Source: Clostridia bacterium (lineage in GTDB: Bacteria; Bacillota; Clostridia; Christensenellales; UBA1242). Taken from it: DNA of 64,000 bases. A program made the position numbers and the translations under genes. Below, piece by piece: positions 1 to 64,000 of this stretch (positions are counted from its first letter, which is position 1; each line of letters starts with the position of its first letter). Location: contig JAFUSR010000004.1 in NCBI GenBank assembly GCA_017467585.1, positions 141,918 through 205,917 on the forward strand, given 5' to 3'. Under the pieces are notes generated by a model. It did no database searches, was not told the origin of the DNA, and saw only the letters and a list, made by a program, of their open reading frames with translations.

Positions 1-1
1 A

Positions 2-2551
2 CCAAGCCTCAAAATTTATCAATGCGGTCTTCCAAAAGAAATGGCTCTCGAACTCTTTAAGCCATTTGTTATGAGACGCCTTGTAGACCTCAACCAAACT
101 CACAACATAAAGAGCGCAAAACGTATTGTTGAGCGTGCCCGTCCAATCGTTTGGGACGTTCTCGAAGACGTAATCAAAGATCACCCAGTTCTTTTGAACC
201 GTGCTCCAACACTTCACAGACTTTCAATTCAAGCCTTCGAACCAGTTTTGGTAGAGGGCAGAGCAATGAAGTTGCACCCACTTGTCTGCACAGCCTTCAA
301 CGCCGACTTCGACGGAGACCAAATGGCTGTTCACGTTCCACTTTCAATTGATGCTCAAACCGAAGCAAGATTCTTGATGATTGCTTCTAACAACATCTTG
401 AAATTGGCCGATGGCGAACCTATTACAGTTCCAACACAAGACATGGTATTCGGTAACTATTATTTAACTTTTGTTGCCGATGGCGAAAAGGGTGAAGGAA
501 GAAACTTCGCAAGCCCAGACGAAGCTATCATGGCTTATGAACTTGGTCAAGTTAGCCTTCAAGCAAAAATCAACGTAAGAATGCAGAAAACTGTTAATGG
601 CGTAACTTATAGCGGCAGAATTCCAACCAGTGTTGGTAGAATAATCTTTAACCAAGCAATTCCAGAAGGAATAGGTTTGATTAAGCGTGAAAAACCAGAA
701 GATTATTTAAAGCTCGAAGTTGACTATCCAGTAGGAAAGAAACAACTTAAAGCCATCATCAAAGCATGCTATAATAACCTTGGACCAACTGCAACCGCAA
801 TCATGCTCGACAAGGTTAAAGACCAAGGCTACAAATATGCAACAAAATCTTCACTTACTGCAAACTTGTTTGACATTCAAACCAGTCCAAAACGTGGAGA
901 AATTATTGCCGAAGCAAACGAACTTGCAAAAACAACAGAAAAACAATTCAAACGTGGACTTATTACTGCTGAAGAAAAGAGCAACAGAATTGTTAACATT
1001 TGGATTGAAGCTCGTAAGAAAATGGAAGATGCAACCATTGATGTATACGAATCTAAAAACCCACTTAAAATGATGGTAGATTCATCTGCCCGTGGAACAA
1101 AGGGTAACATGTGCGACCTTGCTGGTCTTCGTGGAATCATGATGACAACATCAGGAAAAGCCATCGAAGTTCCAATTCGTTCAAGCTTTAAAGATGGACT
1201 ATCAGTTATTGAATACTTCATTGCCACTCGTGGTGGTAGAAAAGGAATGGTCGACAAGGCTCTTAAAACAGCCGACGCCGGTTATTTGACTCGTCGTCTT
1301 GTCGACGTAGCTCAAGAAGTTGTTGTCGACGATGAAGACTGTTTTGCAACCCTTGGCGAAAAAGTTAAGGGAATGGAAATCACTCCAATCTATGACGACG
1401 AAAGTGAAGTAGAATCAATCGACAAGAGAATTGTCGGAAGAGTTGCAGTAGATGATGTTCTTCATCCACAAACTGGCGAAAAACTTGCGTTTGCAAACGA
1501 AATGATAACCGAAGAGCAAGCAAAAGCAATTGCTGCTGCAGGAATCAAAAAGGTTAACATTAGAACCGTGTTTACTTGCAAGAGCAAATATGGTGTATGC
1601 TCTAAGTGTTATGGTCGCAACATGGCCAGCCGTGACCTTGTTCAAGTTGGTGAAGCTGTTGGTATTATCGCAGCTCAATCAATTGGTGAACTTGGAACAC
1701 AGCTTACCATGAACGTCTTCCACGCCGGTGGAACAGCGAACAACGCCGAAGATATCACACAAGGTCTTCCTCGTGTTGAAGAAATCTTCGAGGCCAAAAA
1801 ACCTCATGGTGTTGCTGTAATCAGCGAAGTTGCTGGTGTTGTTAAAGTTGCTGACGAAGCAAAACAACAAGTTGTTATTGTAACAAGCGACGGAACAGAA
1901 GTTTCTTATTCAACACCTTATGGCGCTAAATATAAAGTAGAAAAGGGCAGCAAGGTAGAACCTGGCAGTCTAATTACCGAAGGACCAATCGACCCTAAAG
2001 ACTTGCTTTTAATCAAGGGTGTAAAAGAAACACAAGACTACATGATGAGAGAAGTCCTCAAGGTTTATAAAAAATCTTCTTGCGAAGTTAACGACAAACA
2101 CCTCGAAATAATCATTCGTCAAATGCTTAAAAAGGTTAAGGTTGTCGAAGCTGGCGACACAGACATGCTTCCTGGCGACCTTGTTGATATCTTCAAATAC
2201 GAAGAAGAAAACGAAAGAGTTCTCGCAAATGGCGGCGAACCTGCAACAGTTAAACGTGTGCTCCTTTCAATCACAAAATCTGCTCTTGCAACCGATAGCT
2301 TCCTTAGTGCTGCTTCCTTCCAAGAGACAGTCAGAGTCCTCACCGACGCTGCAATTAAAAACAGCGTAGACCCACTTGTTGGTCTTAAGGGCAACGTAAT
2401 CATCGGAAAACTTATTCCAGCCGGAACTGGTTTGAAGCGTTATCGCGACGTAACACCAACCGAGGTTGGCTCTTATGGTGACACACCAAAGAAAACCGTT
2501 TCAGCATACGACAATGTTCCAGCTTTTGAGAATATTGAAGTAGATGAATAA
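2..2551 (+). CDS. rpoC: DNA-directed RNA polymerase subunit beta' (C-terminal ~850 aa; 5' end lies outside the window)
   Basis: ORF 41..2551 stays open in frame back to nt 2 (..[17 protein letters not shown]..). [12 protein letters not shown] catalytic motif present. Two hairpin terminators follow. Confidence 0.97.
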
Positions 2552-2563
2552 AACAAACAAAAA

Positions 2564-2590
2564 AAGATGGCTAGTTTAGCCATCTTTTTT
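2564..2590 (+). terminator. intrinsic terminator after rpoC
   Basis: AAGATGGCTA-GTT-TAGCCATCTT perfect 10-bp stem followed by a T-run. Confidence 0.8.
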
Positions 2591-2621
2591 GCTGCAAAAT
2601 TTTCACAACAAATGTTCACCC

Positions 2622-2650
2622 AAAACCACCGTTTCGGTGGTTTTTTATTT
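2622..2650. terminator. bidirectional terminator between rpoC and gltX
   Basis: AAAACCACCG-TTT-CGGTGGTTTT stem flanked by an A-run and a T-run. Confidence 0.8.
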
Positions 2651-2654
2651 TAAT

Positions 2655-4304
2655 TTATAAACTATTAATCATGTTTTGCAGCCTGTTTTTAACCTTGTCC
2701 TTTCCGAGTAATTGCATAATTGAGCAGAGGTCTGGGGTGGCTGTTTTTCCGGTTACGGCAACTCTAACAAGGTTGCAAGCATCAGCAACATTTCCGGCAT
2801 ATGCACTTGGGTTTGCTTTATATTCTTTGTTATCTGCAAAGTTGTGGCCGAGTGCAATTTGCTTAATTTGGTCAAACCATGCTTGCTTGTCTAATTTGTG
2901 GTCATATTTTTCTATATATTCTTTTAAGAAATCTTTAGCAGAATTTTTATTGATTCTTTCATCAATGGTGGCAGGGGCAATATCGTTAAAGATATAATCA
3001 TAAAGGTCTTTAACCATGCTCCAAGCAAAGATATCTTTTCTTGGTCTGTCGCCGCCACGGTCAATAGAAAGCATTTTTATCATTGTTTCCTTGTTATTTT
3101 GCAGTAAATTAGCATATTTGCCGTCAAATTTCTCTGCCCAAGCATAGATTTCTGCAAAAACACGCTCTGCAGGCCATCTGCTTATGATATTTTTAGAAAT
3201 GTTGTTAAGTTTTTCAAAATCAAACATTGGGTTGTTACTGCCAATCTTTTTGATAGAAAATGGAAATTCAGCAATGTCAGAAAGTGGGTTTTGGTTTCTC
3301 CACATTTCAAAGTCGCTGTTGAGCAAGTTTAACACATATTCTTTTACTGCTTCTTTTGGATAGCCTTGTTCAATATAAAATCTAACGTCAGCTTCTGGGT
3401 CTTTTCTTTTAGAGAGCTTTCGTTTGTTTCCGTCATCAAGCTTGCTAATAACTGGTGTGTGTGCATATTTTGGTGGTTTCAAGCCGAGTGCCAAAAATGT
3501 TTCAATGTGCGCAGCAACGCTAGGATACCATTCCTCGCCACGTACAACAATTGTTGTTCCCATAAGAGTGTCGTCAACAACATGAGCAAGTGCATAAGGA
3601 GGAATCCCATTGCTCTTAACAAGAACAATATCTTTTCCGTTTTCACGAATAACGCGTTTCCCCTTAATAAGGTCAACAAAATCGTGTTGTTTTTCAGGAT
3701 CGCCAGTCGAAAGAAGCTTTAGTGCCCAAGGTTTTCCTGCTTCAATGTTTGCTTTAATCTGTTCAAAACTCAAATTTCTGCAGTGTTCATCATGTTCGGT
3801 TATCGTTTCGCTTTCAGAGAGTTCTTTTTCTCTGCGCTCCAAAATGTCTTCTTTGCTGTCGTTTGCACCGCAAAAACAAGGGAAAGCCCTTCCTCGTTTC
3901 ACAAGTTCTTTTGCAAAAGTTTGATATATTTCTGTTCTGTGGCTTTGAACATAGTCGCCATATTCGCCAATTTGTTCAAGGTTATCTCCGCGATATCCTT
4001 CATCTGGTTTTACGCCATAATAACAGAGCATGTCATATGCAACGTCGCCAGCACCAGGAATATATCTTTTTTGGTCAGTATCTTCAAGTCTCAAATAAAA
4101 GACACCATGAGTTTTTGTTGCGGTAATTCTGCTTATCATTGCAGAATAAAGGTGTCCAATATGCAAATAGCCTGTTGGGCTAGGACCAAGCCTTGTGACC
4201 TCAGCTCCAGCAGGGAGCTTTCGGGCAGGGTAAACATTAAGATAATATTGCATATCGTGTTGAACGTTTGGGTAAAGCAGTTCAGCTAATTTGTTATAAT
4301 CCAT
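2655..4304 (-). CDS. gltX: glutamyl-tRNA synthetase family class I aaRS
   Basis: PSPTGYLHIGH (HIGH) and KLSKRK (KMSKS-like) motifs. 549-aa uninterrupted ORF. Confidence 0.85.
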   Translation of the reverse strand: MDYNKLAELLYPNVQHDMQYYLNVYPARKLPAGAEVTRLGPSPTGYLHIGHLYSAMISRITATKTHGVFYLRLEDTDQKRYIPGAGDVAYDMLCYYGVKPDEGYRGDNLEQIGEYGDYVQSHRTEIYQTFAKELVKRGRAFPCFCGANDSKEDILERREKELSESETITEHDEHCRNLSFEQIKANIEAGKPWALKLLSTGDPEKQHDFVDLIKGKRVIRENGKDIVLVKSNGIPPYALAHVVDDTLMGTTIVVRGEEWYPSVAAHIETFLALGLKPPKYAHTPVISKLDDGNKRKLSKRKDPEADVRFYIEQGYPKEAVKEYVLNLLNSDFEMWRNQNPLSDIAEFPFSIKKIGSNNPMFDFEKLNNISKNIISRWPAERVFAEIYAWAEKFDGKYANLLQNNKETMIKMLSIDRGGDRPRKDIFAWSMVKDLYDYIFNDIAPATIDERINKNSAKDFLKEYIEKYDHKLDKQAWFDQIKQIALGHNFADNKEYKANPSAYAGNVADACNLVRVAVTGKTATPDLCSIMQLLGKDKVKNRLQNMINSL

Positions 4305-4375
4305 AATTTCTCCATTGTTGCACTAAAATAATAAATTTTGTATAATTTTATCTTGTTTTTGCAGTTTTCTGCAAT

Positions 4376-4969
4376 TTATTCAATGTTAGATTCGTCTAAA
4401 AATGTTGCTTCCAGGTCTGCAATGTGAAGAAGGATTGCAAGGGGATATTTGTTGTAAGCCTTGTTGTAGTCAATGCTTCCGCCTTGAACTCTGGTGTCAA
4501 ATCCGCCCATGTGCCAGTTGATCGCAATGGCCTCTTCTCTAGAGAGTCTTAAAAAGCCATTAATTATATAAACACTCTTTTCACCATGACCATAAGGCAG
4601 TTGGTCGTCGACGGTGTAATAAGGCTTTTGAACCCAAACGCCATCTTCTTTAACATTTCTCATTTCAACTTTATAGTAGTTTACTTTGCAAATGTCGTGC
4701 AAAAGTCCGCAGAGAGCAACGGTTTCTGGGTTGTATCCGCCCTCGCCATATTCAGTTATCATGAGTTTTTCAAGTCTCTCATAAACATTTAGGCTGTGTT
4801 GGCAAAGGCCGCCCTCTTCGCTCAAGTGAAATCTGCTGCTGGCAGGGCAGGTGTAAAAGTCGGTGGTTTCGAGCCACTCTAAAAGCTTGTCAACACCCTC
4901 ACGTTTAACATTGTTTTTCATAATGTTAATAAAGTCTTCTTTATTTTGTTCAATAATTTCTCTGTCCAT
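4376..4969 (-). CDS. HD-domain phosphohydrolase
   Basis: H..HD signature (CGLLHDICK) and a later HIADLEA motif. 197 aa. Confidence 0.65.
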   Translation of the reverse strand: MDREIIEQNKEDFINIMKNNVKREGVDKLLEWLETTDFYTCPASSRFHLSEEGGLCQHSLNVYERLEKLMITEYGEGGYNPETVALCGLLHDICKVNYYKVEMRNVKEDGVWVQKPYYTVDDQLPYGHGEKSVYIINGFLRLSREEAIAINWHMGGFDTRVQGGSIDYNKAYNKYPLAILLHIADLEATFLDESNIE

Positions 4970-5070
4970 AATGTTTTCCTTATGTGAGTATTATACACCC
5001 ATCACACATATCAACGCAACTTTTTGTAGATTTTAAAATATTTATATTTTAAATACCAAAATAAAAAAAC

Positions 5071-5099
5071 AAAAGATGTGAAAATTTCACATCTTTTTT
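5071..5099. terminator. bidirectional hairpin terminator
   Basis: AAAAGATGTGAAA-A-TTTCACATCTTTT palindrome with flanking A- and T-runs. Confidence 0.7.
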
Positions 5100-5192
5100 A
5101 GTAAATTCATCTGAATTTGCAAAAATGCTATAATAAGTGCACAATTTATACCCGCAAAACAGGCAAAAAACGCAAAACTGGCGTGTTTATGC

Positions 5193-6374
5193 TTATTTTA
5201 CATCCAAAATATCTAGCACTTCTTTAATTGCCTTCATGGCTTTGTCCATTTGTTCCTTTGTGTGCGTTGCAGTATATGATGTTCTAAGAAGTGCATATCC
5301 AACAGGGGTTGCAGGGCTAACAACAGGGTTAACATAAACTCCACGCTCGAGGAGCAGTTTGCATGCAACAAACGCTTTTTCGTCATCGTAAACATAGATT
5401 GGAATAATTGGAGTTGTGCTGTCAATTATTTTAACACCCAGCTTTTTAAGTCCAGTTCTCATATAGTTTGAAATTTCGGTTAAGGCTTTAACTCTTTCAG
5501 GGTGTTCTTTTAAGAGTTTCAAACTTTGTCTTGCACATGCAACACTTGCTGGTGTTATGCTGGCACTAAAAATATATGGTCTAGATGTGTGTTTAACATA
5601 TTCAACAACGCGTTTGCTTGCGGCCATATAGCCACCAAGCGAGGCGAGTGATTTAGAAAATGTTCCCATGATGATATCAACATCATCTTCAAGTCCAAAA
5701 TGTTCTGCTGTTCCACGTCCGTGAGCACCAAGAACACCAAGTCCGTGGGCATCATCAACCATAACGCGGGCACCATATTTTTTAGCGAGCCTAACAATTT
5801 CAGGCAGTTTGCAAATTTCTCCGCTCATGCTAAACACGCCATCAGTTACAATCAAAATTCCACATTCAGCAGGAACGGTCTTGAGCTTTTCTTCCAAGTC
5901 CTCCATGTCGCCATGAGCATAGCGCAACATTTTTGCATAACTTAGTTTTATTGCGTCATAAATGCTTGCATGATTTTCTCTGTCGCAAAGAACATAGTCG
6001 TTTCTTCCGCAGATTGCAGAAATAATTCCAAGGTTACTTTGAAAGCCGGTAGAAAATGTCATGCACGCTTCTTTGTGCAAAAATTCAGCTAATTCTTTTT
6101 CAAGTTTAACATGAATATCAAGTGTTCCGTTTAAAAATCTTGAACCGCTGTTTCCGGCCCCATATTTTCTGAGTGCCTCAACGCCGGCTTCAATAACGCT
6201 TGGTTCGCTAGTAAAGCCCAAATAGTTGTTAGAACCAATCATAATTGTGTCGTGGTTTTCCATGACAACTTGTGTGTCTTGTCCAGATGTTAGTTCGTGA
6301 AAGTAAGGATATATTCCTTTTTCTTGAACTTCATCAAATAATTGTTTTTTAAATACTTTTTCAAATAAGTCCAT
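5193..6374 (-). CDS. PLP-dependent alpha-oxoamine synthase, serine palmitoyltransferase-like
   Basis: GSRFLNGT, STGFQSNLG, DDAHGLGVLG and PLP-lysine motif GTFSKSLASLGGY. The motif pattern is closer to Spt than to BioF or Kbl as I remember those sequences. Confidence 0.8.
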   Translation of the reverse strand: MDLFEKVFKKQLFDEVQEKGIYPYFHELTSGQDTQVVMENHDTIMIGSNNYLGFTSEPSVIEAGVEALRKYGAGNSGSRFLNGTLDIHVKLEKELAEFLHKEACMTFSTGFQSNLGIISAICGRNDYVLCDRENHASIYDAIKLSYAKMLRYAHGDMEDLEEKLKTVPAECGILIVTDGVFSMSGEICKLPEIVRLAKKYGARVMVDDAHGLGVLGAHGRGTAEHFGLEDDVDIIMGTFSKSLASLGGYMAASKRVVEYVKHTSRPYIFSASITPASVACARQSLKLLKEHPERVKALTEISNYMRTGLKKLGVKIIDSTTPIIPIYVYDDEKAFVACKLLLERGVYVNPVVSPATPVGYALLRTSYTATHTKEQMDKAMKAIKEVLDILDVK

Positions 6375-6383
6375 TTTATTCTC

Positions 6384-7172
6384 CTAATAAAGTTTATAAA
6401 CTAAATAATTTGACCATCTCACCGGCAAAATTTTAAGCAAAGATGAGATGCATTTATAGCCAAATCCAACTGACGAAATGAGTGGTGGATTTTTTCTTCT
6501 CGCAACTTTGTAAACTTGTTTTGCGACAGCAATAGGCTTCATTCCGTTAATCTCAGCTTTTTCCATGTTGTCAGTTTTCTTTTTAACTATGTCGCCATAA
6601 GCCTCATTTGTCTGTTCGTTTTTCTCGCGAGCAGCAGTAAATCCAGTGTTGATATCCCCTGGTCGAACACATGCAACCCTAATGCCCTGGCTTCTAACTT
6701 CTTTAGATAGTGCAAGGGCAAAACTCTCTATTGCAGCCTTGGTTGCGCTGTAACATGCTTGAAATGGAATGGCGGCAGGGGCTGCTACTGAACTGGTAAA
6801 AATTATTTTTCCCTTGCTTTCTCTTAAATAAGGAATATATATTTTGCACATATCTATGTGGGCAATAATATTCACGGCAAAAATTTTTTCAACTTTTTCT
6901 TTTTCGGTAAACTCAATTGCTCCGCTAATTCCAAAACCGGCGTTGTTATAAAGAACGTCGATTTGTCCTTCTTTTGTGAAAATCTCTTTAGCAATTTTTT
7001 GCATTGTTTCTGAGTCGCAAATGTTGCCTTGATAATAGTTGAACTTCACATCAACTTTTTCTGGTGCATCCATGGCGATTCCATAAACGGTGTAACCTTT
7101 TTCCAAAAAGTAGTTGGCAGTCGCAAGGCCGATTCCGCTGCTAGCTCCAGAAATAACAATAACTTTTTTCAT
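6384..7172 (-). CDS. short-chain dehydrogenase/reductase (classical SDR), co-oriented 9 nt upstream of the Spt-like gene
   Basis: GASSGIG cofactor motif, NNAG, catalytic YSATK. Confidence 0.85.
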   Translation of the reverse strand: MKKVIVISGASSGIGLATANYFLEKGYTVYGIAMDAPEKVDVKFNYYQGNICDSETMQKIAKEIFTKEGQIDVLYNNAGFGISGAIEFTEKEKVEKIFAVNIIAHIDMCKIYIPYLRESKGKIIFTSSVAAPAAIPFQACYSATKAAIESFALALSKEVRSQGIRVACVRPGDINTGFTAAREKNEQTNEAYGDIVKKKTDNMEKAEINGMKPIAVAKQVYKVARRKNPPLISSVGFGYKCISSLLKILPVRWSNYLVYKLY

Positions 7173-7288
7173 ATTATCTCCTAAAATAATTGATTTAATT
7201 ATACTATTTTGTGTTTGGTTAAGTAAAGCGATTTTTATTAAAATATAACTAATTAAGATGTTATAATTTTTACATAAATCAACATATC

Positions 7289-7317
7289 AAAAAAATGGGC
7301 AAACATGCCCATTTTTT
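7289..7317. terminator. bidirectional hairpin terminator
   Basis: ATGGGCA-AACA-TGCCCAT stem with an A-run and a T-run. Confidence 0.7.
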
Positions 7318-7351
7318 AGAACAAAATAACAAATTTTTGCAATTTTTATAT

Positions 7352-8095
7352 TTATTTTAAATTTAAAAAGTCAATAATTCCAACAAAAATGCAATTTACT
7401 ATCTTTTCTTGATAACTTTGGTCTAAAAGTAATTGCTCATCTCTTGCGTTGCTTAAAAATCCACATTCAGCAATAACACTAGGACTTTCTGTGCATTTAA
7501 GCATATAATAATCCCCAACACTGGCCACATCGTTGCTGGCTTCAAGGTTTTCGGCAAATTGTTTTTGAATGCTTTCTGCAATTTTTCTGCTTATTTCGCT
7601 GGTCTTGTCATAAAACATTTTTGCTCCGCGCAAAACGTGATTAGTAAAGCTGTTCATGTGAACACTCACAACCATGTTTGGTCTTATTTTGCTTATCATT
7701 TCTTTGCGAAGGCGCATGTCTTCTTTTTTAAAAGATTTTCCGGTGAGGCCATCAGCAAGACTGTTTTCGTCTGTTCGAGTCATGATAACCCTAATTCCAA
7801 CCGCGCGCAATTTGTCGGCAAGCATGAGCGACAGTTTCAAATTTAAATCACTTTCTTTCACCTTGGTTTTATACCCAATGCTTCCGGGATCAATTCCACC
7901 ATGACCTGGGTCAACCACAATGGTGTAGCCAACGCTCGGCGGAGTTATTGTTGGATCTTCATCATTTGTTACCGCGAACGAAACTGACCCAAAACAAATG
8001 CCACAACCTAAAATAATTGCACACAAAAAAATTAAAATTTTTTGAATTTTAATCGAGAGTGGGTGGCTTATTGTCTTGCGAAAATTTTCCATCAA
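7352..8095 (-). CDS. N-acetylmuramoyl-L-alanine amidase (Amidase_3, CwlD-like) with N-terminal membrane anchor
   Basis: VVDPGHGGIDPGS and VSVHMNS zinc-amidase motifs. N-terminal hydrophobic helix. Confidence 0.8.
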   Translation of the reverse strand: MMENFRKTISHPLSIKIQKILIFLCAIILGCGICFGSVSFAVTNDEDPTITPPSVGYTIVVDPGHGGIDPGSIGYKTKVKESDLNLKLSLMLADKLRAVGIRVIMTRTDENSLADGLTGKSFKKEDMRLRKEMISKIRPNMVVSVHMNSFTNHVLRGAKMFYDKTSEISRKIAESIQKQFAENLEASNDVASVGDYYMLKCTESPSVIAECGFLSNARDEQLLLDQSYQEKIVNCIFVGIIDFLNLK

Positions 8096-8113
8096 TGATA
8101 TAATGTATTAAAT

Positions 8114-8524
8114 ATGGAAGAATTATTCACGGCAGATAAAATATGGACAGACGAACAAATTCGAGAAGTAAACCCACTCGAATTAGCTTTTGTTGGCGAC
8201 GCTGTTTTCAGTTTGTTTGTCAGACGAAACTTGGTGAATAACCACAACACAAACACAAACGTTTTGTCGAAGCGGGCAAGCAAAGTGGTTAACGCTGGCG
8301 CACAATATCAAATTTACAGAAAGATAGAACCAACACTAACTGAATTTGAAACCGAATTGTGTCACAGAGCCAGAAATGCCAACATTCACAGCAAGGCAAA
8401 AAACTATTCAGTTACCGAATATATCTATGCAACTGCTTTTGAGGCCCTGCTCGGATATCTATATTTAACAAAAAAAACGCAAAGACTAAATCAAATATTG
8501 CAAATTTCAGTGGAGAATTTATGA
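8114..8524 (+). CDS. mrnC: Mini-ribonuclease 3
   Basis: LAFVGDAV..RN..AFEALLGYLYL RNase III-like signature. 136 aa. Sits directly upstream of rlmB as in Bacillus. Confidence 0.85.
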   Translation: MEELFTADKIWTDEQIREVNPLELAFVGDAVFSLFVRRNLVNNHNTNTNVLSKRASKVVNAGAQYQIYRKIEPTLTEFETELCHRARNANIHSKAKNYSVTEYIYATAFEALLGYLYLTKKTQRLNQILQISVENL

Positions 8525-9234
8525 AATTAGAAGGAAAAAATCCAATAAGAGAAAGGATTGCCAGTGGCAAGCCATTTGATAAAATTTATGTTCAAGACAA
8601 AATTTCAGATTCTGAAATCAGAAACTGGGTTCAAATTGCAAAACAAAACCACACAAAAATTGAGTGGGTAGATTCTAAAACTCTTGACAAACTCTCAGAA
8701 ACTGGTCATCATCAGGGCATAATTGCAGAGTGCACAGACTTTGAATATTCCGATCTTGATGAAATATCAAGCAGAGAAGGAGATCTTTTGCTTGTTTTGC
8801 TCGACGGTCTTCAAGACCCACACAACCTTGGCAGTGTAATCAGGGTTGCAGAGTGTGTTGGTGCCAATGCAGTTGTTATTCCTGCTCGCCATAGCGTTGT
8901 GGTCAACGAAACGGTAATCCGTGTTTCGGCCGGTGCAACAGCCCATGTTCCAGTTTGCAAGGTGGGAAATCTAAATTCAGCAATTGAAAAACTTAAAGAG
9001 AAAAACATTTGGGTATATGCTGCCGACATGGATGGGCAGAGCATGTATAAAACCGACCTTACCGGAAGAACGGCAATAGTAATAGGTGCTGAAGGTGCAG
9101 GCGTTTCTCGCCTCACCAAAGAGACTTGTGATGGCGTTGTAAGCATTCCAATGCGCGGCAAGGTTAACTCGCTTAATGCGAGTGTAAGTGCCGGAATTCT
9201 GCTTTATGAATCACTCAGACAAAGGAGCAAATAG
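8521..9234 (+). CDS. rlmB: 23S rRNA 2'-O-ribose methyltransferase, TrmH/SpoU family (RlmB-like)
   Basis: SpoU MTase motifs (DGLQDPHNLGSVIRVAE, GAEGAGVS, SLNASVSAGILLYE). ATGA overlap with mrnC. Confidence 0.85.
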   Translation: MKLEGKNPIRERIASGKPFDKIYVQDKISDSEIRNWVQIAKQNHTKIEWVDSKTLDKLSETGHHQGIIAECTDFEYSDLDEISSREGDLLLVLLDGLQDPHNLGSVIRVAECVGANAVVIPARHSVVVNETVIRVSAGATAHVPVCKVGNLNSAIEKLKEKNIWVYAADMDGQSMYKTDLTGRTAIVIGAEGAGVSRLTKETCDGVVSIPMRGKVNSLNASVSAGILLYESLRQRSK

Positions 9235-9235
9235 T

Positions 9236-9787
9236 TTGAAACTTTCAAGCGAACAACTAGAAGATTTAATAGTTAAATTTTCAAGCACAATCAGGGCAAT
9301 ATCTAGAAGATATTATCTTGTTGGTGGAGGCGAAGACGACCTTTATCAAGAAGGAATGATTGGGCTGTTTCAGGCTTGCAAAAATTATCATGGCGAGGGC
9401 GACCAAAATTCAGAAGAGTTTAAAGCTTTTGCCATAATGTGCATAAAAAGGCAAATTTATGATGCCATAAAATCAGCCAACAAAAAGCATAACGAACCAC
9501 TCAACAACTATGTTCCTATAATCAAAACAAATAGTGAAAATCAAGAATACGAGCGCACAGATATTTTAGAAATTGCTGAGGAGTATAACCCTGAAGAACT
9601 GTTTCTCGACAAAGAAGAGCATATCGAAAAACTCAATTTGGTAAAAAGCAAATTGAGTGAATTCGAAAACCAAGTCCTCGACCTATATCTCTCGGGTGAA
9701 AGACAGTCAGAAATTGCAAAACAACTAAAAAAAGATGTAAAAAGCATAGATAACACAATTCAAAGAATCAAAAACAAACTAAAATAG
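9236..9787 (+). CDS. sigma-70 family sigma factor, SigH-like
   Basis: Region 2 (DDLYQEGMIGLF) and region 4 HTH (SEIAKQLKKDVKSIDNTIQRIKNKL). The ORF track starts at 9188. I moved the start to TTG 9236 because AAGGAG lies 8 nt upstream and rlmB stops at 9234. Confidence 0.75.
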   Translation: MKLSSEQLEDLIVKFSSTIRAISRRYYLVGGGEDDLYQEGMIGLFQACKNYHGEGDQNSEEFKAFAIMCIKRQIYDAIKSANKKHNEPLNNYVPIIKTNSENQEYERTDILEIAEEYNPEELFLDKEEHIEKLNLVKSKLSEFENQVLDLYLSGERQSEIAKQLKKDVKSIDNTIQRIKNKLK

Positions 9788-9797
9788 GAGGCAACTC

Positions 9798-11300
9798 ATG
9801 TATCTCGCACTATACAGAAAATATCGTCCAAAAACATTTGAAGAGGTTATTGGTCAAGACCATATAATAAGAACCCTTAAAAATCAAATTTCAATGGATA
9901 AGGTTGGTCACGCATATTTGTTTTGCGGCAGCCGTGGAACAGGCAAGACCAGCACAGCTAAAATTTTTGCAAGAGAAGTTAACTGCACTTGTGGGCACAC
10001 CGGAAAGTGCTTGTTTTGCAAGGATGAGCAAACATTAGACATTCTTGAAATTGATGCTGCGAGCAACAATGGTGTAGACGAAATCAGGGCACTGCGTGAA
10101 AAGATAAAATATCCACCAGTTGACGGAAAATATAAGGTTTACATAATCGATGAAGTTCACATGCTCAGCCCAAGTGCATTTAATGCTCTTTTAAAAACTC
10201 TCGAAGAGCCACCAAAACACGCGCTCTTTATTTTGGCAACAACTGAAGTTCACAAACTTCCTGCAACAATTCTTTCAAGATGCATGCGCTTCGACTTTAA
10301 ACTTGTTTCAATTGAAGAATTATCAAAACTGCTTGAGAAGATTTTTAAAAGCGAAAAAATTGAATATGATGAACAGAGCATAGCCTTGATAGCGAGAGCT
10401 GGTGAAGGCAGTGTGCGTGACACCCTCAGCATCGCCGACAGGTGCACAAGTTATGCCGAAGGCAAACTCACAAGAGAAAAAGTTGTTGAAGTTTTGGGGG
10501 AAACGGAAAAACAGTCGCTCATTAGTCTTGCAGACGCAATACTTGTTGAGGGGCTCGGGGCGTCAATGCTCAAATTAGACCAAATTTTATCTGGCGGAAA
10601 GAGTCCACTTGTTCTTGCCAACGACTTAATTTTTTATTTCAGAGATTTGCTTTTAATTAATGTTTTAAAGAAAGATTCTGAAAAGATTATTGTTGCAAAC
10701 AATGCCGACCTCGAAAAAATGAAGGCTCAGGCAACTGACGAAAATTATGCAAAAATTGCAAAGGCTATCGATGTTTTGAGCAGTGTTGAACAAGAACTTA
10801 GATATTCTGCTCAACCAAGAATTGTGCTCGAAGAGTGCATAATAAAACTCTTCACCCAAGTCAACCTTTTGGAGCGAATTGAAAAGTTAGAAAAGATGCT
10901 CGCTTCTGGGGTGGTTGTTGAATCACCAAAACAGGATGTCATAAAACCAAAAGCAAAAGCAGAAGAACCAATAATCGAGCCTGTTCATATTTCAAAAGAT
11001 GCAAGGGCAGACGACAAACTGCTTGGTGAACTTTTAAACTATTTAAGAGAACAAAAATTAATGAGCCTGTTAATGGCCACAAGGCAAATTAACAAGATTT
11101 TAATTGATGGCGGCTGTGCCGAACTATATTTAAGAGACAAGTCAGCAATCAGCATGATAAGTTCTGCAAAATATAAACCAGAGTTAGACGAATTTTTTAG
11201 CAGACATAACTTGACGTGGAAAATAATTTCAAATGCGGCTGCTCAAAGTGCGGCGGGCAGTTTGTCTAGCAAACTTGGTGGAAAACTAGATATAAAATAA
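9798..11300 (+). CDS. dnaX: DNA polymerase III subunit gamma/tau
   Basis: Walker A GSRGTGKTS, DEVHML, SRC motif. AGGAGG SD. Confidence 0.93.
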   Translation: MYLALYRKYRPKTFEEVIGQDHIIRTLKNQISMDKVGHAYLFCGSRGTGKTSTAKIFAREVNCTCGHTGKCLFCKDEQTLDILEIDAASNNGVDEIRALREKIKYPPVDGKYKVYIIDEVHMLSPSAFNALLKTLEEPPKHALFILATTEVHKLPATILSRCMRFDFKLVSIEELSKLLEKIFKSEKIEYDEQSIALIARAGEGSVRDTLSIADRCTSYAEGKLTREKVVEVLGETEKQSLISLADAILVEGLGASMLKLDQILSGGKSPLVLANDLIFYFRDLLLINVLKKDSEKIIVANNADLEKMKAQATDENYAKIAKAIDVLSSVEQELRYSAQPRIVLEECIIKLFTQVNLLERIEKLEKMLASGVVVESPKQDVIKPKAKAEEPIIEPVHISKDARADDKLLGELLNYLREQKLMSLLMATRQINKILIDGGCAELYLRDKSAISMISSAKYKPELDEFFSRHNLTWKIISNAAAQSAAGSLSSKLGGKLDIK

Positions 11301-11355
11301 ATTGCAAAAGAAAGAGCAATCTGATAAAATATAATCACAAAAAGGAGTAAACATA

Positions 11356-11685
11356 ATGGCAAGATATGGCGGTGGTTTTGGAGGCTTTGGCGGAAACAAC
11401 ATGCAAGCACTCATGAAACAGGCGCAAAAAATGCAAGAAGATGCATTAAAAGCAAAAGAAGAAGTAGAAAACAGTGAGCACGAGGGCAAGGCCAGTGGTG
11501 GTCTTGTTAGTGTTGTCGTAAACGGAAATGGGGTCCTCAAAAGCATTCATTTAGACCCACAGGTTGTCGACCCAGACGACACAGAACTTCTTGAAGACAT
11601 GATCACAGCTGCATATAACGCAGCAAACCAAAAGGCTCAAGAGTTTAAGAACAGCAAGATGGGAAATCTTGGGGGCTTAATTTAA
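11356..11685 (+). CDS. ybaB: nucleoid-associated protein YbaB/EbfC
   Basis: 109 aa with a typical MQALMKQAQKMQ N-terminus. Conserved dnaX-ybaB-recR order. Confidence 0.9.
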   Translation: MARYGGGFGGFGGNNMQALMKQAQKMQEDALKAKEEVENSEHEGKASGGLVSVVVNGNGVLKSIHLDPQVVDPDDTELLEDMITAAYNAANQKAQEFKNSKMGNLGGLI

Positions 11686-12278
11686 TGGCGAACGAAATCG
11701 AACCAATTGCAAGGCTCATAAACGAATTTAGCAAGTTACCTGGTGTGGGCAAAAAAACTGCTCAGAGATATGCATATAGCATTGTTAAAGGAACGGACGA
11801 AAACGCCAAAAATTTTGCAGATGCACTATTAAATGTTAAAAAAGAAGTTAAATTTTGCGAAATTTGTGGCAATTATACCGACACAAGTCCCTGCAAAATA
11901 TGCAAAACACGCAAAAGTGACGTAATTTGTGTGGTAAAAGAGCCAAAAGATGTAATTGCGATTGACAAATCCAACGGATTTAATGGCACTTATCATGTTC
12001 TTCACGGAACAATCAATCCAATGGCGAACATTGGGCCAAACGACATTAGAATTAAAGAACTTTTAGAGAGAATTCAAACAGGTTCAACCAAAGAAGTTAT
12101 TGTTGCAACAAACCCCGATGTTGAGGGCGAAGCAACGGCTATGTATATTGCTAAACTCATTAAACCATTTGGAATAAAGGTGACAAGAATTGCTCAAGGT
12201 GTTGCCATGGGAAGCGAACTAGAATTCGCTGACGAGGTAACATTGTCGCGCGCAATTGCCGACCGCAGAGAAATTTAA
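11685..12278 (+). CDS. recR: recombination protein RecR
   Basis: C4 zinc finger (CEICGNYTDTSPCKIC) plus Toprim segment. Confidence 0.93.
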   Translation: MANEIEPIARLINEFSKLPGVGKKTAQRYAYSIVKGTDENAKNFADALLNVKKEVKFCEICGNYTDTSPCKICKTRKSDVICVVKEPKDVIAIDKSNGFNGTYHVLHGTINPMANIGPNDIRIKELLERIQTGSTKEVIVATNPDVEGEATAMYIAKLIKPFGIKVTRIAQGVAMGSELEFADEVTLSRAIADRREI

Positions 12279-12381
12279 TACGAAAAACACGGCAAAGGTT
12301 AAAAACTTTTGAAACTTGCAATAATAATTTTGAAATTTCAAAATTTTATGTTTTAATATATGAGTAGGGAGATTTCCTAAT

Positions 12382-12834
12382 ATGGAAGAAAAATTTAATG
12401 ATATTTTAGATAAGGATGAAAAAATAATATCAGTATTTAAACCTGTTAAAAGACGATATTGGAGAGCGGGGCTTGCTCCTTTCGCTATACCTTTATTTTG
12501 GCCTCATTTAATTATATTACTTGTTATTACATTTTTTACCTTGCCGTTTTTTTATGCGAAAGCATATTACAATATTTATTATGCATACACTAATAAAAGG
12601 CTTATTGTAAGAAAAGGAATATTTGGCAATAATTTTGCGAGTTTAGAATATAAGGATATTACGGCTACATCTGTAAAAGTGGGGTTTCTTGATAAAGGTT
12701 GTGAGACCGGAACGCTTGAGTTTTCAAGCCCTAGTGTTCACGCAGGGGTGCCTTTGAGGTTTAATTATATTAGCAACCCGTATGAAAATATGAAATTAAT
12801 TAAAGAGCAAATTGATTCTGCAATTAAAAAATAA
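12382..12834 (+). CDS. membrane-anchored bacterial PH-domain (bPH_2/YdbS-like) protein
   Basis: Two TM helices followed by ..YAYTNKRLIVRKG..LEYKDI.. typical of the YdbS/YdbT family. Confidence 0.65.
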   Translation: MEEKFNDILDKDEKIISVFKPVKRRYWRAGLAPFAIPLFWPHLIILLVITFFTLPFFYAKAYYNIYYAYTNKRLIVRKGIFGNNFASLEYKDITATSVKVGFLDKGCETGTLEFSSPSVHAGVPLRFNYISNPYENMKLIKEQIDSAIKK

Positions 12835-12929
12835 TAAAGATAAATAGCAGTTAAACGTGTGCTTGTCTTAATACAAGTCGGTGTCGTTATCGCTCCACCG
12901 AAGATAGGCATACAGAATAAACTTGGTTA

Positions 12930-12992
12930 AAAGAAAGAGTGTGTGCTGTGATCTAATCGCACACACTCTTTCTTTATTTTCTCTTTGTTTTT
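12930..12992 (+). terminator. very strong hairpin terminator (17-bp perfect stem)
   Basis: AAAGAAAGAGTGTGTGC (12930-12946) pairs perfectly with GCACACACTCTTTCTTT (12959-12975). A T-rich tail follows. Confidence 0.75.
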
Positions 12993-13211
12993 AGTGTATA
13001 CTAATTGTTGTCAAGGTTAAAGTTCATGTCTTGTGATATCAATTATTAATCTTTTTACGACAGCCTGTGACAACGGCATTGTATTCGTTTTTGTTGCTAA
13101 TTAAGAGAGAAAAAATAACACCCTAACTTTTTCAAGTTAAAGTGTTAATCATTTTGCAAGTTTCAATTTTCTTAGACTAAGACAGTCTTTTTTTTATTAC
13201 AACACAAAAGG

Positions 13212-13240
13212 TTGCACAAATTGCAGCAAAATATTATAAT
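13212..13240 (+). promoter_or_regulatory. sigma-A type promoter
   Basis: TTGCAC-17 nt-TATAAT about 25 nt upstream of the GAGGAGG SD of the 13267 ORF. Confidence 0.6.
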
Positions 13241-13266
13241 ATAATCAGAAGAGGAGGGGTAAGTTT

Positions 13267-13512
13267 ATGGAAAATAACATCTTTAAGCCAACTTGCGAAA
13301 ACAAGGCAGGGAGAATTTTGTTTTACACGTTCGAAATTGCGGCGCTTGTAGTTTTTGCCATCAATTTAATTTTGGGGCTTGTTGTTGCAATTCAGGTTAG
13401 TTCATTTGCAACATTTATTTCAGGCTTAATCGGCTCTGTAATTTATGCACTTGGAATTTATGCTGTTGGCAGAGTGATTGACTTGCTTTATAAACTAAAC
13501 GAGAAAAATTAA
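13267..13512 (+). CDS. small two-TM membrane protein, unknown function
   Basis: 81 aa, strong SD (GAGGAGGGG), two hydrophobic helices, hairpin terminator downstream. Confidence 0.55.
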   Translation: MENNIFKPTCENKAGRILFYTFEIAALVVFAINLILGLVVAIQVSSFATFISGLIGSVIYALGIYAVGRVIDLLYKLNEKN

Positions 13513-13541
13513 TTAATGCTTAATCAATACAAAAACTTAGG

Positions 13542-13576
13542 GCCGTCGCCATTTTTAGCGGCGGTTCTTTTTTTGC
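13542..13576 (+). terminator. intrinsic terminator
   Basis: GCCGTCGC / GCGGCGGT stem (two G-U pairs) followed by TTCTTTTTTT. Confidence 0.65.
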
Positions 13577-13702
13577 ACAAAAGCTTGGTTAAAAATTTGT
13601 CTATGTTTCGAGTTGTTTTATGAACTTTCATACGCTTATTATGCCCAAAAAGTTGTCAAAAATTTTGTTTGGTGTTAATATAGTATCATAAGGAGAAAAA
13701 TT

Positions 13703-14506
13703 ATGAGCCGTGGAAGTTCAAGCATAAGTGGCGGTGGCGGATTTAGCGGAGGCAGCAGTCATAGCGGTGGCGGATATCATTCAAGTGGCAATGGTGGATT
13801 GTTTACAGGGCTGCTTATTGGTTCGCTGCTTTCTCGACGCAGTGGTGGTTCATCTGGTGATTCGTCCGGTGAAAACAATAGCGACGGAATTAAATATAAA
13901 AAGGTTAGAAACCAAAGAGCAACACTAATTGTTTCTGGAGTATTTTTAGCCATAACAGTTTTGTTTGTTGTTCTCTCAATTGTGTTCCGATTCAGCGCAG
14001 TATATGACACCATTTCAGCAACAGCAACAGACTATGATTATCGTTATGATTACGACCAAGGCAGATCATATTATTACACAACTTACGAATTTACCTATGG
14101 TGGAAGAGATTATAGTATAGAGAGCAAAATAGGCTGGACAAAACTTGAAAATATGGAAGGCAAAACCTACACCGAAGAAAACATAAACACCTATTATCTT
14201 CACAAAAATTATGAGATTTTTGTGAAAAAATCGAATCCATTTGAAATTTACGAAGTTGAAGCAAAAGGCGACATGCCAAGCACAAACTTGATTTATATTT
14301 TCTTTGCAATATTCTTCGGAATTGTCACAGTGATTGTCTATCTCGCTGGCATAAATAAATATGAAATAGACCAAGAATATCTTGCGGAAAAAAAGAAAAT
14401 GGAAGAAGAAAAAATGCCAGAAGGCAAACGCAAATGCGGTTATTGCGGTGGAATTATCGACGCTTCATCAAACAAGTGTCCACACTGCGGCGCCAGCACA
14501 AAATAA
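13703..14506 (+). CDS. membrane protein with Gly/Ser-rich N-terminus, DUF3592-like core and C-terminal zinc ribbon
   Basis: AGGAGA SD. TM helices flank a Tyr-rich beta-type segment. C-terminal CGYCGG..CPHCG. Confidence 0.6.
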   Translation: MSRGSSSISGGGGFSGGSSHSGGGYHSSGNGGLFTGLLIGSLLSRRSGGSSGDSSGENNSDGIKYKKVRNQRATLIVSGVFLAITVLFVVLSIVFRFSAVYDTISATATDYDYRYDYDQGRSYYYTTYEFTYGGRDYSIESKIGWTKLENMEGKTYTEENINTYYLHKNYEIFVKKSNPFEIYEVEAKGDMPSTNLIYIFFAIFFGIVTVIVYLAGINKYEIDQEYLAEKKKMEEEKMPEGKRKCGYCGGIIDASSNKCPHCGASTK

Positions 14507-14507
14507 C

Positions 14508-14534
14508 AAAAACAGGGATGCCCCTGTTTTTTTG
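14508..14534 (+). terminator. intrinsic terminator
   Basis: ACAGGG-ATGC-CCCTGT followed by a T-run. Confidence 0.65.
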
Positions 14535-14656
14535 TGCACAAAAATTGCTGAATAAGTCATAAAATGGTTATAAAAATATAAAAAGCTTGTTGGTTTAAAT
14601 TGATATTCAAATCAATTTATGGTATAGTGTTTTGCGAAAAGAGAAGAGGAAAAATT

Positions 14657-17518
14657 ATGTTAGAACTAAAAAACATCAAAAAAGTTTATGAAATTGGAAA
14701 ACAAAAAGACAAAGACTATCAAGTGACACACGCACTTCGCGGTGTTTCTCTTATGTTTCGCGACAGCGAATTTGTTTCTATTTTAGGCCCAAGTGGCTGC
14801 GGAAAGACAACGCTTTTGAACATTGTGGGAGGGCTAGACCAATACACAAGTGGCGACCTTGTTATCAATGGCCGCAGCACAAAAGAATATAAGGACAAAG
14901 ATTGGGACAACTATCGCAACAACTCGGTTGGTTTTGTGTTTCAAAGTTATAACCTAATTCCTCATCAAACCGTGCTCGAAAATGTTGAACTTGCACTCAC
15001 ACTTTCTGGCGTAAGCCGAAAAGAGAGAAAAGAAAAAGCAAAACAGGCCCTCGAAAAAGTTGGCCTTGGCGACAGAGTTAATTCAAGACCAAATCAATTG
15101 TCTGGTGGACAAATGCAGAGAGTAGCAATTGCTCGTGCACTTGTTAACAACCCAGAAATTATTTTGGCGGACGAGCCAACCGGTGCACTCGACACAAAAA
15201 CAAGCATTCAGGTTATGGAACTTTTGAAAGAGGTTTCAAAAGAGCGTCTAGTTATTATGGTTACTCACAACCCAGACCTTGCAGAAGCTTATTCTTCTAG
15301 AATAATAAAAATGCTAGATGGCAACATGGTTGAAGACAGCATGCCAATTTCTGAAGAAGAGAAGGCTGATTTCAAAAAAAGATTAGAAACAGAGCAGAAA
15401 AACGCTCAAAAACAGCTCGAAAACGAGCAAAAAATGACCAAAAATGAGCGAAAACTGCTCAAAATCGAGCAAAAAAAGGCACGAAAATTGTCGAAAAAAA
15501 CCAAAAAGAGCATGTCATTTTGGACGGCGCTTTCGCTATCTTTTAAAAACTTACTCACCAAAAAGGCAAGGACAATGCTCGTTGCTTTTGCAGGCAGCAT
15601 CGGCATAATTGGAATTGCTCTTATTCTCTCACTTTCTAGTGGTTTTCAGGGCTATATCAACCGCGTGCAAGAAAACACTTTGTCAACCTATCCAATAACC
15701 ATAAAAGCAAAGTCTATTGATTTTACTTCAATTGTAATGTCAATGTTTATGGACACAAGCGAATCTAAAGGGGTGAGCCACAACAAAGACGAGGTTTATT
15801 CTAAAGAAAATATTGCAAAATTAATTGATGGTGTTGGTGATAAACTTGGTTCAAACAACCTTGAAAAATTCTATGATTATATTGGTGAAAATTATAGCAA
15901 GCTTGAACCATATGTAAACGCCGTTAAATATACCTATGACTTAAAGTTTGACTATTATAACAACAACGCAATTTCAAGCGTTCAAGATATTGAAAATGTT
16001 AACGCCAGTGATGCTGTCATCAACATGATAACAATTTATTCGCTCTATTATTTTGAAGACAAAACAGGAATTGCCTTTGAAATTAACGATGGCGAAACTT
16101 ACACCCTCATCAATCCAGATTTTGATCCGGAAAACATTTTGCCAGAGAGTGAATATGCTAACAAATATCCATTTATTTACACTGAAAATAATTATAGCGA
16201 CCTTAACTTTATTGTTGCAGGAATTGAAAAGGACGGCTCTGCAACACCGGGAAGAATAACAATTAACAAACAACAAGTTTTGTATTTGGTGTTCAGAATT
16301 TTGGGGCTTTCTACAGACAGTTTAAGTTCGCTCGGTTCTGGCTCGGCTTCTATGCTGTTTTCAACAGAAATTTTTAGTGAAATGATAGATAACCAAAAAC
16401 TCATTGAAGAACAATATGAACTCCTTGGCGAAAACAGCAGATGGACACGCTCTGGTGCTGCCTTTGCAGATGAAGCACTTTTGGTTCTTGACAAAAATAA
16501 CGAGGTTGACGACTATGTTTTGTTTGCTCTTGGAATATTAAGCGAAGACCAAATGAGCAATATCATGGAAGGACTTATAAAAGATAACAAGGTTACAGAG
16601 TCGGTTGCCTACGACGACATTATTGGAAAGACCTATAAAATTTTAGATAAGGCAGACTATTATGTTAACGACTCAGAGGACGGAGTAGTTGATTTCAGAA
16701 CATATAACGTTGCGGGAGATTCTGCAAAACTTGCCAAATATGCCACATATTATCAAAATGCAGTTGAGAACTGCACAAACACAATAAAAATTGTTGGCAT
16801 TGTAAGACCAAAACCAACAACAAATGTCGGCTCGCTTTCTACCGGTGTTGTTTATAGCAAAGATTTTACCAAAAAGATGATAGAACACCGCAACAGCATT
16901 GTTGAAACACTGGGACAGGAGAATTTGTCTTCTGTTGCTTCGATAGACGAAGAGGTTCCAGAATCAATTCAAATTTACATAAATAGTTTTGATTCTAAAG
17001 AAAAAGTTAAGGCATTTATTGAAGGCTATAACAGCCAAGCAGAAGCAAACGACAGAATTACTTATTCAGACACAGCCGGAACAATTATGAGCACGGTTTC
17101 TACCATTATTAACGCAATAACTTATGTGTTAATTGCGTTTGTCAGTATTTCGCTTGTGGTTTCTAGCATCATGATTGGAATTATTACTTATATTTCTGTT
17201 TTGGAGCGCACAAAAGAAATTGGAGTGCTGAGAAGTGTTGGCGCATCGAAACGCGACATTAAACGCGTGTTCACTGCAGAAAGCTTAATTATTGGCTTAA
17301 TTGCCGGCGTTATGGGAATTTTGATAACTCTTATTCTGAATATTCCTATTAACATTATAATTAGTCATCTTGCAAACATTTCTGGTGTTGCTGCGTTGCC
17401 ATGGCTTGGTGCAGTCATTTTGGTTGCAATAAGCATGCTCTTAACCTTTATTGCAGGACTGGTTCCTGCGCGAATCGCCAGCAAGAAAGACCCAGTTGTT
17501 GCGCTTAGAACAGAATAG
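14657..17518 (+). CDS. fused ABC transporter ATP-binding protein / FtsX-type permease (MacB-like) with a large extracytoplasmic domain
   Basis: Walker [10 protein letters not shown], signature LSGGQMQR, Walker B ILADEPT, C-terminal FtsX-like helices. Start moved from 14600 to ATG 14657 ([20 protein letters not shown]). Confidence 0.85.
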
Positions 17519-17527
17519 GAGAGGAAC

Positions 17528-18262
17528 ATGGAAAACACTTTTAAAACAGAAATCTCTGTTGGCTCGCAAAACCTCAACTGCAACGAAGAACTTAGCCTGC
17601 AGGCCTGCATGGAAATTTTTCAAGATGTGGCCAACACCCACGCAGAAAGGCTTGGGGCAGACAGGTGGAGTTTGCTTAAAAAAAGTGGTGCATTTTGGGT
17701 TGTAACCAAGGTTAAATTAAAAATTGAAGAGATGCCAAAATTGCACGACAATGTTGTTGCCGAAACTTGGACGTTAGACAATTCGTTTGTTGCGTTTGAA
17801 AGAGATGCAAAGTTGAGTGTGAGTGACAGGGAACTGGTTAAAATCAAAAGTGAGTGGGTTACGCTAGATGCCGACACACACAAAATTCGTCCTGCAAAAA
17901 CCATAGCATTTCCTTTTGAAATGGAAAATAGAACAGATAGGGCAATTGAAGGCAAATTTTCAGTTTTAAAAGCCGAAATTAATAAAAACAACTTTAGTTA
18001 TTCAAGAATTATTAAATTTGGCGATTTAGACATGAATAATCATGTTAACAACTGCTATTATTCTCGGTTTGTTCTCGACTGTTTTTCTAGTGAAGAATTA
18101 AAGAAAAACAAAATCGATGAATATGAAATTCATTTTGTAAATGAGTGTCACGAGGGCGAGCAGCTAGACTTTTATAAAACAGAACTAGAAGATGGAACTT
18201 ATGTTGAGGCCAGGGTTGGAGACAAGCAGATTATAAAGGCTCACATAGTTTGGAAGAAATAA
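17528..18262 (+). CDS. acyl-ACP thioesterase
   Basis: Double hot-dog FatA/B-like layout (..FWVVTKVKLKI.. and ..DLDMNNHVNNCYY..). Confidence 0.8.
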   Translation: MENTFKTEISVGSQNLNCNEELSLQACMEIFQDVANTHAERLGADRWSLLKKSGAFWVVTKVKLKIEEMPKLHDNVVAETWTLDNSFVAFERDAKLSVSDRELVKIKSEWVTLDADTHKIRPAKTIAFPFEMENRTDRAIEGKFSVLKAEINKNNFSYSRIIKFGDLDMNNHVNNCYYSRFVLDCFSSEELKKNKIDEYEIHFVNECHEGEQLDFYKTELEDGTYVEARVGDKQIIKAHIVWKK

Positions 18263-18289
18263 AAAGAACCTGCAGACGCAGGTTTTTTA
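18262..18289. terminator. bidirectional terminator
   Basis: AACCTGC-AGAC-GCAGGTT with an A-run and a T-run. Confidence 0.75.
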
Positions 18290-18496
18290 TTTTCTTTCCT
18301 CAATTAATTTTAAAAGGTTTATTCCAGTTCCGATATGAATATTTATTAGAGTGTCGATTGACTGGGGACTAAATGCATTCATAAGCAAATAGAATTTGTC
18401 TTTAGAAATTTTGCACTTTTTGCAAAATCCTTTTACATCGAGATTGTTTTGTTTCATATAATCTACGATTGTTTTAGAATTTAATTTGACTATCAT
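18287..18496 (-). CDS. small HTH-type DNA-binding protein (Cro/CI-like)
   Basis: 69 aa. Predicted HTH around VKGFCKKCKISKDKFYLLMN. Divergent from an XRE gene. Confidence 0.55.
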   Translation of the reverse strand: MIVKLNSKTIVDYMKQNNLDVKGFCKKCKISKDKFYLLMNAFSPQSIDTLINIHIGTGINLLKLIEERK

Positions 18497-18521
18497 AAGT
18501 AATACCTATACTTTTATTTTA

Positions 18522-18538
18522 TTATGCTAATAGCATAA
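18522..18538. promoter_or_regulatory. palindromic operator candidate O1
   Basis: TTATGCTA-A-TAGCATAA, perfect 8-bp inverted arms. Confidence 0.55.
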
Positions 18539-18550
18539 AGTCAAGTAAAT

Positions 18551-18567
18551 TATGGCTAATAGCCATA
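18551..18567. promoter_or_regulatory. palindromic operator candidate O2
   Basis: TATGGCTA-A-TAGCCATA, perfect 8-bp arms. Same consensus as O1. Overlaps the -10 (TATACT) of the XRE gene. Confidence 0.55.
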
Positions 18568-18577
18568 TACTAATACC

Positions 18578-18781
18578 ATGAATAAATTTACAATTAGATT
18601 AAATGAAACTTTAAAAAGCTTAGGAATGAGTCAGTCTGAACTTGCTCGAAAAATTAATATGTCAGTTAGCATAGTGAACAATTATTGCAGGGGAAGAAGA
18701 GAACCAAGTTTAGATGCGCTTATGCTGATTTGCAAGGCTCTTGATGAAAGTGCAGATTATCTTTTAGGGATTGTTGACTAG
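18578..18781 (+). CDS. XRE-family HTH transcriptional regulator
   Basis: LGMSQSELARKINMSVSIVNNYCRGRREPSLDAL is a classic HTH_3 pattern. Confidence 0.8.
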   Translation: MNKFTIRLNETLKSLGMSQSELARKINMSVSIVNNYCRGRREPSLDALMLICKALDESADYLLGIVD

Positions 18782-18792
18782 CAATTCAAAAT

Positions 18793-18830
18793 AAAAAAAA
18801 CGGCATCAAATTTTTGATGTCGTTTTCTTT
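18793..18830. terminator. bidirectional terminator
   Basis: ACGGCATCAAA / TTTGATGTCGT stem with an A-run and a T-run. Confidence 0.7.
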
Positions 18831-19703
18831 TTATTTATAATATTCGCACATGGCTATTGCGATTGCACCATCACCGATGTGGCAAGAAACTGAAAGAGAA
18901 AGGGGATCAACAACCTCAATCATCAGTCCGTGGTGCTTGAGCATTTCGTTTGCTTCTTTTTCAAACTGCTCACAGCGGGCTCTGTCGTGAGTGTAGGCCA
19001 TCATAACCTTCATTCGACCTTCTTCGAGTTGTTTTTTGAAGCGAGTTTCAAGTTCTTTGTTGATTTGGTCTAACATTCGTTTTTTGCCCTGGTCGTAACT
19101 GATAACCTGACAGAATTTGTCTAGTTTTTCGCCTTGAATTGTGAGAACTGGCTTAATTTTAAGCATTCCGCCAATGAGTGCAGCAGCAGGTGTTATTCTG
19201 CCACCTTTTTTGAGATATTTTAGGGTTGAAAGCATAATGTATATGCTTGCGTTCATGCTTGTGTCTAAGAGATATTTTTTAATTTCTTTTGCGCCCTTTC
19301 CTTCATTTGCAAGAGCAATGGCGTCGAGCACTGATTGTCTTTGTGTTACTGAAATTCTGTGGTTATCTACAACTTCAACTTTTCCGTTAAAGTTTTTTGC
19401 AAAGTTGGTTGCTGTTTCGCATGAGCCAGAAAGCCCACTGCTCATTGGAATATAAACAATTTCGTCGTGGGTTTTTAGAAGTTCTGTCCACAGTTCGCCA
19501 AGAGAGAAGATGTTTGGTTGACTTGTAGAAACATTTGCACCAGCTAAAAGCTTTTCATAAAACTGCTCTTGGGTTAAGTTGATGTCTTCAAAATATTCTT
19601 CTTCATCGATTAAAAAAGGCATTGGAACAACGGTTATTCCAAGTTCTTTTGCCTGCGACTGTGTTATGCCGCTGTTGCTGTCAGTTACTATTGCAACTTT
19701 CAT
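18831..19703 (-). CDS. DegV family fatty-acid-binding protein
   Basis: MKVAIVTDSNSGI N-terminus and DegV-length ORF. Confidence 0.85.
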   Translation of the reverse strand: MKVAIVTDSNSGITQSQAKELGITVVPMPFLIDEEEYFEDINLTQEQFYEKLLAGANVSTSQPNIFSLGELWTELLKTHDEIVYIPMSSGLSGSCETATNFAKNFNGKVEVVDNHRISVTQRQSVLDAIALANEGKGAKEIKKYLLDTSMNASIYIMLSTLKYLKKGGRITPAAALIGGMLKIKPVLTIQGEKLDKFCQVISYDQGKKRMLDQINKELETRFKKQLEEGRMKVMMAYTHDRARCEQFEKEANEMLKHHGLMIEVVDPLSLSVSCHIGDGAIAIAMCEYYK

Positions 19704-19800
19704 AAAAAATCCTCTTTAGTAAATTTATGCTGTTATATTAGCATAACAACACCACTTGCGTCAAATAAAACGAATGAACTAATATTTGGGGGGAAAATAG

Positions 19801-19830
19801 AAAATAAAAAGCACCCAACTGGGTGCTTTG
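19801..19830 (-). terminator. intrinsic terminator
   Basis: AGCACCC-AACT-GGGTGCT. T-run on the minus strand. Confidence 0.7.
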
Positions 19831-19840
19831 TTTGCTGATA

Positions 19841-20677
19841 TTAGTTGTCTATAAACAAAATGCCGAGGGTGTGTTCACCACAATGACTTGTGATGGTTGC
19901 GCCGGCGTGAGTTTCATAAATGTTTTCAAACCCTTTTTCGTTTAAAGCTTTTCTTGCTGTTTCAATCATTTCTGGTGTGGCACTGGTGTAGGTGATAAAA
20001 CCAACAGACAAGTCTGGGTTGCTGTGTTCCTCGAGTGTGTCTTTGCAATAAGCTTCAATAACCTTGTGCATGTGTCCACGATATTTTTTTGCAGGTTTCA
20101 TAGCACCATCTTTTAAGATGATTTGTGGGCGAAGTTTTAAAAGGTTTGCGCCAAATAGCGCGAGGGCAGAACATCTGCCACCCTTGTAGAGATAGTCGAG
20201 TCGTTCAATAACAAAGCTTGCTTGAACTTTTGGGGTTAGTGCAGTTAACTCTTCGTAAATTTGTTTTGCGTCTGCTCCAGCTTCTGCAAGTTTTCTTGCC
20301 TTGATTGCTTCGAGGGCAATTCCGGTTGAAAGGGAAAGCGAGTCGACAACATAAACGTTTTCAAAATGTTTGGCGGCCTCTATTGCATGGGAGCATGCGC
20401 TTGAAATTTTGCTAGAAAGGGCAAAGTGAACAAGTGCATCGTGATCCTTTAATTGTTCTGTGAAAAATTCTGAGTATTGATGTTCATTGATGGCAGAAGT
20501 TTTTGGCAGGATTTTTGTTTTTGAAACATATTCAAATATGTCTGCCGATGTTATTTCACCATCTTTATATTCGTTCTCTCCAAGCAGAACTTGAAAAGGT
20601 ATTGTTGTTATGTCATATTTTTGCAGAAGTTCTTGAGGCAAATCTATTGTGCTTTCTGCTGTTATTGCAATTTTCAT
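19841..20677 (-). CDS. DegV family fatty-acid-binding protein (paralog)
   Basis: MKIAITAESTIDL N-terminus and DegV architecture. Confidence 0.85.
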   Translation of the reverse strand: MKIAITAESTIDLPQELLQKYDITTIPFQVLLGENEYKDGEITSADIFEYVSKTKILPKTSAINEHQYSEFFTEQLKDHDALVHFALSSKISSACSHAIEAAKHFENVYVVDSLSLSTGIALEAIKARKLAEAGADAKQIYEELTALTPKVQASFVIERLDYLYKGGRCSALALFGANLLKLRPQIILKDGAMKPAKKYRGHMHKVIEAYCKDTLEEHSNPDLSVGFITYTSATPEMIETARKALNEKGFENIYETHAGATITSHCGEHTLGILFIDN

Positions 20678-20813
20678 TTTTTGCTCCTTTATGGTGATTA
20701 ATATAAATTATATTAACACTTATTGCTCGTTAATTTCAAACACTTTTGGGCTGTTTGACAAAATAAGTTTCTTAAATGTTGAAATTATTAACAAAAATAT
20801 CGTATGTGCGATA

Positions 20814-20841
20814 TTGACTTAATTTGTTTTTATGCTAAAAT
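20814..20841 (+). promoter_or_regulatory. promoter of the tandem-HEPN gene
   Basis: TTGACT-16 nt-TAAAAT with an upstream TGc extended -10. GAGGGGAAGAG SD follows. Confidence 0.6.
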
Positions 20842-20861
20842 ATTATTGATGAGGGGAAGAG

Positions 20862-22655
20862 ATGAGAACTGAAATTGAGAAAAAAATTGCAATTGCAAAA
20901 AGACAAAATAAAATTTTAACAAGAATTTTTGACTGCATAAGCCAAGACAAGTTTAACACAGAATTGCCTCTCGATGACATTGGCATTGGTGCACTTAAAG
21001 ATTTTTGGGTGTATACATCGGGTGTTCTTGGTGTTCAAAATTTTGAAAACGCAAGTGACGAGCTTTCGGTGAAAGAAGTTCGTCAGATTTTGAATGGTCA
21101 ATTCTTTTTAAAAAGACTCACTTCAGAAGAAGCCAAATTAATGAGAAAAGAATTTAAAATTCCAAACTCTGAAGGTGGCAGAAGAAAAGTAGAACTATAT
21201 AATATTCAAGACGGCACATTTAGTTTGAAACATGTTGTGGACCCTTCAAACCGTCAGATTTCGATTTATTTATCTTTAGATTGTGATGGAATTGAATATG
21301 TGTTAGGAGATAAAGAAGTTTCAATTGATGGCACCGACGAAGAAGTTTTGATGCTTTATAAAACAATCAGAAACATTATTGTTCATTCAACCCCATATTT
21401 AAGTCAAGACAAAACAAAAGTCATTTTTGTTGGTCAAAAATATGTTAAAGAAGAGGATAGATATGTTCCCGAGTTTTTAACCATTTCAAAAATGTGGCTG
21501 AGGGGCTTTTCTGAACTTTTTGCCGACACCCACACAAAAATTTCTGCAGAACAAATTGAAAAACTGTTAACAACTTATTATTTTTCTGCAGATGCAATTG
21601 TAGATGAAAGAGGGTTGGAAAGAGCCTTGTTTTCTATTAAAGATCATTTGCCACCATCTATTTGTGATAACATTTCTCGTGAGATGGTTTATCTTGTTAA
21701 AGACAACATTGTTTGTTATGATAAGTTCTATCAAAAAGATTCAGTTAGCCAAACCAAAATCATATCTAATTTGCTTGCAAATCACATTGCGCTAAACTTA
21801 AAATATCCAAAAACAATTAACCTTCCAATAATCTATAAAATTCAGCAACTTGTTGCAAAAAAGTTAAATGAACGTGGACAGAGAGAAGACATTGACATTT
21901 TTGATAATGAGAAGACTTATGGAGAAGAAAAGTTAACCGCTAGGCAAGTTATTGAAATGGCAAAGTCATTAATAGCACAACGTGAACATGTTCTGACATA
22001 TGGTGGACTTGACCGCATTCGCAGAGCAAGAATTTTATCAGAAATCGGCAGGCTTAAAGAAGACATTAAGAATGTAGAAATCAATGAACAAAAAATCAAA
22101 GACATGCTCAAAAGCGAAACATTGCACATGAATTTGTTTAAGCCAGAAGGGCTTGAAAACTTGCCTGTTGAAGTTGGTTTTAATGTTGTTTGTCTTGCCG
22201 CTTATAATGCGCTTGTTACAAGTGGCTTTTATGAGGACATTTTGCATAACCTAGACTTTAACAGCATGTCTAAAGAATATGGCGATATTTTCAGACGAAT
22301 TCATCTCAATGGTTTGACATATGCAAACAGGCCATATACAAACGTTAGAAGGGCGGGAATTAATGTTGGAAACACAGCATATCTGCTTGAATGCATGAGA
22401 AATGCACTTGTTCATGGCACGGTTAGTTATAAGGTTCCAGCAGAACTTTATGGTGCAAATCCTACCTTTAAAGATGCCGTTATTACTTTTAAATCTAATT
22501 CAGCGCACGTTGTTATTAACGGAAATATGGAAGACATGTTTAAGTTGTTTACATCTGGTGGTTTTTTCGCAAGTAGAAGAGAGATAGACCCAGAAATTGT
22601 TGAAGAAATCCATCACCAAAAATATTCTGACGAAGGACAACCAGGAGATGAATAA
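20862..22655 (+). CDS. uncharacterised 597-aa protein with two R-N-x-x-x-H (HEPN-type) motifs
   Basis: TIRNIIVHS (R170-H175, nt 21369-21386) and CMRNALVHG (R513-H518, nt 22398-22415). Has its own promoter and terminator. Confidence 0.85.
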   Translation: MRTEIEKKIAIAKRQNKILTRIFDCISQDKFNTELPLDDIGIGALKDFWVYTSGVLGVQNFENASDELSVKEVRQILNGQFFLKRLTSEEAKLMRKEFKIPNSEGGRRKVELYNIQDGTFSLKHVVDPSNRQISIYLSLDCDGIEYVLGDKEVSIDGTDEEVLMLYKTIRNIIVHSTPYLSQDKTKVIFVGQKYVKEEDRYVPEFLTISKMWLRGFSELFADTHTKISAEQIEKLLTTYYFSADAIVDERGLERALFSIKDHLPPSICDNISREMVYLVKDNIVCYDKFYQKDSVSQTKIISNLLANHIALNLKYPKTINLPIIYKIQQLVAKKLNERGQREDIDIFDNEKTYGEEKLTARQVIEMAKSLIAQREHVLTYGGLDRIRRARILSEIGRLKEDIKNVEINEQKIKDMLKSETLHMNLFKPEGLENLPVEVGFNVVCLAAYNALVTSGFYEDILHNLDFNSMSKEYGDIFRRIHLNGLTYANRPYTNVRRAGINVGNTAYLLECMRNALVHGTVSYKVPAELYGANPTFKDAVITFKSNSAHVVINGNMEDMFKLFTSGGFFASRREIDPEIVEEIHHQKYSDEGQPGDE

Positions 22656-22685
22656 AAAAAACAGCCAAATGGCTGTTTTTTTGTT
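22654..22685. terminator. bidirectional terminator shared by the HEPN gene and the tRNA transcript
   Basis: ACAGCC-AAAT-GGCTGT with an A-run and a T-run. Confidence 0.75.
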
Positions 22686-22761
22686 TGGAGCTAATGACGG
22701 GACTTGAACCCGTGACCTCCGCTTGTGCCGTGGCGGTGCACATTGGACTGTGCTGCTTGGC
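22686..22761 (-). pseudogene. degenerate tRNA-Thr-derived tRNA-like element
   Basis: The 3' 37 nt are identical to tRNA-Thr (T arm, 3' acceptor strand, CCA). D stem and 5' anticodon stem are conserved. The acceptor pairs only 4/7, the D-loop GG is lost, and the anticodon loop is enlarged (ACGGCACA). Confidence 0.6.
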
Positions 22762-22767
22762 GCGTTC

Positions 22768-22843
22768 TGGAGCTAATGACGGGACTTGAACCCGTGACCT
22801 CCGCCTTACCAAGGCGGTGCACTACCGACTGTGCTACATTAGC
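22768..22843 (-). tRNA. tRNA-Thr (anticodon GGU), CCA encoded
   Basis: Manual cloverleaf: GCTAATG/CATTAGC acceptor, GCAC/GTGC D stem, CCGCC-TTGGTAA-GGCGG anticodon arm, ACGGG-TTCAAGT-CCCGT T arm. 76 nt. Confidence 0.93.
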
Positions 22844-22904
22844 AAACTAATTATTCGCAAATAGAATGCGAGTGTCGTTGCGTATTTTACGCGACTACCT
22901 GTAA

Positions 22905-22934
22905 AGTATATATTTATTGTGCTGTTTTTGTCAA
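22905..22934 (-). promoter_or_regulatory. candidate promoter for the tRNA-Thr transcript
   Basis: On the minus strand: TTGACA-18 nt-TATACT, about 60 nt upstream of the tRNA. Confidence 0.5.
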
Positions 22935-23001
22935 GATATTTTTTGTTATAAGTTTTTTATTAGCTATTGAAAAATATAATTTTGTGTTATATAATTAAAT
23001 T

Positions 23002-23454
23002 ATGACAAAACTAGAAAGAACAAAATATAAAGTTTGCACCAAATATGGTGAGTTTGAAATCTATAAAGAAGAAGAGCCCGTAAGCAATATGGAAAGTAGG
23101 GGCTATTTATATATCTTAAAAAATGAAAGAGAAGTCTCAGCTCTTACTTATGCAATTTCTCAACTTACAAATCTCGCCACATTAGAAAGTATTGCCACAA
23201 TTGATGATTGTGAAGGCAATGGATATGGCAGCGCATTGCTTTATGCATTAACATTGGAGTGCAAGAAGAAGAATGTTACAAGCATTTTCGGTAGTTTTAG
23301 CCCTAGCAGAGATGTTGAGAAGACAAGACGATTTTACCAGAACAATGGTTATGAGGTTTATGATGATGATAAAAACAGACATAGACTCAGAGCATATGTG
23401 CCAAAACTATACATGGTTCAATCACAAATGCCATCTCAAATTGGAGCAGAATAA
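23002..23454 (+). CDS. GNAT-family N-acetyltransferase (small)
   Basis: GNGYGSALLYAL acetyl-CoA-binding-type motif and ..FYQNNGY.. C-terminal motif. Confidence 0.6.
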   Translation: MTKLERTKYKVCTKYGEFEIYKEEEPVSNMESRGYLYILKNEREVSALTYAISQLTNLATLESIATIDDCEGNGYGSALLYALTLECKKKNVTSIFGSFSPSRDVEKTRRFYQNNGYEVYDDDKNRHRLRAYVPKLYMVQSQMPSQIGAE

Positions 23455-23455
23455 T

Positions 23456-23490
23456 AAAAACCACATTATTTTCAATGTGGTTTTTTGTTT
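23456..23490 (+). terminator. intrinsic terminator
   Basis: AAAACCACATT-ATTTTC-AATGTGGTTTT. Confidence 0.75.
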
Positions 23491-23552
23491 TCAATCGTTT
23501 TTATATTGTTTTATATGTTTGATATAACAATAGTATTATTTAACTTTGCAGC

Positions 23553-23580
23553 AAAAAACCACCCGAGTGGGGTGGTTGAT
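23553..23580 (-). terminator. intrinsic terminator
   Basis: AACCACCC / GGGTGGTT stem. T-run on the minus strand. Confidence 0.7.
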
Positions 23581-23587
23581 TGTTTGG

Positions 23588-24241
23588 TTAGTCGCCAGGT
23601 TGTTGAGAGTTTTTATATCTAGTTGCTTCAGCCATGATATATGAAATTGTACCATACAAGATGTCGTCTTCTTTTGCTTCGCCTGAGGTAATAATTCCAT
23701 CTCGAAATGTTTCCCACCATTCGTTTTGTTTCAATAATCTACGTGGCGCAAAAAGTTGCCAAATTATGCTATTAGTATATTGGAATGGTACTTCGCTTGC
23801 CACTTCGTTGGCAATTGAGATATATTCAATGCCATCTTTTAAATGTTTGCTCATTACACTAATTAGACCGTCATAAACTTTTTTAGCCTGATCTGAGTAA
23901 GCATATTCTATTAAAGCCAATTTTATTAATTCTTTATTTAAGTGTTTTTTGTCATAATCGAAAGGCTGATCGCTCATACCAGCGCTGCACCAATTACGTT
24001 CCCAAGATGATATAAACATCAAATCTTGAATTACTGCTTTTGAAACGACTTCTTTATTTGTTTTTTTGTCGACACAACTTATGGTTTTGGTATCTTTATC
24101 TTTCATAATAGGATAAGTCTGTTTTGTTTTTTTGTCAAGAATGCGCATTTCACCAGTTTCGTGATTTATTTGCAATGCATATTTTTCTTTAAGCTCTCTT
24201 AATTGGTCTAATTTATGTTTTGCCATTTGTTTTTCCCCCAT
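23588..24241 (-). CDS. hypothetical protein (217 aa)
   Basis: Uninterrupted ORF bracketed by terminators. The alternative start at 24226 (MAKHK..) has a GGGGGA SD. Confidence 0.6.
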   Translation of the reverse strand: MGEKQMAKHKLDQLRELKEKYALQINHETGEMRILDKKTKQTYPIMKDKDTKTISCVDKKTNKEVVSKAVIQDLMFISSWERNWCSAGMSDQPFDYDKKHLNKELIKLALIEYAYSDQAKKVYDGLISVMSKHLKDGIEYISIANEVASEVPFQYTNSIIWQLFAPRRLLKQNEWWETFRDGIITSGEAKEDDILYGTISYIMAEATRYKNSQQPGD

Positions 24242-24293
24242 ATGTTTTATAATACAATAATATCATATAAATTTGTTATTGTAAAGATTTTTT

Positions 24294-24322
24294 AAAAAAT
24301 CACCCGGTGGGGTGGTTTTTGT
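24294..24322 (-). terminator. intrinsic terminator
   Basis: CACCC-GGTG-GGGTG stem with flanking A- and T-runs. Confidence 0.6.
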
Positions 24323-24329
24323 GTTAAAT

Positions 24330-25067
24330 TTAATTCCAAGCGTTCATGTTTGGAGCAGGGGTTCTACCCTTTGCGGTGAGAACTTCGTTCATTGACACAC
24401 CAACTTTGTATAGTGTTACTTGAAAGTCGATATTGCTGTCATCTTTTACTTCTTCTGTTTTGTCACTTGTGTAATACTCTAACAAGCAAATGTGACTATC
24501 TTTTGCGAAATAGAAGAGTTGGTGGTTATAGGTTGTTCCGTGTTCATAAACATAGTCCCAAACAATGCATTCAACATTATCTTCGCCAACAGTGATTGTT
24601 TCGTTGTCGAGTTGAGTTACTGTGACAGCAGGATTGTCAGTGATGTTGTTTACGTCAGAAATTCCACGGCTTGTCCAGCGGTAAGCTCCTGGGCCATAAC
24701 GATGATTTACAAATTCATACATAGATTCACTATTGAAATTGTTTTCTTGATAGTCATCAGCAATAATCCAATTTGTGCCATTCCAAGCGGCTGTAATATA
24801 ACCTTGTCCACCATAGCCTGGTTGAGGGAACACCTCATTTCTTAAGTTTTGTTTTGCAAAGATATCGCTACCATGGTGACAACCTTGTGCAAATTCATAT
24901 TGGCCATCTTTTGCATAAACTTTGCCTTCTGCCTCAATCCAGAATTGACTTAGATTTACATATTGGATTCTGTAAGAAATTGGGTCGCTCTTTTTCCCGC
25001 AGGCGGCAAAAGCCAACGATGTGAAGGCGAGCATAAAGCATGCAAGAATTGTTAAAAGTTTTTTCAT
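24330..25067 (-). CDS. lipoprotein, unknown function
   Basis: Signal peptide with lipobox (LAFAAC). Confidence 0.7.
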   Translation of the reverse strand: MKKLLTILACFMLAFTSLAFAACGKKSDPISYRIQYVNLSQFWIEAEGKVYAKDGQYEFAQGCHHGSDIFAKQNLRNEVFPQPGYGGQGYITAAWNGTNWIIADDYQENNFNSESMYEFVNHRYGPGAYRWTSRGISDVNNITDNPAVTVTQLDNETITVGEDNVECIVWDYVYEHGTTYNHQLFYFAKDSHICLLEYYTSDKTEEVKDDSNIDFQVTLYKVGVSMNEVLTAKGRTPAPNMNAWN

Positions 25068-25211
25068 GAATATTTCCCCTTAAAATATATTTTGCACGAT
25101 TTATTCAGTATTCTGATTTTATTATTAGCATATAAGAAACTAATATTGCAACAAAATATAGGCAACAATAAGAAAAACACCGCGAAGTTGCGGTGTTTTT
25201 GTGCTAAATTT

Positions 25212-27857
25212 TTATTTTCTTGGGTTTTTGATGTTTGCTTGAGCAGCGGCAAGACGCGCAATTGGAACACGATATGGTGAGCAAGAAACATAGTCAAGTC
25301 CAATTTCGTGACAGAACTCAATTGATGATGGGTCGCCACCGTGCTCTCCACAAATTCCGCAGTGGATGTTTTTGCGTGTTTTGTGGCCAAGTTCTACTGC
25401 CATTTTCATGAGTGCTCCAACACCCTTTGTGTCTAGGCGAGCAAATGGGTCGCTCTCATAAATTTTTGCTGCATAATAGCTTGGCAAGAATTTTCCAGCG
25501 TCGTCACGAGAGAATCCAAATGTCATTTGAGTGAGGTCGTTTGTTCCAAAGCAGAAGAATTCAGCTTCTTTTGCAATTTCGTCAGCGGTGAGTGCTGCAC
25601 GAGGAATTTCAATCATTGTTCCCACATGATATTTAAGGTTAGATTTTGCTGCTTTTATTACTGCATCTGCTGTTTCAACAACTGTCTTTTTGCAATATTC
25701 AAGTTCTTTTTGTTCGCCAACAAGAGGAATCATGATTTCTGGTTCTACGTGCCATTTTGGGTGGCGTTTTGCAACGGCAATTGCTGCTTTAATAACAGCC
25801 TTTGTTTGCATTACTGCAATTTCTGGATATGTTACTGCGAGTCTGCAACCACGATGACCCATCATTGGGTTAAATTCGTGTAAACTGTCGCAGAACAACT
25901 TGATTTCTTGAACAGTTTTGTGTTGAGCCTTTGCAAGAAGTTCAATATCTTTTTCTTCGGTAGGAACAAACTCGTGGAGTGGTGGGTCGAGATAACGAAT
26001 TGTAACTGGTTTGCCTTCGAGCGCTTCCATTAGTCCTTCGAAGTCTTCTTGTTGAATTGGCTCAAGTGCGGCGAGAGCTTTTTCGCGCTCTTCACGGGTG
26101 TCTGCACAAATCATTTCACGGAATTTTTCAATTCTGCCAGGGCCAAAGAACATGTGTTCTGTTCTGGTTAAGCCAATTCCTTCAGCACCAAGTTCAGCAG
26201 CTCTCTTTGCATCAGCAGGAGTGTCTGCGTTTGTGCGAACGCCAAGTGCACGATATTTGTCGGCAAGGCGCATAATTCTGCCAAAGTAACCACTGTTAGG
26301 GTCGGCAGGAACAGTTTTGATTGCAACGTTATAAATTTTTCCGGTTGTTCCATCAAGAGAAATTTCGTCGCCCTCGTGGAAGATTTTTCCGCCAAGTTCG
26401 AACCATTTTTCTTCTTCGTGCATCTTAATGTCTCCGCAACCAGAAACGCAGCAAGTTCCCATGCCACGAGCAACAACGGCAGCGTGAGATGTTTGTCCTC
26501 CACGAACGGTTAAGATACCTTGAGAGAATTTCATTCCTTCGATATCTTCTGGAGATGTTTCAAGACGAACAAGAACGACTTTCTTCTTTTGTTTTCCAAG
26601 TCTTACGGCGTCTTCTGGGGTAAACACAACAGTTCCGGCAGCTGCTCCTGGAGAAGCTGCAATGCCTTTTCCTACAACGTTGTTTTTGTCGGCAGCTTTA
26701 AGGGCGTCAACATCGAATGTAGGGTGGAGAAGCATGTCGAGAGATTTTGCATCAATTTGCATGAGAGCTTCTTGTTCGGTTATCATGCCTTCATCAATAA
26801 GGTCGCAAGCAATTCTGATTGCTGCTGCGGCAGTTCTCTTTCCGTTTCTTGTTTGAAGCATATAGAGTTTGCCTTTTTCGATTGTGAATTCCATGTCTTG
26901 CATGTCACGATAGTGATGCTCAAGAGTTTTGCAAACGTTTAAGAATTGGTTGTAAACGTCTGGAAGAACTTCTTTCATTTTAGATATTGGCATTGGGGTT
27001 CTAACGCCGGCAACAACGTCTTCTCCTTGAGCGTTCATCAAAAATTCGCCCATGAGTCCTGGTTCGCCAGTTGCAGGATTTCTTGTGAATGCAACACCAG
27101 TTCCGCAGTCATTTCCCATGTTGCCAAATGCCATCATTTGAACGTTAACGGCTGTTCCCCAAGAATAAGGAATGTCGTGGTCCATACGATATACGTTAGC
27201 ACGTGGGTTATCCCAAGAACGGAACACAGCTTTGATTGCTTCAAAAAGTTGTTCTTTTGGATCTGATGGGAAGTCTTTTCCAAGAGCCTTTTTATATTTT
27301 GCCTTAAACTGATTTGCAAGTTCTTTAAGGTCGTCAGCGGTGAGTTCAACGTCGAATTTAACACCTTTTTTCTCTTTCATTTGGTCAATTAAAACTTCAA
27401 AGTCTTTCTTTGAAACTTCCATAACAACGTCTGAGAACATTTGAATGAATCTTCTGTAGCAGTCCCAAGCCCAACGAGGGTTACCTGACTCACGAGAGAG
27501 AACTTCAACAACTTCTTCGTTAAGTCCAAGGTTAAGAATTGTGTCCATCATGCCAGGCATTGATGCACGTGCACCAGAACGAACAGAAACGAGAAGTGGG
27601 TTTTTCTTGTCGCCAAACTTTTTGCCTGTTATCTTTTCTAGTGTTGTGATGTTTTTCATGATTTCGGCTTGAATTTCTTTGTTGATTTGGCGGCCGTCCT
27701 CATAATACTGTGTGCAGGCTTCGGTTGAAATTGTAAATCCTTGTGGAACAGGAAGACCAATGTTGGTCATCTCGGCGAGGTTTGCGCCCTTGCCTCCAAG
27801 GAGTTCACGCATGCTAGCTTTGCCTTCACTAAACTGGTAAACATATTTTTTTGCCAT
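25212..27857 (-). CDS. ppdK: pyruvate, phosphate dikinase
   Basis: GGQTSHAAVVARGMG phospho-His motif and C-terminal GICGEHGGDP. Start moved to ATG 27857 (MAKKYVYQF, AGGAGA SD). Confidence 0.95.
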   Translation of the reverse strand: MAKKYVYQFSEGKASMRELLGGKGANLAEMTNIGLPVPQGFTISTEACTQYYEDGRQINKEIQAEIMKNITTLEKITGKKFGDKKNPLLVSVRSGARASMPGMMDTILNLGLNEEVVEVLSRESGNPRWAWDCYRRFIQMFSDVVMEVSKKDFEVLIDQMKEKKGVKFDVELTADDLKELANQFKAKYKKALGKDFPSDPKEQLFEAIKAVFRSWDNPRANVYRMDHDIPYSWGTAVNVQMMAFGNMGNDCGTGVAFTRNPATGEPGLMGEFLMNAQGEDVVAGVRTPMPISKMKEVLPDVYNQFLNVCKTLEHHYRDMQDMEFTIEKGKLYMLQTRNGKRTAAAAIRIACDLIDEGMITEQEALMQIDAKSLDMLLHPTFDVDALKAADKNNVVGKGIAASPGAAAGTVVFTPEDAVRLGKQKKKVVLVRLETSPEDIEGMKFSQGILTVRGGQTSHAAVVARGMGTCCVSGCGDIKMHEEEKWFELGGKIFHEGDEISLDGTTGKIYNVAIKTVPADPNSGYFGRIMRLADKYRALGVRTNADTPADAKRAAELGAEGIGLTRTEHMFFGPGRIEKFREMICADTREEREKALAALEPIQQEDFEGLMEALEGKPVTIRYLDPPLHEFVPTEEKDIELLAKAQHKTVQEIKLFCDSLHEFNPMMGHRGCRLAVTYPEIAVMQTKAVIKAAIAVAKRHPKWHVEPEIMIPLVGEQKELEYCKKTVVETADAVIKAAKSNLKYHVGTMIEIPRAALTADEIAKEAEFFCFGTNDLTQMTFGFSRDDAGKFLPSYYAAKIYESDPFARLDTKGVGALMKMAVELGHKTRKNIHCGICGEHGGDPSSIEFCHEIGLDYVSCSPYRVPIARLAAAQANIKNPRK

Positions 27858-27908
27858 AAATTTTCTCCTATAAATTTGTTTTTGCAAACAGTGATATTAT
27901 ACACTGAC

Positions 27909-27945
27909 AAAAAAATATGGGCAAACATTTTTCCCATATTTTTTG
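27909..27945. terminator. bidirectional hairpin terminator
   Basis: AATATGGG / CCCATATT stem with an A-run and a T-run. Confidence 0.6.
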
Positions 27946-27984
27946 AGTTTATTTAATAAATTTTCAATTTATTTAATAAAAAGA

Positions 27985-28482
27985 CTAAAATTTTGTTACT
28001 TTTTTGTTCTCATAGACGCAAAATGTGAAGTTTAATCCATTTTCTTCAAACACTTGGCTTTGTGCAGCCAGCCTCCAGTTTGGCTTTTTGTCTAGATTGT
28101 TTATGTAGGTGTCGGCCGGTTTTTCTGCGTTAATTTTTGTGATATATGCCAGACGGCAATTATCCATAAGCAGGTTATAAACGCTTGCTCCGCCAATTAC
28201 AAAAACATTTTCTGTGTCATATTTTTTGAGCTCGGCAGAAAGTTCATCTAGCGAAGAGACACAGATTGCACCATCATATTTGTTGCCATCGGCAGAAAGA
28301 ACAATGTTTGTTCTGTTAGGAAGTGGTTTTTTAGGCAGAGACAAATAGGTTCGCTCGCCCATGACAACAACTTTTCCACTTGTCATTTTTTTGAAATAGG
28401 CAAGGTCACTTGGCAGGTTATAAATGAGGCCTCCCTTTTTTCCGATTGCCCAGTTGTTATCTACTGCTACAATAAAGTTCAT
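27985..28482 (-). CDS. folA: dihydrofolate reductase
   Basis: MNFIVAVDNNWAIGKKGGL..VVMGERTY.. typical DHFR motifs. Confidence 0.9.
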   Translation of the reverse strand: MNFIVAVDNNWAIGKKGGLIYNLPSDLAYFKKMTSGKVVVMGERTYLSLPKKPLPNRTNIVLSADGNKYDGAICVSSLDELSAELKKYDTENVFVIGGASVYNLLMDNCRLAYITKINAEKPADTYINNLDKKPNWRLAAQSQVFEENGLNFTFCVYENKKVTKF

Positions 28483-28491
28483 AAATTTCTC

Positions 28492-29322
28492 CTAAACAGC
28501 GACTTCAATTTTATATTTCTTTTCGCAACACTTATAGTCAACAAGTTTAAAACTGTCAACAGTAAAGTCATAAAAATTTTTGATAGATTTGTCAATTTCC
28601 AGCCTTGGGGCTTTATATTGTTTGTGCTTTAAAATTTCTTTAACAAGAGGAATATGTCTGTCGTAGATGTGTGCGTCGGCAATTACGTGAACAAACTCGC
28701 CAACTTCAAGTCCAGAAACTTGAGCCATCATGTGAACCAAAATTGCATATTGGCAAACGTTCCAGTTGTTGGCGGTTAGCATGTCTTGTGAGCGTTGGTT
28801 TAAAATGGCGTTTAGTTTTCCACCAGAGACGTTAAAGGTCATTGAATATGCGCAAGGGTAGAGGCCCATTTCGCTTAGGTCGTGGTGGTTATAAATGTTT
28901 GTGATTATGCGTCTTGATGATGGATTGTTTTTTAAGTCGTAGAGAACACGGTCAACTTGGTCGAACATTCCCTCAGCATATTTGTGTTTAACTCCAAGTT
29001 GATAGCCATAGGCCTTTCCGATTGTTCCATTTTCGTCTGCCCAACTGTCCCAAACGTGGCTGTGAAGGTCTTTAATGTTGTTGCTCTTTTTTTGCCATAT
29101 CCAAAGAAGCTCGTCGATGCAATTTTTAAATGCTGTTTTTCGAATTGTCATAATTGGAAATTCTTTAGACAGGTCGTAGCGGTTGACAACACAGAATTTT
29201 TTTATGGTGTGGGCTGGGGTTCCGTCGAGCCATTTTGGACGAACCTTTTGGTCGGTATCCCAAACGCCGTGTTTTAAAATTTCTTTGCAGTTTTTAACAA
29301 AATATTTATCTGCTATGCTCAC
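28492..29322 (-). CDS. thyA: thymidylate synthase (ThyA type)
   Basis: ..YPCAYSMTF.. active-site Cys region and DAHIYDRH motif. Confidence 0.9.
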   Translation of the reverse strand: MSIADKYFVKNCKEILKHGVWDTDQKVRPKWLDGTPAHTIKKFCVVNRYDLSKEFPIMTIRKTAFKNCIDELLWIWQKKSNNIKDLHSHVWDSWADENGTIGKAYGYQLGVKHKYAEGMFDQVDRVLYDLKNNPSSRRIITNIYNHHDLSEMGLYPCAYSMTFNVSGGKLNAILNQRSQDMLTANNWNVCQYAILVHMMAQVSGLEVGEFVHVIADAHIYDRHIPLVKEILKHKQYKAPRLEIDKSIKNFYDFTVDSFKLVDYKCCEKKYKIEVAV

Positions 29323-30184
29323 TGTTTTTTTCCTTCATTTTTTCTTGTTCTTTTGCAAGTGTTAATGTGTTAGATAATAACATTGCTATTGTCATTGGGC
29401 CAACGCCGCCAGGCACGGGGGTTATGTAGCTACACTTTGGAGCAACGGAACTATAGTCAACGTCGCCTACAATTCCGTTTTCTGTTCGGTTTATGCCAAC
29501 ATCAATAACCACTGCACCTGTTTTAACCATGTTTGGTGTAACAAAGTTTGGTTTTCCGATTGCAACAATCAAAATGTCGGCTTGGCTTGCAATTTGATCC
29601 AAATTTTGTGTTTTTGAGTGACAAATTGTGACTGTTGCGTTTGCTTGTTCGAGTAAGTTTGCAACGCTTTTTCCAACGAGCAAGCTGCGTCCAATAACAA
29701 CGGCACGCTTGCCAGAAATTTCTATTTGTTTATCTTTTAAAAGTTCCATAATTCCACTGGCCGTGCATGGGGCTATGGTGTGGGTTTTTGAGAAGAGTTT
29801 TCCAAGACAAATATCAGTAAGCGCGTCGGCATCTTTTTGTGGTGGAATAGAGTTCAAAATTTTGCGTTCATTTAGCCCACGAGGGAGTGGGAGTTGCAAA
29901 AGTATTGCAGAAACACTATTGTCTGCAGCAAGTTCTTTTATGCAAGATTCAACTTCTTGCTCTGTTGAATTTGCAGGCAAAACCCTGATTATTGAGCCCA
30001 TGCCTACGGCCCTGCAAGCCTTTTCTTTGCTTGCAACATAAATCTTGCTGGCAGGGTCGTCACCAACGAGAACACAAGCAAGGGCTGGGGGTTGTTTTCC
30101 CTTTTCCAAATAGTCTGTTGCGATTTGTTCTGCAATTTTGTTTTTGAGCCTTGCAGACAGCTCTTTGCCATTTAATATTTCCAT
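29306..30184 (-). CDS. folD: bifunctional methylene-THF dehydrogenase / methenyl-THF cyclohydrolase
   Basis: VGRSLLVGKSVANLL and PGGVGPMTIAMLL motifs. Start placed at ATG 30184 (MEILNGKELS); the ORF track used TTG 30232. The 3' end overlaps thyA by 17 nt. Confidence 0.9.
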   Translation of the reverse strand: MEILNGKELSARLKNKIAEQIATDYLEKGKQPPALACVLVGDDPASKIYVASKEKACRAVGMGSIIRVLPANSTEQEVESCIKELAADNSVSAILLQLPLPRGLNERKILNSIPPQKDADALTDICLGKLFSKTHTIAPCTASGIMELLKDKQIEISGKRAVVIGRSLLVGKSVANLLEQANATVTICHSKTQNLDQIASQADILIVAIGKPNFVTPNMVKTGAVVIDVGINRTENGIVGDVDYSSVAPKCSYITPVPGGVGPMTIAMLLSNTLTLAKEQEKMKEKNSEHSR

Positions 30185-30283
30185 AATTTTATGATAATAA
30201 ATTCTCTCCCCTTGTGTCAAATTTTTGAGCAAGTGTAATAGAAAATTTTAAAAAAGAGTGGATTTATCCACTCTTAATTATTT

Positions 30284-32530
30284 TTACAAATTCTCATCTG
30301 GCTCTTCTTCAATTTCGTTGTAAGAAGTGTTGTTGCTTGCTGGAACGAGTTGTGGTTCACCATTTTTCAACAGTTCGTTTGTTGAGCCGTTGATTGTGTT
30401 AAACGCAAGCATTGTTACCACAATGTGGTCGCTTGCCGTTCCTTCGCCTTGTGTTAAAATTTCTTGAACAGAAGGGCATGTTTGGTCGGCAAGGGTTGCT
30501 TTGCCACCAGCAATATTTATTGTTGAAGATTGGCTATATCCTTCTGAGTTGTCAACAACAATTGCAGCACCTGTTGAAACAAAACTATTGGCTGAATATT
30601 CAGGAGCTTTCTTTAATCCAGTTGCGTTAAAACTGCAGTTAGAAAACAGAATTGTGCCAGATTTAATATAAACGCTAGAATAACCACTAAATGTGCATGC
30701 GGTTGCTGAAAAGCTGTCGTTTGATGCTAAAAATGCTGCTGTTCCAGTGGCGTCGGGATCTGTGGTTGTGGAAACAAATTCACTGCTCGACAACGTAATT
30801 GAACCGCCGCTTTTTCTTGCTGTTCCACAGAGTGGAACAAGATGGCTTGCTACGTGAGCATTTTGAATGGTGATAGAAAGGCCTTTCCAACTTGAATAAG
30901 AAATTGCATATGGTTCAGCAGAGCTTGAAACGAGTTCTACTGTGTTAGCATCAATTCTGTTGTATGTTCCAAAATAACCATCGCGAATTGTTAAAACAAG
31001 TCTGTCAGAATCTAAATCGTTTTCACTTGAAAGTGATAGGTTTTTAATTCTTAAAATATGGCCATTTAAATCAAAGACGATGTTTGCAAGAGAGTTGTCA
31101 ACTTTTATTTCATATTCTTTTGTTGGTTCAATTATGTCGGTAAGAAGTTTGATTGTTTCAACGTTGTCGATAGAATCTTGTGCAATGGCACTTCTGAGCG
31201 CAGAACCAAATGTTGTGTAGTTTACGTCGTTAAGTTGAACAACAGGATTGATGAAATATGTTTGTGAACCGGTTTTGCCTTCATAATTTTCGGTTTCTTC
31301 GATTTGAAATTTTATGACGAAATTGCCAGTTTCAATTTCTGTTTGTGTTGGGGTGTAACGATTGTTTGCAATAACATTGTTGTTAGAGTCTAACAAAACA
31401 TAGGTGTACTCGCTTGGCAAATCAATATAGGTTGAGTCTATCGAGTTTGAGACTAAAAGTGAAAAGTCATAATAATCTTTAAGGTCAACAAAAGAAAAGT
31501 CGTCCAATCTTTCGCCACTTTCTGCAAGGGCCACGTTCCAATAAGGGAAGCCCGCTTTTTTAAATATAACGTTAATTTCGAGTTCGTCTGAAACGTCTGT
31601 CAATGTGTAGTTTTTGCTTGAAAACACAACAGTTTGAACCTCACCATCTTCGTCTGTTATTGCAACAGAAGTTGTTGGCTCTTTCCAGTTGAATGTTCCA
31701 TAAATTTCAAGGTCTGGGCCTGTGTAACGATTGTCTTTTGCGAGTGTTATTTTTGAGGCAAGAGAATAACCCGCAAGTGTTGTGTTTTGAGGGTTGAATT
31801 CATAAGTTATGTTGTTTACATCGACATAATATCTGCCTGCAAGGCTTGTTTTTGTTACAACAAATTCAGAGGAGTTGGTTGTGTATTCCTTATAGTTTGC
31901 GATGCTGAGCGATGCATAAACTCTATATTTGCCAACTTCAAAACCATAAGAGGTGAAGAAAGTTTCGGTGTCGCAGTCTTCAAATTGTTGTTTTGTGAGT
32001 GTTGAATGGTCGGCCCAAACAGGTTCGCCATCTTCAATAATTTCTTTTTGAAAATGATAGTCAATGCTGGCTTTGTTTGAAAGCCCGTCTAGTGTGATGT
32101 TTGGTTTTTCATTTAAAAACTGAACGGAGTTTTTGCATGACAGAGTAACTGTTGTTGGATAGTCGGCAGGGTTGACAATTACTGTTGCTGTTGACGACAA
32201 ACTCCTATAAGAGATTTTTAGGTTATATCTTCCAACAGATGGAGTTAAAAGATCTAAGGTTGGGTCGGCGGTGCTGTTGATTGTTTCAAATGTAAAACCA
32301 TTTGGGTTTTCGTTTGTTTTTAGCGACAACAATTCTGTTTCGCCATTAGGGTGAACAAGTGTCACATTAAGAGCATTTATGTTTACAGGTTCACCATAGG
32401 TCAGAGTGAGAACATGATCATCAAGTTCGAGTTTGTCGGGATCAGAATTTTTGTTGCACGCAGCAAGGCCCAAACATAGTGGGAGACACAAAATTGATAA
32501 CAAAACAAACATTACAAACTTATTTTTCAT
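30284..32530 (-). CDS. large surface lipoprotein (748 aa), Ig-like N-terminal part and beta-helix-like C-terminal part
   Basis: Lipobox LGLAAC. Repetitive Ser/Thr/Asn-rich beta-type segments. Confidence 0.7.
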   Translation of the reverse strand: MKNKFVMFVLLSILCLPLCLGLAACNKNSDPDKLELDDHVLTLTYGEPVNINALNVTLVHPNGETELLSLKTNENPNGFTFETINSTADPTLDLLTPSVGRYNLKISYRSLSSTATVIVNPADYPTTVTLSCKNSVQFLNEKPNITLDGLSNKASIDYHFQKEIIEDGEPVWADHSTLTKQQFEDCDTETFFTSYGFEVGKYRVYASLSIANYKEYTTNSSEFVVTKTSLAGRYYVDVNNITYEFNPQNTTLAGYSLASKITLAKDNRYTGPDLEIYGTFNWKEPTTSVAITDEDGEVQTVVFSSKNYTLTDVSDELEINVIFKKAGFPYWNVALAESGERLDDFSFVDLKDYYDFSLLVSNSIDSTYIDLPSEYTYVLLDSNNNVIANNRYTPTQTEIETGNFVIKFQIEETENYEGKTGSQTYFINPVVQLNDVNYTTFGSALRSAIAQDSIDNVETIKLLTDIIEPTKEYEIKVDNSLANIVFDLNGHILRIKNLSLSSENDLDSDRLVLTIRDGYFGTYNRIDANTVELVSSSAEPYAISYSSWKGLSITIQNAHVASHLVPLCGTARKSGGSITLSSSEFVSTTTDPDATGTAAFLASNDSFSATACTFSGYSSVYIKSGTILFSNCSFNATGLKKAPEYSANSFVSTGAAIVVDNSEGYSQSSTINIAGGKATLADQTCPSVQEILTQGEGTASDHIVVTMLAFNTINGSTNELLKNGEPQLVPASNNTSYNEIEEEPDENL

Positions 32531-32628
32531 AACTTTCTCCGATGGTATAAAATATTCTTATTTTATAGTCTGCATATATATTATCAAAAAAATGTTTGGT
32601 TCTGCAACTTTATTTTTGATGTATGCAC

Positions 32629-32660
32629 AAAAAAAATGACCGGCGGCGGTCATTTTGTGT
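32629..32660. terminator. bidirectional terminator
   Basis: ATGACCG-GCGG-CGGTCAT with an A-run and a T-run. Confidence 0.75.
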
Positions 32661-32662
32661 TT

Positions 32663-34087
32663 TTAATATTGAATTCCCCAAATCACGTGGTGTTTGGCAG
32701 GTTTTCCGCAGACAACGCATTTTCCGGTGATGAGTGGGGCGTGTTCGTCGATGCAACGAGATTTTGTTCCACGAATTTCTTTTATTCTTGCTTCACACTC
32801 TGGGTTTCCACACCAATCAGCATGAACAAATCCAGGGGTTGTGTTCATTGTTTTTTCAAATTCTTCGAGGGTTTTAACAAAATATGTCATTTTGTCTCTT
32901 CTTGCTGTTGCACGAGCAAGCAAGTTTCCTTGAATTGCAGTGAGCAGATTTTCTACTTCGCGAACAACATTTGCATCTTTAGAAATTTGGAATTTTTCTT
33001 TGGTGTCTCTTCTGGCGAGTGTTATTTGTCCGTTTTCTAAATCGCGTTTTCCTATTTCAATTCTAACAGGAACACCAAGCACTTCAGCCTCGGCAAATTT
33101 AAAGCCTGGGCTGCGCTCAGTTTTGTCAATTTCGGCAGAAATTCCTGCTTTTTGAAGCGTTTTTTCATAATTTTCGGCTAAATTTGCGATTTCTGGGTCG
33201 TCACCAATAGGAATAATGCGAACTTGAAGTGGGGCAATGTTTGGAGGAAGAACAAGGCCGTCGTCGTCGCTGTGAACCATAATTAGCGCACCAATCATTC
33301 TGGTTGTTACTCCCCACGATGTTTGATAAGCATATTCCCAGTTGTTATCTTTGTTCAAAAATTTAATGTCATAGGCCTTTGAGAATTTTTGGCCAAAATA
33401 GTGGCTTGTTCCTGATTGAAGAGAAACACCATTATACATCAATGCTTCAACGGTTAGAGTATATTCTGCTCCAGCAAATTTTTCTTTTTCGGTTTTTCTT
33501 CCGGTGATTACAGGAATTGCAAGATAGTCACGGAAGAATTTTTCGTAAACGCCCAGCATGTTTTTTGTTTCTGCTTCGGCTTCGGCTGCTGTTGCATGAA
33601 CCGTGTGTCCTTCTTGCCACAAAAATTCGCGTGAACGCAAGAATGGGCGAGTTTCTTTTTCCCATCTCATAACATTTGCCCATTGGTTATATTTTAGTGG
33701 CAAATCACGATAAGATTTAACCACATTTGAATAGTAGTCAGAAAAGAGTGTTTCGCTTGTTGGACGAATGCACATTTTTTCTTCAAGCTCTTTGCTTCCA
33801 CCAATGGTTACCCAAGCAGCTTCTGGGGCAAAGCCCTCAATTAGTTCTCCTTCTTTTTGCATAAGGCTTTCTGGAATAAGAACGGGCATATAAACGTTTT
33901 TGTGTCCAGTCTCTTTAAACATTTTGTCGAGAGTTGACTGCATCTTTTCCCAAATTGCATAGCCGTTTGGTTCGATAACTAAGCAACCTTTAACCTTTGA
34001 GTAACTAGAAAGGTGAGCTGCGTTAACGACGTCGGTATACCACTGAGCAAAATCCAAATCTCGAGATGTAATTTTTTTGTTAGCCAT
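32663..34087 (-). CDS. proS: prolyl-tRNA synthetase (short, archaeal/eukaryote-like type with C-terminal zinc domain)
   Basis: Class II motifs. C-terminal CGNPECE..CVVCGKPAKHHVIWGIQY. Confidence 0.92.
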   Translation of the reverse strand: MANKKITSRDLDFAQWYTDVVNAAHLSSYSKVKGCLVIEPNGYAIWEKMQSTLDKMFKETGHKNVYMPVLIPESLMQKEGELIEGFAPEAAWVTIGGSKELEEKMCIRPTSETLFSDYYSNVVKSYRDLPLKYNQWANVMRWEKETRPFLRSREFLWQEGHTVHATAAEAEAETKNMLGVYEKFFRDYLAIPVITGRKTEKEKFAGAEYTLTVEALMYNGVSLQSGTSHYFGQKFSKAYDIKFLNKDNNWEYAYQTSWGVTTRMIGALIMVHSDDDGLVLPPNIAPLQVRIIPIGDDPEIANLAENYEKTLQKAGISAEIDKTERSPGFKFAEAEVLGVPVRIEIGKRDLENGQITLARRDTKEKFQISKDANVVREVENLLTAIQGNLLARATARRDKMTYFVKTLEEFEKTMNTTPGFVHADWCGNPECEARIKEIRGTKSRCIDEHAPLITGKCVVCGKPAKHHVIWGIQY

Positions 34088-34237
34088 GGTTTTCTCCTTG
34101 TTTTATGGCAGTATTGTAGCACAATGCTGTAATTATCGCAACTTGATTTTTAAAACTTTTGCAAAATTTGGCAACTTGTGTTTTTGTTTGACGATTTTGC
34201 TCAAAAAATATATAATAATCAAGCAAAGAGGATATTT

Positions 34238-34975
34238 ATGTTTTGGCAAGAGTATGGCAAAAATGAAATTTTGGTAATGATGCTATCACTGTTGGTTATG
34301 GTTGGCATCACTTTTTTGCTATGGCTGTTTTTGCACAAAAAGGATAGAAAAACTAGAAATATTCCGCTTGTTGTGATCACTGTTCTATTGCTCGGTCTTG
34401 AAATTGCAAAGCAGGTTGTAAGCCTGTGCGAGCCAACATACGATTACTATGCAATTCCCATGCACTTTTGCAGTTTGTTTTTATATTTCTTTCCACTCGC
34501 TGTTTTCTTTAAAGGAAAAGTTCAACGATTTGGTTTAACCATGTCGCTTGTGTGTTCGGCATGGCTGTTTGTGCTTCTTTATTGGAACCCATGTCCAATT
34601 ATTGGTTTTTCGCCAACGCATGTTTTTGAAAATTTTTCTAATTTTCATACATTTATTTATCATCATCTCGCAGTGCTATTTTCGCTTGTCAGCCTGAGTT
34701 TAAACATGTATAATATAGATAAGTGGAGTTTTCTTCATGTTATAATAGGTATAAGTGTTTACGCCGCAATTGCCATTCCACTTTCGTATGCTGTTAACGT
34801 CAATTTTTGCAATCTTCTTGAAAGCAACATTCCGTTTATGGAAAACTTTAGGCAAAGTGCAGGGCAAGTTGTTTATTTGATTTGCATGTGGCTTATTGGA
34901 ATTGGTGGCGGATTTGTTGTTTGCGGTGGATATATTGTAATTAAAAAATTAGTAACACTCAAAATCAAAAAATAA
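34238..34975 (+). CDS. YwaF/TMEM164-family integral membrane protein
   Basis: Multi-pass membrane protein. Start moved to ATG 34238 (AAAGAGGA SD). Confidence 0.6.
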   Translation: MFWQEYGKNEILVMMLSLLVMVGITFLLWLFLHKKDRKTRNIPLVVITVLLLGLEIAKQVVSLCEPTYDYYAIPMHFCSLFLYFFPLAVFFKGKVQRFGLTMSLVCSAWLFVLLYWNPCPIIGFSPTHVFENFSNFHTFIYHHLAVLFSLVSLSLNMYNIDKWSFLHVIIGISVYAAIAIPLSYAVNVNFCNLLESNIPFMENFRQSAGQVVYLICMWLIGIGGGFVVCGGYIVIKKLVTLKIKK

Positions 34976-35032
34976 AGTTGGTTTTTTGTGAACATAAGTT
35001 CACTGAAAATAAAAACAAAAGGAGAAAAATAA

Positions 35033-35884
35033 ATGGAAGGAATTGTAAATTTCTTTTGGGCAACTTGGGAACAGAGAACAGACTATGGTGCGTTTCACCT
35101 TATCAGCCTTGGAATTATGGTTGCGCTCATTGTTCTTGTTTGCTTAACATGCAGAAAGAGTCGTCTTTCTGACAAGGCTTTTAGAATTATTTCAATTGTT
35201 GTTGGAGTTTTGCTTATTTTGTTTGAAGCATACAAACAAATTGTGTTTGCTTATGACCCAGCAACAGGAAAGTGGGATTATCCTTGGCATGCGTTTCCAT
35301 TTCAATTCTGCTCAACACCAATGTATATCATTTTGCTTGCTGGAATAGCAAAACCAGGCAAATTTCAAGAGTGGTGCTGCGACTTTTTGGGCACATTTGG
35401 ACTGCTTGCCGGACTTTTGGTTATGGCAATGCCAGGAGATGTCTTTCACACAACAAGCGTTGGCGTTTCGATTCAAACAATGTTCCATCACGGCATGATG
35501 GTTGTTATTGGAATTTTTGTTTGGGTAAGCGGACGTGCAAAACCAAAATTCTCTTCTGCGTTTAAAGCACTTGCTGTTTTTGCGGTTTGTGTTGCGATTG
35601 CCTTTGCTTTAAACGAGATAGTTGTTGCTACTGGTGCAAACCAAGGTGAATATTTTAACTGCTTCTATATCAGCCGTCACTTCAATAGCACACTTCCAGT
35701 GTTTAAAGACATTCAACCACAAGTTCCTTATGTTGCATTTGTGCTTATCTATTTTGCAGGATTTGCCATTGGTGCAATGATTATGACACTAATTGCAATG
35801 GCAATCGCTTGGCTCTGCCGCAAGATTGCTAACCGCGGCGTGGATGACGACACGCATGTTAACGGAACAAGGATAAAATATTAA
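35033..35884 (+). CDS. YwaF/TMEM164-family integral membrane protein (tandem paralog)
   Basis: Multi-pass membrane protein. AGGAGA SD. Confidence 0.6.
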   Translation: MEGIVNFFWATWEQRTDYGAFHLISLGIMVALIVLVCLTCRKSRLSDKAFRIISIVVGVLLILFEAYKQIVFAYDPATGKWDYPWHAFPFQFCSTPMYIILLAGIAKPGKFQEWCCDFLGTFGLLAGLLVMAMPGDVFHTTSVGVSIQTMFHHGMMVVIGIFVWVSGRAKPKFSSAFKALAVFAVCVAIAFALNEIVVATGANQGEYFNCFYISRHFNSTLPVFKDIQPQVPYVAFVLIYFAGFAIGAMIMTLIAMAIAWLCRKIANRGVDDDTHVNGTRIKY

Positions 35885-35899
35885 TAAATTTTACGCAAA

Positions 35900-35930
35900 A
35901 GAAAACCACGGTTTGTCCGTGGTTTTTTGT
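35900..35930. terminator. bidirectional terminator
   Basis: AAAACCACGG-TTTGT-CCGTGGTTTT. Confidence 0.8.
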
Positions 35931-35934
35931 TTGT

Positions 35935-37197
35935 TTATCTTCTCATGTTTGAAATGGCAGAGAGCAGGGCAATTTTGCTATATTCATAAGAAATTCCGCC
36001 CTGCATGTAGGCTGTGTATGGTGCAATAACAGGGGCATCGCAGGTGATTTCGATGGTTGAACCTTGAGTGAAGGTTCCTGCTGCCATAACTTCTTCGTGT
36101 GGGTAACCCGGAAATTCACTTGGAATTGGGGTTACAAAACTATCGATTGGACTTGCTTTTTGAAGACCTTGACAGAATTTTGTTAAAGCTTCTTCGCTGC
36201 CAGAGTCGAAAGTTTGAACAATGTCGGTTCTGATTTGGTCAAATTTTGGAGAGATGTTTTTGTAGCCCAATTTGTTTAACATATAACTTAAAAACATTGC
36301 GGACTTGACCGCATTTAAAACTGTTTGTGGAGAGAGATACAATCCTTTTAAAAACTTTATTGATTGGTTATAGTTTGCGCCAAGATCTTTGCCAATGCAT
36401 GGGGCAGTTAGTCGCTCTGCAACCTCGGCTACATACTTTTCTTTTCCGGCAATATAGCCACCACTGGTTGCAATTCCGCCACCAAGATTGTGCATAAGGC
36501 TTCCGGCCATTATGTCGGCGCCAACATCAGTCGGTTCTAGTTTTTCAACCATTTCGCCGTAGCAGTTGTCGACCATAACAATGACATTTTTGTCAATGGC
36601 TTTTATGGCTTTGGTTATTTCACCGATTTGAGAGACAGAAATTCCCTCTCTGTGAGAATATCCACGAGAGCGTTGAATTTCAACCATAGAAACGCCGCCC
36701 TTTTTTATGCGGTCGGTTATTTTTTGTGTGTCAAAATTGCCATCTGGCAAAAGTTCAATTTGTTCATATTTAACGCCATTGTTTTTGAGAGACTGCTTGC
36801 TGTTTCCGGTTATTCCAACAATGTTGCAGAGTGGGTCATAAGGTGTTCCGGTTATTGAAACAAGTGTGTCGCCTGGGTGAAGAAGGCCAGAGAGGGTCAG
36901 CCAAATTGCGTTTGTTCCGCTCATGATGTGTGGGCGCACTAACGCATCTTCTGCGCCAAGCGCCTGAGCAAAAACTCGTTCAATTTTGTCTCTGCTTGGG
37001 TCGAAAAATCCATAGCCGTTGATTTCTTCAAAATCTTGATATGCAACACGGTTATCTATGAAGGCCTTTAAAACCTTTTTGCTGTTCTCGGCGCAGACTT
37101 CCTCGGCTTTTTTAAAATATGGTGCAAGATCAACTTCGGCTTGCTCAGCAAGTGCACGCAAGTTTCCATCTATTGCTAGTTCGTCTAAAATGTCCAT
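35935..37197 (-). CDS. PLP-dependent YnbB / aluminium-resistance (Met_gamma_lyase family) protein
   Basis: ..INGYGFFDPSRDKIERVFAQALGAEDALVRPHIMSGTNAI.. family pattern. Start moved to ATG 37197 (TAGGAGT SD). Confidence 0.8.
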   Translation of the reverse strand: MDILDELAIDGNLRALAEQAEVDLAPYFKKAEEVCAENSKKVLKAFIDNRVAYQDFEEINGYGFFDPSRDKIERVFAQALGAEDALVRPHIMSGTNAIWLTLSGLLHPGDTLVSITGTPYDPLCNIVGITGNSKQSLKNNGVKYEQIELLPDGNFDTQKITDRIKKGGVSMVEIQRSRGYSHREGISVSQIGEITKAIKAIDKNVIVMVDNCYGEMVEKLEPTDVGADIMAGSLMHNLGGGIATSGGYIAGKEKYVAEVAERLTAPCIGKDLGANYNQSIKFLKGLYLSPQTVLNAVKSAMFLSYMLNKLGYKNISPKFDQIRTDIVQTFDSGSEEALTKFCQGLQKASPIDSFVTPIPSEFPGYPHEEVMAAGTFTQGSTIEITCDAPVIAPYTAYMQGGISYEYSKIALLSAISNMRR

Positions 37198-37266
37198 AAA
37201 AACTCCTAAATATGCTAGTATTTTAGCAAATATCGCCAAAAAAGTCTATAGATTTTGTGGGGAATA

Positions 37267-37295
37267 TTGACATTTTGCGGTGGCGGGCATATAAT
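37267..37295 (+). promoter_or_regulatory. consensus sigma-A promoter of pnuC
   Basis: TTGACA-17 nt-TATAAT. Confidence 0.7.
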
Positions 37296-37318
37296 TGGTT
37301 GAGTTTTTAGAGGGAAAA

Positions 37319-38119
37319 ATGGAAAATACTTTACAAAAAAAAGAAAATGTTTTTAAGCGTCTGTGGAACTATTTTACCACTTATGAGATTGCTTATTTTG
37401 AGATTATTGTTGCGGCAGCACTAATTTTGGCAATTTTGTTGCCAGAAGAAGATGCCAATGGCGTTAGCGGAATTTGGATAACAATTCTTTATCTATTAGA
37501 TGTTATTCTTGCCATGCTTTGTGAGCTTCTTACCAGCAAACAGAGCAGATGGAGCTTTTTTATTTATAATTTTGTCGAACTTATTGAAATTGCAACCATG
37601 ATTATCTTGCGTGCAAGATTTGCGAGCATGGCTGTTGCAATATTCTTCTGGATTCCTGCGCACACTGCGGGCTTTATTAACTGGAGCAAGCACAAAGACG
37701 ACAAAGACAAAAATGTTACTGTTGTTCGCTCAATGAAGTGGTGGCAGAGCCTGCTCATGTGGGTTGCAATTGCTGCTTGGACAGTTGGAATTGGTTATGT
37801 TATGGCGGCCTTCAGCCCAGAGACAGACTTTTTCTCTAATGATGCAACACTTAAAGCGGTTGCCTATATGGACGCCTGCTTAAGTGCAATTTCTATTGCT
37901 GATGGAATTACTGTGTTCTTCCGTGTTAAAGAAACATGGCTTGTTTGGTATATTTATCTTGCAATAGAAACAGCTGTTAACATCATCACTGGACAGTGGA
38001 TTTTGCTTGTGCTGAAATTTGGATATCTCACAAACACGACCTATGGTTACACCAAGTGGACAAAGTATATTAAAGACCGTCGCGAACGCGGAGTTATGGA
38101 TCAGTCGACACTGTTTTAA
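37319..38119 (+). CDS. pnuC: nicotinamide riboside transporter PnuC-like
   Basis: Seven- to eight-TM Trp-rich protein of PnuC length and pattern. Start moved to ATG 37319. Confidence 0.7.
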   Translation: MENTLQKKENVFKRLWNYFTTYEIAYFEIIVAAALILAILLPEEDANGVSGIWITILYLLDVILAMLCELLTSKQSRWSFFIYNFVELIEIATMIILRARFASMAVAIFFWIPAHTAGFINWSKHKDDKDKNVTVVRSMKWWQSLLMWVAIAAWTVGIGYVMAAFSPETDFFSNDATLKAVAYMDACLSAISIADGITVFFRVKETWLVWYIYLAIETAVNIITGQWILLVLKFGYLTNTTYGYTKWTKYIKDRRERGVMDQSTLF

Positions 38120-38131
38120 TTGAACACAAAC

Positions 38132-38165
38132 AAAAAACCAACCAAAAAAGGTTGGTTTTTTTATT
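38132..38165 (+). terminator. intrinsic terminator
   Basis: AAACCAACC-AAAAAA-GGTTGGTTT followed by a T-run. Confidence 0.75.
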
Positions 38166-38256
38166 ACTCTTTTTCGCAAAAAGAGTTTAATTTGTTTTGA
38201 AAAGTTGTCTAAAATTGATATACTATAGTCATTAAAATGAAAAAAGGGGAGCAAAA

Positions 38257-40608
38257 ATGGAAGACAAATTTTCTACTCCGGAATATTTTGAAACGTTAAA
38301 CAAATATTTTCGTGCCGCAAACTATCTTACTGCTGCACAATTATATTTGGTTGATAACCCACTGCTTCGTGAACCACTGACTCGCGAAAACGTAAAAAAG
38401 AAACTCGTTGGGCACTGGGGAACTTGCGCTGGGCAAAACTTTGTTTATGCGCACTGCGACAGAATTATCACAAAATATAATCAAGACATGATTCTCTTGT
38501 CTGGTCCAGGACATGGCGGAAACTTTTTTGTTGCAAACAGCTATCTTGAAGGCTCTTATTCTGAGGTCTATCCGGAAGTTAGCAGAGACAAAAAGGGCAT
38601 GGCCAGACTCTGTAAACAATTCTCTTTTCCTGGTGGAATTCCAAGCCATGTTGCGCCAGAAACACCAGGTTCAATTCACGAAGGTGGAGAACTTGGCTAT
38701 AGTCTTGCTCATGGCTATGGTGCAATTTTAGATAACCCACAGCTTATTGCCACTGTTATTGTTGGTGATGGCGAAGCAGAAACCGGGCCTCTTGCAACAT
38801 CGTGGCACTTAAACAAGTTTGTCAACCCAAAGACCGATGGTGCTGTTCTTCCTGTTTTGCACCTTAACGGTTACAAAATTAACAACCCAACAGTTCTTGC
38901 CAGAATTTCTCGCAAAGAACTTGAGAGCCTTTTTGTGGGCTATGGCTATAAGCCATATTTTGTTGAAGGCAGCGACCCAATGGATATGCACAAAAAAATG
39001 GCAAAGGCCATGGACGATTGTGTTGAACAGATTCACAAAATTTGGCACAACGCACGCGAATATGGCGAAACAAGAAGACCAATGTGGCCAATGATTGTGC
39101 TTAGATCTCCAAAGGGTTGGACTGGTCCAAAATTTGTTGATGGAAAGAAGATTGAAGACTATTTCTTTGCTCATCAAATTCCTATTAACATGACAAAACC
39201 AGAACACCTTGACTTGCTTCGTGAGTGGCTCGAAAGTTACCACGCAAGCGAACTGTTTGACGAAAATTATAGGCTTCTTCCTGAAATTGAAGAGATTTTG
39301 CCAAAGGGTGACAAGAGAATTTCTGCCAGCCCTTATGCAAATGGTGGAAAACTTTTGAAGGAACTCATCACGCCAAACTTAGATGAGCTTGCCGTTGATG
39401 TTCCCGCTCCGGGAGCTGTTAAAACACAAGATATGCTTGAACTTGGCGGTTACATAAAGCGCCTGTTTGAACTAAACGAACACAACCACAACTATCGCAC
39501 ATTTTCTCCGGACGAGGCCATGAGCAACAGGCTTTATCGCCAATTTGACAGCGCCGACAGAGATTTTAATGCAGACATTTGGCCAGTTGATGATGAACTT
39601 GCCAAAGATGGCAGAATTATGGACAGCTTTTTGTCTGAACACGCTTGCGAAGGCATGCTTGAGGGATATCTTCTTACTGGCAGACACGGAATGTTTAACA
39701 GCTATGAAGCATTCTTAAGGGTTGTGGACAGCATGGTTGCTCAGCACGCTAAGTGGCTTAAAGTTGCTCGCACACTGCCTTGGAGAGCCCCAATTTCGTC
39801 TCTCAACTTAATTTTGACCAGCACCGTTTGGCAACAAGACCATAACGGATTTACTCATCAAGACCCAGGCTTTTTAACCCACATGGCAGAAAAGACACCG
39901 GAGGTTGTGAGAATTTATCTTCCTGCTGACGCAAACACATTGATGGCTGTTTATGACAAGGCCAACAAAACAAAAAACCTTATTAACATTATTACCGCGT
40001 CTAAACATCCATCTTATCAGTGGCTCAATATGAATGAAGCCAAGGCTCATGCTGATGCTGGTGTTAGCATTTGGAACTGGGCAAGTATTGGCGACACCAA
40101 CAATCCGGATATTATTTTAGCTTGTTCTGGCGACACTCCAACTGTTGAGGCTGTTGCAGCAGCTAAAATGGCAAAAGAATATTTCCCTGACATAAACTTG
40201 AGATTTGTGAATGTTGTAAATCTTATGAAACTTACTTTAAACACTCTTCACCCAGATGGTCTTACTAAAGAAGAGTTTGAAAACATTTTCACAACAGACA
40301 AACCAGTTATTTTTAACTTTCATGGATACGCTGGCCTTGTTCAAGACCTCATTTATGAGCGAATTAACGAGAATTTTCATGTTAACGGCTACCGAGAAGA
40401 GGGCACAATAACCACGGCATTTGATATGAGGGTTAGAAACAATATTGACCGCTGTCATCTTTTGATGCAGATTGCAGAACTTGCTGATGTTCCTTATGAA
40501 CAAAAGCAAAAGGCAATAGCGGACATGGAAGACTTGCTCGCTCGCCACAAAGAATATATTTGCGAATATGGTGTTGACCTTCCGGAAATTGAAAACTGGA
40601 AATTTTAA
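38257..40608 (+). CDS. xfp: xylulose-5-phosphate/fructose-6-phosphate phosphoketolase
   Basis: GHWGT, EGGELGY and other XFP signature motifs. 783 aa. Confidence 0.95.
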   Translation: MEDKFSTPEYFETLNKYFRAANYLTAAQLYLVDNPLLREPLTRENVKKKLVGHWGTCAGQNFVYAHCDRIITKYNQDMILLSGPGHGGNFFVANSYLEGSYSEVYPEVSRDKKGMARLCKQFSFPGGIPSHVAPETPGSIHEGGELGYSLAHGYGAILDNPQLIATVIVGDGEAETGPLATSWHLNKFVNPKTDGAVLPVLHLNGYKINNPTVLARISRKELESLFVGYGYKPYFVEGSDPMDMHKKMAKAMDDCVEQIHKIWHNAREYGETRRPMWPMIVLRSPKGWTGPKFVDGKKIEDYFFAHQIPINMTKPEHLDLLREWLESYHASELFDENYRLLPEIEEILPKGDKRISASPYANGGKLLKELITPNLDELAVDVPAPGAVKTQDMLELGGYIKRLFELNEHNHNYRTFSPDEAMSNRLYRQFDSADRDFNADIWPVDDELAKDGRIMDSFLSEHACEGMLEGYLLTGRHGMFNSYEAFLRVVDSMVAQHAKWLKVARTLPWRAPISSLNLILTSTVWQQDHNGFTHQDPGFLTHMAEKTPEVVRIYLPADANTLMAVYDKANKTKNLINIITASKHPSYQWLNMNEAKAHADAGVSIWNWASIGDTNNPDIILACSGDTPTVEAVAAAKMAKEYFPDINLRFVNVVNLMKLTLNTLHPDGLTKEEFENIFTTDKPVIFNFHGYAGLVQDLIYERINENFHVNGYREEGTITTAFDMRVRNNIDRCHLLMQIAELADVPYEQKQKAIADMEDLLARHKEYICEYGVDLPEIENWKF

Positions 40609-40611
40609 AAG

Positions 40612-40640
40612 AGGCTGCATAGAAATATGCAGTTTTTTTG
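40612..40640 (+). terminator. intrinsic terminator
   Basis: CTGCATA-GAAA-TATGCAG followed by T7. Confidence 0.8.
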
Positions 40641-40686
40641 TGCCAAAAAAGTATAAAAGCAGACAATCAAAAGTATAATTTGTTAT

Positions 40687-41094
40687 ATGTTATTTTTTAA
40701 AACAAAAACCAAATTATCGCTTATTGATGATTATATTTACATCAGCAGGGTTGCTGCTTTTTATGGTTGCTACATGCGGGAAGAAAATGGCCAAGACTAT
40801 TACAAAATGTATTGTCAAATTGTCGAATTATGCGACAAATTAAAAAAACAATATATGCAGGTTTTTTTGCGATTAAAAATGCTTGATATGTCGTTTGAGG
40901 TGCTTTCTGACGAGCTTCAGGAGATGAAAGAATATGATTTTGCGCAAAACAAGCAAAATTTAATGAAATATTGGCAAGAATATCACAAAAATCTGCAAAA
41001 TCTGCAAAATATTTGTGAATTATTGCCTAAAAAACTGCAAAAATTGTCTTTAAACCCATTAGAAATAAACTATATTTTGCAAAATGCCATATAA
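40687..41094 (+). CDS. hypothetical helical protein (135 aa)
   Basis: ORF only, with no recognisable motif. TATAAT lies 7 nt upstream of the ATG and there is no SD. Confidence 0.45.
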   Translation: MLFFKTKTKLSLIDDYIYISRVAAFYGCYMREENGQDYYKMYCQIVELCDKLKKQYMQVFLRLKMLDMSFEVLSDELQEMKEYDFAQNKQNLMKYWQEYHKNLQNLQNICELLPKKLQKLSLNPLEINYILQNAI

Positions 41095-41185
41095 CTTATG
41101 AATCAATAATAATCCTAAAATAATTGCAATTTGGCCATTTGTGTGTTATTATGATGGCACATATTGACAAAGAGGAATTGAGGTT

Positions 41186-41962
41186 GTGGCTAAAAGACAA
41201 CACAGACATCTCTTCTACCGTTACTTTTTGAAGAGGTTTTTAGATATATTGTTATCATTGGTGGCTATCGTTATTTTGTCACCACTTTTTATCATCATTT
41301 ATTTATTGTCGCTAATCATATTGAGGGGCAATCCAATTTTTGCGCAATACCGTCCTGGCAAAAATGGCAAGGTGTTTAAATTTTATAAATTTCGAAGCAT
41401 GACGAATAAGCGTGACAAAGATGGAAATCTTTTGCCGGATAAAGACAGAATCACTAAATATGGAAAAGTTTTGCGAAAACTTTCAATTGATGAACTTCCA
41501 CAGCTGTTTAACATTTTGTTTGGTTCTATGAGTATTGTTGGCCCAAGACCAAGACTTGTTAAAGATATGACCTTTTATCCTGAGGAAGTTATGAAGGCTT
41601 ATTCTGTTACCCCAGGACTCACTGGACCATCACAAGTTACTGGTGGTAGAAGTGAGAGCAGTTGGGAAAGTATTTTTGAAGAAGATTTGAAATATGCAGA
41701 AAACTTAAGTTTGTGGCTAGACATTAAAATTTTGTTCGAAACATTTGGGGCGATTTTTAAAAAAGGTTCAGAAGGTGGGGCAGAAACAAGCAAGAGAGAA
41801 TATTATTATGCCGATTACCTTTTAAAGACAGAAAAAATTTCTAAAGCGCAATATGATAAAGGTTTGAAACTTTCTGAAGAGATTATTGCGAGTCGCGGAA
41901 GAGTTGTTTATAACAAAGAACTTCACGATAACATTGAAGACAATTCTGCTGATACTAAATAA
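41186..41962 (+). CDS. undecaprenyl-phosphate sugar phosphotransferase (Bac_transf, priming transferase)
   Basis: ..KRFLDILLSLVAIVILSPLF.., KFRSM, DELPQLFNIL.G.MSIVGPRP. Confidence 0.88.
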   Translation: MAKRQHRHLFYRYFLKRFLDILLSLVAIVILSPLFIIIYLLSLIILRGNPIFAQYRPGKNGKVFKFYKFRSMTNKRDKDGNLLPDKDRITKYGKVLRKLSIDELPQLFNILFGSMSIVGPRPRLVKDMTFYPEEVMKAYSVTPGLTGPSQVTGGRSESSWESIFEEDLKYAENLSLWLDIKILFETFGAIFKKGSEGGAETSKREYYYADYLLKTEKISKAQYDKGLKLSEEIIASRGRVVYNKELHDNIEDNSADTK

Positions 41963-41976
41963 ATTATGGAGAAGTT

Positions 41977-42699
41977 ATGAAACACAATTTACAAAAATTG
42001 CCAAATCACATTGCGTTTATTATTGATGGCAATGGAAGGTGGGCAAAAAAACGAGGACTCACTCGTTCAATGGGTCACAAGGCAGGCCTTGACAACCTCG
42101 ATAAAATTATTAAAGAGTGTTTTTATGAATATGGCATTCACGTTATTTCTATCTACGCATTTTCAACTGAAAACTGGAACAGACCACAGGCAGAAGTTGA
42201 TTATTTAATGAAGGCATTCAAACGCTATTTGTCTGCGGGGTTTGCTAAAAAATATCCTGACGTTAAACTCAATGTAATGGGGGACACCTCTAGACTTCCT
42301 GATGGCCTTGCGGAAAATGTTAGAAAGACCATGGAAGAGACTAAAAACAACACAAAATTTATTTTGAACATTGGCATTAATTATAGTGGCCAAGACGAAC
42401 TAGTGAGGGCAGTTAACAACATTATTAGTGAGGGCTATAAAACTGTTGACAGACAAATTATTGCCGATCACCTTTACACAAGTGGTCAGGAGTTTCCAGA
42501 CTTTTTGGTTAGAACAAGCGGCGAGTGCAGACTTTCTAACTTTATGCTTTGGCAACTTGCATATACAGAACTATATTTTCCAGCAAAGCATTGGCCAGAA
42601 TTTAAGAAGAAAGATTTGTATTTGGCACTTAAGGAATATCAAAGTCGTGACCGCAGATTTGGCGCAATTGTTGAAAAAAATGAAGAAAAGCAGAAATAG
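41977..42699 (+). CDS. uppS: undecaprenyl diphosphate synthase
   Basis: HIAFIIDGNGRWAK and ..RTSGE.RLSNFMLWQLAYTELYF.. cis-prenyltransferase motifs. Confidence 0.93.
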   Translation: MKHNLQKLPNHIAFIIDGNGRWAKKRGLTRSMGHKAGLDNLDKIIKECFYEYGIHVISIYAFSTENWNRPQAEVDYLMKAFKRYLSAGFAKKYPDVKLNVMGDTSRLPDGLAENVRKTMEETKNNTKFILNIGINYSGQDELVRAVNNIISEGYKTVDRQIIADHLYTSGQEFPDFLVRTSGECRLSNFMLWQLAYTELYFPAKHWPEFKKKDLYLALKEYQSRDRRFGAIVEKNEEKQK

Positions 42700-42716
42700 T
42701 TTCTGCTTTTATTTTT
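42688..42716 (+). terminator. hairpin overlapping the uppS stop codon
   Basis: AGCAGAAA-TAG-TTTCTGCT followed by a T-rich tail. Confidence 0.6.
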
Positions 42717-42804
42717 GCTGGCTTATAAAAAGCTGTATAACTCTTGCAATTCAAAGGTTTTTATGATAATATAACTATGTTATTTATATTTCAGAGGGTG
42801 CTTT

Positions 42805-44064
42805 ATGGCAAAAAAACTAAACAAGTTTGAAAGATTTTATGCAAATAACAGGTTTGTTATTAACATTTGTGTGCTTCTTGCAATGTTCTTTGTTCATTGC
42901 TTCTGGGGCAATATGATGTTTGTGGCATTTCCTATTCTTTTGTTGATGGTGTTGTTTGACAACATTAGAAATGGCTTTTCTTATGTTGTGTTTTCAATTC
43001 CGTTCTGCATGATGAACCTTTATTGGAGCGCAATTCTCTTTGCGGCTTGCGTTTGCGTTTACATGATTAAATTCTATGTGATTTTGTATTTCAAAGAGAA
43101 GACAAAACCAAATTGGCTTTTGATTGCGTTTGTTGCTTTGTTTTTCATTTATGCATCACTTCCATTTGGTGGTTACAATGCCAACTGGGGAGTTAGAATG
43201 GCTGGCTTCTTCGCCATGTTCGCATTTATTGGCATGGTAATTAAAAAGCCACAAGTTGCACGCCTTGGATTTAATTTCCGCTTGCTTGCCTTTGCACTTT
43301 TGTTATCTTGTGTATATTCTGCAACATTCTATATTTCACCTTATATGAACGAAGCAATGGTTTTATCTTTTGCTGGTGGAAGAGGAAGATTCCAAAGTTT
43401 GCTTGGTCACCCAAATGTTCTCGCAATGTTCTGTGACTTTGCAATTGTTGCACTTGCATATATGATTCTTTCAAAGAAAAACAAATGGTTTGACTGGCTT
43501 TTGATGATTGGTCTTACCGTTGCCGGATTTTTCACACTAAGCAAAACATTCTTGCTTTTGATGATTTTGGTTTATTTGGTCATTATTATTTGGCTGTTTA
43601 CACAAAACTTCCTCAGAACATTTATTTGGGGTTCAATTGCGGTGACTGCACTCATTGTTTTGGGCGTTGTTTATCAAAACATTGTTGCTATTATTGTCAA
43701 TAGGTTTGTTGGAACATTCAGCGAATGCCACACCTTTGCTGACTTTATGAATATGGTAACAACTTATCGTTATGACCTTTGGGTTGAATATGCAACACAC
43801 CTTGCTCATAATCCACTTGTTCTTGTGTTTGGTGCGGGGATGGGCGCTCCAGTTCTTTCAACACTTTCTGCACACAATTTGTTTATTACTGGAACTTATC
43901 AGTTGGGCCTTGTTGGCATGGCAATTTTGGCCGTTGCTATTATTTTGATGATTCACGAATATCACAAAAACGCAGAAGAGAAAACAACATGGGCAATTAG
44001 GCTTCCTATTGCCGTTGTGTTTGCGCTTTCATTGGTTGAAGATCTTATTTTCTATATTGTTTAG
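42805..44064 (+). CDS. polysaccharide polymerase / O-antigen-ligase-like (Wzy-type) membrane protein
   Basis: 419 aa with about 10-12 TM helices, located inside the glycan locus. Confidence 0.55.
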   Translation: MAKKLNKFERFYANNRFVINICVLLAMFFVHCFWGNMMFVAFPILLLMVLFDNIRNGFSYVVFSIPFCMMNLYWSAILFAACVCVYMIKFYVILYFKEKTKPNWLLIAFVALFFIYASLPFGGYNANWGVRMAGFFAMFAFIGMVIKKPQVARLGFNFRLLAFALLLSCVYSATFYISPYMNEAMVLSFAGGRGRFQSLLGHPNVLAMFCDFAIVALAYMILSKKNKWFDWLLMIGLTVAGFFTLSKTFLLLMILVYLVIIIWLFTQNFLRTFIWGSIAVTALIVLGVVYQNIVAIIVNRFVGTFSECHTFADFMNMVTTYRYDLWVEYATHLAHNPLVLVFGAGMGAPVLSTLSAHNLFITGTYQLGLVGMAILAVAIILMIHEYHKNAEEKTTWAIRLPIAVVFALSLVEDLIFYIV

Positions 44065-44069
44065 GAGAA

Positions 44070-44729
44070 ATGATGACACAAGCTATTGGCGAGTTTTTTA
44101 GCAGAATTTTTGGTGACAACGCTATTGTTGCCACCATTTTTATTGCAATAATTCCAATGATAGAATTAAAAGGTGCGATTCCGTTTGGAATGAGTAAGGG
44201 TTTTTGGGGAGAAAAAGCCCTTGGTTCTTGGACGGCTTTTGGCTATGGCTTTTTGGGAAGTATTTTGGTGGTTCCTATTTTGGCGCTTATTTTTAAACCA
44301 ATCTATAATTGGCTTAAAGACAAAAGGTTTTTCAAGGCAATTGTTCACTTTTTCACTGGTGACATAGAAAGAAGAACTGACAAGACCAATGAAAAGGCAA
44401 AAGAGAGAAGTGAAACAAAAAAACTTTGGATTAAAATTATTACTGTTTTTTTGTTTGTGGCTTTTCCTGTTCCTCTCACTGGAGTTTGGACGGGCACTTG
44501 CTTTGCCGTTCTTTTGGGGCTTAACTTTTGGCAGACATGCGCAACGGTTATTGCGGGCAACGCAGTTTGTGGACTTATTGTAACAACGCTTTGCATGGTG
44601 TTTCCTAATGCTACAACAATATTCTTATATGTGTTTTTAGCAATTATTGTTTTAGCCTTTTTAACTAAACTTATAATTCATTTAGTAAATAGGCGCAAAC
44701 AAAAAAGCGATGAAGAACCTTTGGAATAA
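44070..44729 (+). CDS. small multidrug-export-like (COG2426) membrane protein
   Basis: IELKGAIPFG motif and four or more TM helices. Confidence 0.55.
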   Translation: MMTQAIGEFFSRIFGDNAIVATIFIAIIPMIELKGAIPFGMSKGFWGEKALGSWTAFGYGFLGSILVVPILALIFKPIYNWLKDKRFFKAIVHFFTGDIERRTDKTNEKAKERSETKKLWIKIITVFLFVAFPVPLTGVWTGTCFAVLLGLNFWQTCATVIAGNAVCGLIVTTLCMVFPNATTIFLYVFLAIIVLAFLTKLIIHLVNRRKQKSDEEPLE

Positions 44730-44737
44730 CTAAAAGG

Positions 44738-44770
44738 AGAAAGATATACGTTGAGTATATCTTTTTTGTT
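44738..44770 (+). terminator. intrinsic terminator
   Basis: AAGATATAC-GTTGA-GTATATCTT followed by a T-run. Confidence 0.75.
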
Positions 44771-44839
44771 TGGTAAAATGTGGTTGTTATGTTATAATAA
44801 TTTTGAAGATAGTGCCAAATGCGGCAAAAAAGGAAGACT

Positions 44840-45934
44840 ATGATTAGAGTTGCACAGGTTTTAAATCACATGAACAGCGGTGGCGTTGAAGCCGTTGTTA
44901 TGAATTATTATAGAAACATAGACAGAACAAAAGTTCAATTTGACTTTATTGTTTCTGGAGATTCAACAATTCCACAAAGAAAAGAAATTGAATCGCTTGG
45001 CGGAAGAGTTTTTGTTTTGCCAAAAATTAAACAATTTTTTGCCTATCGCAAAGAGCTGTCTAAAATTTTGAAAGAGAATAACTATAAAATTGTTCATGCT
45101 CACATGAGCACACTTGCATATTTTCCTTTGTCGGTTGCAAAAAAGTGTAATGTTCCTGTTCGAATTTGCCATAACCACTCAACATCGTCACCAAAAGAGT
45201 TTGTGCGAAATGTGGCCAAAAAACTTTTGAAACCACTCGCTAAAAAATATGCTACAGATTTCTATGCGTGCGGTGAACTGGCTGGCCGTTGGATGTATGG
45301 AGACAAGGCATTTGATGGTGGCAAAGTGACTGTGATGAACAATGCCATAGATTTAGACAAGTTCGACTTTAACCAAAAGGTGAGAGAAGAAGTTCGAAAG
45401 GAACTAGCAATTGAAAACAACTTTGTTGTTGGGCATATTGGCAGATTTGATGACCAAAAAAACCACACATTTTTGATAGATATTTTTGCTGAACTTTTAA
45501 AGAAAGACGTTAGCGCGGTTTTGGTTTTAGCTGGTGAAGGCCCACTTCAAGAACAAGCAAAACAAAAGGCCAAAGAACTTGGCATTGAAGACAGAGTGAA
45601 ATTTTTGGGCGTTAGACGCGACGCCAACAGACTTTATCAGGCATTTGATGTGTTTGTTTTGCCAAGTTTATATGAGGGTTTGCCTGTTGTTATGGTCGAA
45701 GCCCAAACAAGCGGTTTGCCTTGTGTTGTTTCTGACAAAGTTTCTGCCGCTGTTAAAATGACAGATAATTTGCAGTTTGAAAGTTTAGATAAAAGTGCTG
45801 GCGAGTGGGCTGATTTGGTTTTAAAAACAAAAGACCTTGTTCGTGAAAGTCAAAAAGAAAAGATTTCTGCTGCTGGCTATGATATTAAAGCAGAAGCAAA
45901 AAAATTGGAAAAGTTTTATTTGGAAAGGAAATAG
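44840..45934 (+). CDS. glycosyltransferase family 4 (GT1-type, EpsF-like)
   Basis: N-terminal NSGGVE and C-terminal E..G.P.VMVEA motif. Start moved to ATG 44840. Confidence 0.85.
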   Translation: MIRVAQVLNHMNSGGVEAVVMNYYRNIDRTKVQFDFIVSGDSTIPQRKEIESLGGRVFVLPKIKQFFAYRKELSKILKENNYKIVHAHMSTLAYFPLSVAKKCNVPVRICHNHSTSSPKEFVRNVAKKLLKPLAKKYATDFYACGELAGRWMYGDKAFDGGKVTVMNNAIDLDKFDFNQKVREEVRKELAIENNFVVGHIGRFDDQKNHTFLIDIFAELLKKDVSAVLVLAGEGPLQEQAKQKAKELGIEDRVKFLGVRRDANRLYQAFDVFVLPSLYEGLPVVMVEAQTSGLPCVVSDKVSAAVKMTDNLQFESLDKSAGEWADLVLKTKDLVRESQKEKISAAGYDIKAEAKKLEKFYLERK

Positions 45935-45937
45935 AAA

Positions 45938-46660
45938 ATGATACCAAAAATTATACACTATATTTGGCTTGGAAAAGGTGAAAAACCAAAAATATTTAAG
46001 AAGTGTTTTGATAGTTGGAAAAAGTTTTGTCCAGACTATGAGTTTATGCTTTGGGATGAAAGCAATGTTGACTTAGACTGTTGCCAATATGTTCGTGAAG
46101 CATATGATGCAAAAAAATATGCTTTTGCTAGTGACGTGATAAGATTGCAAAAACTTTATGAATATGGTGGAATATATTTGGACATTGATGTTGAACTTTT
46201 GAAACCAATTGATGACCTGTTAGAAAATAAATGTTTTATGGGATTTGAGGCTGGTCCATTGTTAGCTCCAGGATTAATTATTGGAACTGAAAAAAATAAT
46301 CAAGATTTCCAAAGTATTTTGGACGACTATTATCAAGATAGATTTGTTGTTGATGGTAAATTAAACATTAAAACTGTTTGTGTGAGATGTGAAGAGTATT
46401 ATGCAAAGCAAGGACTAGTTAAAAAGGACGAATTACAAAAACTTGATAATATAACAGTATATCCTGCTGAATATTTTTGTCCAATCAACACAATTACAAA
46501 CAGAAAGAAAATTACTAAAAACACATACTCAATCCATTGGTATTATGCAAGTTGGTATTCGCCAAAACAAAAATTCAAAAAGAATATGAAAAAAATATTG
46601 AATTTCGTTACTTTTGGATTGTTTGGAAAATTACTTTACAAAATAAGGAATAAAAAATGA
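45938..46660 (+). CDS. glycosyltransferase with DXD sugar-binding motif (GT32-like)
   Basis: IPKIIHYIWLG.., ASDVIRL..LYEYGGIYLDIDVE. Confidence 0.8.
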   Translation: MIPKIIHYIWLGKGEKPKIFKKCFDSWKKFCPDYEFMLWDESNVDLDCCQYVREAYDAKKYAFASDVIRLQKLYEYGGIYLDIDVELLKPIDDLLENKCFMGFEAGPLLAPGLIIGTEKNNQDFQSILDDYYQDRFVVDGKLNIKTVCVRCEEYYAKQGLVKKDELQKLDNITVYPAEYFCPINTITNRKKITKNTYSIHWYYASWYSPKQKFKKNMKKILNFVTFGLFGKLLYKIRNKK

Positions 46661-47559
46661 AATTAGTTGCAATAGTTACACCTACATATAACAGGGCATA
46701 TATTTTGCCAAAGCTTTTTGAAAGTTTGGTTAATCAAACAAGCAAAAATTTTAAGTGGTATATTATTGATGATGGAAGCAAAGATAACACAGAAGAAGTT
46801 GTTAAAACTTTTGTTACCAAAGACTTTGAAATTGAATATCACAAAAAAGAGAATGGTGGAAAACACACCGCTGTTAACTTTGCACTTGACATTTTGAGTG
46901 AAGACTTAACATTTATTGTGGATAGCGACGATACGCTTACTCCCGACGCCATTGAGACAATTGAAAAAGACTGGCCAGAAATAAAAGATCAAAAAGATAT
47001 TGCTGGGTTTAGTTATGAAAAAGCATTTCCTGATGGAAAGTTGATGGGGCAAAAATACAAACAAGATGTGTTTGTTGACACATATATTCATGCGAGAGTG
47101 AATAACAAGCTTTCTGGAGATAAGGCTGAAGTTTATAAGTCGGAAGTGTTTAAAAAGTTTAAATTTCCTGTGTTTGAGGGGGAGAACTTTATCAGCGAGG
47201 CAGTTGTTTGGTGCGCAATTGGCAGAGAATATAAACTGAAGTTTATCAACAAGATTATTTATGTTGGCGAATATTTGCCAGATGGCTTGACTGCGAGCGC
47301 AAAAACAAGAATTTTAGCCAACCCTCGTGGAGCGGTCGCGGTTTACACACAGCTCAGTAAAAAACCAGTGAATTTGAAAAACAGAATGAAATATACCATT
47401 GCATATATTGCATATTCAAGAGAAGCAAAAATCAAATTGAAAGAGCAATATAAAAATGCAAATTCAAAATTCTTGTATATAATGCTATTTTTGCCAGGGC
47501 TTTTGGCACATTTTGTTTTGAAGAAAAAATTTGGGAAGAAAAAGAATGGAAAAAGATAA
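46657..47559 (+). CDS. glycosyltransferase family 2
   Basis: VTPTYNRA.., IIDDGSKDNT, DSDD. Confidence 0.85.
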   Translation: MKLVAIVTPTYNRAYILPKLFESLVNQTSKNFKWYIIDDGSKDNTEEVVKTFVTKDFEIEYHKKENGGKHTAVNFALDILSEDLTFIVDSDDTLTPDAIETIEKDWPEIKDQKDIAGFSYEKAFPDGKLMGQKYKQDVFVDTYIHARVNNKLSGDKAEVYKSEVFKKFKFPVFEGENFISEAVVWCAIGREYKLKFINKIIYVGEYLPDGLTASAKTRILANPRGAVAVYTQLSKKPVNLKNRMKYTIAYIAYSREAKIKLKEQYKNANSKFLYIMLFLPGLLAHFVLKKKFGKKKNGKR

Positions 47560-48466
47560 AATATCTGTTGTTGTTCCAATTTATAATGTTGAAAAATTTT
47601 TGCCGGCTTGTGTTGATAGCATACTTTCTCAGACTTATCAAAACTTGGAAATTATTTTGGTTGATGATGGCAGCCCAGATGGCTGCCCAGCAATTTGTGA
47701 CGAATATGCCGAAAAAGACAGCAGAATTAAAGTCATTCACAAACCAAATGGCGGGCTTTCTGACGCAAGAAATGCGGGAATTGATATTGCGACAGGAAAA
47801 TATATTGCTTTTGTTGATAGTGATGACTGTTGTGTTCCAACTATGTATGAAAAATTGCACAACATAATTGAAAAAGAAAAAGCAGACATTGCTATTTGTG
47901 GATTTTCTAGAATTGATGAAGATGGAAAAGCAATAAGTGGTGGTTGGTCTAGACAATTTGGTGTTTTTGAAAATGAAAATTCGGCTGACCCATTGTTTAC
48001 TTCTAAAAATGTTGGAATTATTGTTGCATGGAACAAATTATATAACAGAAACATCTTTGAAAATATTAGATACCCAAAGGGTATGATTCACGAAGATGAA
48101 TATGTTATTTATGATATTTTGAGTGTTGCAAACAAAGTTGTTATTTTCCCTGACCAATTGTATTTATATAGGCAGAGAAATAATAGTATTGTAAAATCGA
48201 GACCATCAAGAAAAATGTTTGATGCAATTAAAGTTGTGGAATACCGCATCAGTAAAGTTGGTGAAAACAACAAAAACTATGCAGATGCTTGCTCTCAGCT
48301 TTTGAACATTTATTATAGTCTATATATAAGAACGAAAGCGGATAAAGAACTAAACAAAGAAGTGTTTGACAAGTATAAAGTTGAATATAAAAAATATAAA
48401 TCATATTTGAATTTTAAAAGAAGAATCAAACATATTTTGTTTAGATATTTTAGAATTGTTTTATAG
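47546..48466 (+). CDS. glycosyltransferase family 2
   Basis: ISVVVPIYNVEKFL, VDDGSPD, DSDD. Start moved to ATG 47546. Confidence 0.85.
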   Translation: MEKDKISVVVPIYNVEKFLPACVDSILSQTYQNLEIILVDDGSPDGCPAICDEYAEKDSRIKVIHKPNGGLSDARNAGIDIATGKYIAFVDSDDCCVPTMYEKLHNIIEKEKADIAICGFSRIDEDGKAISGGWSRQFGVFENENSADPLFTSKNVGIIVAWNKLYNRNIFENIRYPKGMIHEDEYVIYDILSVANKVVIFPDQLYLYRQRNNSIVKSRPSRKMFDAIKVVEYRISKVGENNKNYADACSQLLNIYYSLYIRTKADKELNKEVFDKYKVEYKKYKSYLNFKRRIKHILFRYFRIVL

Positions 48467-48475
48467 GAGATAAAA

Positions 48476-49333
48476 ATGAATATTTTATGTTGTGTTGATG
48501 ATAATTACGCTTACCCACTTATTAACTTTATGTTTTCAATTAGAAAGTATTGTGATAGGGAAATAAATCTTTATGTTCTCTCAACAAAATTATCTGACAA
48601 AATTAGAGACAGAATTAAAGAAAAATGTGAAGAAATTAATATTAATGTCAATATTCAGGTTGTTGACCTAGATGACAAGATTTTTGCTGCAAGAGCACAC
48701 TATACAAAAGATACTTTTTTGAGGTTGTTTGCTTACAAATTTTTGCCACAAGAAATGGACAAACTTTTGTATTTGGATGTTGATACATTGTGTCTTGGTG
48801 ATGTTGGTGAATTGTATGATATTGATATTAACAATTATATTCTTGCTGCATGCAGAGATAAAATTTGGGATCTTGATAGAACAATTGAACATGGAAAGGA
48901 ACTTGGTATTGAGCATGACATGTTCAACGCGGGAATAATTTTGTTCAATATGAAAAAAGTTCGCAAGTTATGGGATGAAAAACTTGTTGTTGATATGATT
49001 GAAAAGGCAGGAAAAAAACTTCTGTATCTCGACCAAGACCTTTTGAACATGTTAACAAAAAAAGAAGATATTTTGTTTTTAGATAACAAAATGAATTTTC
49101 AACTGCGCTGTTTTGAAAAAGTAAAAAATCTTGATGGTGTTGTGATTATGCACTATCTTGAAGATAGAAAACCATGGAATCATTATATTCTTGCATATCA
49201 TGAGAAACTATTTTGGAAAAATTTCAAAGAAACAGGATGTAAAGAGTTTTATGAAATCTCTAGGAGAATGAGAAGACAAAAATTAATTAGGAAGTTTAAG
49301 AATAAGTTTAAGAGAATTTTTGGTAAAAAATAA
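48476..49333 (+). CDS. glycosyltransferase family 8
   Basis: LYLDVDTLCLGDV DxD region and FNAGIILFN. Confidence 0.8.
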   Translation: MNILCCVDDNYAYPLINFMFSIRKYCDREINLYVLSTKLSDKIRDRIKEKCEEININVNIQVVDLDDKIFAARAHYTKDTFLRLFAYKFLPQEMDKLLYLDVDTLCLGDVGELYDIDINNYILAACRDKIWDLDRTIEHGKELGIEHDMFNAGIILFNMKKVRKLWDEKLVVDMIEKAGKKLLYLDQDLLNMLTKKEDILFLDNKMNFQLRCFEKVKNLDGVVIMHYLEDRKPWNHYILAYHEKLFWKNFKETGCKEFYEISRRMRRQKLIRKFKNKFKRIFGKK

Positions 49334-50959
49334 ATGGATAAAAAACGGTCGGTATTGAATATTTTTGTGTCGGTCGGCTTCAAGATTGTGCTTTTGGTGC
49401 TGGCACTTTTGTCGCGCAGATTTTTGATTAACTATGCCGGCAATGATGCAAACGGACTATATTCGCTCTATACCAGCATTATTGGCTTTTTAGCTATCGC
49501 TGACCTTGGGGTTGGAACTGCCATTAACTTTTCTATGTATAAGCCTATTGTTGATGGAGACAGAGACAAGGTGGCGGCACTTTATCAGTTATATCGCAAA
49601 ATTTATTGGATTATTGGGTCTATCATTTTGGGGGCAGGGTTGCTTCTTATGCCTGCTTTGCCATTGTTGGCCAAAGATTATTCTGCAGACTATAACCTTT
49701 ATTTAACATTCTTTATTATGCTTTGTTCGGTTGTGGTAACTTATATATTCAGTGCAAAGACATCTCTTATTAACGCCCATAAAAACAATTATATAACAAC
49801 AACAATGTCTTCAATTGGCCAAATTGCAAGATACGGAATTCAAATTGTAGTGCTTGTGTTGACGGGCTCATTTGAGTTTTTTTTGGGAGCTATGATTGTT
49901 GCCGTTGTGCTTGAGTGGATTATGACGGAAATTGTTACTCGAAAAAAGTATGGTGAGATTTTGTCTGTTCCTGCAATCAAAGTTGACGCTGACACCAAAA
50001 AAGAAATTGTTAAAAACACCAAAGCTATATTCATGCACAAAATTGGTTCTGTTTTAGTTAACACAGCAGACAGTATTATTATTTCAGCATTTATTGGTGT
50101 TGCCATTCTTGGAAAATACTCTAACTATATGGTTATTATGTCGGCAATGACTGGCGTTTTGGCATTATTTTTCACTCCACTTACTGCAGTTATTGGCCAT
50201 CTCTGCGCAGAAAAAAATGCAGAAGAGGAGAGAAAGTATTTTTGGTTTATGTATCTCTTAAATTTCTGCTTAGGTGTGGTATTCTTCCTTGGGTATTATG
50301 CGGTTATCGACAATGTTGTTGCCATCTGCTTTAATGCTGACCTTGTTATGCCGAAAGATGTTTCGCTGATTATAACCATTAACTATTTCATTCAGTTTAT
50401 GCGCCAGGCTGTGGGGCTGTTCCGCGACGCCTCGGGAACATTCTATTATGACCGCTGGAAACCTGTTGTTGAGGGGATTATTAATGTTGCCCTGTCAATC
50501 GCGTTTGTTTATTGGATTGGTCTTGTGGGTGTTATTGTGGCAACAATTATCACAAACCTCTTGATTTGCCATGTGGTTGAACCTTATGTGCTCTATAAAC
50601 ATGAGTTTAAGCGCACGCCAGTTAGGTATTATTCGATTAATTACAGCTTGATGGCTGTGTTTGGAGTTTGCCTTGCCGCGCTGCATTTCAGTTTGCAACA
50701 TATCGACGGAAAATGGACTGAACTTTTGGTTAACGGTTGCATCGCTGTTGCGATTGCACTTGTGCCAATCATCATTATTGCGTGCGTGAGCAAAACATTT
50801 AGACGCAATTTTAAAGAACTCGTTAGCGACCTTGCTGGGTTTTTGAAAATTAAAAGAAAGTCAAAGGCTGTCGCTGCAGAAAGCATAGCACCTGATGAAG
50901 GTGACACAAAAGAGAGTGCTTCAGTCAATGACAATGTTGGCTCTGACACAGAGAAATAA
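49334..50959 (+). CDS. polysaccharide flippase (Wzx, MOP superfamily)
   Basis: 541 aa with about 12-14 TM helices. Last gene of the glycan locus. Confidence 0.75.
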   Translation: MDKKRSVLNIFVSVGFKIVLLVLALLSRRFLINYAGNDANGLYSLYTSIIGFLAIADLGVGTAINFSMYKPIVDGDRDKVAALYQLYRKIYWIIGSIILGAGLLLMPALPLLAKDYSADYNLYLTFFIMLCSVVVTYIFSAKTSLINAHKNNYITTTMSSIGQIARYGIQIVVLVLTGSFEFFLGAMIVAVVLEWIMTEIVTRKKYGEILSVPAIKVDADTKKEIVKNTKAIFMHKIGSVLVNTADSIIISAFIGVAILGKYSNYMVIMSAMTGVLALFFTPLTAVIGHLCAEKNAEEERKYFWFMYLLNFCLGVVFFLGYYAVIDNVVAICFNADLVMPKDVSLIITINYFIQFMRQAVGLFRDASGTFYYDRWKPVVEGIINVALSIAFVYWIGLVGVIVATIITNLLICHVVEPYVLYKHEFKRTPVRYYSINYSLMAVFGVCLAALHFSLQHIDGKWTELLVNGCIAVAIALVPIIIIACVSKTFRRNFKELVSDLAGFLKIKRKSKAVAAESIAPDEGDTKESASVNDNVGSDTEK

Positions 50960-50967
50960 AACAAGAC

Positions 50968-51006
50968 AAAAAAAAGACCGCATAAACTATGTGGTCTTTT
51001 TGTTTA
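50968..51006. terminator. bidirectional terminator
   Basis: AGACCGCATA-AAC-TATGTGGTCT with an A-run and a T-run. Confidence 0.75.
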
Positions 51007-51012
51007 ATATTT

Positions 51013-51699
51013 TTATGCTTGCTCTTCCGTTTTGGCTTCTGCGGGCTCGTTTTCGGTCTTTGATTTGGCCTCGGTTGGTTCCGCTGTGATTTGGTCGAAC
51101 GATAACTGCTCACCAGCCATGCCGGCTTTTTCTTCGGCTAATTTGCGTTCCTCAAGCTTTGTTAGTCGCTCGAGTGTTCTAAGCAGCCTTGGACGCATAT
51201 ATCTTTGAATGACGAGAGGGAATATGTGAACAAAAAAGTTGAATAGAACAAGTGGAGCACCCATTGGCAAAATTAGTTCTCTGCGAATAAACAATAGCGC
51301 TATTATTCCCCAACAGATAGACAGGGTGTGAAGAGCCTCGGCTATGCAACCTTCAATTATATAGCGTCGAATGTATTCTGGATTTCGTGGGTCATAAAGG
51401 TGATTGCGACTAAAACCGCTTATGCCACCAGCTTCTGGAATTGAGTCTTTCCATTTTTTAACGCCGAGTTTTTCAAACAATTTTGGTTCGTTTTTTCGCT
51501 CAGCAAACAGCTTGTTTTTTGGATTGTAGATCGCTTTTGGCAGCAGTCTAACAACAACGCTTACAACAATTGCAGGAAAGCAAATTATTGCAGCGCACAA
51601 AAAGAAATTCCCAACAGTTGCCCACGAAAAGTCGAAGGCAAGGTTGAGGCCGAGCACGAGAGCGACATATATTATTCCATAGCGAATGTATAATCTCAT
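51013..51699 (-). CDS. integral membrane protein, unknown function, with a charged C-terminal tail
   Basis: Start moved to ATG 51699 (AAGGAAAC SD). Four or more TM helices. Confidence 0.6.
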   Translation of the reverse strand: MRLYIRYGIIYVALVLGLNLAFDFSWATVGNFFLCAAIICFPAIVVSVVVRLLPKAIYNPKNKLFAERKNEPKLFEKLGVKKWKDSIPEAGGISGFSRNHLYDPRNPEYIRRYIIEGCIAEALHTLSICWGIIALLFIRRELILPMGAPLVLFNFFVHIFPLVIQRYMRPRLLRTLERLTKLEERKLAEEKAGMAGEQLSFDQITAEPTEAKSKTENEPAEAKTEEQA

Positions 51700-51814
51700 T
51701 TGTGTTTCCTTTAAGTAAATATATTTTAATATATTTAAAAACAAAAATCAAGCAAGAATTATAGATTGTTAATTTCGGTTGCGCGTTGTGGAATTTGTGT
51801 GATAAACTTGGTCT

Positions 51815-52573
51815 ATGGAAAAACTGCAAAATTCAAGCTCAAATAACACAAATTATGGGTTTTTAAATGGAAATGTGCTAAAAATTATTGCACTTGTTGC
51901 CATGACTATTGACCATGTTGGTGTTATTATGTTTCCAGAACTTGAAGTTCTGCGCATGATAGGCAGAATTGCTTTTCCGCTGTTTGCGTTTTTTGTTGCT
52001 GAAGGCTGCAAATACACTAGAAATAAATGGCGCTATTGGGGCATGATTTTTGGGCTTGGTGTTGTGTTTGAAATATTTTCTAGAATTTTTGCCCACACAA
52101 CCGAGTGTAACATTTTCATTACGTTTTCACTTTCTATTTTGCTTATTTATTTGTTGAGCTGGGCTAAAAAGACCATCAAAGAACATAATGCAAAAATGAT
52201 TGTTTTAAGCATGTTTGCTTTTGTTTTTGCTGCAGCAGCAGTTTATGTGTTGGTTGAAATTCTGCCATCTTACACACAAAGATATACTGCGGTTGATTAT
52301 GGATTTTTTGGGGTTATGGTTGCTGTGTTTGTTTCTGTTTTTGACAAACACTATGCGAGGGTTACAATGTTTGCGATTGCGCTTGTTTTGCTATGTGCGC
52401 TGCGAAGCCCTGTCTGGTTAACCCAATGGTTCTGCTTGCTGGCGGTTCCGCTTGTTGCGTGGTATAACGGGGAACGCGGAAAATTGCGACTAAAATATTT
52501 GTTTTATGTTTATTATCCTGCACACTTGCTAATTATTTATGGAATTGCAGAACTAATTAAAGTGGTAAAATAA
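51815..52573 (+). CDS. TraX-family membrane protein
   Basis: LKIIALVAMTIDHVG N-terminal family signature. Multi-pass. Confidence 0.75.
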   Translation: MEKLQNSSSNNTNYGFLNGNVLKIIALVAMTIDHVGVIMFPELEVLRMIGRIAFPLFAFFVAEGCKYTRNKWRYWGMIFGLGVVFEIFSRIFAHTTECNIFITFSLSILLIYLLSWAKKTIKEHNAKMIVLSMFAFVFAAAAVYVLVEILPSYTQRYTAVDYGFFGVMVAVFVSVFDKHYARVTMFAIALVLLCALRSPVWLTQWFCLLAVPLVAWYNGERGKLRLKYLFYVYYPAHLLIIYGIAELIKVVK

Positions 52574-52600
52574 AAAGCCTAAAATAAATAGGCTTTTTTG
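52572..52600. terminator. bidirectional terminator
   Basis: AGCCTA-AAATAAA-TAGGCT with an A-run and a T-run. Confidence 0.7.
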
Positions 52601-52648
52601 ATAGGCAAGATTTTGAATATTCTTGAAAATTATCAATGGTGTTTTTGT

Positions 52649-53599
52649 TTATTTTCTTTTTAATCGAAGGTCATCACCAATTAGTTTAAACATCTTGCTA
52701 GTGTCTTTGTTTTCAAGACGACTAAACACTCTTTCTTCATATCTAGACAAAATTTCTTTTGGTTCTAGATTTGTTGTTATTATTGTGGCCTTTCCAGCGT
52801 CAAGTCTGTCAGAAAGAAGAGCGGTTAAATAGTTGGTTGTTACATTTTGAAGAAGTGGCTCTGTTCCAAGGTCGTCGATGACGAGAAGTTCTGGCTCGGT
52901 TAAAACCTCGAAATAGGTTTGTTTGCTTGAGTCAAATGTTGAATGATATTTTAAGAAGTTGTTGTTGAGCCCAAATGCAGAAATAAATGACACAAGATAT
53001 CCTTTTTTTATCATTTCGTTTGCCAAACACTCAGTTAAAAATGTTTTGCCAACACCCGTTCCACCTTGAATTACAAATGTTTTTGTTTTAACGTTAGGGT
53101 AGTCCTTAACCCATTTTTCGAAGATCGATTTAATTTGTTTGCGTTGTTTATTCTGTTCCTCGTTGAGTGATATGTTGTCTTCAAAGTCCGCAAAATCGGC
53201 GAGTTGTTTTTTTGAGCCGCTGGCATCTAAAAGAGCCTGATATAGTTCGCGTTTGTAACATTCGCAATAGCCACCTTTAACTCTGCCGGTGTCGTTGCAA
53301 ATTTTGCATTGATAGTTGGGTGTTATGTCGTATTTATTCATATGCATTTTTGCAAGTTCGTCACCCATTTTAACCTTGAGTGCTGCAATTTGAACACGTT
53401 TTGCATATGCTTCTTTTTGATTATCTTGAGATTGCAGTTTTCCTATTTCAAAAGATAGTTCACGAACTTGCAATTCTAACGATGCAAAATTTGGGTTTTT
53501 TCTTGCTCTCAAAAGGTTTGCGTAAGAACGTTCTTGCGCAGCAGACCTGCGGAGAGAATATTGAAGATTTAAATTATTTATTATTTCTTGTTTGTTCAT
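52649..53599 (-). CDS. dnaI: primosomal helicase loader DnaI (DnaC-like AAA+)
   Basis: N-terminal Zn motif CKICNDTG..CECY, Walker A GGTGVGKTF, Walker B VIDDLG. Start at ATG 53599 (GAGGT SD), 1 nt after the upstream stop. Confidence 0.85.
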   Translation of the reverse strand: MNKQEIINNLNLQYSLRRSAAQERSYANLLRARKNPNFASLELQVRELSFEIGKLQSQDNQKEAYAKRVQIAALKVKMGDELAKMHMNKYDITPNYQCKICNDTGRVKGGYCECYKRELYQALLDASGSKKQLADFADFEDNISLNEEQNKQRKQIKSIFEKWVKDYPNVKTKTFVIQGGTGVGKTFLTECLANEMIKKGYLVSFISAFGLNNNFLKYHSTFDSSKQTYFEVLTEPELLVIDDLGTEPLLQNVTTNYLTALLSDRLDAGKATIITTNLEPKEILSRYEERVFSRLENKDTSKMFKLIGDDLRLKRK

Positions 53600-53600
53600 G

Positions 53601-55043
53601 TCATACCTCAATATCATCTAGGCTGTCAAACAGGGCTTCAAGTTCGGCGTTTGTATATTCTCTGCTTGTCATTTGTTTTTTATCTTTTGTTGCGGAAGTT
53701 ATTGTGTTGTTTGATAGATATTTCTCAACATCTGCAAGAGAGTGTTTGTTTTCGCTAGAAAGTGTAGAGAGAATTTTGTTCATATATGCAATTGGGCCAG
53801 TTTTTCCAACGGCCTTTTTGGCAACAAGCAAAATAGATTCGTGATCAAAATTCCAAGAGTTTGTCCAAACTTTATAGAAATTCCTGTCGCTTGAGTTTAC
53901 ATTTCTAACAAGCTCGCAGGCGCTCAAAACTTCTTTGATTTTTTTGTCTATTTGAGCCATTTCGCTTGTATGTTGATTGATGGCTTCAACGCTAACAAGA
54001 CCAAGTTTGAAGAATCTAGAAACGGTGTCGTCCATAGATTCTAGGCTACGCAGGCTGTTTCTGAAACAATAGTTACTAATAAGTTCTAGTGTTTCTGGTG
54101 AATAGCCCATGTTAAACCATGCAGAAACATAGGTTTCTACAACGTTTTCTAGGTTTTGATAATACAATCCAAGGTTGCGACTTACGTTTTTTGCAGTTTC
54201 AAACATTAAATCGCGTTGTTCGCTGTATTCTTGAATTTCTTTTAAACTAAACAAGTGTTGTTCATAATATTTAGACAAGAGTGAGTCTAATTTTGCAACG
54301 CCACCATTTTTTATAGATTTTGCAACTTGCAAAATTACAGGGTGGGTAAACCCATAAGAGTTTGTCCATTTCAAATAGCAGTTGCGTTCTTCTATGTCGG
54401 CATTGCGCTTTAAACCCAAAGCGTCTAAAACTTGTTTTATTTCTATGGTTGATTTTTCTTGTTCGAGCAACTTTTTTTCTACGGCTTCTGCACTTTTAAC
54501 ATTTTCGCTGGCAAAACTTTTTGCCACCGCCAAAATATAATTATAACTAACATTTTCACCCTTCAAAACGGTGCAATATTTAATTATCATAACAAGTGCG
54601 GCAGGGTCGAAATGTTGAGATTCAATGATGTTGTAATATTCATTATATTCAATTGGCTTAATCATTCTTCCGGTGATTATGCTTTGAACCTGTTTGTTAA
54701 AGTCAGCATATTTGCCTTTTGCACGAATTTTTGCAGAGCCAGAGTGGGCACGGACTGGCAAATATTTTACTTCGAGTGGATTTTTAGAAATAATTTGAAC
54801 TAGAGAAAGTTCTTGCCAATATTCATATGCGGCAAGAAGTTCATCTTGACTTATTGAAAGCAGAGCGCTTGCGCTGTCTGAAGAGTTATAATCTTGGTTT
54901 GGGGCAGAGCAAAGGCTCAGGCCATAAAGATAAACTTTAACGTAGTTTGCTGGTGCTTGTGGCATAAATTCGCCAATAAAATTGTTGTCTACAAGTGTGT
55001 AGCCATCTTGATTTATGCTAGACGAATATGAGCAAAATGCCAC
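53601..55043 (-). CDS. replication initiation/membrane attachment protein (DnaD/DnaB_2 domain, two repeats)
   Basis: Repeated DnaD-type motifs YLKWTNSYGFTHPVILQVAK and FYKVWTNSWNFDHESILLVAKKA. GTG start with AAGGAGA SD. Confidence 0.8.
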   Translation of the reverse strand: MAFCSYSSSINQDGYTLVDNNFIGEFMPQAPANYVKVYLYGLSLCSAPNQDYNSSDSASALLSISQDELLAAYEYWQELSLVQIISKNPLEVKYLPVRAHSGSAKIRAKGKYADFNKQVQSIITGRMIKPIEYNEYYNIIESQHFDPAALVMIIKYCTVLKGENVSYNYILAVAKSFASENVKSAEAVEKKLLEQEKSTIEIKQVLDALGLKRNADIEERNCYLKWTNSYGFTHPVILQVAKSIKNGGVAKLDSLLSKYYEQHLFSLKEIQEYSEQRDLMFETAKNVSRNLGLYYQNLENVVETYVSAWFNMGYSPETLELISNYCFRNSLRSLESMDDTVSRFFKLGLVSVEAINQHTSEMAQIDKKIKEVLSACELVRNVNSSDRNFYKVWTNSWNFDHESILLVAKKAVGKTGPIAYMNKILSTLSSENKHSLADVEKYLSNNTITSATKDKKQMTSREYTNAELEALFDSLDDIEV

Positions 55044-55116
55044 TTTGTTTTCTCCTTGGTTTGTGAGATTATTGTATCACCGATTTGTGTTTTGTCAATA
55101 AATAAATTTATTGCAA

Positions 55117-55659
55117 TTATTTTTTCACATTTCTTTTTGAAATAATTTTCATAATTTCTTCTGGGGTTTTGCAAACAAACACATTTTCATTTTGACTTGT
55201 GTTTAAAACTCCGGCCTCTACCAAACCTTGTTCCACGAGTTTGAACCCATCATAAAAACCATTTATGTTAAACAAAATGATAGGGTCGGTGTCGAACCCC
55301 GCTTTTACGTTGTCGAGCGTCATATAAAGTTCAGCAAGAGTTCCGTTTCCGCCTGGCAAAATGATTGTCGCCTTGCTATTTTTTAGTGCGAATTGTTGCA
55401 TGCTATAGAGGTTTGGCATTGAAACCATTTGTCCCTTCATGCCGGCTGCTTCTGCTGCGTAGCAATCGGGAACCATTAAAAGTGCTTGGCCACCAGCTTC
55501 TTTAAAAGAATTATACATTCTTCCAATTGCGCCAGTGTTTGAACCAACACAAGTGATTGTGTGTCCATGTTCAGCGAGAAACACAGCTAAATCTGAAATT
55601 CCTTCAAGAAATTTTTCTTTCATTTTTGGTGAAACGCCACCACAAATAAAAATGTTCAT
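55117..55659 (-). CDS. LOG-family (TIGR00730-like) Rossmann-fold nucleotide-binding protein
   Basis: LPGGNGTLAEL (PGGxGTxxE) motif. Confidence 0.8.
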   Translation of the reverse strand: MNIFICGGVSPKMKEKFLEGISDLAVFLAEHGHTITCVGSNTGAIGRMYNSFKEAGGQALLMVPDCYAAEAAGMKGQMVSMPNLYSMQQFALKNSKATIILPGGNGTLAELYMTLDNVKAGFDTDPIILFNINGFYDGFKLVEQGLVEAGVLNTSQNENVFVCKTPEEIMKIISKRNVKK

Positions 55660-55725
55660 AACATTCTCCTTATTATTTATACTTATAACATATTTTGCGC
55701 TAGTTTAGCAACACAAAACCGGTGT

Positions 55726-56601
55726 TTAATAAATAAATTTATTATCTTGATGATTAAAGTCTGGAATCATGTCTTCTGTTGCACTTGAAAGTTCTTGGAC
55801 TAAAACAACATTGTTTTTAAGCTTTTTGGCGTGGGAGATGATGGCTTTATATTCTAGTGGTTTAAGTGGTCGATTGATTTCCTCATATTTTTTTGCATCA
55901 CCACATGGTGTGTATTGCCCCATTATGCTGATTGGCGAAGAGGCTGGGGTGTTTTCACTCAGCCAGTCGATGACTTTAAAACTGTCGGTGGTGTGTGAAG
56001 GCAAACAAAGGTGTCTTATTGCTACTCCTTGAACAAGTTTGTCGCCAATCCAAACGTTTGGCTTGTTTTTGACCGCTGTTAAAATTGATTTGGTTGCATA
56101 ATCAAAATAGTGTGGAGCAGATGAATACTTTATGGCAAGTTCATTGCTATGATATTTTAAGTCAAACAAAAACACGTCAACATAATTGCAAAGTTCTTTG
56201 ATTACTTCTGGTGTTTCATAGCCACCGCAGTTATAGACGATTGGGATTTGTGGCCTGTAAATTTTTATTGCTTCAACAATTTGCGCCGCATAGTGTGTTG
56301 GGGTAACGAGGTCGATGTTGGCGGCGCCAGCTTGCTCTAGCTGAACAAACAAATTTGCGATAGTTTGAGCTGAAACGCGCTTGCCGGTGCCTCTGCTGAT
56401 TGAATAATTTTGACAATAAACACACTTAAGATTGCAACCGGCAAAAAAGATGGCACCACTTTTTCCATCGCCAGAAAGATATGGTTCTTCACCAGAGTGG
56501 AGCATTACCTTGCTTATTTCTGCTTCGTTTGATTTTTGGCAATAACCAAGGGCTGAGTTTCGATCAATGTTGCAGCCTCTTGGGCATAAATTACAATTCA
56601 T
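55726..56601 (-). CDS. radical SAM protein, PflX-like (pyruvate formate-lyase activase homolog)
   Basis: CNLKCVYCQN CxxxCxxC cluster. Start tentatively at ATG 56601 (MNCNLCPRGCN). The ORF-track N-terminal 51 aa are rejected. Confidence 0.75.
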   Translation of the reverse strand: MNCNLCPRGCNIDRNSALGYCQKSNEAEISKVMLHSGEEPYLSGDGKSGAIFFAGCNLKCVYCQNYSISRGTGKRVSAQTIANLFVQLEQAGAANIDLVTPTHYAAQIVEAIKIYRPQIPIVYNCGGYETPEVIKELCNYVDVFLFDLKYHSNELAIKYSSAPHYFDYATKSILTAVKNKPNVWIGDKLVQGVAIRHLCLPSHTTDSFKVIDWLSENTPASSPISIMGQYTPCGDAKKYEEINRPLKPLEYKAIISHAKKLKNNVVLVQELSSATEDMIPDFNHQDNKFIY

Positions 56602-56715
56602 AGACAAAAGTATAATCAAAACAAGCAAAATGGTCAAGTTATTTGCAAGCCAAGCAAGAACTGTGATATAATAAATATTAATAAAAAACGCAAAAAGGAA
56701 AAGTAAAACGCAAAA

Positions 56716-58074
56716 ATGAGCATAAAAAATCAAAATATTCTGCAAAAAAATCAAAAATACACGGTTGAAATCGTTGATTATGGTTCTAATGGCGAGGGTG
56801 TTGCAAAAATTGAAGGCGTTACGGTTTTTGTGCCATTTTCTATTGTTGGTGAGAAAGTTGAAATAATTTTAATAGTAATTAAAAAAGACTTTGCTATTGC
56901 AAAAATAGTAAACATTATTCAGCGAAGTCCAAATAGGGTTGATCCAAAGTGTCAGTATTACTCTAAATGTGGTGGTTGTCAACTTCAACACATGAATTAT
57001 GCCGAGCAATTAAAATTTAAACAAAAATATGTTCAAAATTCACTTAAGAAGTTTGCGGGCTATGTTGGTGGCATTGAACAATGCGAGGCAAGTGCGAGTG
57101 AGTATGCCTACAGAAATAAATTTTCTTTTCCTGTTGGTGAGGCGGATGGAAAAATCTTTGTTGGAATGTATAGGCCGGCAAGCCACAACCTTGTTGAAAT
57201 TGAAGAGTGTGTAATTCAGGAAGATTCTAAACCGATTATTGATGCGTTTTTAAGATTTGCGAATGAAAATGATGTTCACGCATTTTCTGACCAGCACCCA
57301 GACGGAGTTAAACATTTGGTTGCGCGCACCAATAAAAACGAAGTTTTGGTTTGTGTGGTATCTGTTAAAAAAATACGAAATTTGCATAAATTTGCTGTGA
57401 TTTTGCAGAAAAAATACAAAAAAGTTCATATTATTAATAACATTAACACAAAAAACAACAATGTTATTCTTGGTGACAAAGATTTTGTTGTTTTGGGTGA
57501 TGGACAAATTGAGTTTAACGAATTTAACCTGAAATATAATGTCAACGTTCACAGTTTTTTGCAGGTGAATAATGACATCAAGCACAAACTATATAATTCT
57601 GTTTTAGGAGAGATTGGCAGCAAAGATATTGTTATTGATGCATATAGTGGAGCAGGGGTTTTATCTGCGATTATTGCGAAGAAATGTCAACGTGTTTATG
57701 GAATTGAAATTGTTAAAGAGGCAGTCGAGAATGCCAATTCTCTTGCACAAGACAATGGAATTGTTAACTTGAATAACGTTTGTGGAGATTGTGCTGAGGA
57801 GTTGCCTAAAATTATCAAAAACAGCAAGGCAAATGTTGTTGTTCTCGACCCTCCAAGAAAGGGTTGCGACAAGAGGGTGCTAGACAGCTTAATTGCTGCT
57901 TGTCCACAAAAAATCATTTATGTTTCTTGTGATCCATCAACGCTGGCTCGTGACTTGAAAATTCTTGCTGGCAATTATGAAATTGCAAAAATCAAGCCTT
58001 TTGATATGTTTCCGCAGACGGCAAATGTTGAAACGCTGGCTATATTGAAACTGAATCAAAATTGCAAAAATTAA
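56716..58074 (+). CDS. rlmD: 23S rRNA (uracil-5-)-methyltransferase RlmD/RumA family
   Basis: TRAM domain, Fe-S Cys cluster CQYYSKCGGCQLQH, SAM MTase motifs, C-terminal catalytic Cys region (YVSCDPSTLARD). Confidence 0.88.
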   Translation: MSIKNQNILQKNQKYTVEIVDYGSNGEGVAKIEGVTVFVPFSIVGEKVEIILIVIKKDFAIAKIVNIIQRSPNRVDPKCQYYSKCGGCQLQHMNYAEQLKFKQKYVQNSLKKFAGYVGGIEQCEASASEYAYRNKFSFPVGEADGKIFVGMYRPASHNLVEIEECVIQEDSKPIIDAFLRFANENDVHAFSDQHPDGVKHLVARTNKNEVLVCVVSVKKIRNLHKFAVILQKKYKKVHIINNINTKNNNVILGDKDFVVLGDGQIEFNEFNLKYNVNVHSFLQVNNDIKHKLYNSVLGEIGSKDIVIDAYSGAGVLSAIIAKKCQRVYGIEIVKEAVENANSLAQDNGIVNLNNVCGDCAEELPKIIKNSKANVVVLDPPRKGCDKRVLDSLIAACPQKIIYVSCDPSTLARDLKILAGNYEIAKIKPFDMFPQTANVETLAILKLNQNCKN

Positions 58075-58082
58075 TCAAAAAT

Positions 58083-58115
58083 AACGCAAAACGTAACCAA
58101 TTTTGCGTTTTTTAT
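58083..58115 (+). terminator. intrinsic terminator
   Basis: AACGCAAAA / TTTTGCGTT stem followed by a T-run. Confidence 0.7.
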
Positions 58116-58183
58116 TGGTAAAATTCTATTTTTCAGGCGAAAAAATGCAAAAAAATATTTATTTTTATTTTGACTAAATATGT

Positions 58184-58211
58184 TTGACTAGATGGCAAAT
58201 TATGTTATAAT
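58184..58211 (+). promoter_or_regulatory. promoter with extended -10 directly abutting a micro-ORF
   Basis: TTGACT-16 nt-(TGT)TATAAT. The ATG at 58218 is the 7th nt after the -10. Confidence 0.6.
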
Positions 58212-58217
58212 TTGAGC

Positions 58218-58337
58218 ATGAATAAAACAAAGTCAAAAACAACTCAAAAGAAGACAAAGTCTAAAAAACAAAGTAACAGCAAGTATTTTGATTTTTATGA
58301 TGATATTAAAATTGACAGGCGAGACATTGAATGGTAA
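58218..58337 (+). CDS. candidate leaderless Lys-rich micro-ORF (39 aa) overlapping the miaA start
   Basis: MNKTKSKTTQKKTKSKKQSNSKYFDFYDDIKIDRRDIEW. Its stop overlaps the miaA ATG (ATGGTAA). Confidence 0.35.
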   Translation: MNKTKSKTTQKKTKSKKQSNSKYFDFYDDIKIDRRDIEW

Positions 58338-59218
58338 AAAAAATTGTTTCTATTGTTGGATTGACCAGTTCTGGCAAAAGCGGATTAGCACTTGAACTTG
58401 CCAAATTTTTTGATGCGGAAATTGTTTCTGCCGACAGTCGTCAGATTTATCGTGGCATGAATTGGTGCACAGGCAAAGAGACTCCTGAAGAACTCTCTTT
58501 GGTTCCGCACCATTTGATAGACATATTAAACCCTGGGGAATTATATAATCTTGCTGAGTATCAAAAAGATGCATATCAGGCCATTGATGGTATTCTTGCT
58601 CGCGGTAAATTGCCAATTTTGGTTGGTGGAACTGGGCTTTATGTGAGAAGCGTGGTTGATGGCTACAATCTTTCAGAAGCTGCTGTTGATCAAACAAGAC
58701 GAGAACAATTAAACGGCCTTTCAAGAGACAAGCTGCTTGAAAAATTAAAACAACTTGGGATAACAAATGTAGACACTCAAAAAAGCAATCGTCATCTTGT
58801 TAGACTGATAGAAAAAGCAGAGGTTGGCGATGCACAAGAAAAGGCTCACAAACCTAAATATGATGTTTTGCAACTTGCAATTAAGTGGACTCGCGAAGAA
58901 ATTTATGATAGAATAGAAAAGAGATTAGACGACAGGCTGCCTCACATTTTGACCGAAGTTAAACAGCTTGTTGATGATGGAGTTTCGCGCGAATTTATGT
59001 TTCGCATGGGGCTTGAAGCTAAAATGGCAACCGAGTATCTTGATGGGAAATTTGACAGTTATGACCATTTTAGAAATGAACTTTTAAAAGAAGAAAGACA
59101 TTTTGCAAAGCGTCAAGACACATGGTTTAAAAAAGACACAAACACCATTTGGATTGATGGTCATGACAATTGCTTTGAAAGAGCAAAAGAACTAATAGAG
59201 AAATTTTTGGAGAAATAA
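58331..59218 (+). CDS. miaA: tRNA dimethylallyltransferase
   Basis: P-loop GLTSSGKS and SADSRQIYRGM motif. Confidence 0.92.
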   Translation: MVKKIVSIVGLTSSGKSGLALELAKFFDAEIVSADSRQIYRGMNWCTGKETPEELSLVPHHLIDILNPGELYNLAEYQKDAYQAIDGILARGKLPILVGGTGLYVRSVVDGYNLSEAAVDQTRREQLNGLSRDKLLEKLKQLGITNVDTQKSNRHLVRLIEKAEVGDAQEKAHKPKYDVLQLAIKWTREEIYDRIEKRLDDRLPHILTEVKQLVDDGVSREFMFRMGLEAKMATEYLDGKFDSYDHFRNELLKEERHFAKRQDTWFKKDTNTIWIDGHDNCFERAKELIEKFLEK

Positions 59219-59220
59219 TT

Positions 59221-60474
59221 ATGAAAATAAACACAAACCCAGTTAAAGGCACAATAGATTATTTGCCGGCAGACATGGAACTTAGACAGCAAGCTATTAA
59301 CAAAATTCTTGCAACTTTTAAGGCACATGGCTTTTTGCAGGTTAAAACGCCAATTTTAGAAAATCTTGAGTGGCTGACTCATGGTGATTCTGGCGACAAC
59401 CAAAAGCTTATGTTTAAAACAATTAAGCGAGGAGAAAAATTAGATTTAAGCAAACCAAACCTCACAGAAGAGGATATTGTTGAAGAGGGGCTTCGCTACG
59501 ACCTGACCGTTCCTCTTGCTAGACTATATGCTGGAAACAGGGAAAAACTGGTCTCTCCATTTAAGGCTATTCAGATTGATGAGAGTTTTCGTGCGGAAAA
59601 ACCACAGAGAGGCAGAAACAGGCAGTTTACACAGTGTGATATTGACATTTGGGGCGATGCCAGCATTTTTGCCGAGTGCGAAATTATGATTGCTGCCATG
59701 CAGGCATATAAGGCTGTTGGAATTGGCAGTATTATTTTAAAGGTTAACGACAGAAGGGCTCTTGCAAGCATTATTAAGTGGGTTGGCTTTGACCCAGCCG
59801 ATGCTAACAGGGTTTGTGTTAGTCTCGACAAACTCGACAAAATTGGGGAAGAAAAGGTTGCGCAAGAAATTTTTATTAATTTTGCTCACCTTGACGGAAT
59901 TGAAAAGAAGGCAAAACAGCTTGTTCAAATTATCTCTAGACTCAAAAATGGAACACCTGCTGACTTGCTTAAATATGGCGTTGAAAACGATGTGGTTGAA
60001 AACCTCGATAACCTTATCAAGGCATTGAAAAAATACACCACTGCACAGGTTGTTTTTGACATTACTGTTGTTCGTGGTCAGGGCTATTACACAGGCACAG
60101 TGTTTGAATGTTACACAACTGAAGGAAATTTCACTCGTGCAATTGGTGGTGGTGGAAGATATGATAGAATGCTTGAAAAGTTTTTCGGAACTTCTGTTCC
60201 TGCTGTTGGCTATAGCATTGGCCTTGATACAGTTGTTTTGTTGCTTCAGGAAGCCGGAAAAGGTGTTCAAGCAAACAAAATTGCATTAATTTATCCTAAA
60301 AATGCAGATTTATATACTGTTTTTGATGCAAAGAACAAACTTCTTGCAAGAAATTTTGAAGTTTCTGCCTTTGCAGAGCCAAAAAACTATAAAAATTTCT
60401 GCGAAAAGTTAAAGGCTAACAATTTTGTTGGAATAATTAAACTAGATAAACTTGATACTATGATTAGTCTGTAG
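59221..60474 (+). CDS. hisS: histidyl-tRNA synthetase
   Basis: Class II motif 2 (RGRNRQFTQCDIDIWG), motif 3 (GGGGRYD), C-terminal anticodon-binding-type domain. Confidence 0.85.
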   Translation: MKINTNPVKGTIDYLPADMELRQQAINKILATFKAHGFLQVKTPILENLEWLTHGDSGDNQKLMFKTIKRGEKLDLSKPNLTEEDIVEEGLRYDLTVPLARLYAGNREKLVSPFKAIQIDESFRAEKPQRGRNRQFTQCDIDIWGDASIFAECEIMIAAMQAYKAVGIGSIILKVNDRRALASIIKWVGFDPADANRVCVSLDKLDKIGEEKVAQEIFINFAHLDGIEKKAKQLVQIISRLKNGTPADLLKYGVENDVVENLDNLIKALKKYTTAQVVFDITVVRGQGYYTGTVFECYTTEGNFTRAIGGGGRYDRMLEKFFGTSVPAVGYSIGLDTVVLLLQEAGKGVQANKIALIYPKNADLYTVFDAKNKLLARNFEVSAFAEPKNYKNFCEKLKANNFVGIIKLDKLDTMISL

Positions 60475-60482
60475 GGGAAAAT

Positions 60483-61088
60483 ATGGATTTGGGAATTTTA
60501 CAATGGATAAATGCAAATCTTCACGGAAGTGAGTTTGTGAATCAACTATTTAAATATATTACTTACCTCGGAGAAAAGGGCATAATTTGGATTGTTCTTG
60601 GCGTTGTGTTATTGTGTTTTAAGAAAACACGAAAAGGTGGAGTTTTATTGCTTGTTAGCATTGGACTTGGGGTTTTGTTAAACAACTTTGTTATTAAGCC
60701 TCTTGTTGCTCGCCCAAGACCATTTGCTGCCGATTCAACCCTTGCAGATTTTATTACTTCGATTGGACTTAAACTTCCAACTGACTATAGCTTTCCTAGT
60801 GGTCACACACAAATTGCAATTAACTGTGCAATGTTTATGACGCTATACTTTAAGGGCAAGGGCGCTTGGACATGGATTCCGGCAGTTCTTGTTTCGCTCA
60901 GCAGAATCTTTTTGTGCGTGCACTATGTGACTGATGTTTTGGCCGCCGCTGCAATTGGTGCTGTTGTTGCACTTTTGGTTGCAACCCTTGGCAAAATGTT
61001 GTTAGACAAATTAATTACGCTGTGGCAAAGCGCAAACAAAAAAGAAGAAAAACTTGAGCAAAAGGAAGAACAAACAGAGCAGCAATAA
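60483..61088 (+). CDS. PAP2-family lipid phosphatase (undecaprenyl-diphosphatase/PgpB-like)
   Basis: KxxxxxxRP, PSGHT, SRxxxxxHxxxD motifs. Confidence 0.85.
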   Translation: MDLGILQWINANLHGSEFVNQLFKYITYLGEKGIIWIVLGVVLLCFKKTRKGGVLLLVSIGLGVLLNNFVIKPLVARPRPFAADSTLADFITSIGLKLPTDYSFPSGHTQIAINCAMFMTLYFKGKGAWTWIPAVLVSLSRIFLCVHYVTDVLAAAAIGAVVALLVATLGKMLLDKLITLWQSANKKEEKLEQKEEQTEQQ

Positions 61089-61104
61089 TTTGCTGCTTTT
61101 TTTG
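61079..61104 (+). terminator. intrinsic terminator overlapping the stop codon
   Basis: GCAGCAA-TAAT-TTGCTGC followed by T7. Confidence 0.75.
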
Positions 61105-61179
61105 CTTTTAAAAAAACTCTTGCGAAACATACTACAAATGTGGTATAAATATAATAAGAATATATAACTCGGAGAAATT

Positions 61180-62193
61180 ATGTTTAAATATCGCTATGAT
61201 GGTGTTTTTTCAAAAACTGCCGACCCAATTCTTGGAATAACATCTCACATTATGCCAAAAAGATATGACGCCATGGTTAATTTTCATCTGTCTGAGCGCT
61301 GCGAAGCCATGGATGAATATATTAAAAAAGTTGCAGAAGAAAAAGACATTAAATTAACTTATATGCACATTATGGTTGCTGCCATGGTTAGAATGTATGC
61401 TGAAAAGCCAATTCTAAACCGCTTTGTCATGAACGGAAGAGTTTTTGATAGAAAGGGAATTTATATTTGTTTTGCAATGAAAAAACAATTGAATGAGGAT
61501 GCACCAGAAGAAACAATAAAAATTAAATTCACTGGGGAAGAAACCATTTTCGATATTAAGAGAATGATAGATGAGGAGGTTTCTAAAGGTCGCAATGCTA
61601 ACGACAATGACGCTGTCAAAACAGCAGCGCTGTTAAAAGCAATTCCAAACGGACTGACTAAGTTTGCTGTTGGAACGCTTAAGTGGATGGACAAACACGG
61701 ATTCATGCCTCATCAAATTATCGATTTAAGCCCATTTCATGCTAGTGCGTGGTTAACGAACATGAAGAGTGTTTCAACTGAATATGTTTACCATCATTTG
61801 TATGATTTTGGAACAAGTTCGCTTTTTGTTGGTCTTGGAAAAGAAAAATTAGAGCCTGTGGTCAATCAATCTACAGGAGAGCTTGAAGTTGGGAAAATGC
61901 TTCATGCCGGAATTGTTATTGATGAGCGAATTTGTGATGGATTTTATTATGCTAAAAGCATAAAAGTTATTCGCAAACTTTTGAGAAATCCAGAACTTTT
62001 GGAAAAACCATTCGAACTTTCTGAAGAACAAAAACTTTTGAACTGGCCAAAAGACAAGGTGAAGAGTCTCAAAAAAGAGATTAAAGCTCGCAAAAAGGCA
62101 GAAAAAAAAGAAAATAAAGTTCAAAAGAAACAACAAAAGAAGACTCAAAAAGCTCAAAAAAGAGAACAAAAACAATTAAAAAAGGCTGCGTAA
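61180..62193 (+). CDS. stand-alone 2-oxoacid-dehydrogenase-E2-like (CAT-fold) acyltransferase domain protein with Lys-rich tail
   Basis: C-terminal ..GIVIDERICDGFYYAKS.. corresponds to the E2 DHRxxDG box. No lipoyl domain. Confidence 0.7.
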   Translation: MFKYRYDGVFSKTADPILGITSHIMPKRYDAMVNFHLSERCEAMDEYIKKVAEEKDIKLTYMHIMVAAMVRMYAEKPILNRFVMNGRVFDRKGIYICFAMKKQLNEDAPEETIKIKFTGEETIFDIKRMIDEEVSKGRNANDNDAVKTAALLKAIPNGLTKFAVGTLKWMDKHGFMPHQIIDLSPFHASAWLTNMKSVSTEYVYHHLYDFGTSSLFVGLGKEKLEPVVNQSTGELEVGKMLHAGIVIDERICDGFYYAKSIKVIRKLLRNPELLEKPFELSEEQKLLNWPKDKVKSLKKEIKARKKAEKKENKVQKKQQKKTQKAQKREQKQLKKAA

Positions 62194-62208
62194 AAACGCA
62201 GTTTTTTT
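62186..62208 (+). terminator. intrinsic terminator
   Basis: CTGCG-TAAAAA-CGCAG followed by T7. Confidence 0.65.
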
Positions 62209-62245
62209 ATTTTGATTAAAGAAACAATTTTTTTGTGAAAAAGGG

Positions 62246-62274
62246 TTGCAAAAAATTTATAATTAGTATATAAT
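62246..62274 (+). promoter_or_regulatory. near-consensus promoter of the tRNA-Asn transcript
   Basis: TTGCAA-17 nt-TATAAT. Confidence 0.7.
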
Positions 62275-62311
62275 AGCATCACTTGGTCAGAAATGGCCGG
62301 TTAACTATTAT

Positions 62312-62330
62312 TCCTCCTTAGCTCAGCCGG
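62312..62330 (+). pseudogene. truncated 5' copy of tRNA-Asn (acceptor 5' strand to D-loop)
   Basis: A 25-nt direct repeat TATTATTCCTCCTTAGCTCAGCCGG occurs at 62306-62330 and 62490-62514 (offset 184 nt). The first copy continues into unrelated GC-rich sequence. Confidence 0.7.
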
Positions 62331-62495
62331 CGCGATGCGTTAAGCGAAGTTGCCTGCGCGCAAGTGAGCAGCCCAAGCGGGAGCAAAACTATGTTTTGCG
62401 AGTGGAAGACCTGGGGCTACCGAATAAGTTAATCTTTCACAGAACCGGTTTTTGAAATATTTAAGCAATTTCAAAAACAAACAACAATTTATTAT

Positions 62496-62571
62496 TCCTC
62501 CTTAGCTCAGCCGGTAGAGCGCTCGACTGTTAATCGATAGGTCGTTGGTTCGAGTCCAACAGGGGGAGCCA
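62496..62571 (+). tRNA. tRNA-Asn (anticodon GUU), CCA encoded
   Basis: Manual cloverleaf: TCCTCCT/AGGGGGA acceptor, GCTC/GAGC D stem, anticodon loop CTGTTAA, GTTGG-TTCGAGT-CCAAC T arm. 76 nt. Confidence 0.92.
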
Positions 62572-62576
62572 AAAAA

Positions 62577-62597
62577 CGCCGAAAGGCGCTTTTTTTA
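62577..62597 (+). terminator. short GC hairpin terminator after tRNA-Asn
   Basis: CGCC-GAAA-GGCG followed by CT7. Confidence 0.55.
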
Positions 62598-62599
62598 TT

Positions 62600-62657
62600 G
62601 CGACCTACACGAGCGTTAGCGAGTATAGGTTCGATTTTGAACCTAATCAGGGAGCCA
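62600..62657 (+). other. tRNA 3'-half-like remnant
   Basis: ..TAGGTTCGATTTTGAACCTAATCAGGGAGCCA shares GGTTCGA and GGGAGCCA with the tRNA-Asn 3' end. No complete cloverleaf can be drawn. Confidence 0.45.
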
Positions 62658-62663
62658 AATTGA

Positions 62664-62697
62664 GGGCAAGTTGAAAGTAACTTGCTCTTTTTTTCTT
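62664..62697 (+). terminator. intrinsic terminator
   Basis: GGGCAAGTT-GAAAGT-AACTTGCTC followed by T7. Confidence 0.75.
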
Positions 62698-62731
62698 TTC
62701 TTTTTTGTTGTTCTTTGATATAATTTTTATT

Positions 62732-63799
62732 ATGAAGAAACGTGTAAAAAAAGTTATTAGCATTATTGGTGTTATTGTTGCAATTGTGTTTGCAATTACC
62801 TGCGGTGTTTATTTTGTTTTTTTGCATAGATATTCAGGCAAAAATATTGAATATGCGTGGAGCATGTCAGACGCATTTGAAATAAACCAAATTGGAACGG
62901 TGACAAAACAAAAAGATAAAGAGTTTGTCATTTTAAATTTGGCTGATGTTCAAATGTGTGATCTCGAAGATTTTTTTCATATGAGAACAATTTATAATGA
63001 GTTGCTTTATTTGGTGAGAGAAACAAAACCAGATTTAATAACACTGACTGGTGACCAAACATGGAGTAACGAAAATTTGATAAGTTTGACAACTCTTATT
63101 GGTTGGTTAGACTCTTTTAAAATTCCGTATGCTCCAGTTTTTGGTAACCATGATTATGGAAACGAATTAAATTCTGCAGTTGCAAGCGAACAGTTTTGTT
63201 GTGATTTGTATGAACAGGGGAAATATAGTTTGTTTAAGCGTGGGCCATCTAATTTAGGATCACTTGGAAACTATGTTGTGAACATTGTTGAAGATGGCCA
63301 AATTTATAAAACACTATATATGATTAATTCTGGTTATGAAGACACAATTTCAGATGAACAGATTCAGTGGGTTAAATGGAATGCCGAAGGAATAAAATCT
63401 TATAATCATGGTGAATATGCAGACGGAGTATGTTTTTTGCATAAGCCGCTTCCAGAATATGAGTTAGCTTTTGAAAACTATATTTTAGGGGATAATAGTG
63501 TTGAGGCTGTTGGCGATGTGAATGTTCATTATTCATTGTTTGGCTCACAGCAAAATGGTTTTTTTGAACAAGCAAAAAATATTGGCGTGACTGACATTGT
63601 TTGTGGGCATCAGCATGGGAATAACTTTACATTAAAATATCAAGGCATACGCCTTACATTTGCCCTAAAAACTGGTGAACTTGGTGGGTACTATGAAGAT
63701 GACAAAGTTTATTTAAATGGGGCAACAACAATTGCTTTTAACAATAATGCGACCACAATCGATAGTCATTTTGTTGAAAGAAACAAATTTCACATTTAG
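62732..63799 (+). CDS. membrane-anchored calcineurin-like metallophosphoesterase
   Basis: GDQTW, GNHD, GHQH motifs. N-terminal TM helix. Start moved to ATG 62732, which sits 7 nt after (TGA)TATAAT. Confidence 0.8.
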   Translation: MKKRVKKVISIIGVIVAIVFAITCGVYFVFLHRYSGKNIEYAWSMSDAFEINQIGTVTKQKDKEFVILNLADVQMCDLEDFFHMRTIYNELLYLVRETKPDLITLTGDQTWSNENLISLTTLIGWLDSFKIPYAPVFGNHDYGNELNSAVASEQFCCDLYEQGKYSLFKRGPSNLGSLGNYVVNIVEDGQIYKTLYMINSGYEDTISDEQIQWVKWNAEGIKSYNHGEYADGVCFLHKPLPEYELAFENYILGDNSVEAVGDVNVHYSLFGSQQNGFFEQAKNIGVTDIVCGHQHGNNFTLKYQGIRLTFALKTGELGGYYEDDKVYLNGATTIAFNNNATTIDSHFVERNKFHI

Positions 63800-63863
63800 T
63801 CATTCATTTTAGTTTATTTTGTTTATGAAAAAATGGTATTATGAAAACAGGAGAAGACAAATT

Positions 63864-64000
63864 ATGTTGGGTTACAAATTTTTTGATTATAAATACAATA
63901 TTCAAAATTTTAGTTCAGATCTTTTTAGTGTTGAACACATAATTTTTATTGTTCTATCGTTTGTTTTGGTTCCGCTAATTTGTATTTTGTTGAGAAAAAC
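63864..64000 (+). CDS. partial membrane protein (5' end only), possibly a third YwaF/TMEM164-like paralog
   Basis: AGGAGA SD. MLGYKFFDYKYNIQNFSSDLFSVEHIIFIVLSFVLVPL.. runs off the window. Confidence 0.5.
   Translation, partial: MLGYKFFDYKYNIQNFSSDLFSVEHIIFIVLSFVLVPLICILLRK

Follow-up and report, generated by a model that had tools for sequence, protein, structure and literature searches.

Two conserved HEPN-type motifs in a fast-evolving clostridial protein of an undescribed family

A gene at positions 20862..22655 of the window (the whole stretch of DNA analyzed here, 64 kb from a Clostridia bacterium) encodes a 597-aa protein that carries two R-N-x3-H motifs, one toward each end of the chain. 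The first-pass annotation read this arrangement as that of a stand-alone RNase of the HEPN type, either an abortive-infection or defense effector or a protein resembling a Cas13 ancestor. The locus raises two questions: do the motifs mark a composite active site within a single polypeptide, and, if they do, is the enzyme RNA-guided, defensive, or part of ordinary cellular life?

The gene and its two motifs

The coding sequence of this protein (P0001), the founding member of an unannotated family, begins with an ATG on the + strand, where all features given below also lie unless stated otherwise. By direct reading of the sequence, a Shine-Dalgarno-like GAGGGG (20851..20856) stands 5 nt upstream of the start codon. 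A putative sigma-70-type promoter, recognized by consensus match, is located at 20814..20841 (TTGACT at 20814-20819, a spacing of 16 nt, and TGcTAAAAT at 20833-20841), agreeing with the consensus at 10 of 12 positions and including an extended -10 element. Downstream, a hairpin at 22650..22686 (-15.5 kcal/mol, z = -4.2), flanked by an A-run and a T-run and assigned to neither strand, appears to be a bidirectional intrinsic terminator common to a convergent tRNA-Thr transcription unit; the output of the consensus scan does not contain this hairpin at ~22650-22686. Because the upstream gene is divergent and the downstream tRNA-Thr gene convergent, the 597-aa gene is monocistronic in its source genome, and the transcription unit initially proposed, with a promoter-like site of its own and a shared terminator, agrees with these predicted elements. 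The same annotation had placed the gene in a small accessory patch beside the tRNA. That patch is instead found on the right side of the tRNA, at about 22.85-25.1 kb, and is made up of a GNAT gene, an ORFan and a lipoprotein-like gene. The 597-aa gene is ancestral at its position, with DegV kept on its left in one homolog locus (L008) and DHFR-ThyA-FolD on its right in another (L010).

The HEPN active site has been defined as an Rx4-6H motif in which a polar residue (N, D or H) directly follows the arginine (PMC3710099). Both motifs of the protein have this form. Motif 1, RNIIVH (R170-N-I-I-V-H175; 21369..21386), and motif 2, RNALVH (R513-N-A-L-V-H518; 22398..22415), are the only R-N-x3-H and the only R-x4-6-H matches in the protein, and its composition predicts ~0.04 R-N-x3-H motifs by chance against the two observed. 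The arginines R170 and R513 are 343 aa apart and H518 is followed by 79 aa to the C-terminus, in agreement with the approximate positions near the termini that had been noted from the sequence.

Conservation across the family singles out the same residues. In an alignment of 42 full-length members, with identity down to 21%, nine columns are invariant, and R170, H175, R513 and H518 account for four of them; by our own combinatorics, the chance of such a coincidence is about 2e-8. All four residues are still kept when a sister clade (19-20% identical) is added, and N171, nearly invariant among the 42 members, is invariant there too. The family consensus is iRNxxAH for motif 1 and iR[NDHQEST]AxCH for motif 2, such that the residue after the arginine is always polar (N in the former; N, D, H, Q, E, S or T in the latter). 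As judged from these alignments, conservation of the motifs at the family level is far beyond chance, and the invariance on which the initial hypothesis had been made to depend holds. Both motifs also occupy the C-terminal end of a predicted helix, the position expected of HEPN motifs: H175 closes helix 159-175, and helix 502-517 runs through A515-L516-V517 and is followed directly by H518. By hhalign, there is a resemblance between the two motif helices (E 3.6e-4 over 12 columns). An alternative assignment to the 2H phosphoesterases (H-x-T/S), based on the strings 'HST' and 'HGT', was dropped, as the T is not conserved.

Predicted architecture and searches for relatives

An AlphaFold2 (AF2) model of the full chain has a mean pLDDT of 79.7 and a pTM of 0.83, and the latter indicates a defined arrangement of predicted modules. 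The N-terminal alpha/beta module (aa 1-228; 20862..21545) is predicted to comprise helices, a beta-meander insert (aa 109-153), the motif helix 159-175, a beta-hairpin (186-209) and a helix (210-219), and it contains seven residues that are invariant in the 42 members (G79, L139, R170, H175, W212, R214 and G215). Three of these, W212, R214 and G215, belong to an M211-W-L-R-G215 motif (21492..21506) in the helix after the hairpin, in which R214 is a candidate auxiliary active-site arginine. In the distant relative P0063 this residue is replaced by serine ('WLSGF'), so that conservation of R214 does not reach as far as that of the R/H pairs. The central region (aa 229-419; 21546..22118) appears all-helical from the AF2 secondary structure and the conservation profile. 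It includes a conserved helix (aa 321-341, with IIYKIQQLVA) and a long helical hairpin that varies among members (aa 360-416). Aa 316-342 score 0.55 for conservation, against 0.29 for aa 343-419. Y325 is nearly invariant in the 42 members, and both Y325 and Q328 are invariant in alignments of 11 and 5 sequences.

The C-terminal alpha/beta module (aa 420-576; 22119..22589) was modeled both within the full chain and by itself (pLDDT 81.5, pTM 0.81). Its predicted order of elements, namely helices, one strand, the motif helix 502-517, strands with a hairpin, and a helix at 556-563, is the same as that of the N-terminal module apart from the insert in the latter. Both modules are predicted to be alpha/beta with 4- to 8-stranded sheets, not plain four-helix bundles. 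When the two were compared by hhalign, only the 12 columns around the motif aligned, and global and alternative alignments were insignificant; an internal duplication is thus suggested solely by the common order of predicted secondary-structure elements. The chain ends in an acidic tail (22590..22652) that is probably disordered (pLDDT <50 for aa 577-597) and terminates in Q-P-G-D-E (nt 22638-22652). Roughly 60% of members finish in a QPGD-like sequence, the tail has a median net charge of -4, and the family as a whole is acidic (median pI 5.6). A local DNA duplication as the source of the QPGD tail was discarded because the codons differ; the 217-aa protein considered alongside this tail is an ORFan.

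Profile searches, among the checks initially proposed, gave no link to known HEPN families. P0001 matched no profile, HEPN or other, at E<=10 in Pfam, NCBIfam or PADLOC, and at this threshold no HEPN-clan profile was matched by 11 family members, by divergent members or by isolated modules either. A PADLOC scan of the 42 members returned only sub-threshold scatter (RTasHEPN in 2 of 42, best E 0.028), and a PHROGs scan gave no match. Sequence searches of the PDB with a single sequence and three profiles yielded only chance-level matches, namely FKBP3, ribosomal protein S8 and, in a non-colinear alignment, a ribosome-inactivating protein; all were rejected as relatives. Structural comparison led to the same outcome: Foldseek found nothing significant for the full model against PDB and BFVD or for the C-terminal module against PDB, and no HEPN protein was among the best 50 matches of either. 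The best matches were dCache, sCache and PAS sensor domains, all non-significant (E 0.02-0.1, TM <= 0.3), with RnlA at noise level (E 0.4, probability 0.08). The predicted fold, as modeled, resembles no solved structure. However, Foldseek and HMM methods also failed to connect Cas13an with other Cas13 proteins (PMC12165695), and these negatives are for that reason weak evidence. The original assignment to the HEPN RNases therefore stands in part, in that the motifs are invariant, have a polar residue after the arginine and are predicted at helix ends; it gains nothing from profile or structure matches, and the modules appear to be alpha/beta.

Inheritance and genomic setting of the family

The family is tiny and isolated, with 11 clusters among 5.8e9 and 59 representatives among 1.84e9 proteins, none of which has an assigned function in its name. 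Entries that carry a title all read 'hypothetical protein [Clostridia bacterium]', and the only carriers seen are uncultured Clostridia of gut and rumen, which form a small group. Neighboring genes in the family include DegV, L9, RF1/PrmC/TrpRS, Alr/RsmD, YabP/YabQ/DivIC, CinA/NUDIX/HAD, DHFR/ThyA/FolD and Spo0A/TruA, with DUF1540 also seen, and tRNA genes adjoin the family gene in two subclades. In homolog loci, gaps of 19, -1 and -1 nt separate the gene from rsmD, and it follows divIC at a distance of 15 nt and trpS at 68 nt, which suggests that the gene is co-transcribed with rsmD, divIC or trpS in some subclades. Synteny is confined to subclades, and no neighbor is conserved across the family. 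The gene holds conserved positions across orthologs of 31% identity, and its inheritance is vertical. A search of the sister clade (P0063) recovered one further protein, again in a housekeeping context, and a DegV-anchored search of metagenome contigs recovered four loci with differing contexts, all without the family gene. Two apparent associations were dropped as signals: a 201-aa gene adjacent in one locus (L005) encodes an unrelated membrane protein, and the NUDIX proteins adjacent in two subclades share just the Nudix box.

The protein evolves much faster than its neighbors, at 31% identity versus 55-86% in one comparison and 41% versus 75-83% in a second, and a stop codon or frameshift interrupts 2 of about 20 loci. 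Both the fast evolution and the inactivated copies are more in keeping with a dispensable or conflict-related gene than with a core housekeeping enzyme. At the loci examined, on the other hand, there were no defense-island, restriction-modification, toxin-antitoxin, integrase or prophage neighbors. Membership of the HepT-MntA or RnlA-RnlB toxin-antitoxin systems was likewise not indicated, with no adjacent antitoxin, RnlB or MNT-type partner gene found at family loci, where MNT genes had been suggested as a sign to look for. Copies were absent from IMG/VR viral contigs, phage records and plasmids. Rfam scans at gathering and E-value thresholds detected only tRNA. Specifically, RF03085 was absent, and with no PF07751 match and no defense or mobile-element context, there is no sign of membership in the Abi_2 family.

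A candidate RNase, its alternatives and its closest counterparts

Our preferred reading, held tentatively and at somewhat less than an even chance, is that this undescribed family consists of endoribonucleases that need no guide, are inherited vertically and form a composite HEPN-like site. We infer its RNase chemistry, the juxtaposition of its motifs and the roles of its arm and tail as follows. The N- and C-terminal modules would each supply one HEPN-type R-(polar)-x3-H motif and, linked by the helical arm, would pack together within one polypeptide. The helix ends bearing the motifs would then look onto one shared cleft, an arrangement known from the intramolecular HEPN dimers of Cas13 and from those in the other clusters that Yoon et al. 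reported. General acid-base catalysis at the 2'-OH would fall to the histidines, while R170 and R513, together with N171 and probably R214, would grip the scissile phosphate; cleavage would be metal-independent and leave a 2',3'-cyclic phosphate. Recognition of substrate or partner may lie with the helical center of the chain and the alpha/beta decorations, the acidic QPGD(E) tail may dock a partner or mask the site, and the gene would be expressed alone or within housekeeping operons. What counts for the RNase part of this reading are the two motifs where 0.04 would be expected, their share of four in nine invariant columns, the polar residue after the arginine, the helix ends, the likeness of the motif helices to each other and to the HEPN2 helix of Cas13an, and the pTM of 0.83; the lack of a HEPN profile or fold match, the alpha/beta modules and the acidic pI of 5.6 count against it. 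The vertical, housekeeping part draws on the neighbor genes, the short operon gaps, subclade synteny and the lack of copies on mobile elements, and is opposed by the fast evolution and the 2 of about 20 inactivated loci. Given a vertical chromosomal gene that stands alone or in housekeeping operons, RNA processing, turnover or a regulated stress response appears likelier than a mobile defense cassette.

An RNA-guided RNase, Cas13-like or resembling a Cas13 ancestor and using an unlinked array or another guide RNA, seems highly improbable. Two HEPN-type motifs near the ends of one chain are what such a protein would have, and the helix consensus iRNxxAHG is nearly identical to the HEPN2 helix of Cas13an. 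Size is no objection either: it had been argued that compact Cas13 proteins are considerably longer than 597 aa, an argument outdated by Cas13an proteins of 429-577 aa, some of whose genes also lack an adjacent array (PMC12165695). Yet the alignment to Cas13an is limited to the motif helix (bit scores <= 10; hhalign probability 6-20% with 400-aa portions of Cas13an), no Cas13 appeared among the Foldseek matches, the family is acidic whereas Cas13an sequences are K/R-rich, and family signature peptides are missing from the supplementary tables of Yoon et al. The absence of CRISPR or cas context, remarked on at the outset, extends from the 64-kb window, which has no CRISPR-like array, to 15 homolog loci with flanks of up to 10 kb, which have neither arrays nor cas genes, and no conserved non-coding element accompanies the gene across subclades; no Rfam RNA other than tRNA is present.

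A self-contained abortive-infection or defense effector, in which the decorations and arm would sense a phage cue and free a HEPN-type RNase to act on tRNA, rRNA or mRNA, as in ApeA, RnlA, AbiD/F or PrrC but with no partner gene, would share the catalytic motifs of the preferred RNase and would account for the fast evolution typical of conflict genes, the monocistronic state in the window, the sporadic inactivated copies and the tRNA genes alongside two subclades; many single-gene HEPN defense proteins exist (PMC3710099). We nonetheless regard this form of the first-pass proposal as unlikely, given a gene that lies within housekeeping operons in several subclades, is vertical across divergent orthologs, has no defense or mobile neighbors, matches nothing in PADLOC or PHROGs and occupies one narrow lineage without the patchy distribution of defense genes. 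We assign a similarly low probability to the view that the protein is not a nuclease at all and instead serves as a lineage-specific scaffold or sensor, with two PAS/Cache-like alpha/beta modules and a coiled-coil arm, whose R/H pairs bind a phosphate-bearing ligand (a nucleotide or second messenger) or steady the fold, the likeness to HEPN being convergent. HEPN domains were originally described as nucleotide-binding, and the alpha/beta modules, the acidic protein, the lack of a HEPN profile match, the Cache and PAS domains as the sole recurrent, though non-significant, Foldseek neighbors, and the sporulation or division genes among its neighbors (YabP/YabQ/DivIC, DUF1540, Spo0A) are all consistent with this view. 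However, the Cache and PAS matches are at noise level, and two exact copies of the HEPN consensus (h-R-N-x-x-A-H, polar R+1, helix end) that are the most conserved parts of a fast-evolving protein are hard to explain by convergence.

A bolder form of the preferred RNase reading, which we consider improbable, holds that the family is a structurally unprecedented intramolecular two-HEPN RNase, a lineage-wide vertical cellular enzyme that would be the bacterial counterpart of Las1-like housekeeping HEPN proteins, with beta-sheet decorations hiding its cores from profile and Foldseek searches and the acidic QPGD(E) tail recruiting a partner also used by another local protein. To our knowledge, conflict systems account for nearly all of the prokaryotic HEPN proteins described so far. 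If the motifs do form a composite HEPN site, the family would be new among single-chain HEPN dyads outside CRISPR, would add to the known routes by which HEPN dimers fuse into one chain, would make available, from Clostridia of gut and rumen, a small RNase scaffold that needs no guide, and would illustrate the extent to which HEPN cores can diverge out of reach of present profile and fold searches. Should the protein not be a nuclease, it would offer a confident predicted fold without a solved neighbor. Either way, it has no bearing on the origin of Cas13, contrary to the hope first attached to it. Its predicted architecture (modules with alpha/beta decoration, a long helical arm, an acidic tail motif) and its genomic behavior (vertical, housekeeping, fast-evolving) differ from those of Cas13, Cas13an and Abi-type RNases.

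Among known systems, the HEPN dyads of Csx1 (MJ1666-type) and Swt1 likewise place two HEPN copies in one chain, but Csx1 lies in a CRISPR context and includes a CARF/Rossmann sensor domain, and the eukaryotic Swt1 has a PIN domain; neither domain is present in the P0001 family. Las1, the eukaryotic rRNA ITS2 endonuclease, has a housekeeping role and combines its HEPN domain with a coiled-coil region and a conserved C-terminal tail through which it binds its partner Grc3; it may serve purely as an analogy for how the present protein could work. Two HEPN motifs are reported to be needed for its RNA cutting. Las1, however, has one HEPN per chain and dimerizes, and has no sequence or structural link to the family. 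AbiD/AbiF (Abi_2, PF07751), ApeA, RnlA/LsoA and PrrC/RloC are similar in their RNxxAH-type motif, in being guide-free stand-alone effectors and in their extra non-HEPN domains (in RnlA, the alpha/beta NTD and NRD), but they carry one HEPN per chain and homodimerize, and the present family has no Pfam or PADLOC match, RF03085, antitoxin or defense island. Cas13 and Cas13an have in common with it the two R-N-x3-H motifs near the chain ends, the iRNxxAHG helix of Cas13an HEPN2 and, for Cas13an, a similar size; the family differs in its acidic composition and housekeeping surroundings, without array, guide, cas context or domain-level homology. Further counterparts are the AFDB clusters of non-CRISPR intramolecular HEPN dimers reported by Yoon et al. 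2024, for example Bacillus A0A1Y6ANL6 (509 aa) and Clostridium G7MBT4 (467 aa) (PMC12165695). They have no detectable sequence relationship to the P0001 family, whose peptides are absent from the tables of that study and whose chain, a putative intramolecular dimer, carries large decorations of beta-sheet and, at its center, a long helical arm. They nevertheless share with it a single chain of ~450-600 aa, two HEPN-type motifs, the lack of an array, a home in Firmicutes and an uncharacterized status (PMC12165695).

HEPN-type motifs in an unannotated clostridial family

The 597-aa protein is encoded on the forward strand at 20862-22655. ORF translation and pattern matching recovered both motifs where the first-pass annotation had placed them: RNIIVH at residues 170-175 (nt 21369-21386, +) and RNALVH at residues 513-518 (nt 22398-22415, +). 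No other Rx4-6H pattern occurs in the protein, from whose composition 0.04 R-N-x3-H motifs would be expected by chance, against two observed. The expression signals described for the gene are likewise present, namely a promoter-like sequence match (TTGACT, 16 nt, TGcTAAAAT; 20814-20841, +) and, beyond the stop codon, a hairpin (-15.5 kcal/mol, z = -4.2) flanked by an A-run and a T-run. GAGGGG lies upstream of the ATG.

Among 5.8 billion clusters, a word-indexed search recovered 11 relatives (582-628 aa, 27-64% identity), none of which carries a Pfam domain or name. Searched exhaustively with an HMM, 1.84 billion representatives gave 59 proteins, nearly all full-length (about 560-690 aa), and no relative beyond these. 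Every named member is a "hypothetical protein [Clostridia bacterium]", the gene was found in 13 species-representative genomes, all "Clostridia bacterium" MAGs (rumen, colon and human gut), and no relatives were found in IMG/VR, phage records or plasmids. The family, which is mildly acidic (median pI 5.6), is very small and isolated.

An alignment of 42 full-length members, which reach down to 21% identity, has no more than nine invariant columns: G79, L139, R170, H175, W212, R214, G215, R513 and H518. For four positions specified in advance to be among nine invariant columns out of about 597, simple combinatorics gives a probability of about 2e-8. N171 is almost invariant in these members, and the residue after R513 is polar throughout (N, D, H, Q, E or S; T in the sister clade), a polar residue after the arginine being a HEPN feature (Anantharaman et al., PMC3710099). 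The sister-clade proteins P0063 and P0093 (19-20% identity) keep both R/H pairs and N171, and have lost R214. The two motif helices align with each other, and their consensus, iRNxxAH[SG], is the canonical HEPN signature and aligns with the Cas13an HEPN2 helix.

With mean pLDDT 79.7 and pTM 0.83, the AF2 model is a confident one. In it, H175 closes helix 159-175 and H518 lies just past helix 502-517, each motif being followed by a beta-hairpin and then a further helix; a model of the C-module alone (residues 420-576; pLDDT 81.5) is consistent with it. Because the motifs are conserved, the residue after the arginine is polar and the predicted position is at a helix end, the protein appears to agree with HEPN domains in sequence and in modelled local structure.

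The HEPN domain is a four-helix up-down bundle (Anantharaman et al., PMC3710099). Both modules are predicted to be alpha/beta, with a five-strand meander in the N-module (residues 1-228) separating the early helices from the motif helix. HEPN-clan profiles gave no match at E<=10 to the 597-aa protein, to 11 or 42 members, to divergent members or to the isolated modules, and PDB profile searches with the family were negative. Foldseek gave no significant match; the top ones were Cache/PAS-like sensor domains (E 0.02-0.1, TM <= 0.3), RnlA appeared only at noise level (E 0.4), and no HEPN protein was among the best 50 matches of either search. The earlier designation as a tandem-HEPN RNase is plausible, but at the level of the fold it is unproven. 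The family is unannotated, has neither a profile nor a solved structure as neighbour, and bears two copies of the HEPN catalytic signature in an unusual architecture and genomic setting.

Genomic setting and evolution

Housekeeping genes flank the family gene at about 20 loci. In the window and at L008, the closest homolog locus, it lies between DegV, which in the window is divergent, and tRNA-Thr, which in the window is convergent (22768-22843, -). Elsewhere it follows L9 and DUF1540 and precedes the Trp repressor; follows L31, PrmC, RF1 and TrpRS; lies between RecD2, YabP, YabQ, DivIC and tRNA-Met plus tRNA-Glu; or separates Alr from RsmD, CinA and NUDIX from HAD, TrkH from HAD, aldehyde dehydrogenase from DHFR, ThyA and FolD, or Spo0A from NUDIX, YqeY and TruA. 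Clustering of all neighbours confined synteny to subclades and revealed no neighbour conserved family-wide. Co-transcription with housekeeping genes (rsmD, divIC or trpS) is probable in several subclades; the family gene starts 15 nt after divIC and 68 nt after trpS. In one subclade the family-gene stop codon abuts the rsmD start or overlaps it (gaps 19, -1 and -1 nt; L017 11752-11772 and equivalents in L018 and L020), which suggests translational coupling with this rRNA-modification gene, whose product is the 16S rRNA m2G966 methyltransferase. At a single locus, L009, a transglutaminase-core protein (PF01841) begins 2 nt past the family gene (11725-11728).

In two different subclades tRNA genes lie about 30-250 nt downstream: tRNA-Thr in the window and L008 (2643-2718), and tRNA-Met plus tRNA-Glu in L012 (11902-12065) and L013 (11898-12193), an arrangement that mirrors the yabP-yabQ-divIC-(yabR)-tRNA locus of B. 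subtilis. Directly 3' of the intact tRNA-Thr gene in the window is a decayed tandem tRNA-Thr(GGT) copy (22678-22767, -), which is missing from L008. The two share a 37-nt exact repeat (22686-22722 and 22768-22804); the copy keeps an intact T-arm, 3' acceptor strand and CCA but has a degenerate 5' acceptor strand and anticodon loop, and it received no ARAGORN call and just a sub-threshold isrK match from Rfam. The Rfam scan of the 64-kb window otherwise found two tRNAs and no other family, and no non-coding element common to the flanks of different subclades was found.

The gene had been assigned to an accessory patch. A small lineage-specific patch does exist, but to the right of the tRNA, between tRNA-Thr and PPDK (22850-25100), and the 597-aa gene keeps its ancestral neighbours; at L010 the family gene directly abuts DHFR-ThyA-FolD, genes that lie at about 27985-30200 in the window. 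The patch encodes a GNAT acetyltransferase (23002-23454, +), a 217-aa ORFan (23588-24241, -) and a 245-aa lipoprotein-like protein (24330-25067, -; N-terminus ending ...LAFAACGKK), none with a counterpart in any homolog locus. The ORFan matched only its own cluster among 5.8 billion, and in Pfam only DUF6945, below threshold. About 1 kb apart, the 597-aa protein (22638-22652, +) and this ORFan (23588-23602, -) are the only two in the window to end in Q-P-G-D(-E). In roughly 60% of the family this tail comes after an acidic, disordered linker. It may serve as a short linear motif for docking; recent DNA duplication is ruled out, because the codons differ. Farther left, between an acyl-ACP thioesterase gene and two DegV genes, a divergent pair (18287-18781) comprises a 69-aa ORF (-) matching no family and a 67-aa Cro/C1-type HTH protein (+; PF01381, E 2e-15).

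The family gene has diverged far more quickly than the genes syntenic with it. Identity between syntenic orthologs is 31% for the family gene versus 86% for ThyA, 55% for DHFR and 56% for FolD, and elsewhere 34% versus 72% (RecR), 41% versus 75% (L9) and 59% versus 95% (RecD2). Disrupted copies occur at two loci, one otherwise intact but for one in-frame stop that falls on the conserved Q116 codon (L011 9932-11710) and one with a mid-gene frameshift (L021 9959-11714); either recent inactivation or errors in MAG assembly may account for them.

Possible functions and relation to known HEPN systems

The most economical reading, to which we give slightly less than an even chance, is a guide-independent endoribonuclease in which the N- and C-modules would each donate one HEPN-type helix end to a single composite site. 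If the RNase reading holds, we consider a cellular role somewhat likelier than one in defence. The gene's vertical inheritance, its place in housekeeping operons and the lack of any mobile or defence surroundings favour a cellular enzyme, either for RNA processing or as a regulated stress RNase, while fast evolution, lineage restriction and occasional inactivation would better fit a conflict-related effector. A stand-alone Abi-type effector is unlikely, and the earlier proposal of an abortive-infection effector draws no support from the context: no adjacent MNT, antitoxin-like, integrase or restriction-modification gene was found at the loci examined. We are similarly doubtful of a non-catalytic sensor or scaffold, in which the conserved motifs would be convergent.

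A guided, Cas13-like enzyme is highly improbable. The absence of CRISPR context noted earlier is confirmed: neither the 64-kb window nor any of 15 homolog loci with flanks of up to 10 kb contains a CRISPR-like array. The proposal of a Cas13-ancestor-like protein is without support, and it started from the outdated premise that even compact Cas13 proteins well exceed 597 aa; Cas13an proteins measure 429-577 aa (PMC12165695). We infer the function of the family, which does not open the question of Cas13 origins and remains of structural and biochemical interest. Single-chain HEPN dyads have been described in twelve AFDB clusters, of which two are CRISPR-linked (Yoon et al., PMC12165695). The family is not one of these clusters: its signature peptides are absent from the published tables, and alignment to the listed sequences is confined to the motif helix. 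On the endoribonuclease reading it would nevertheless be a single-chain HEPN dyad of that kind.
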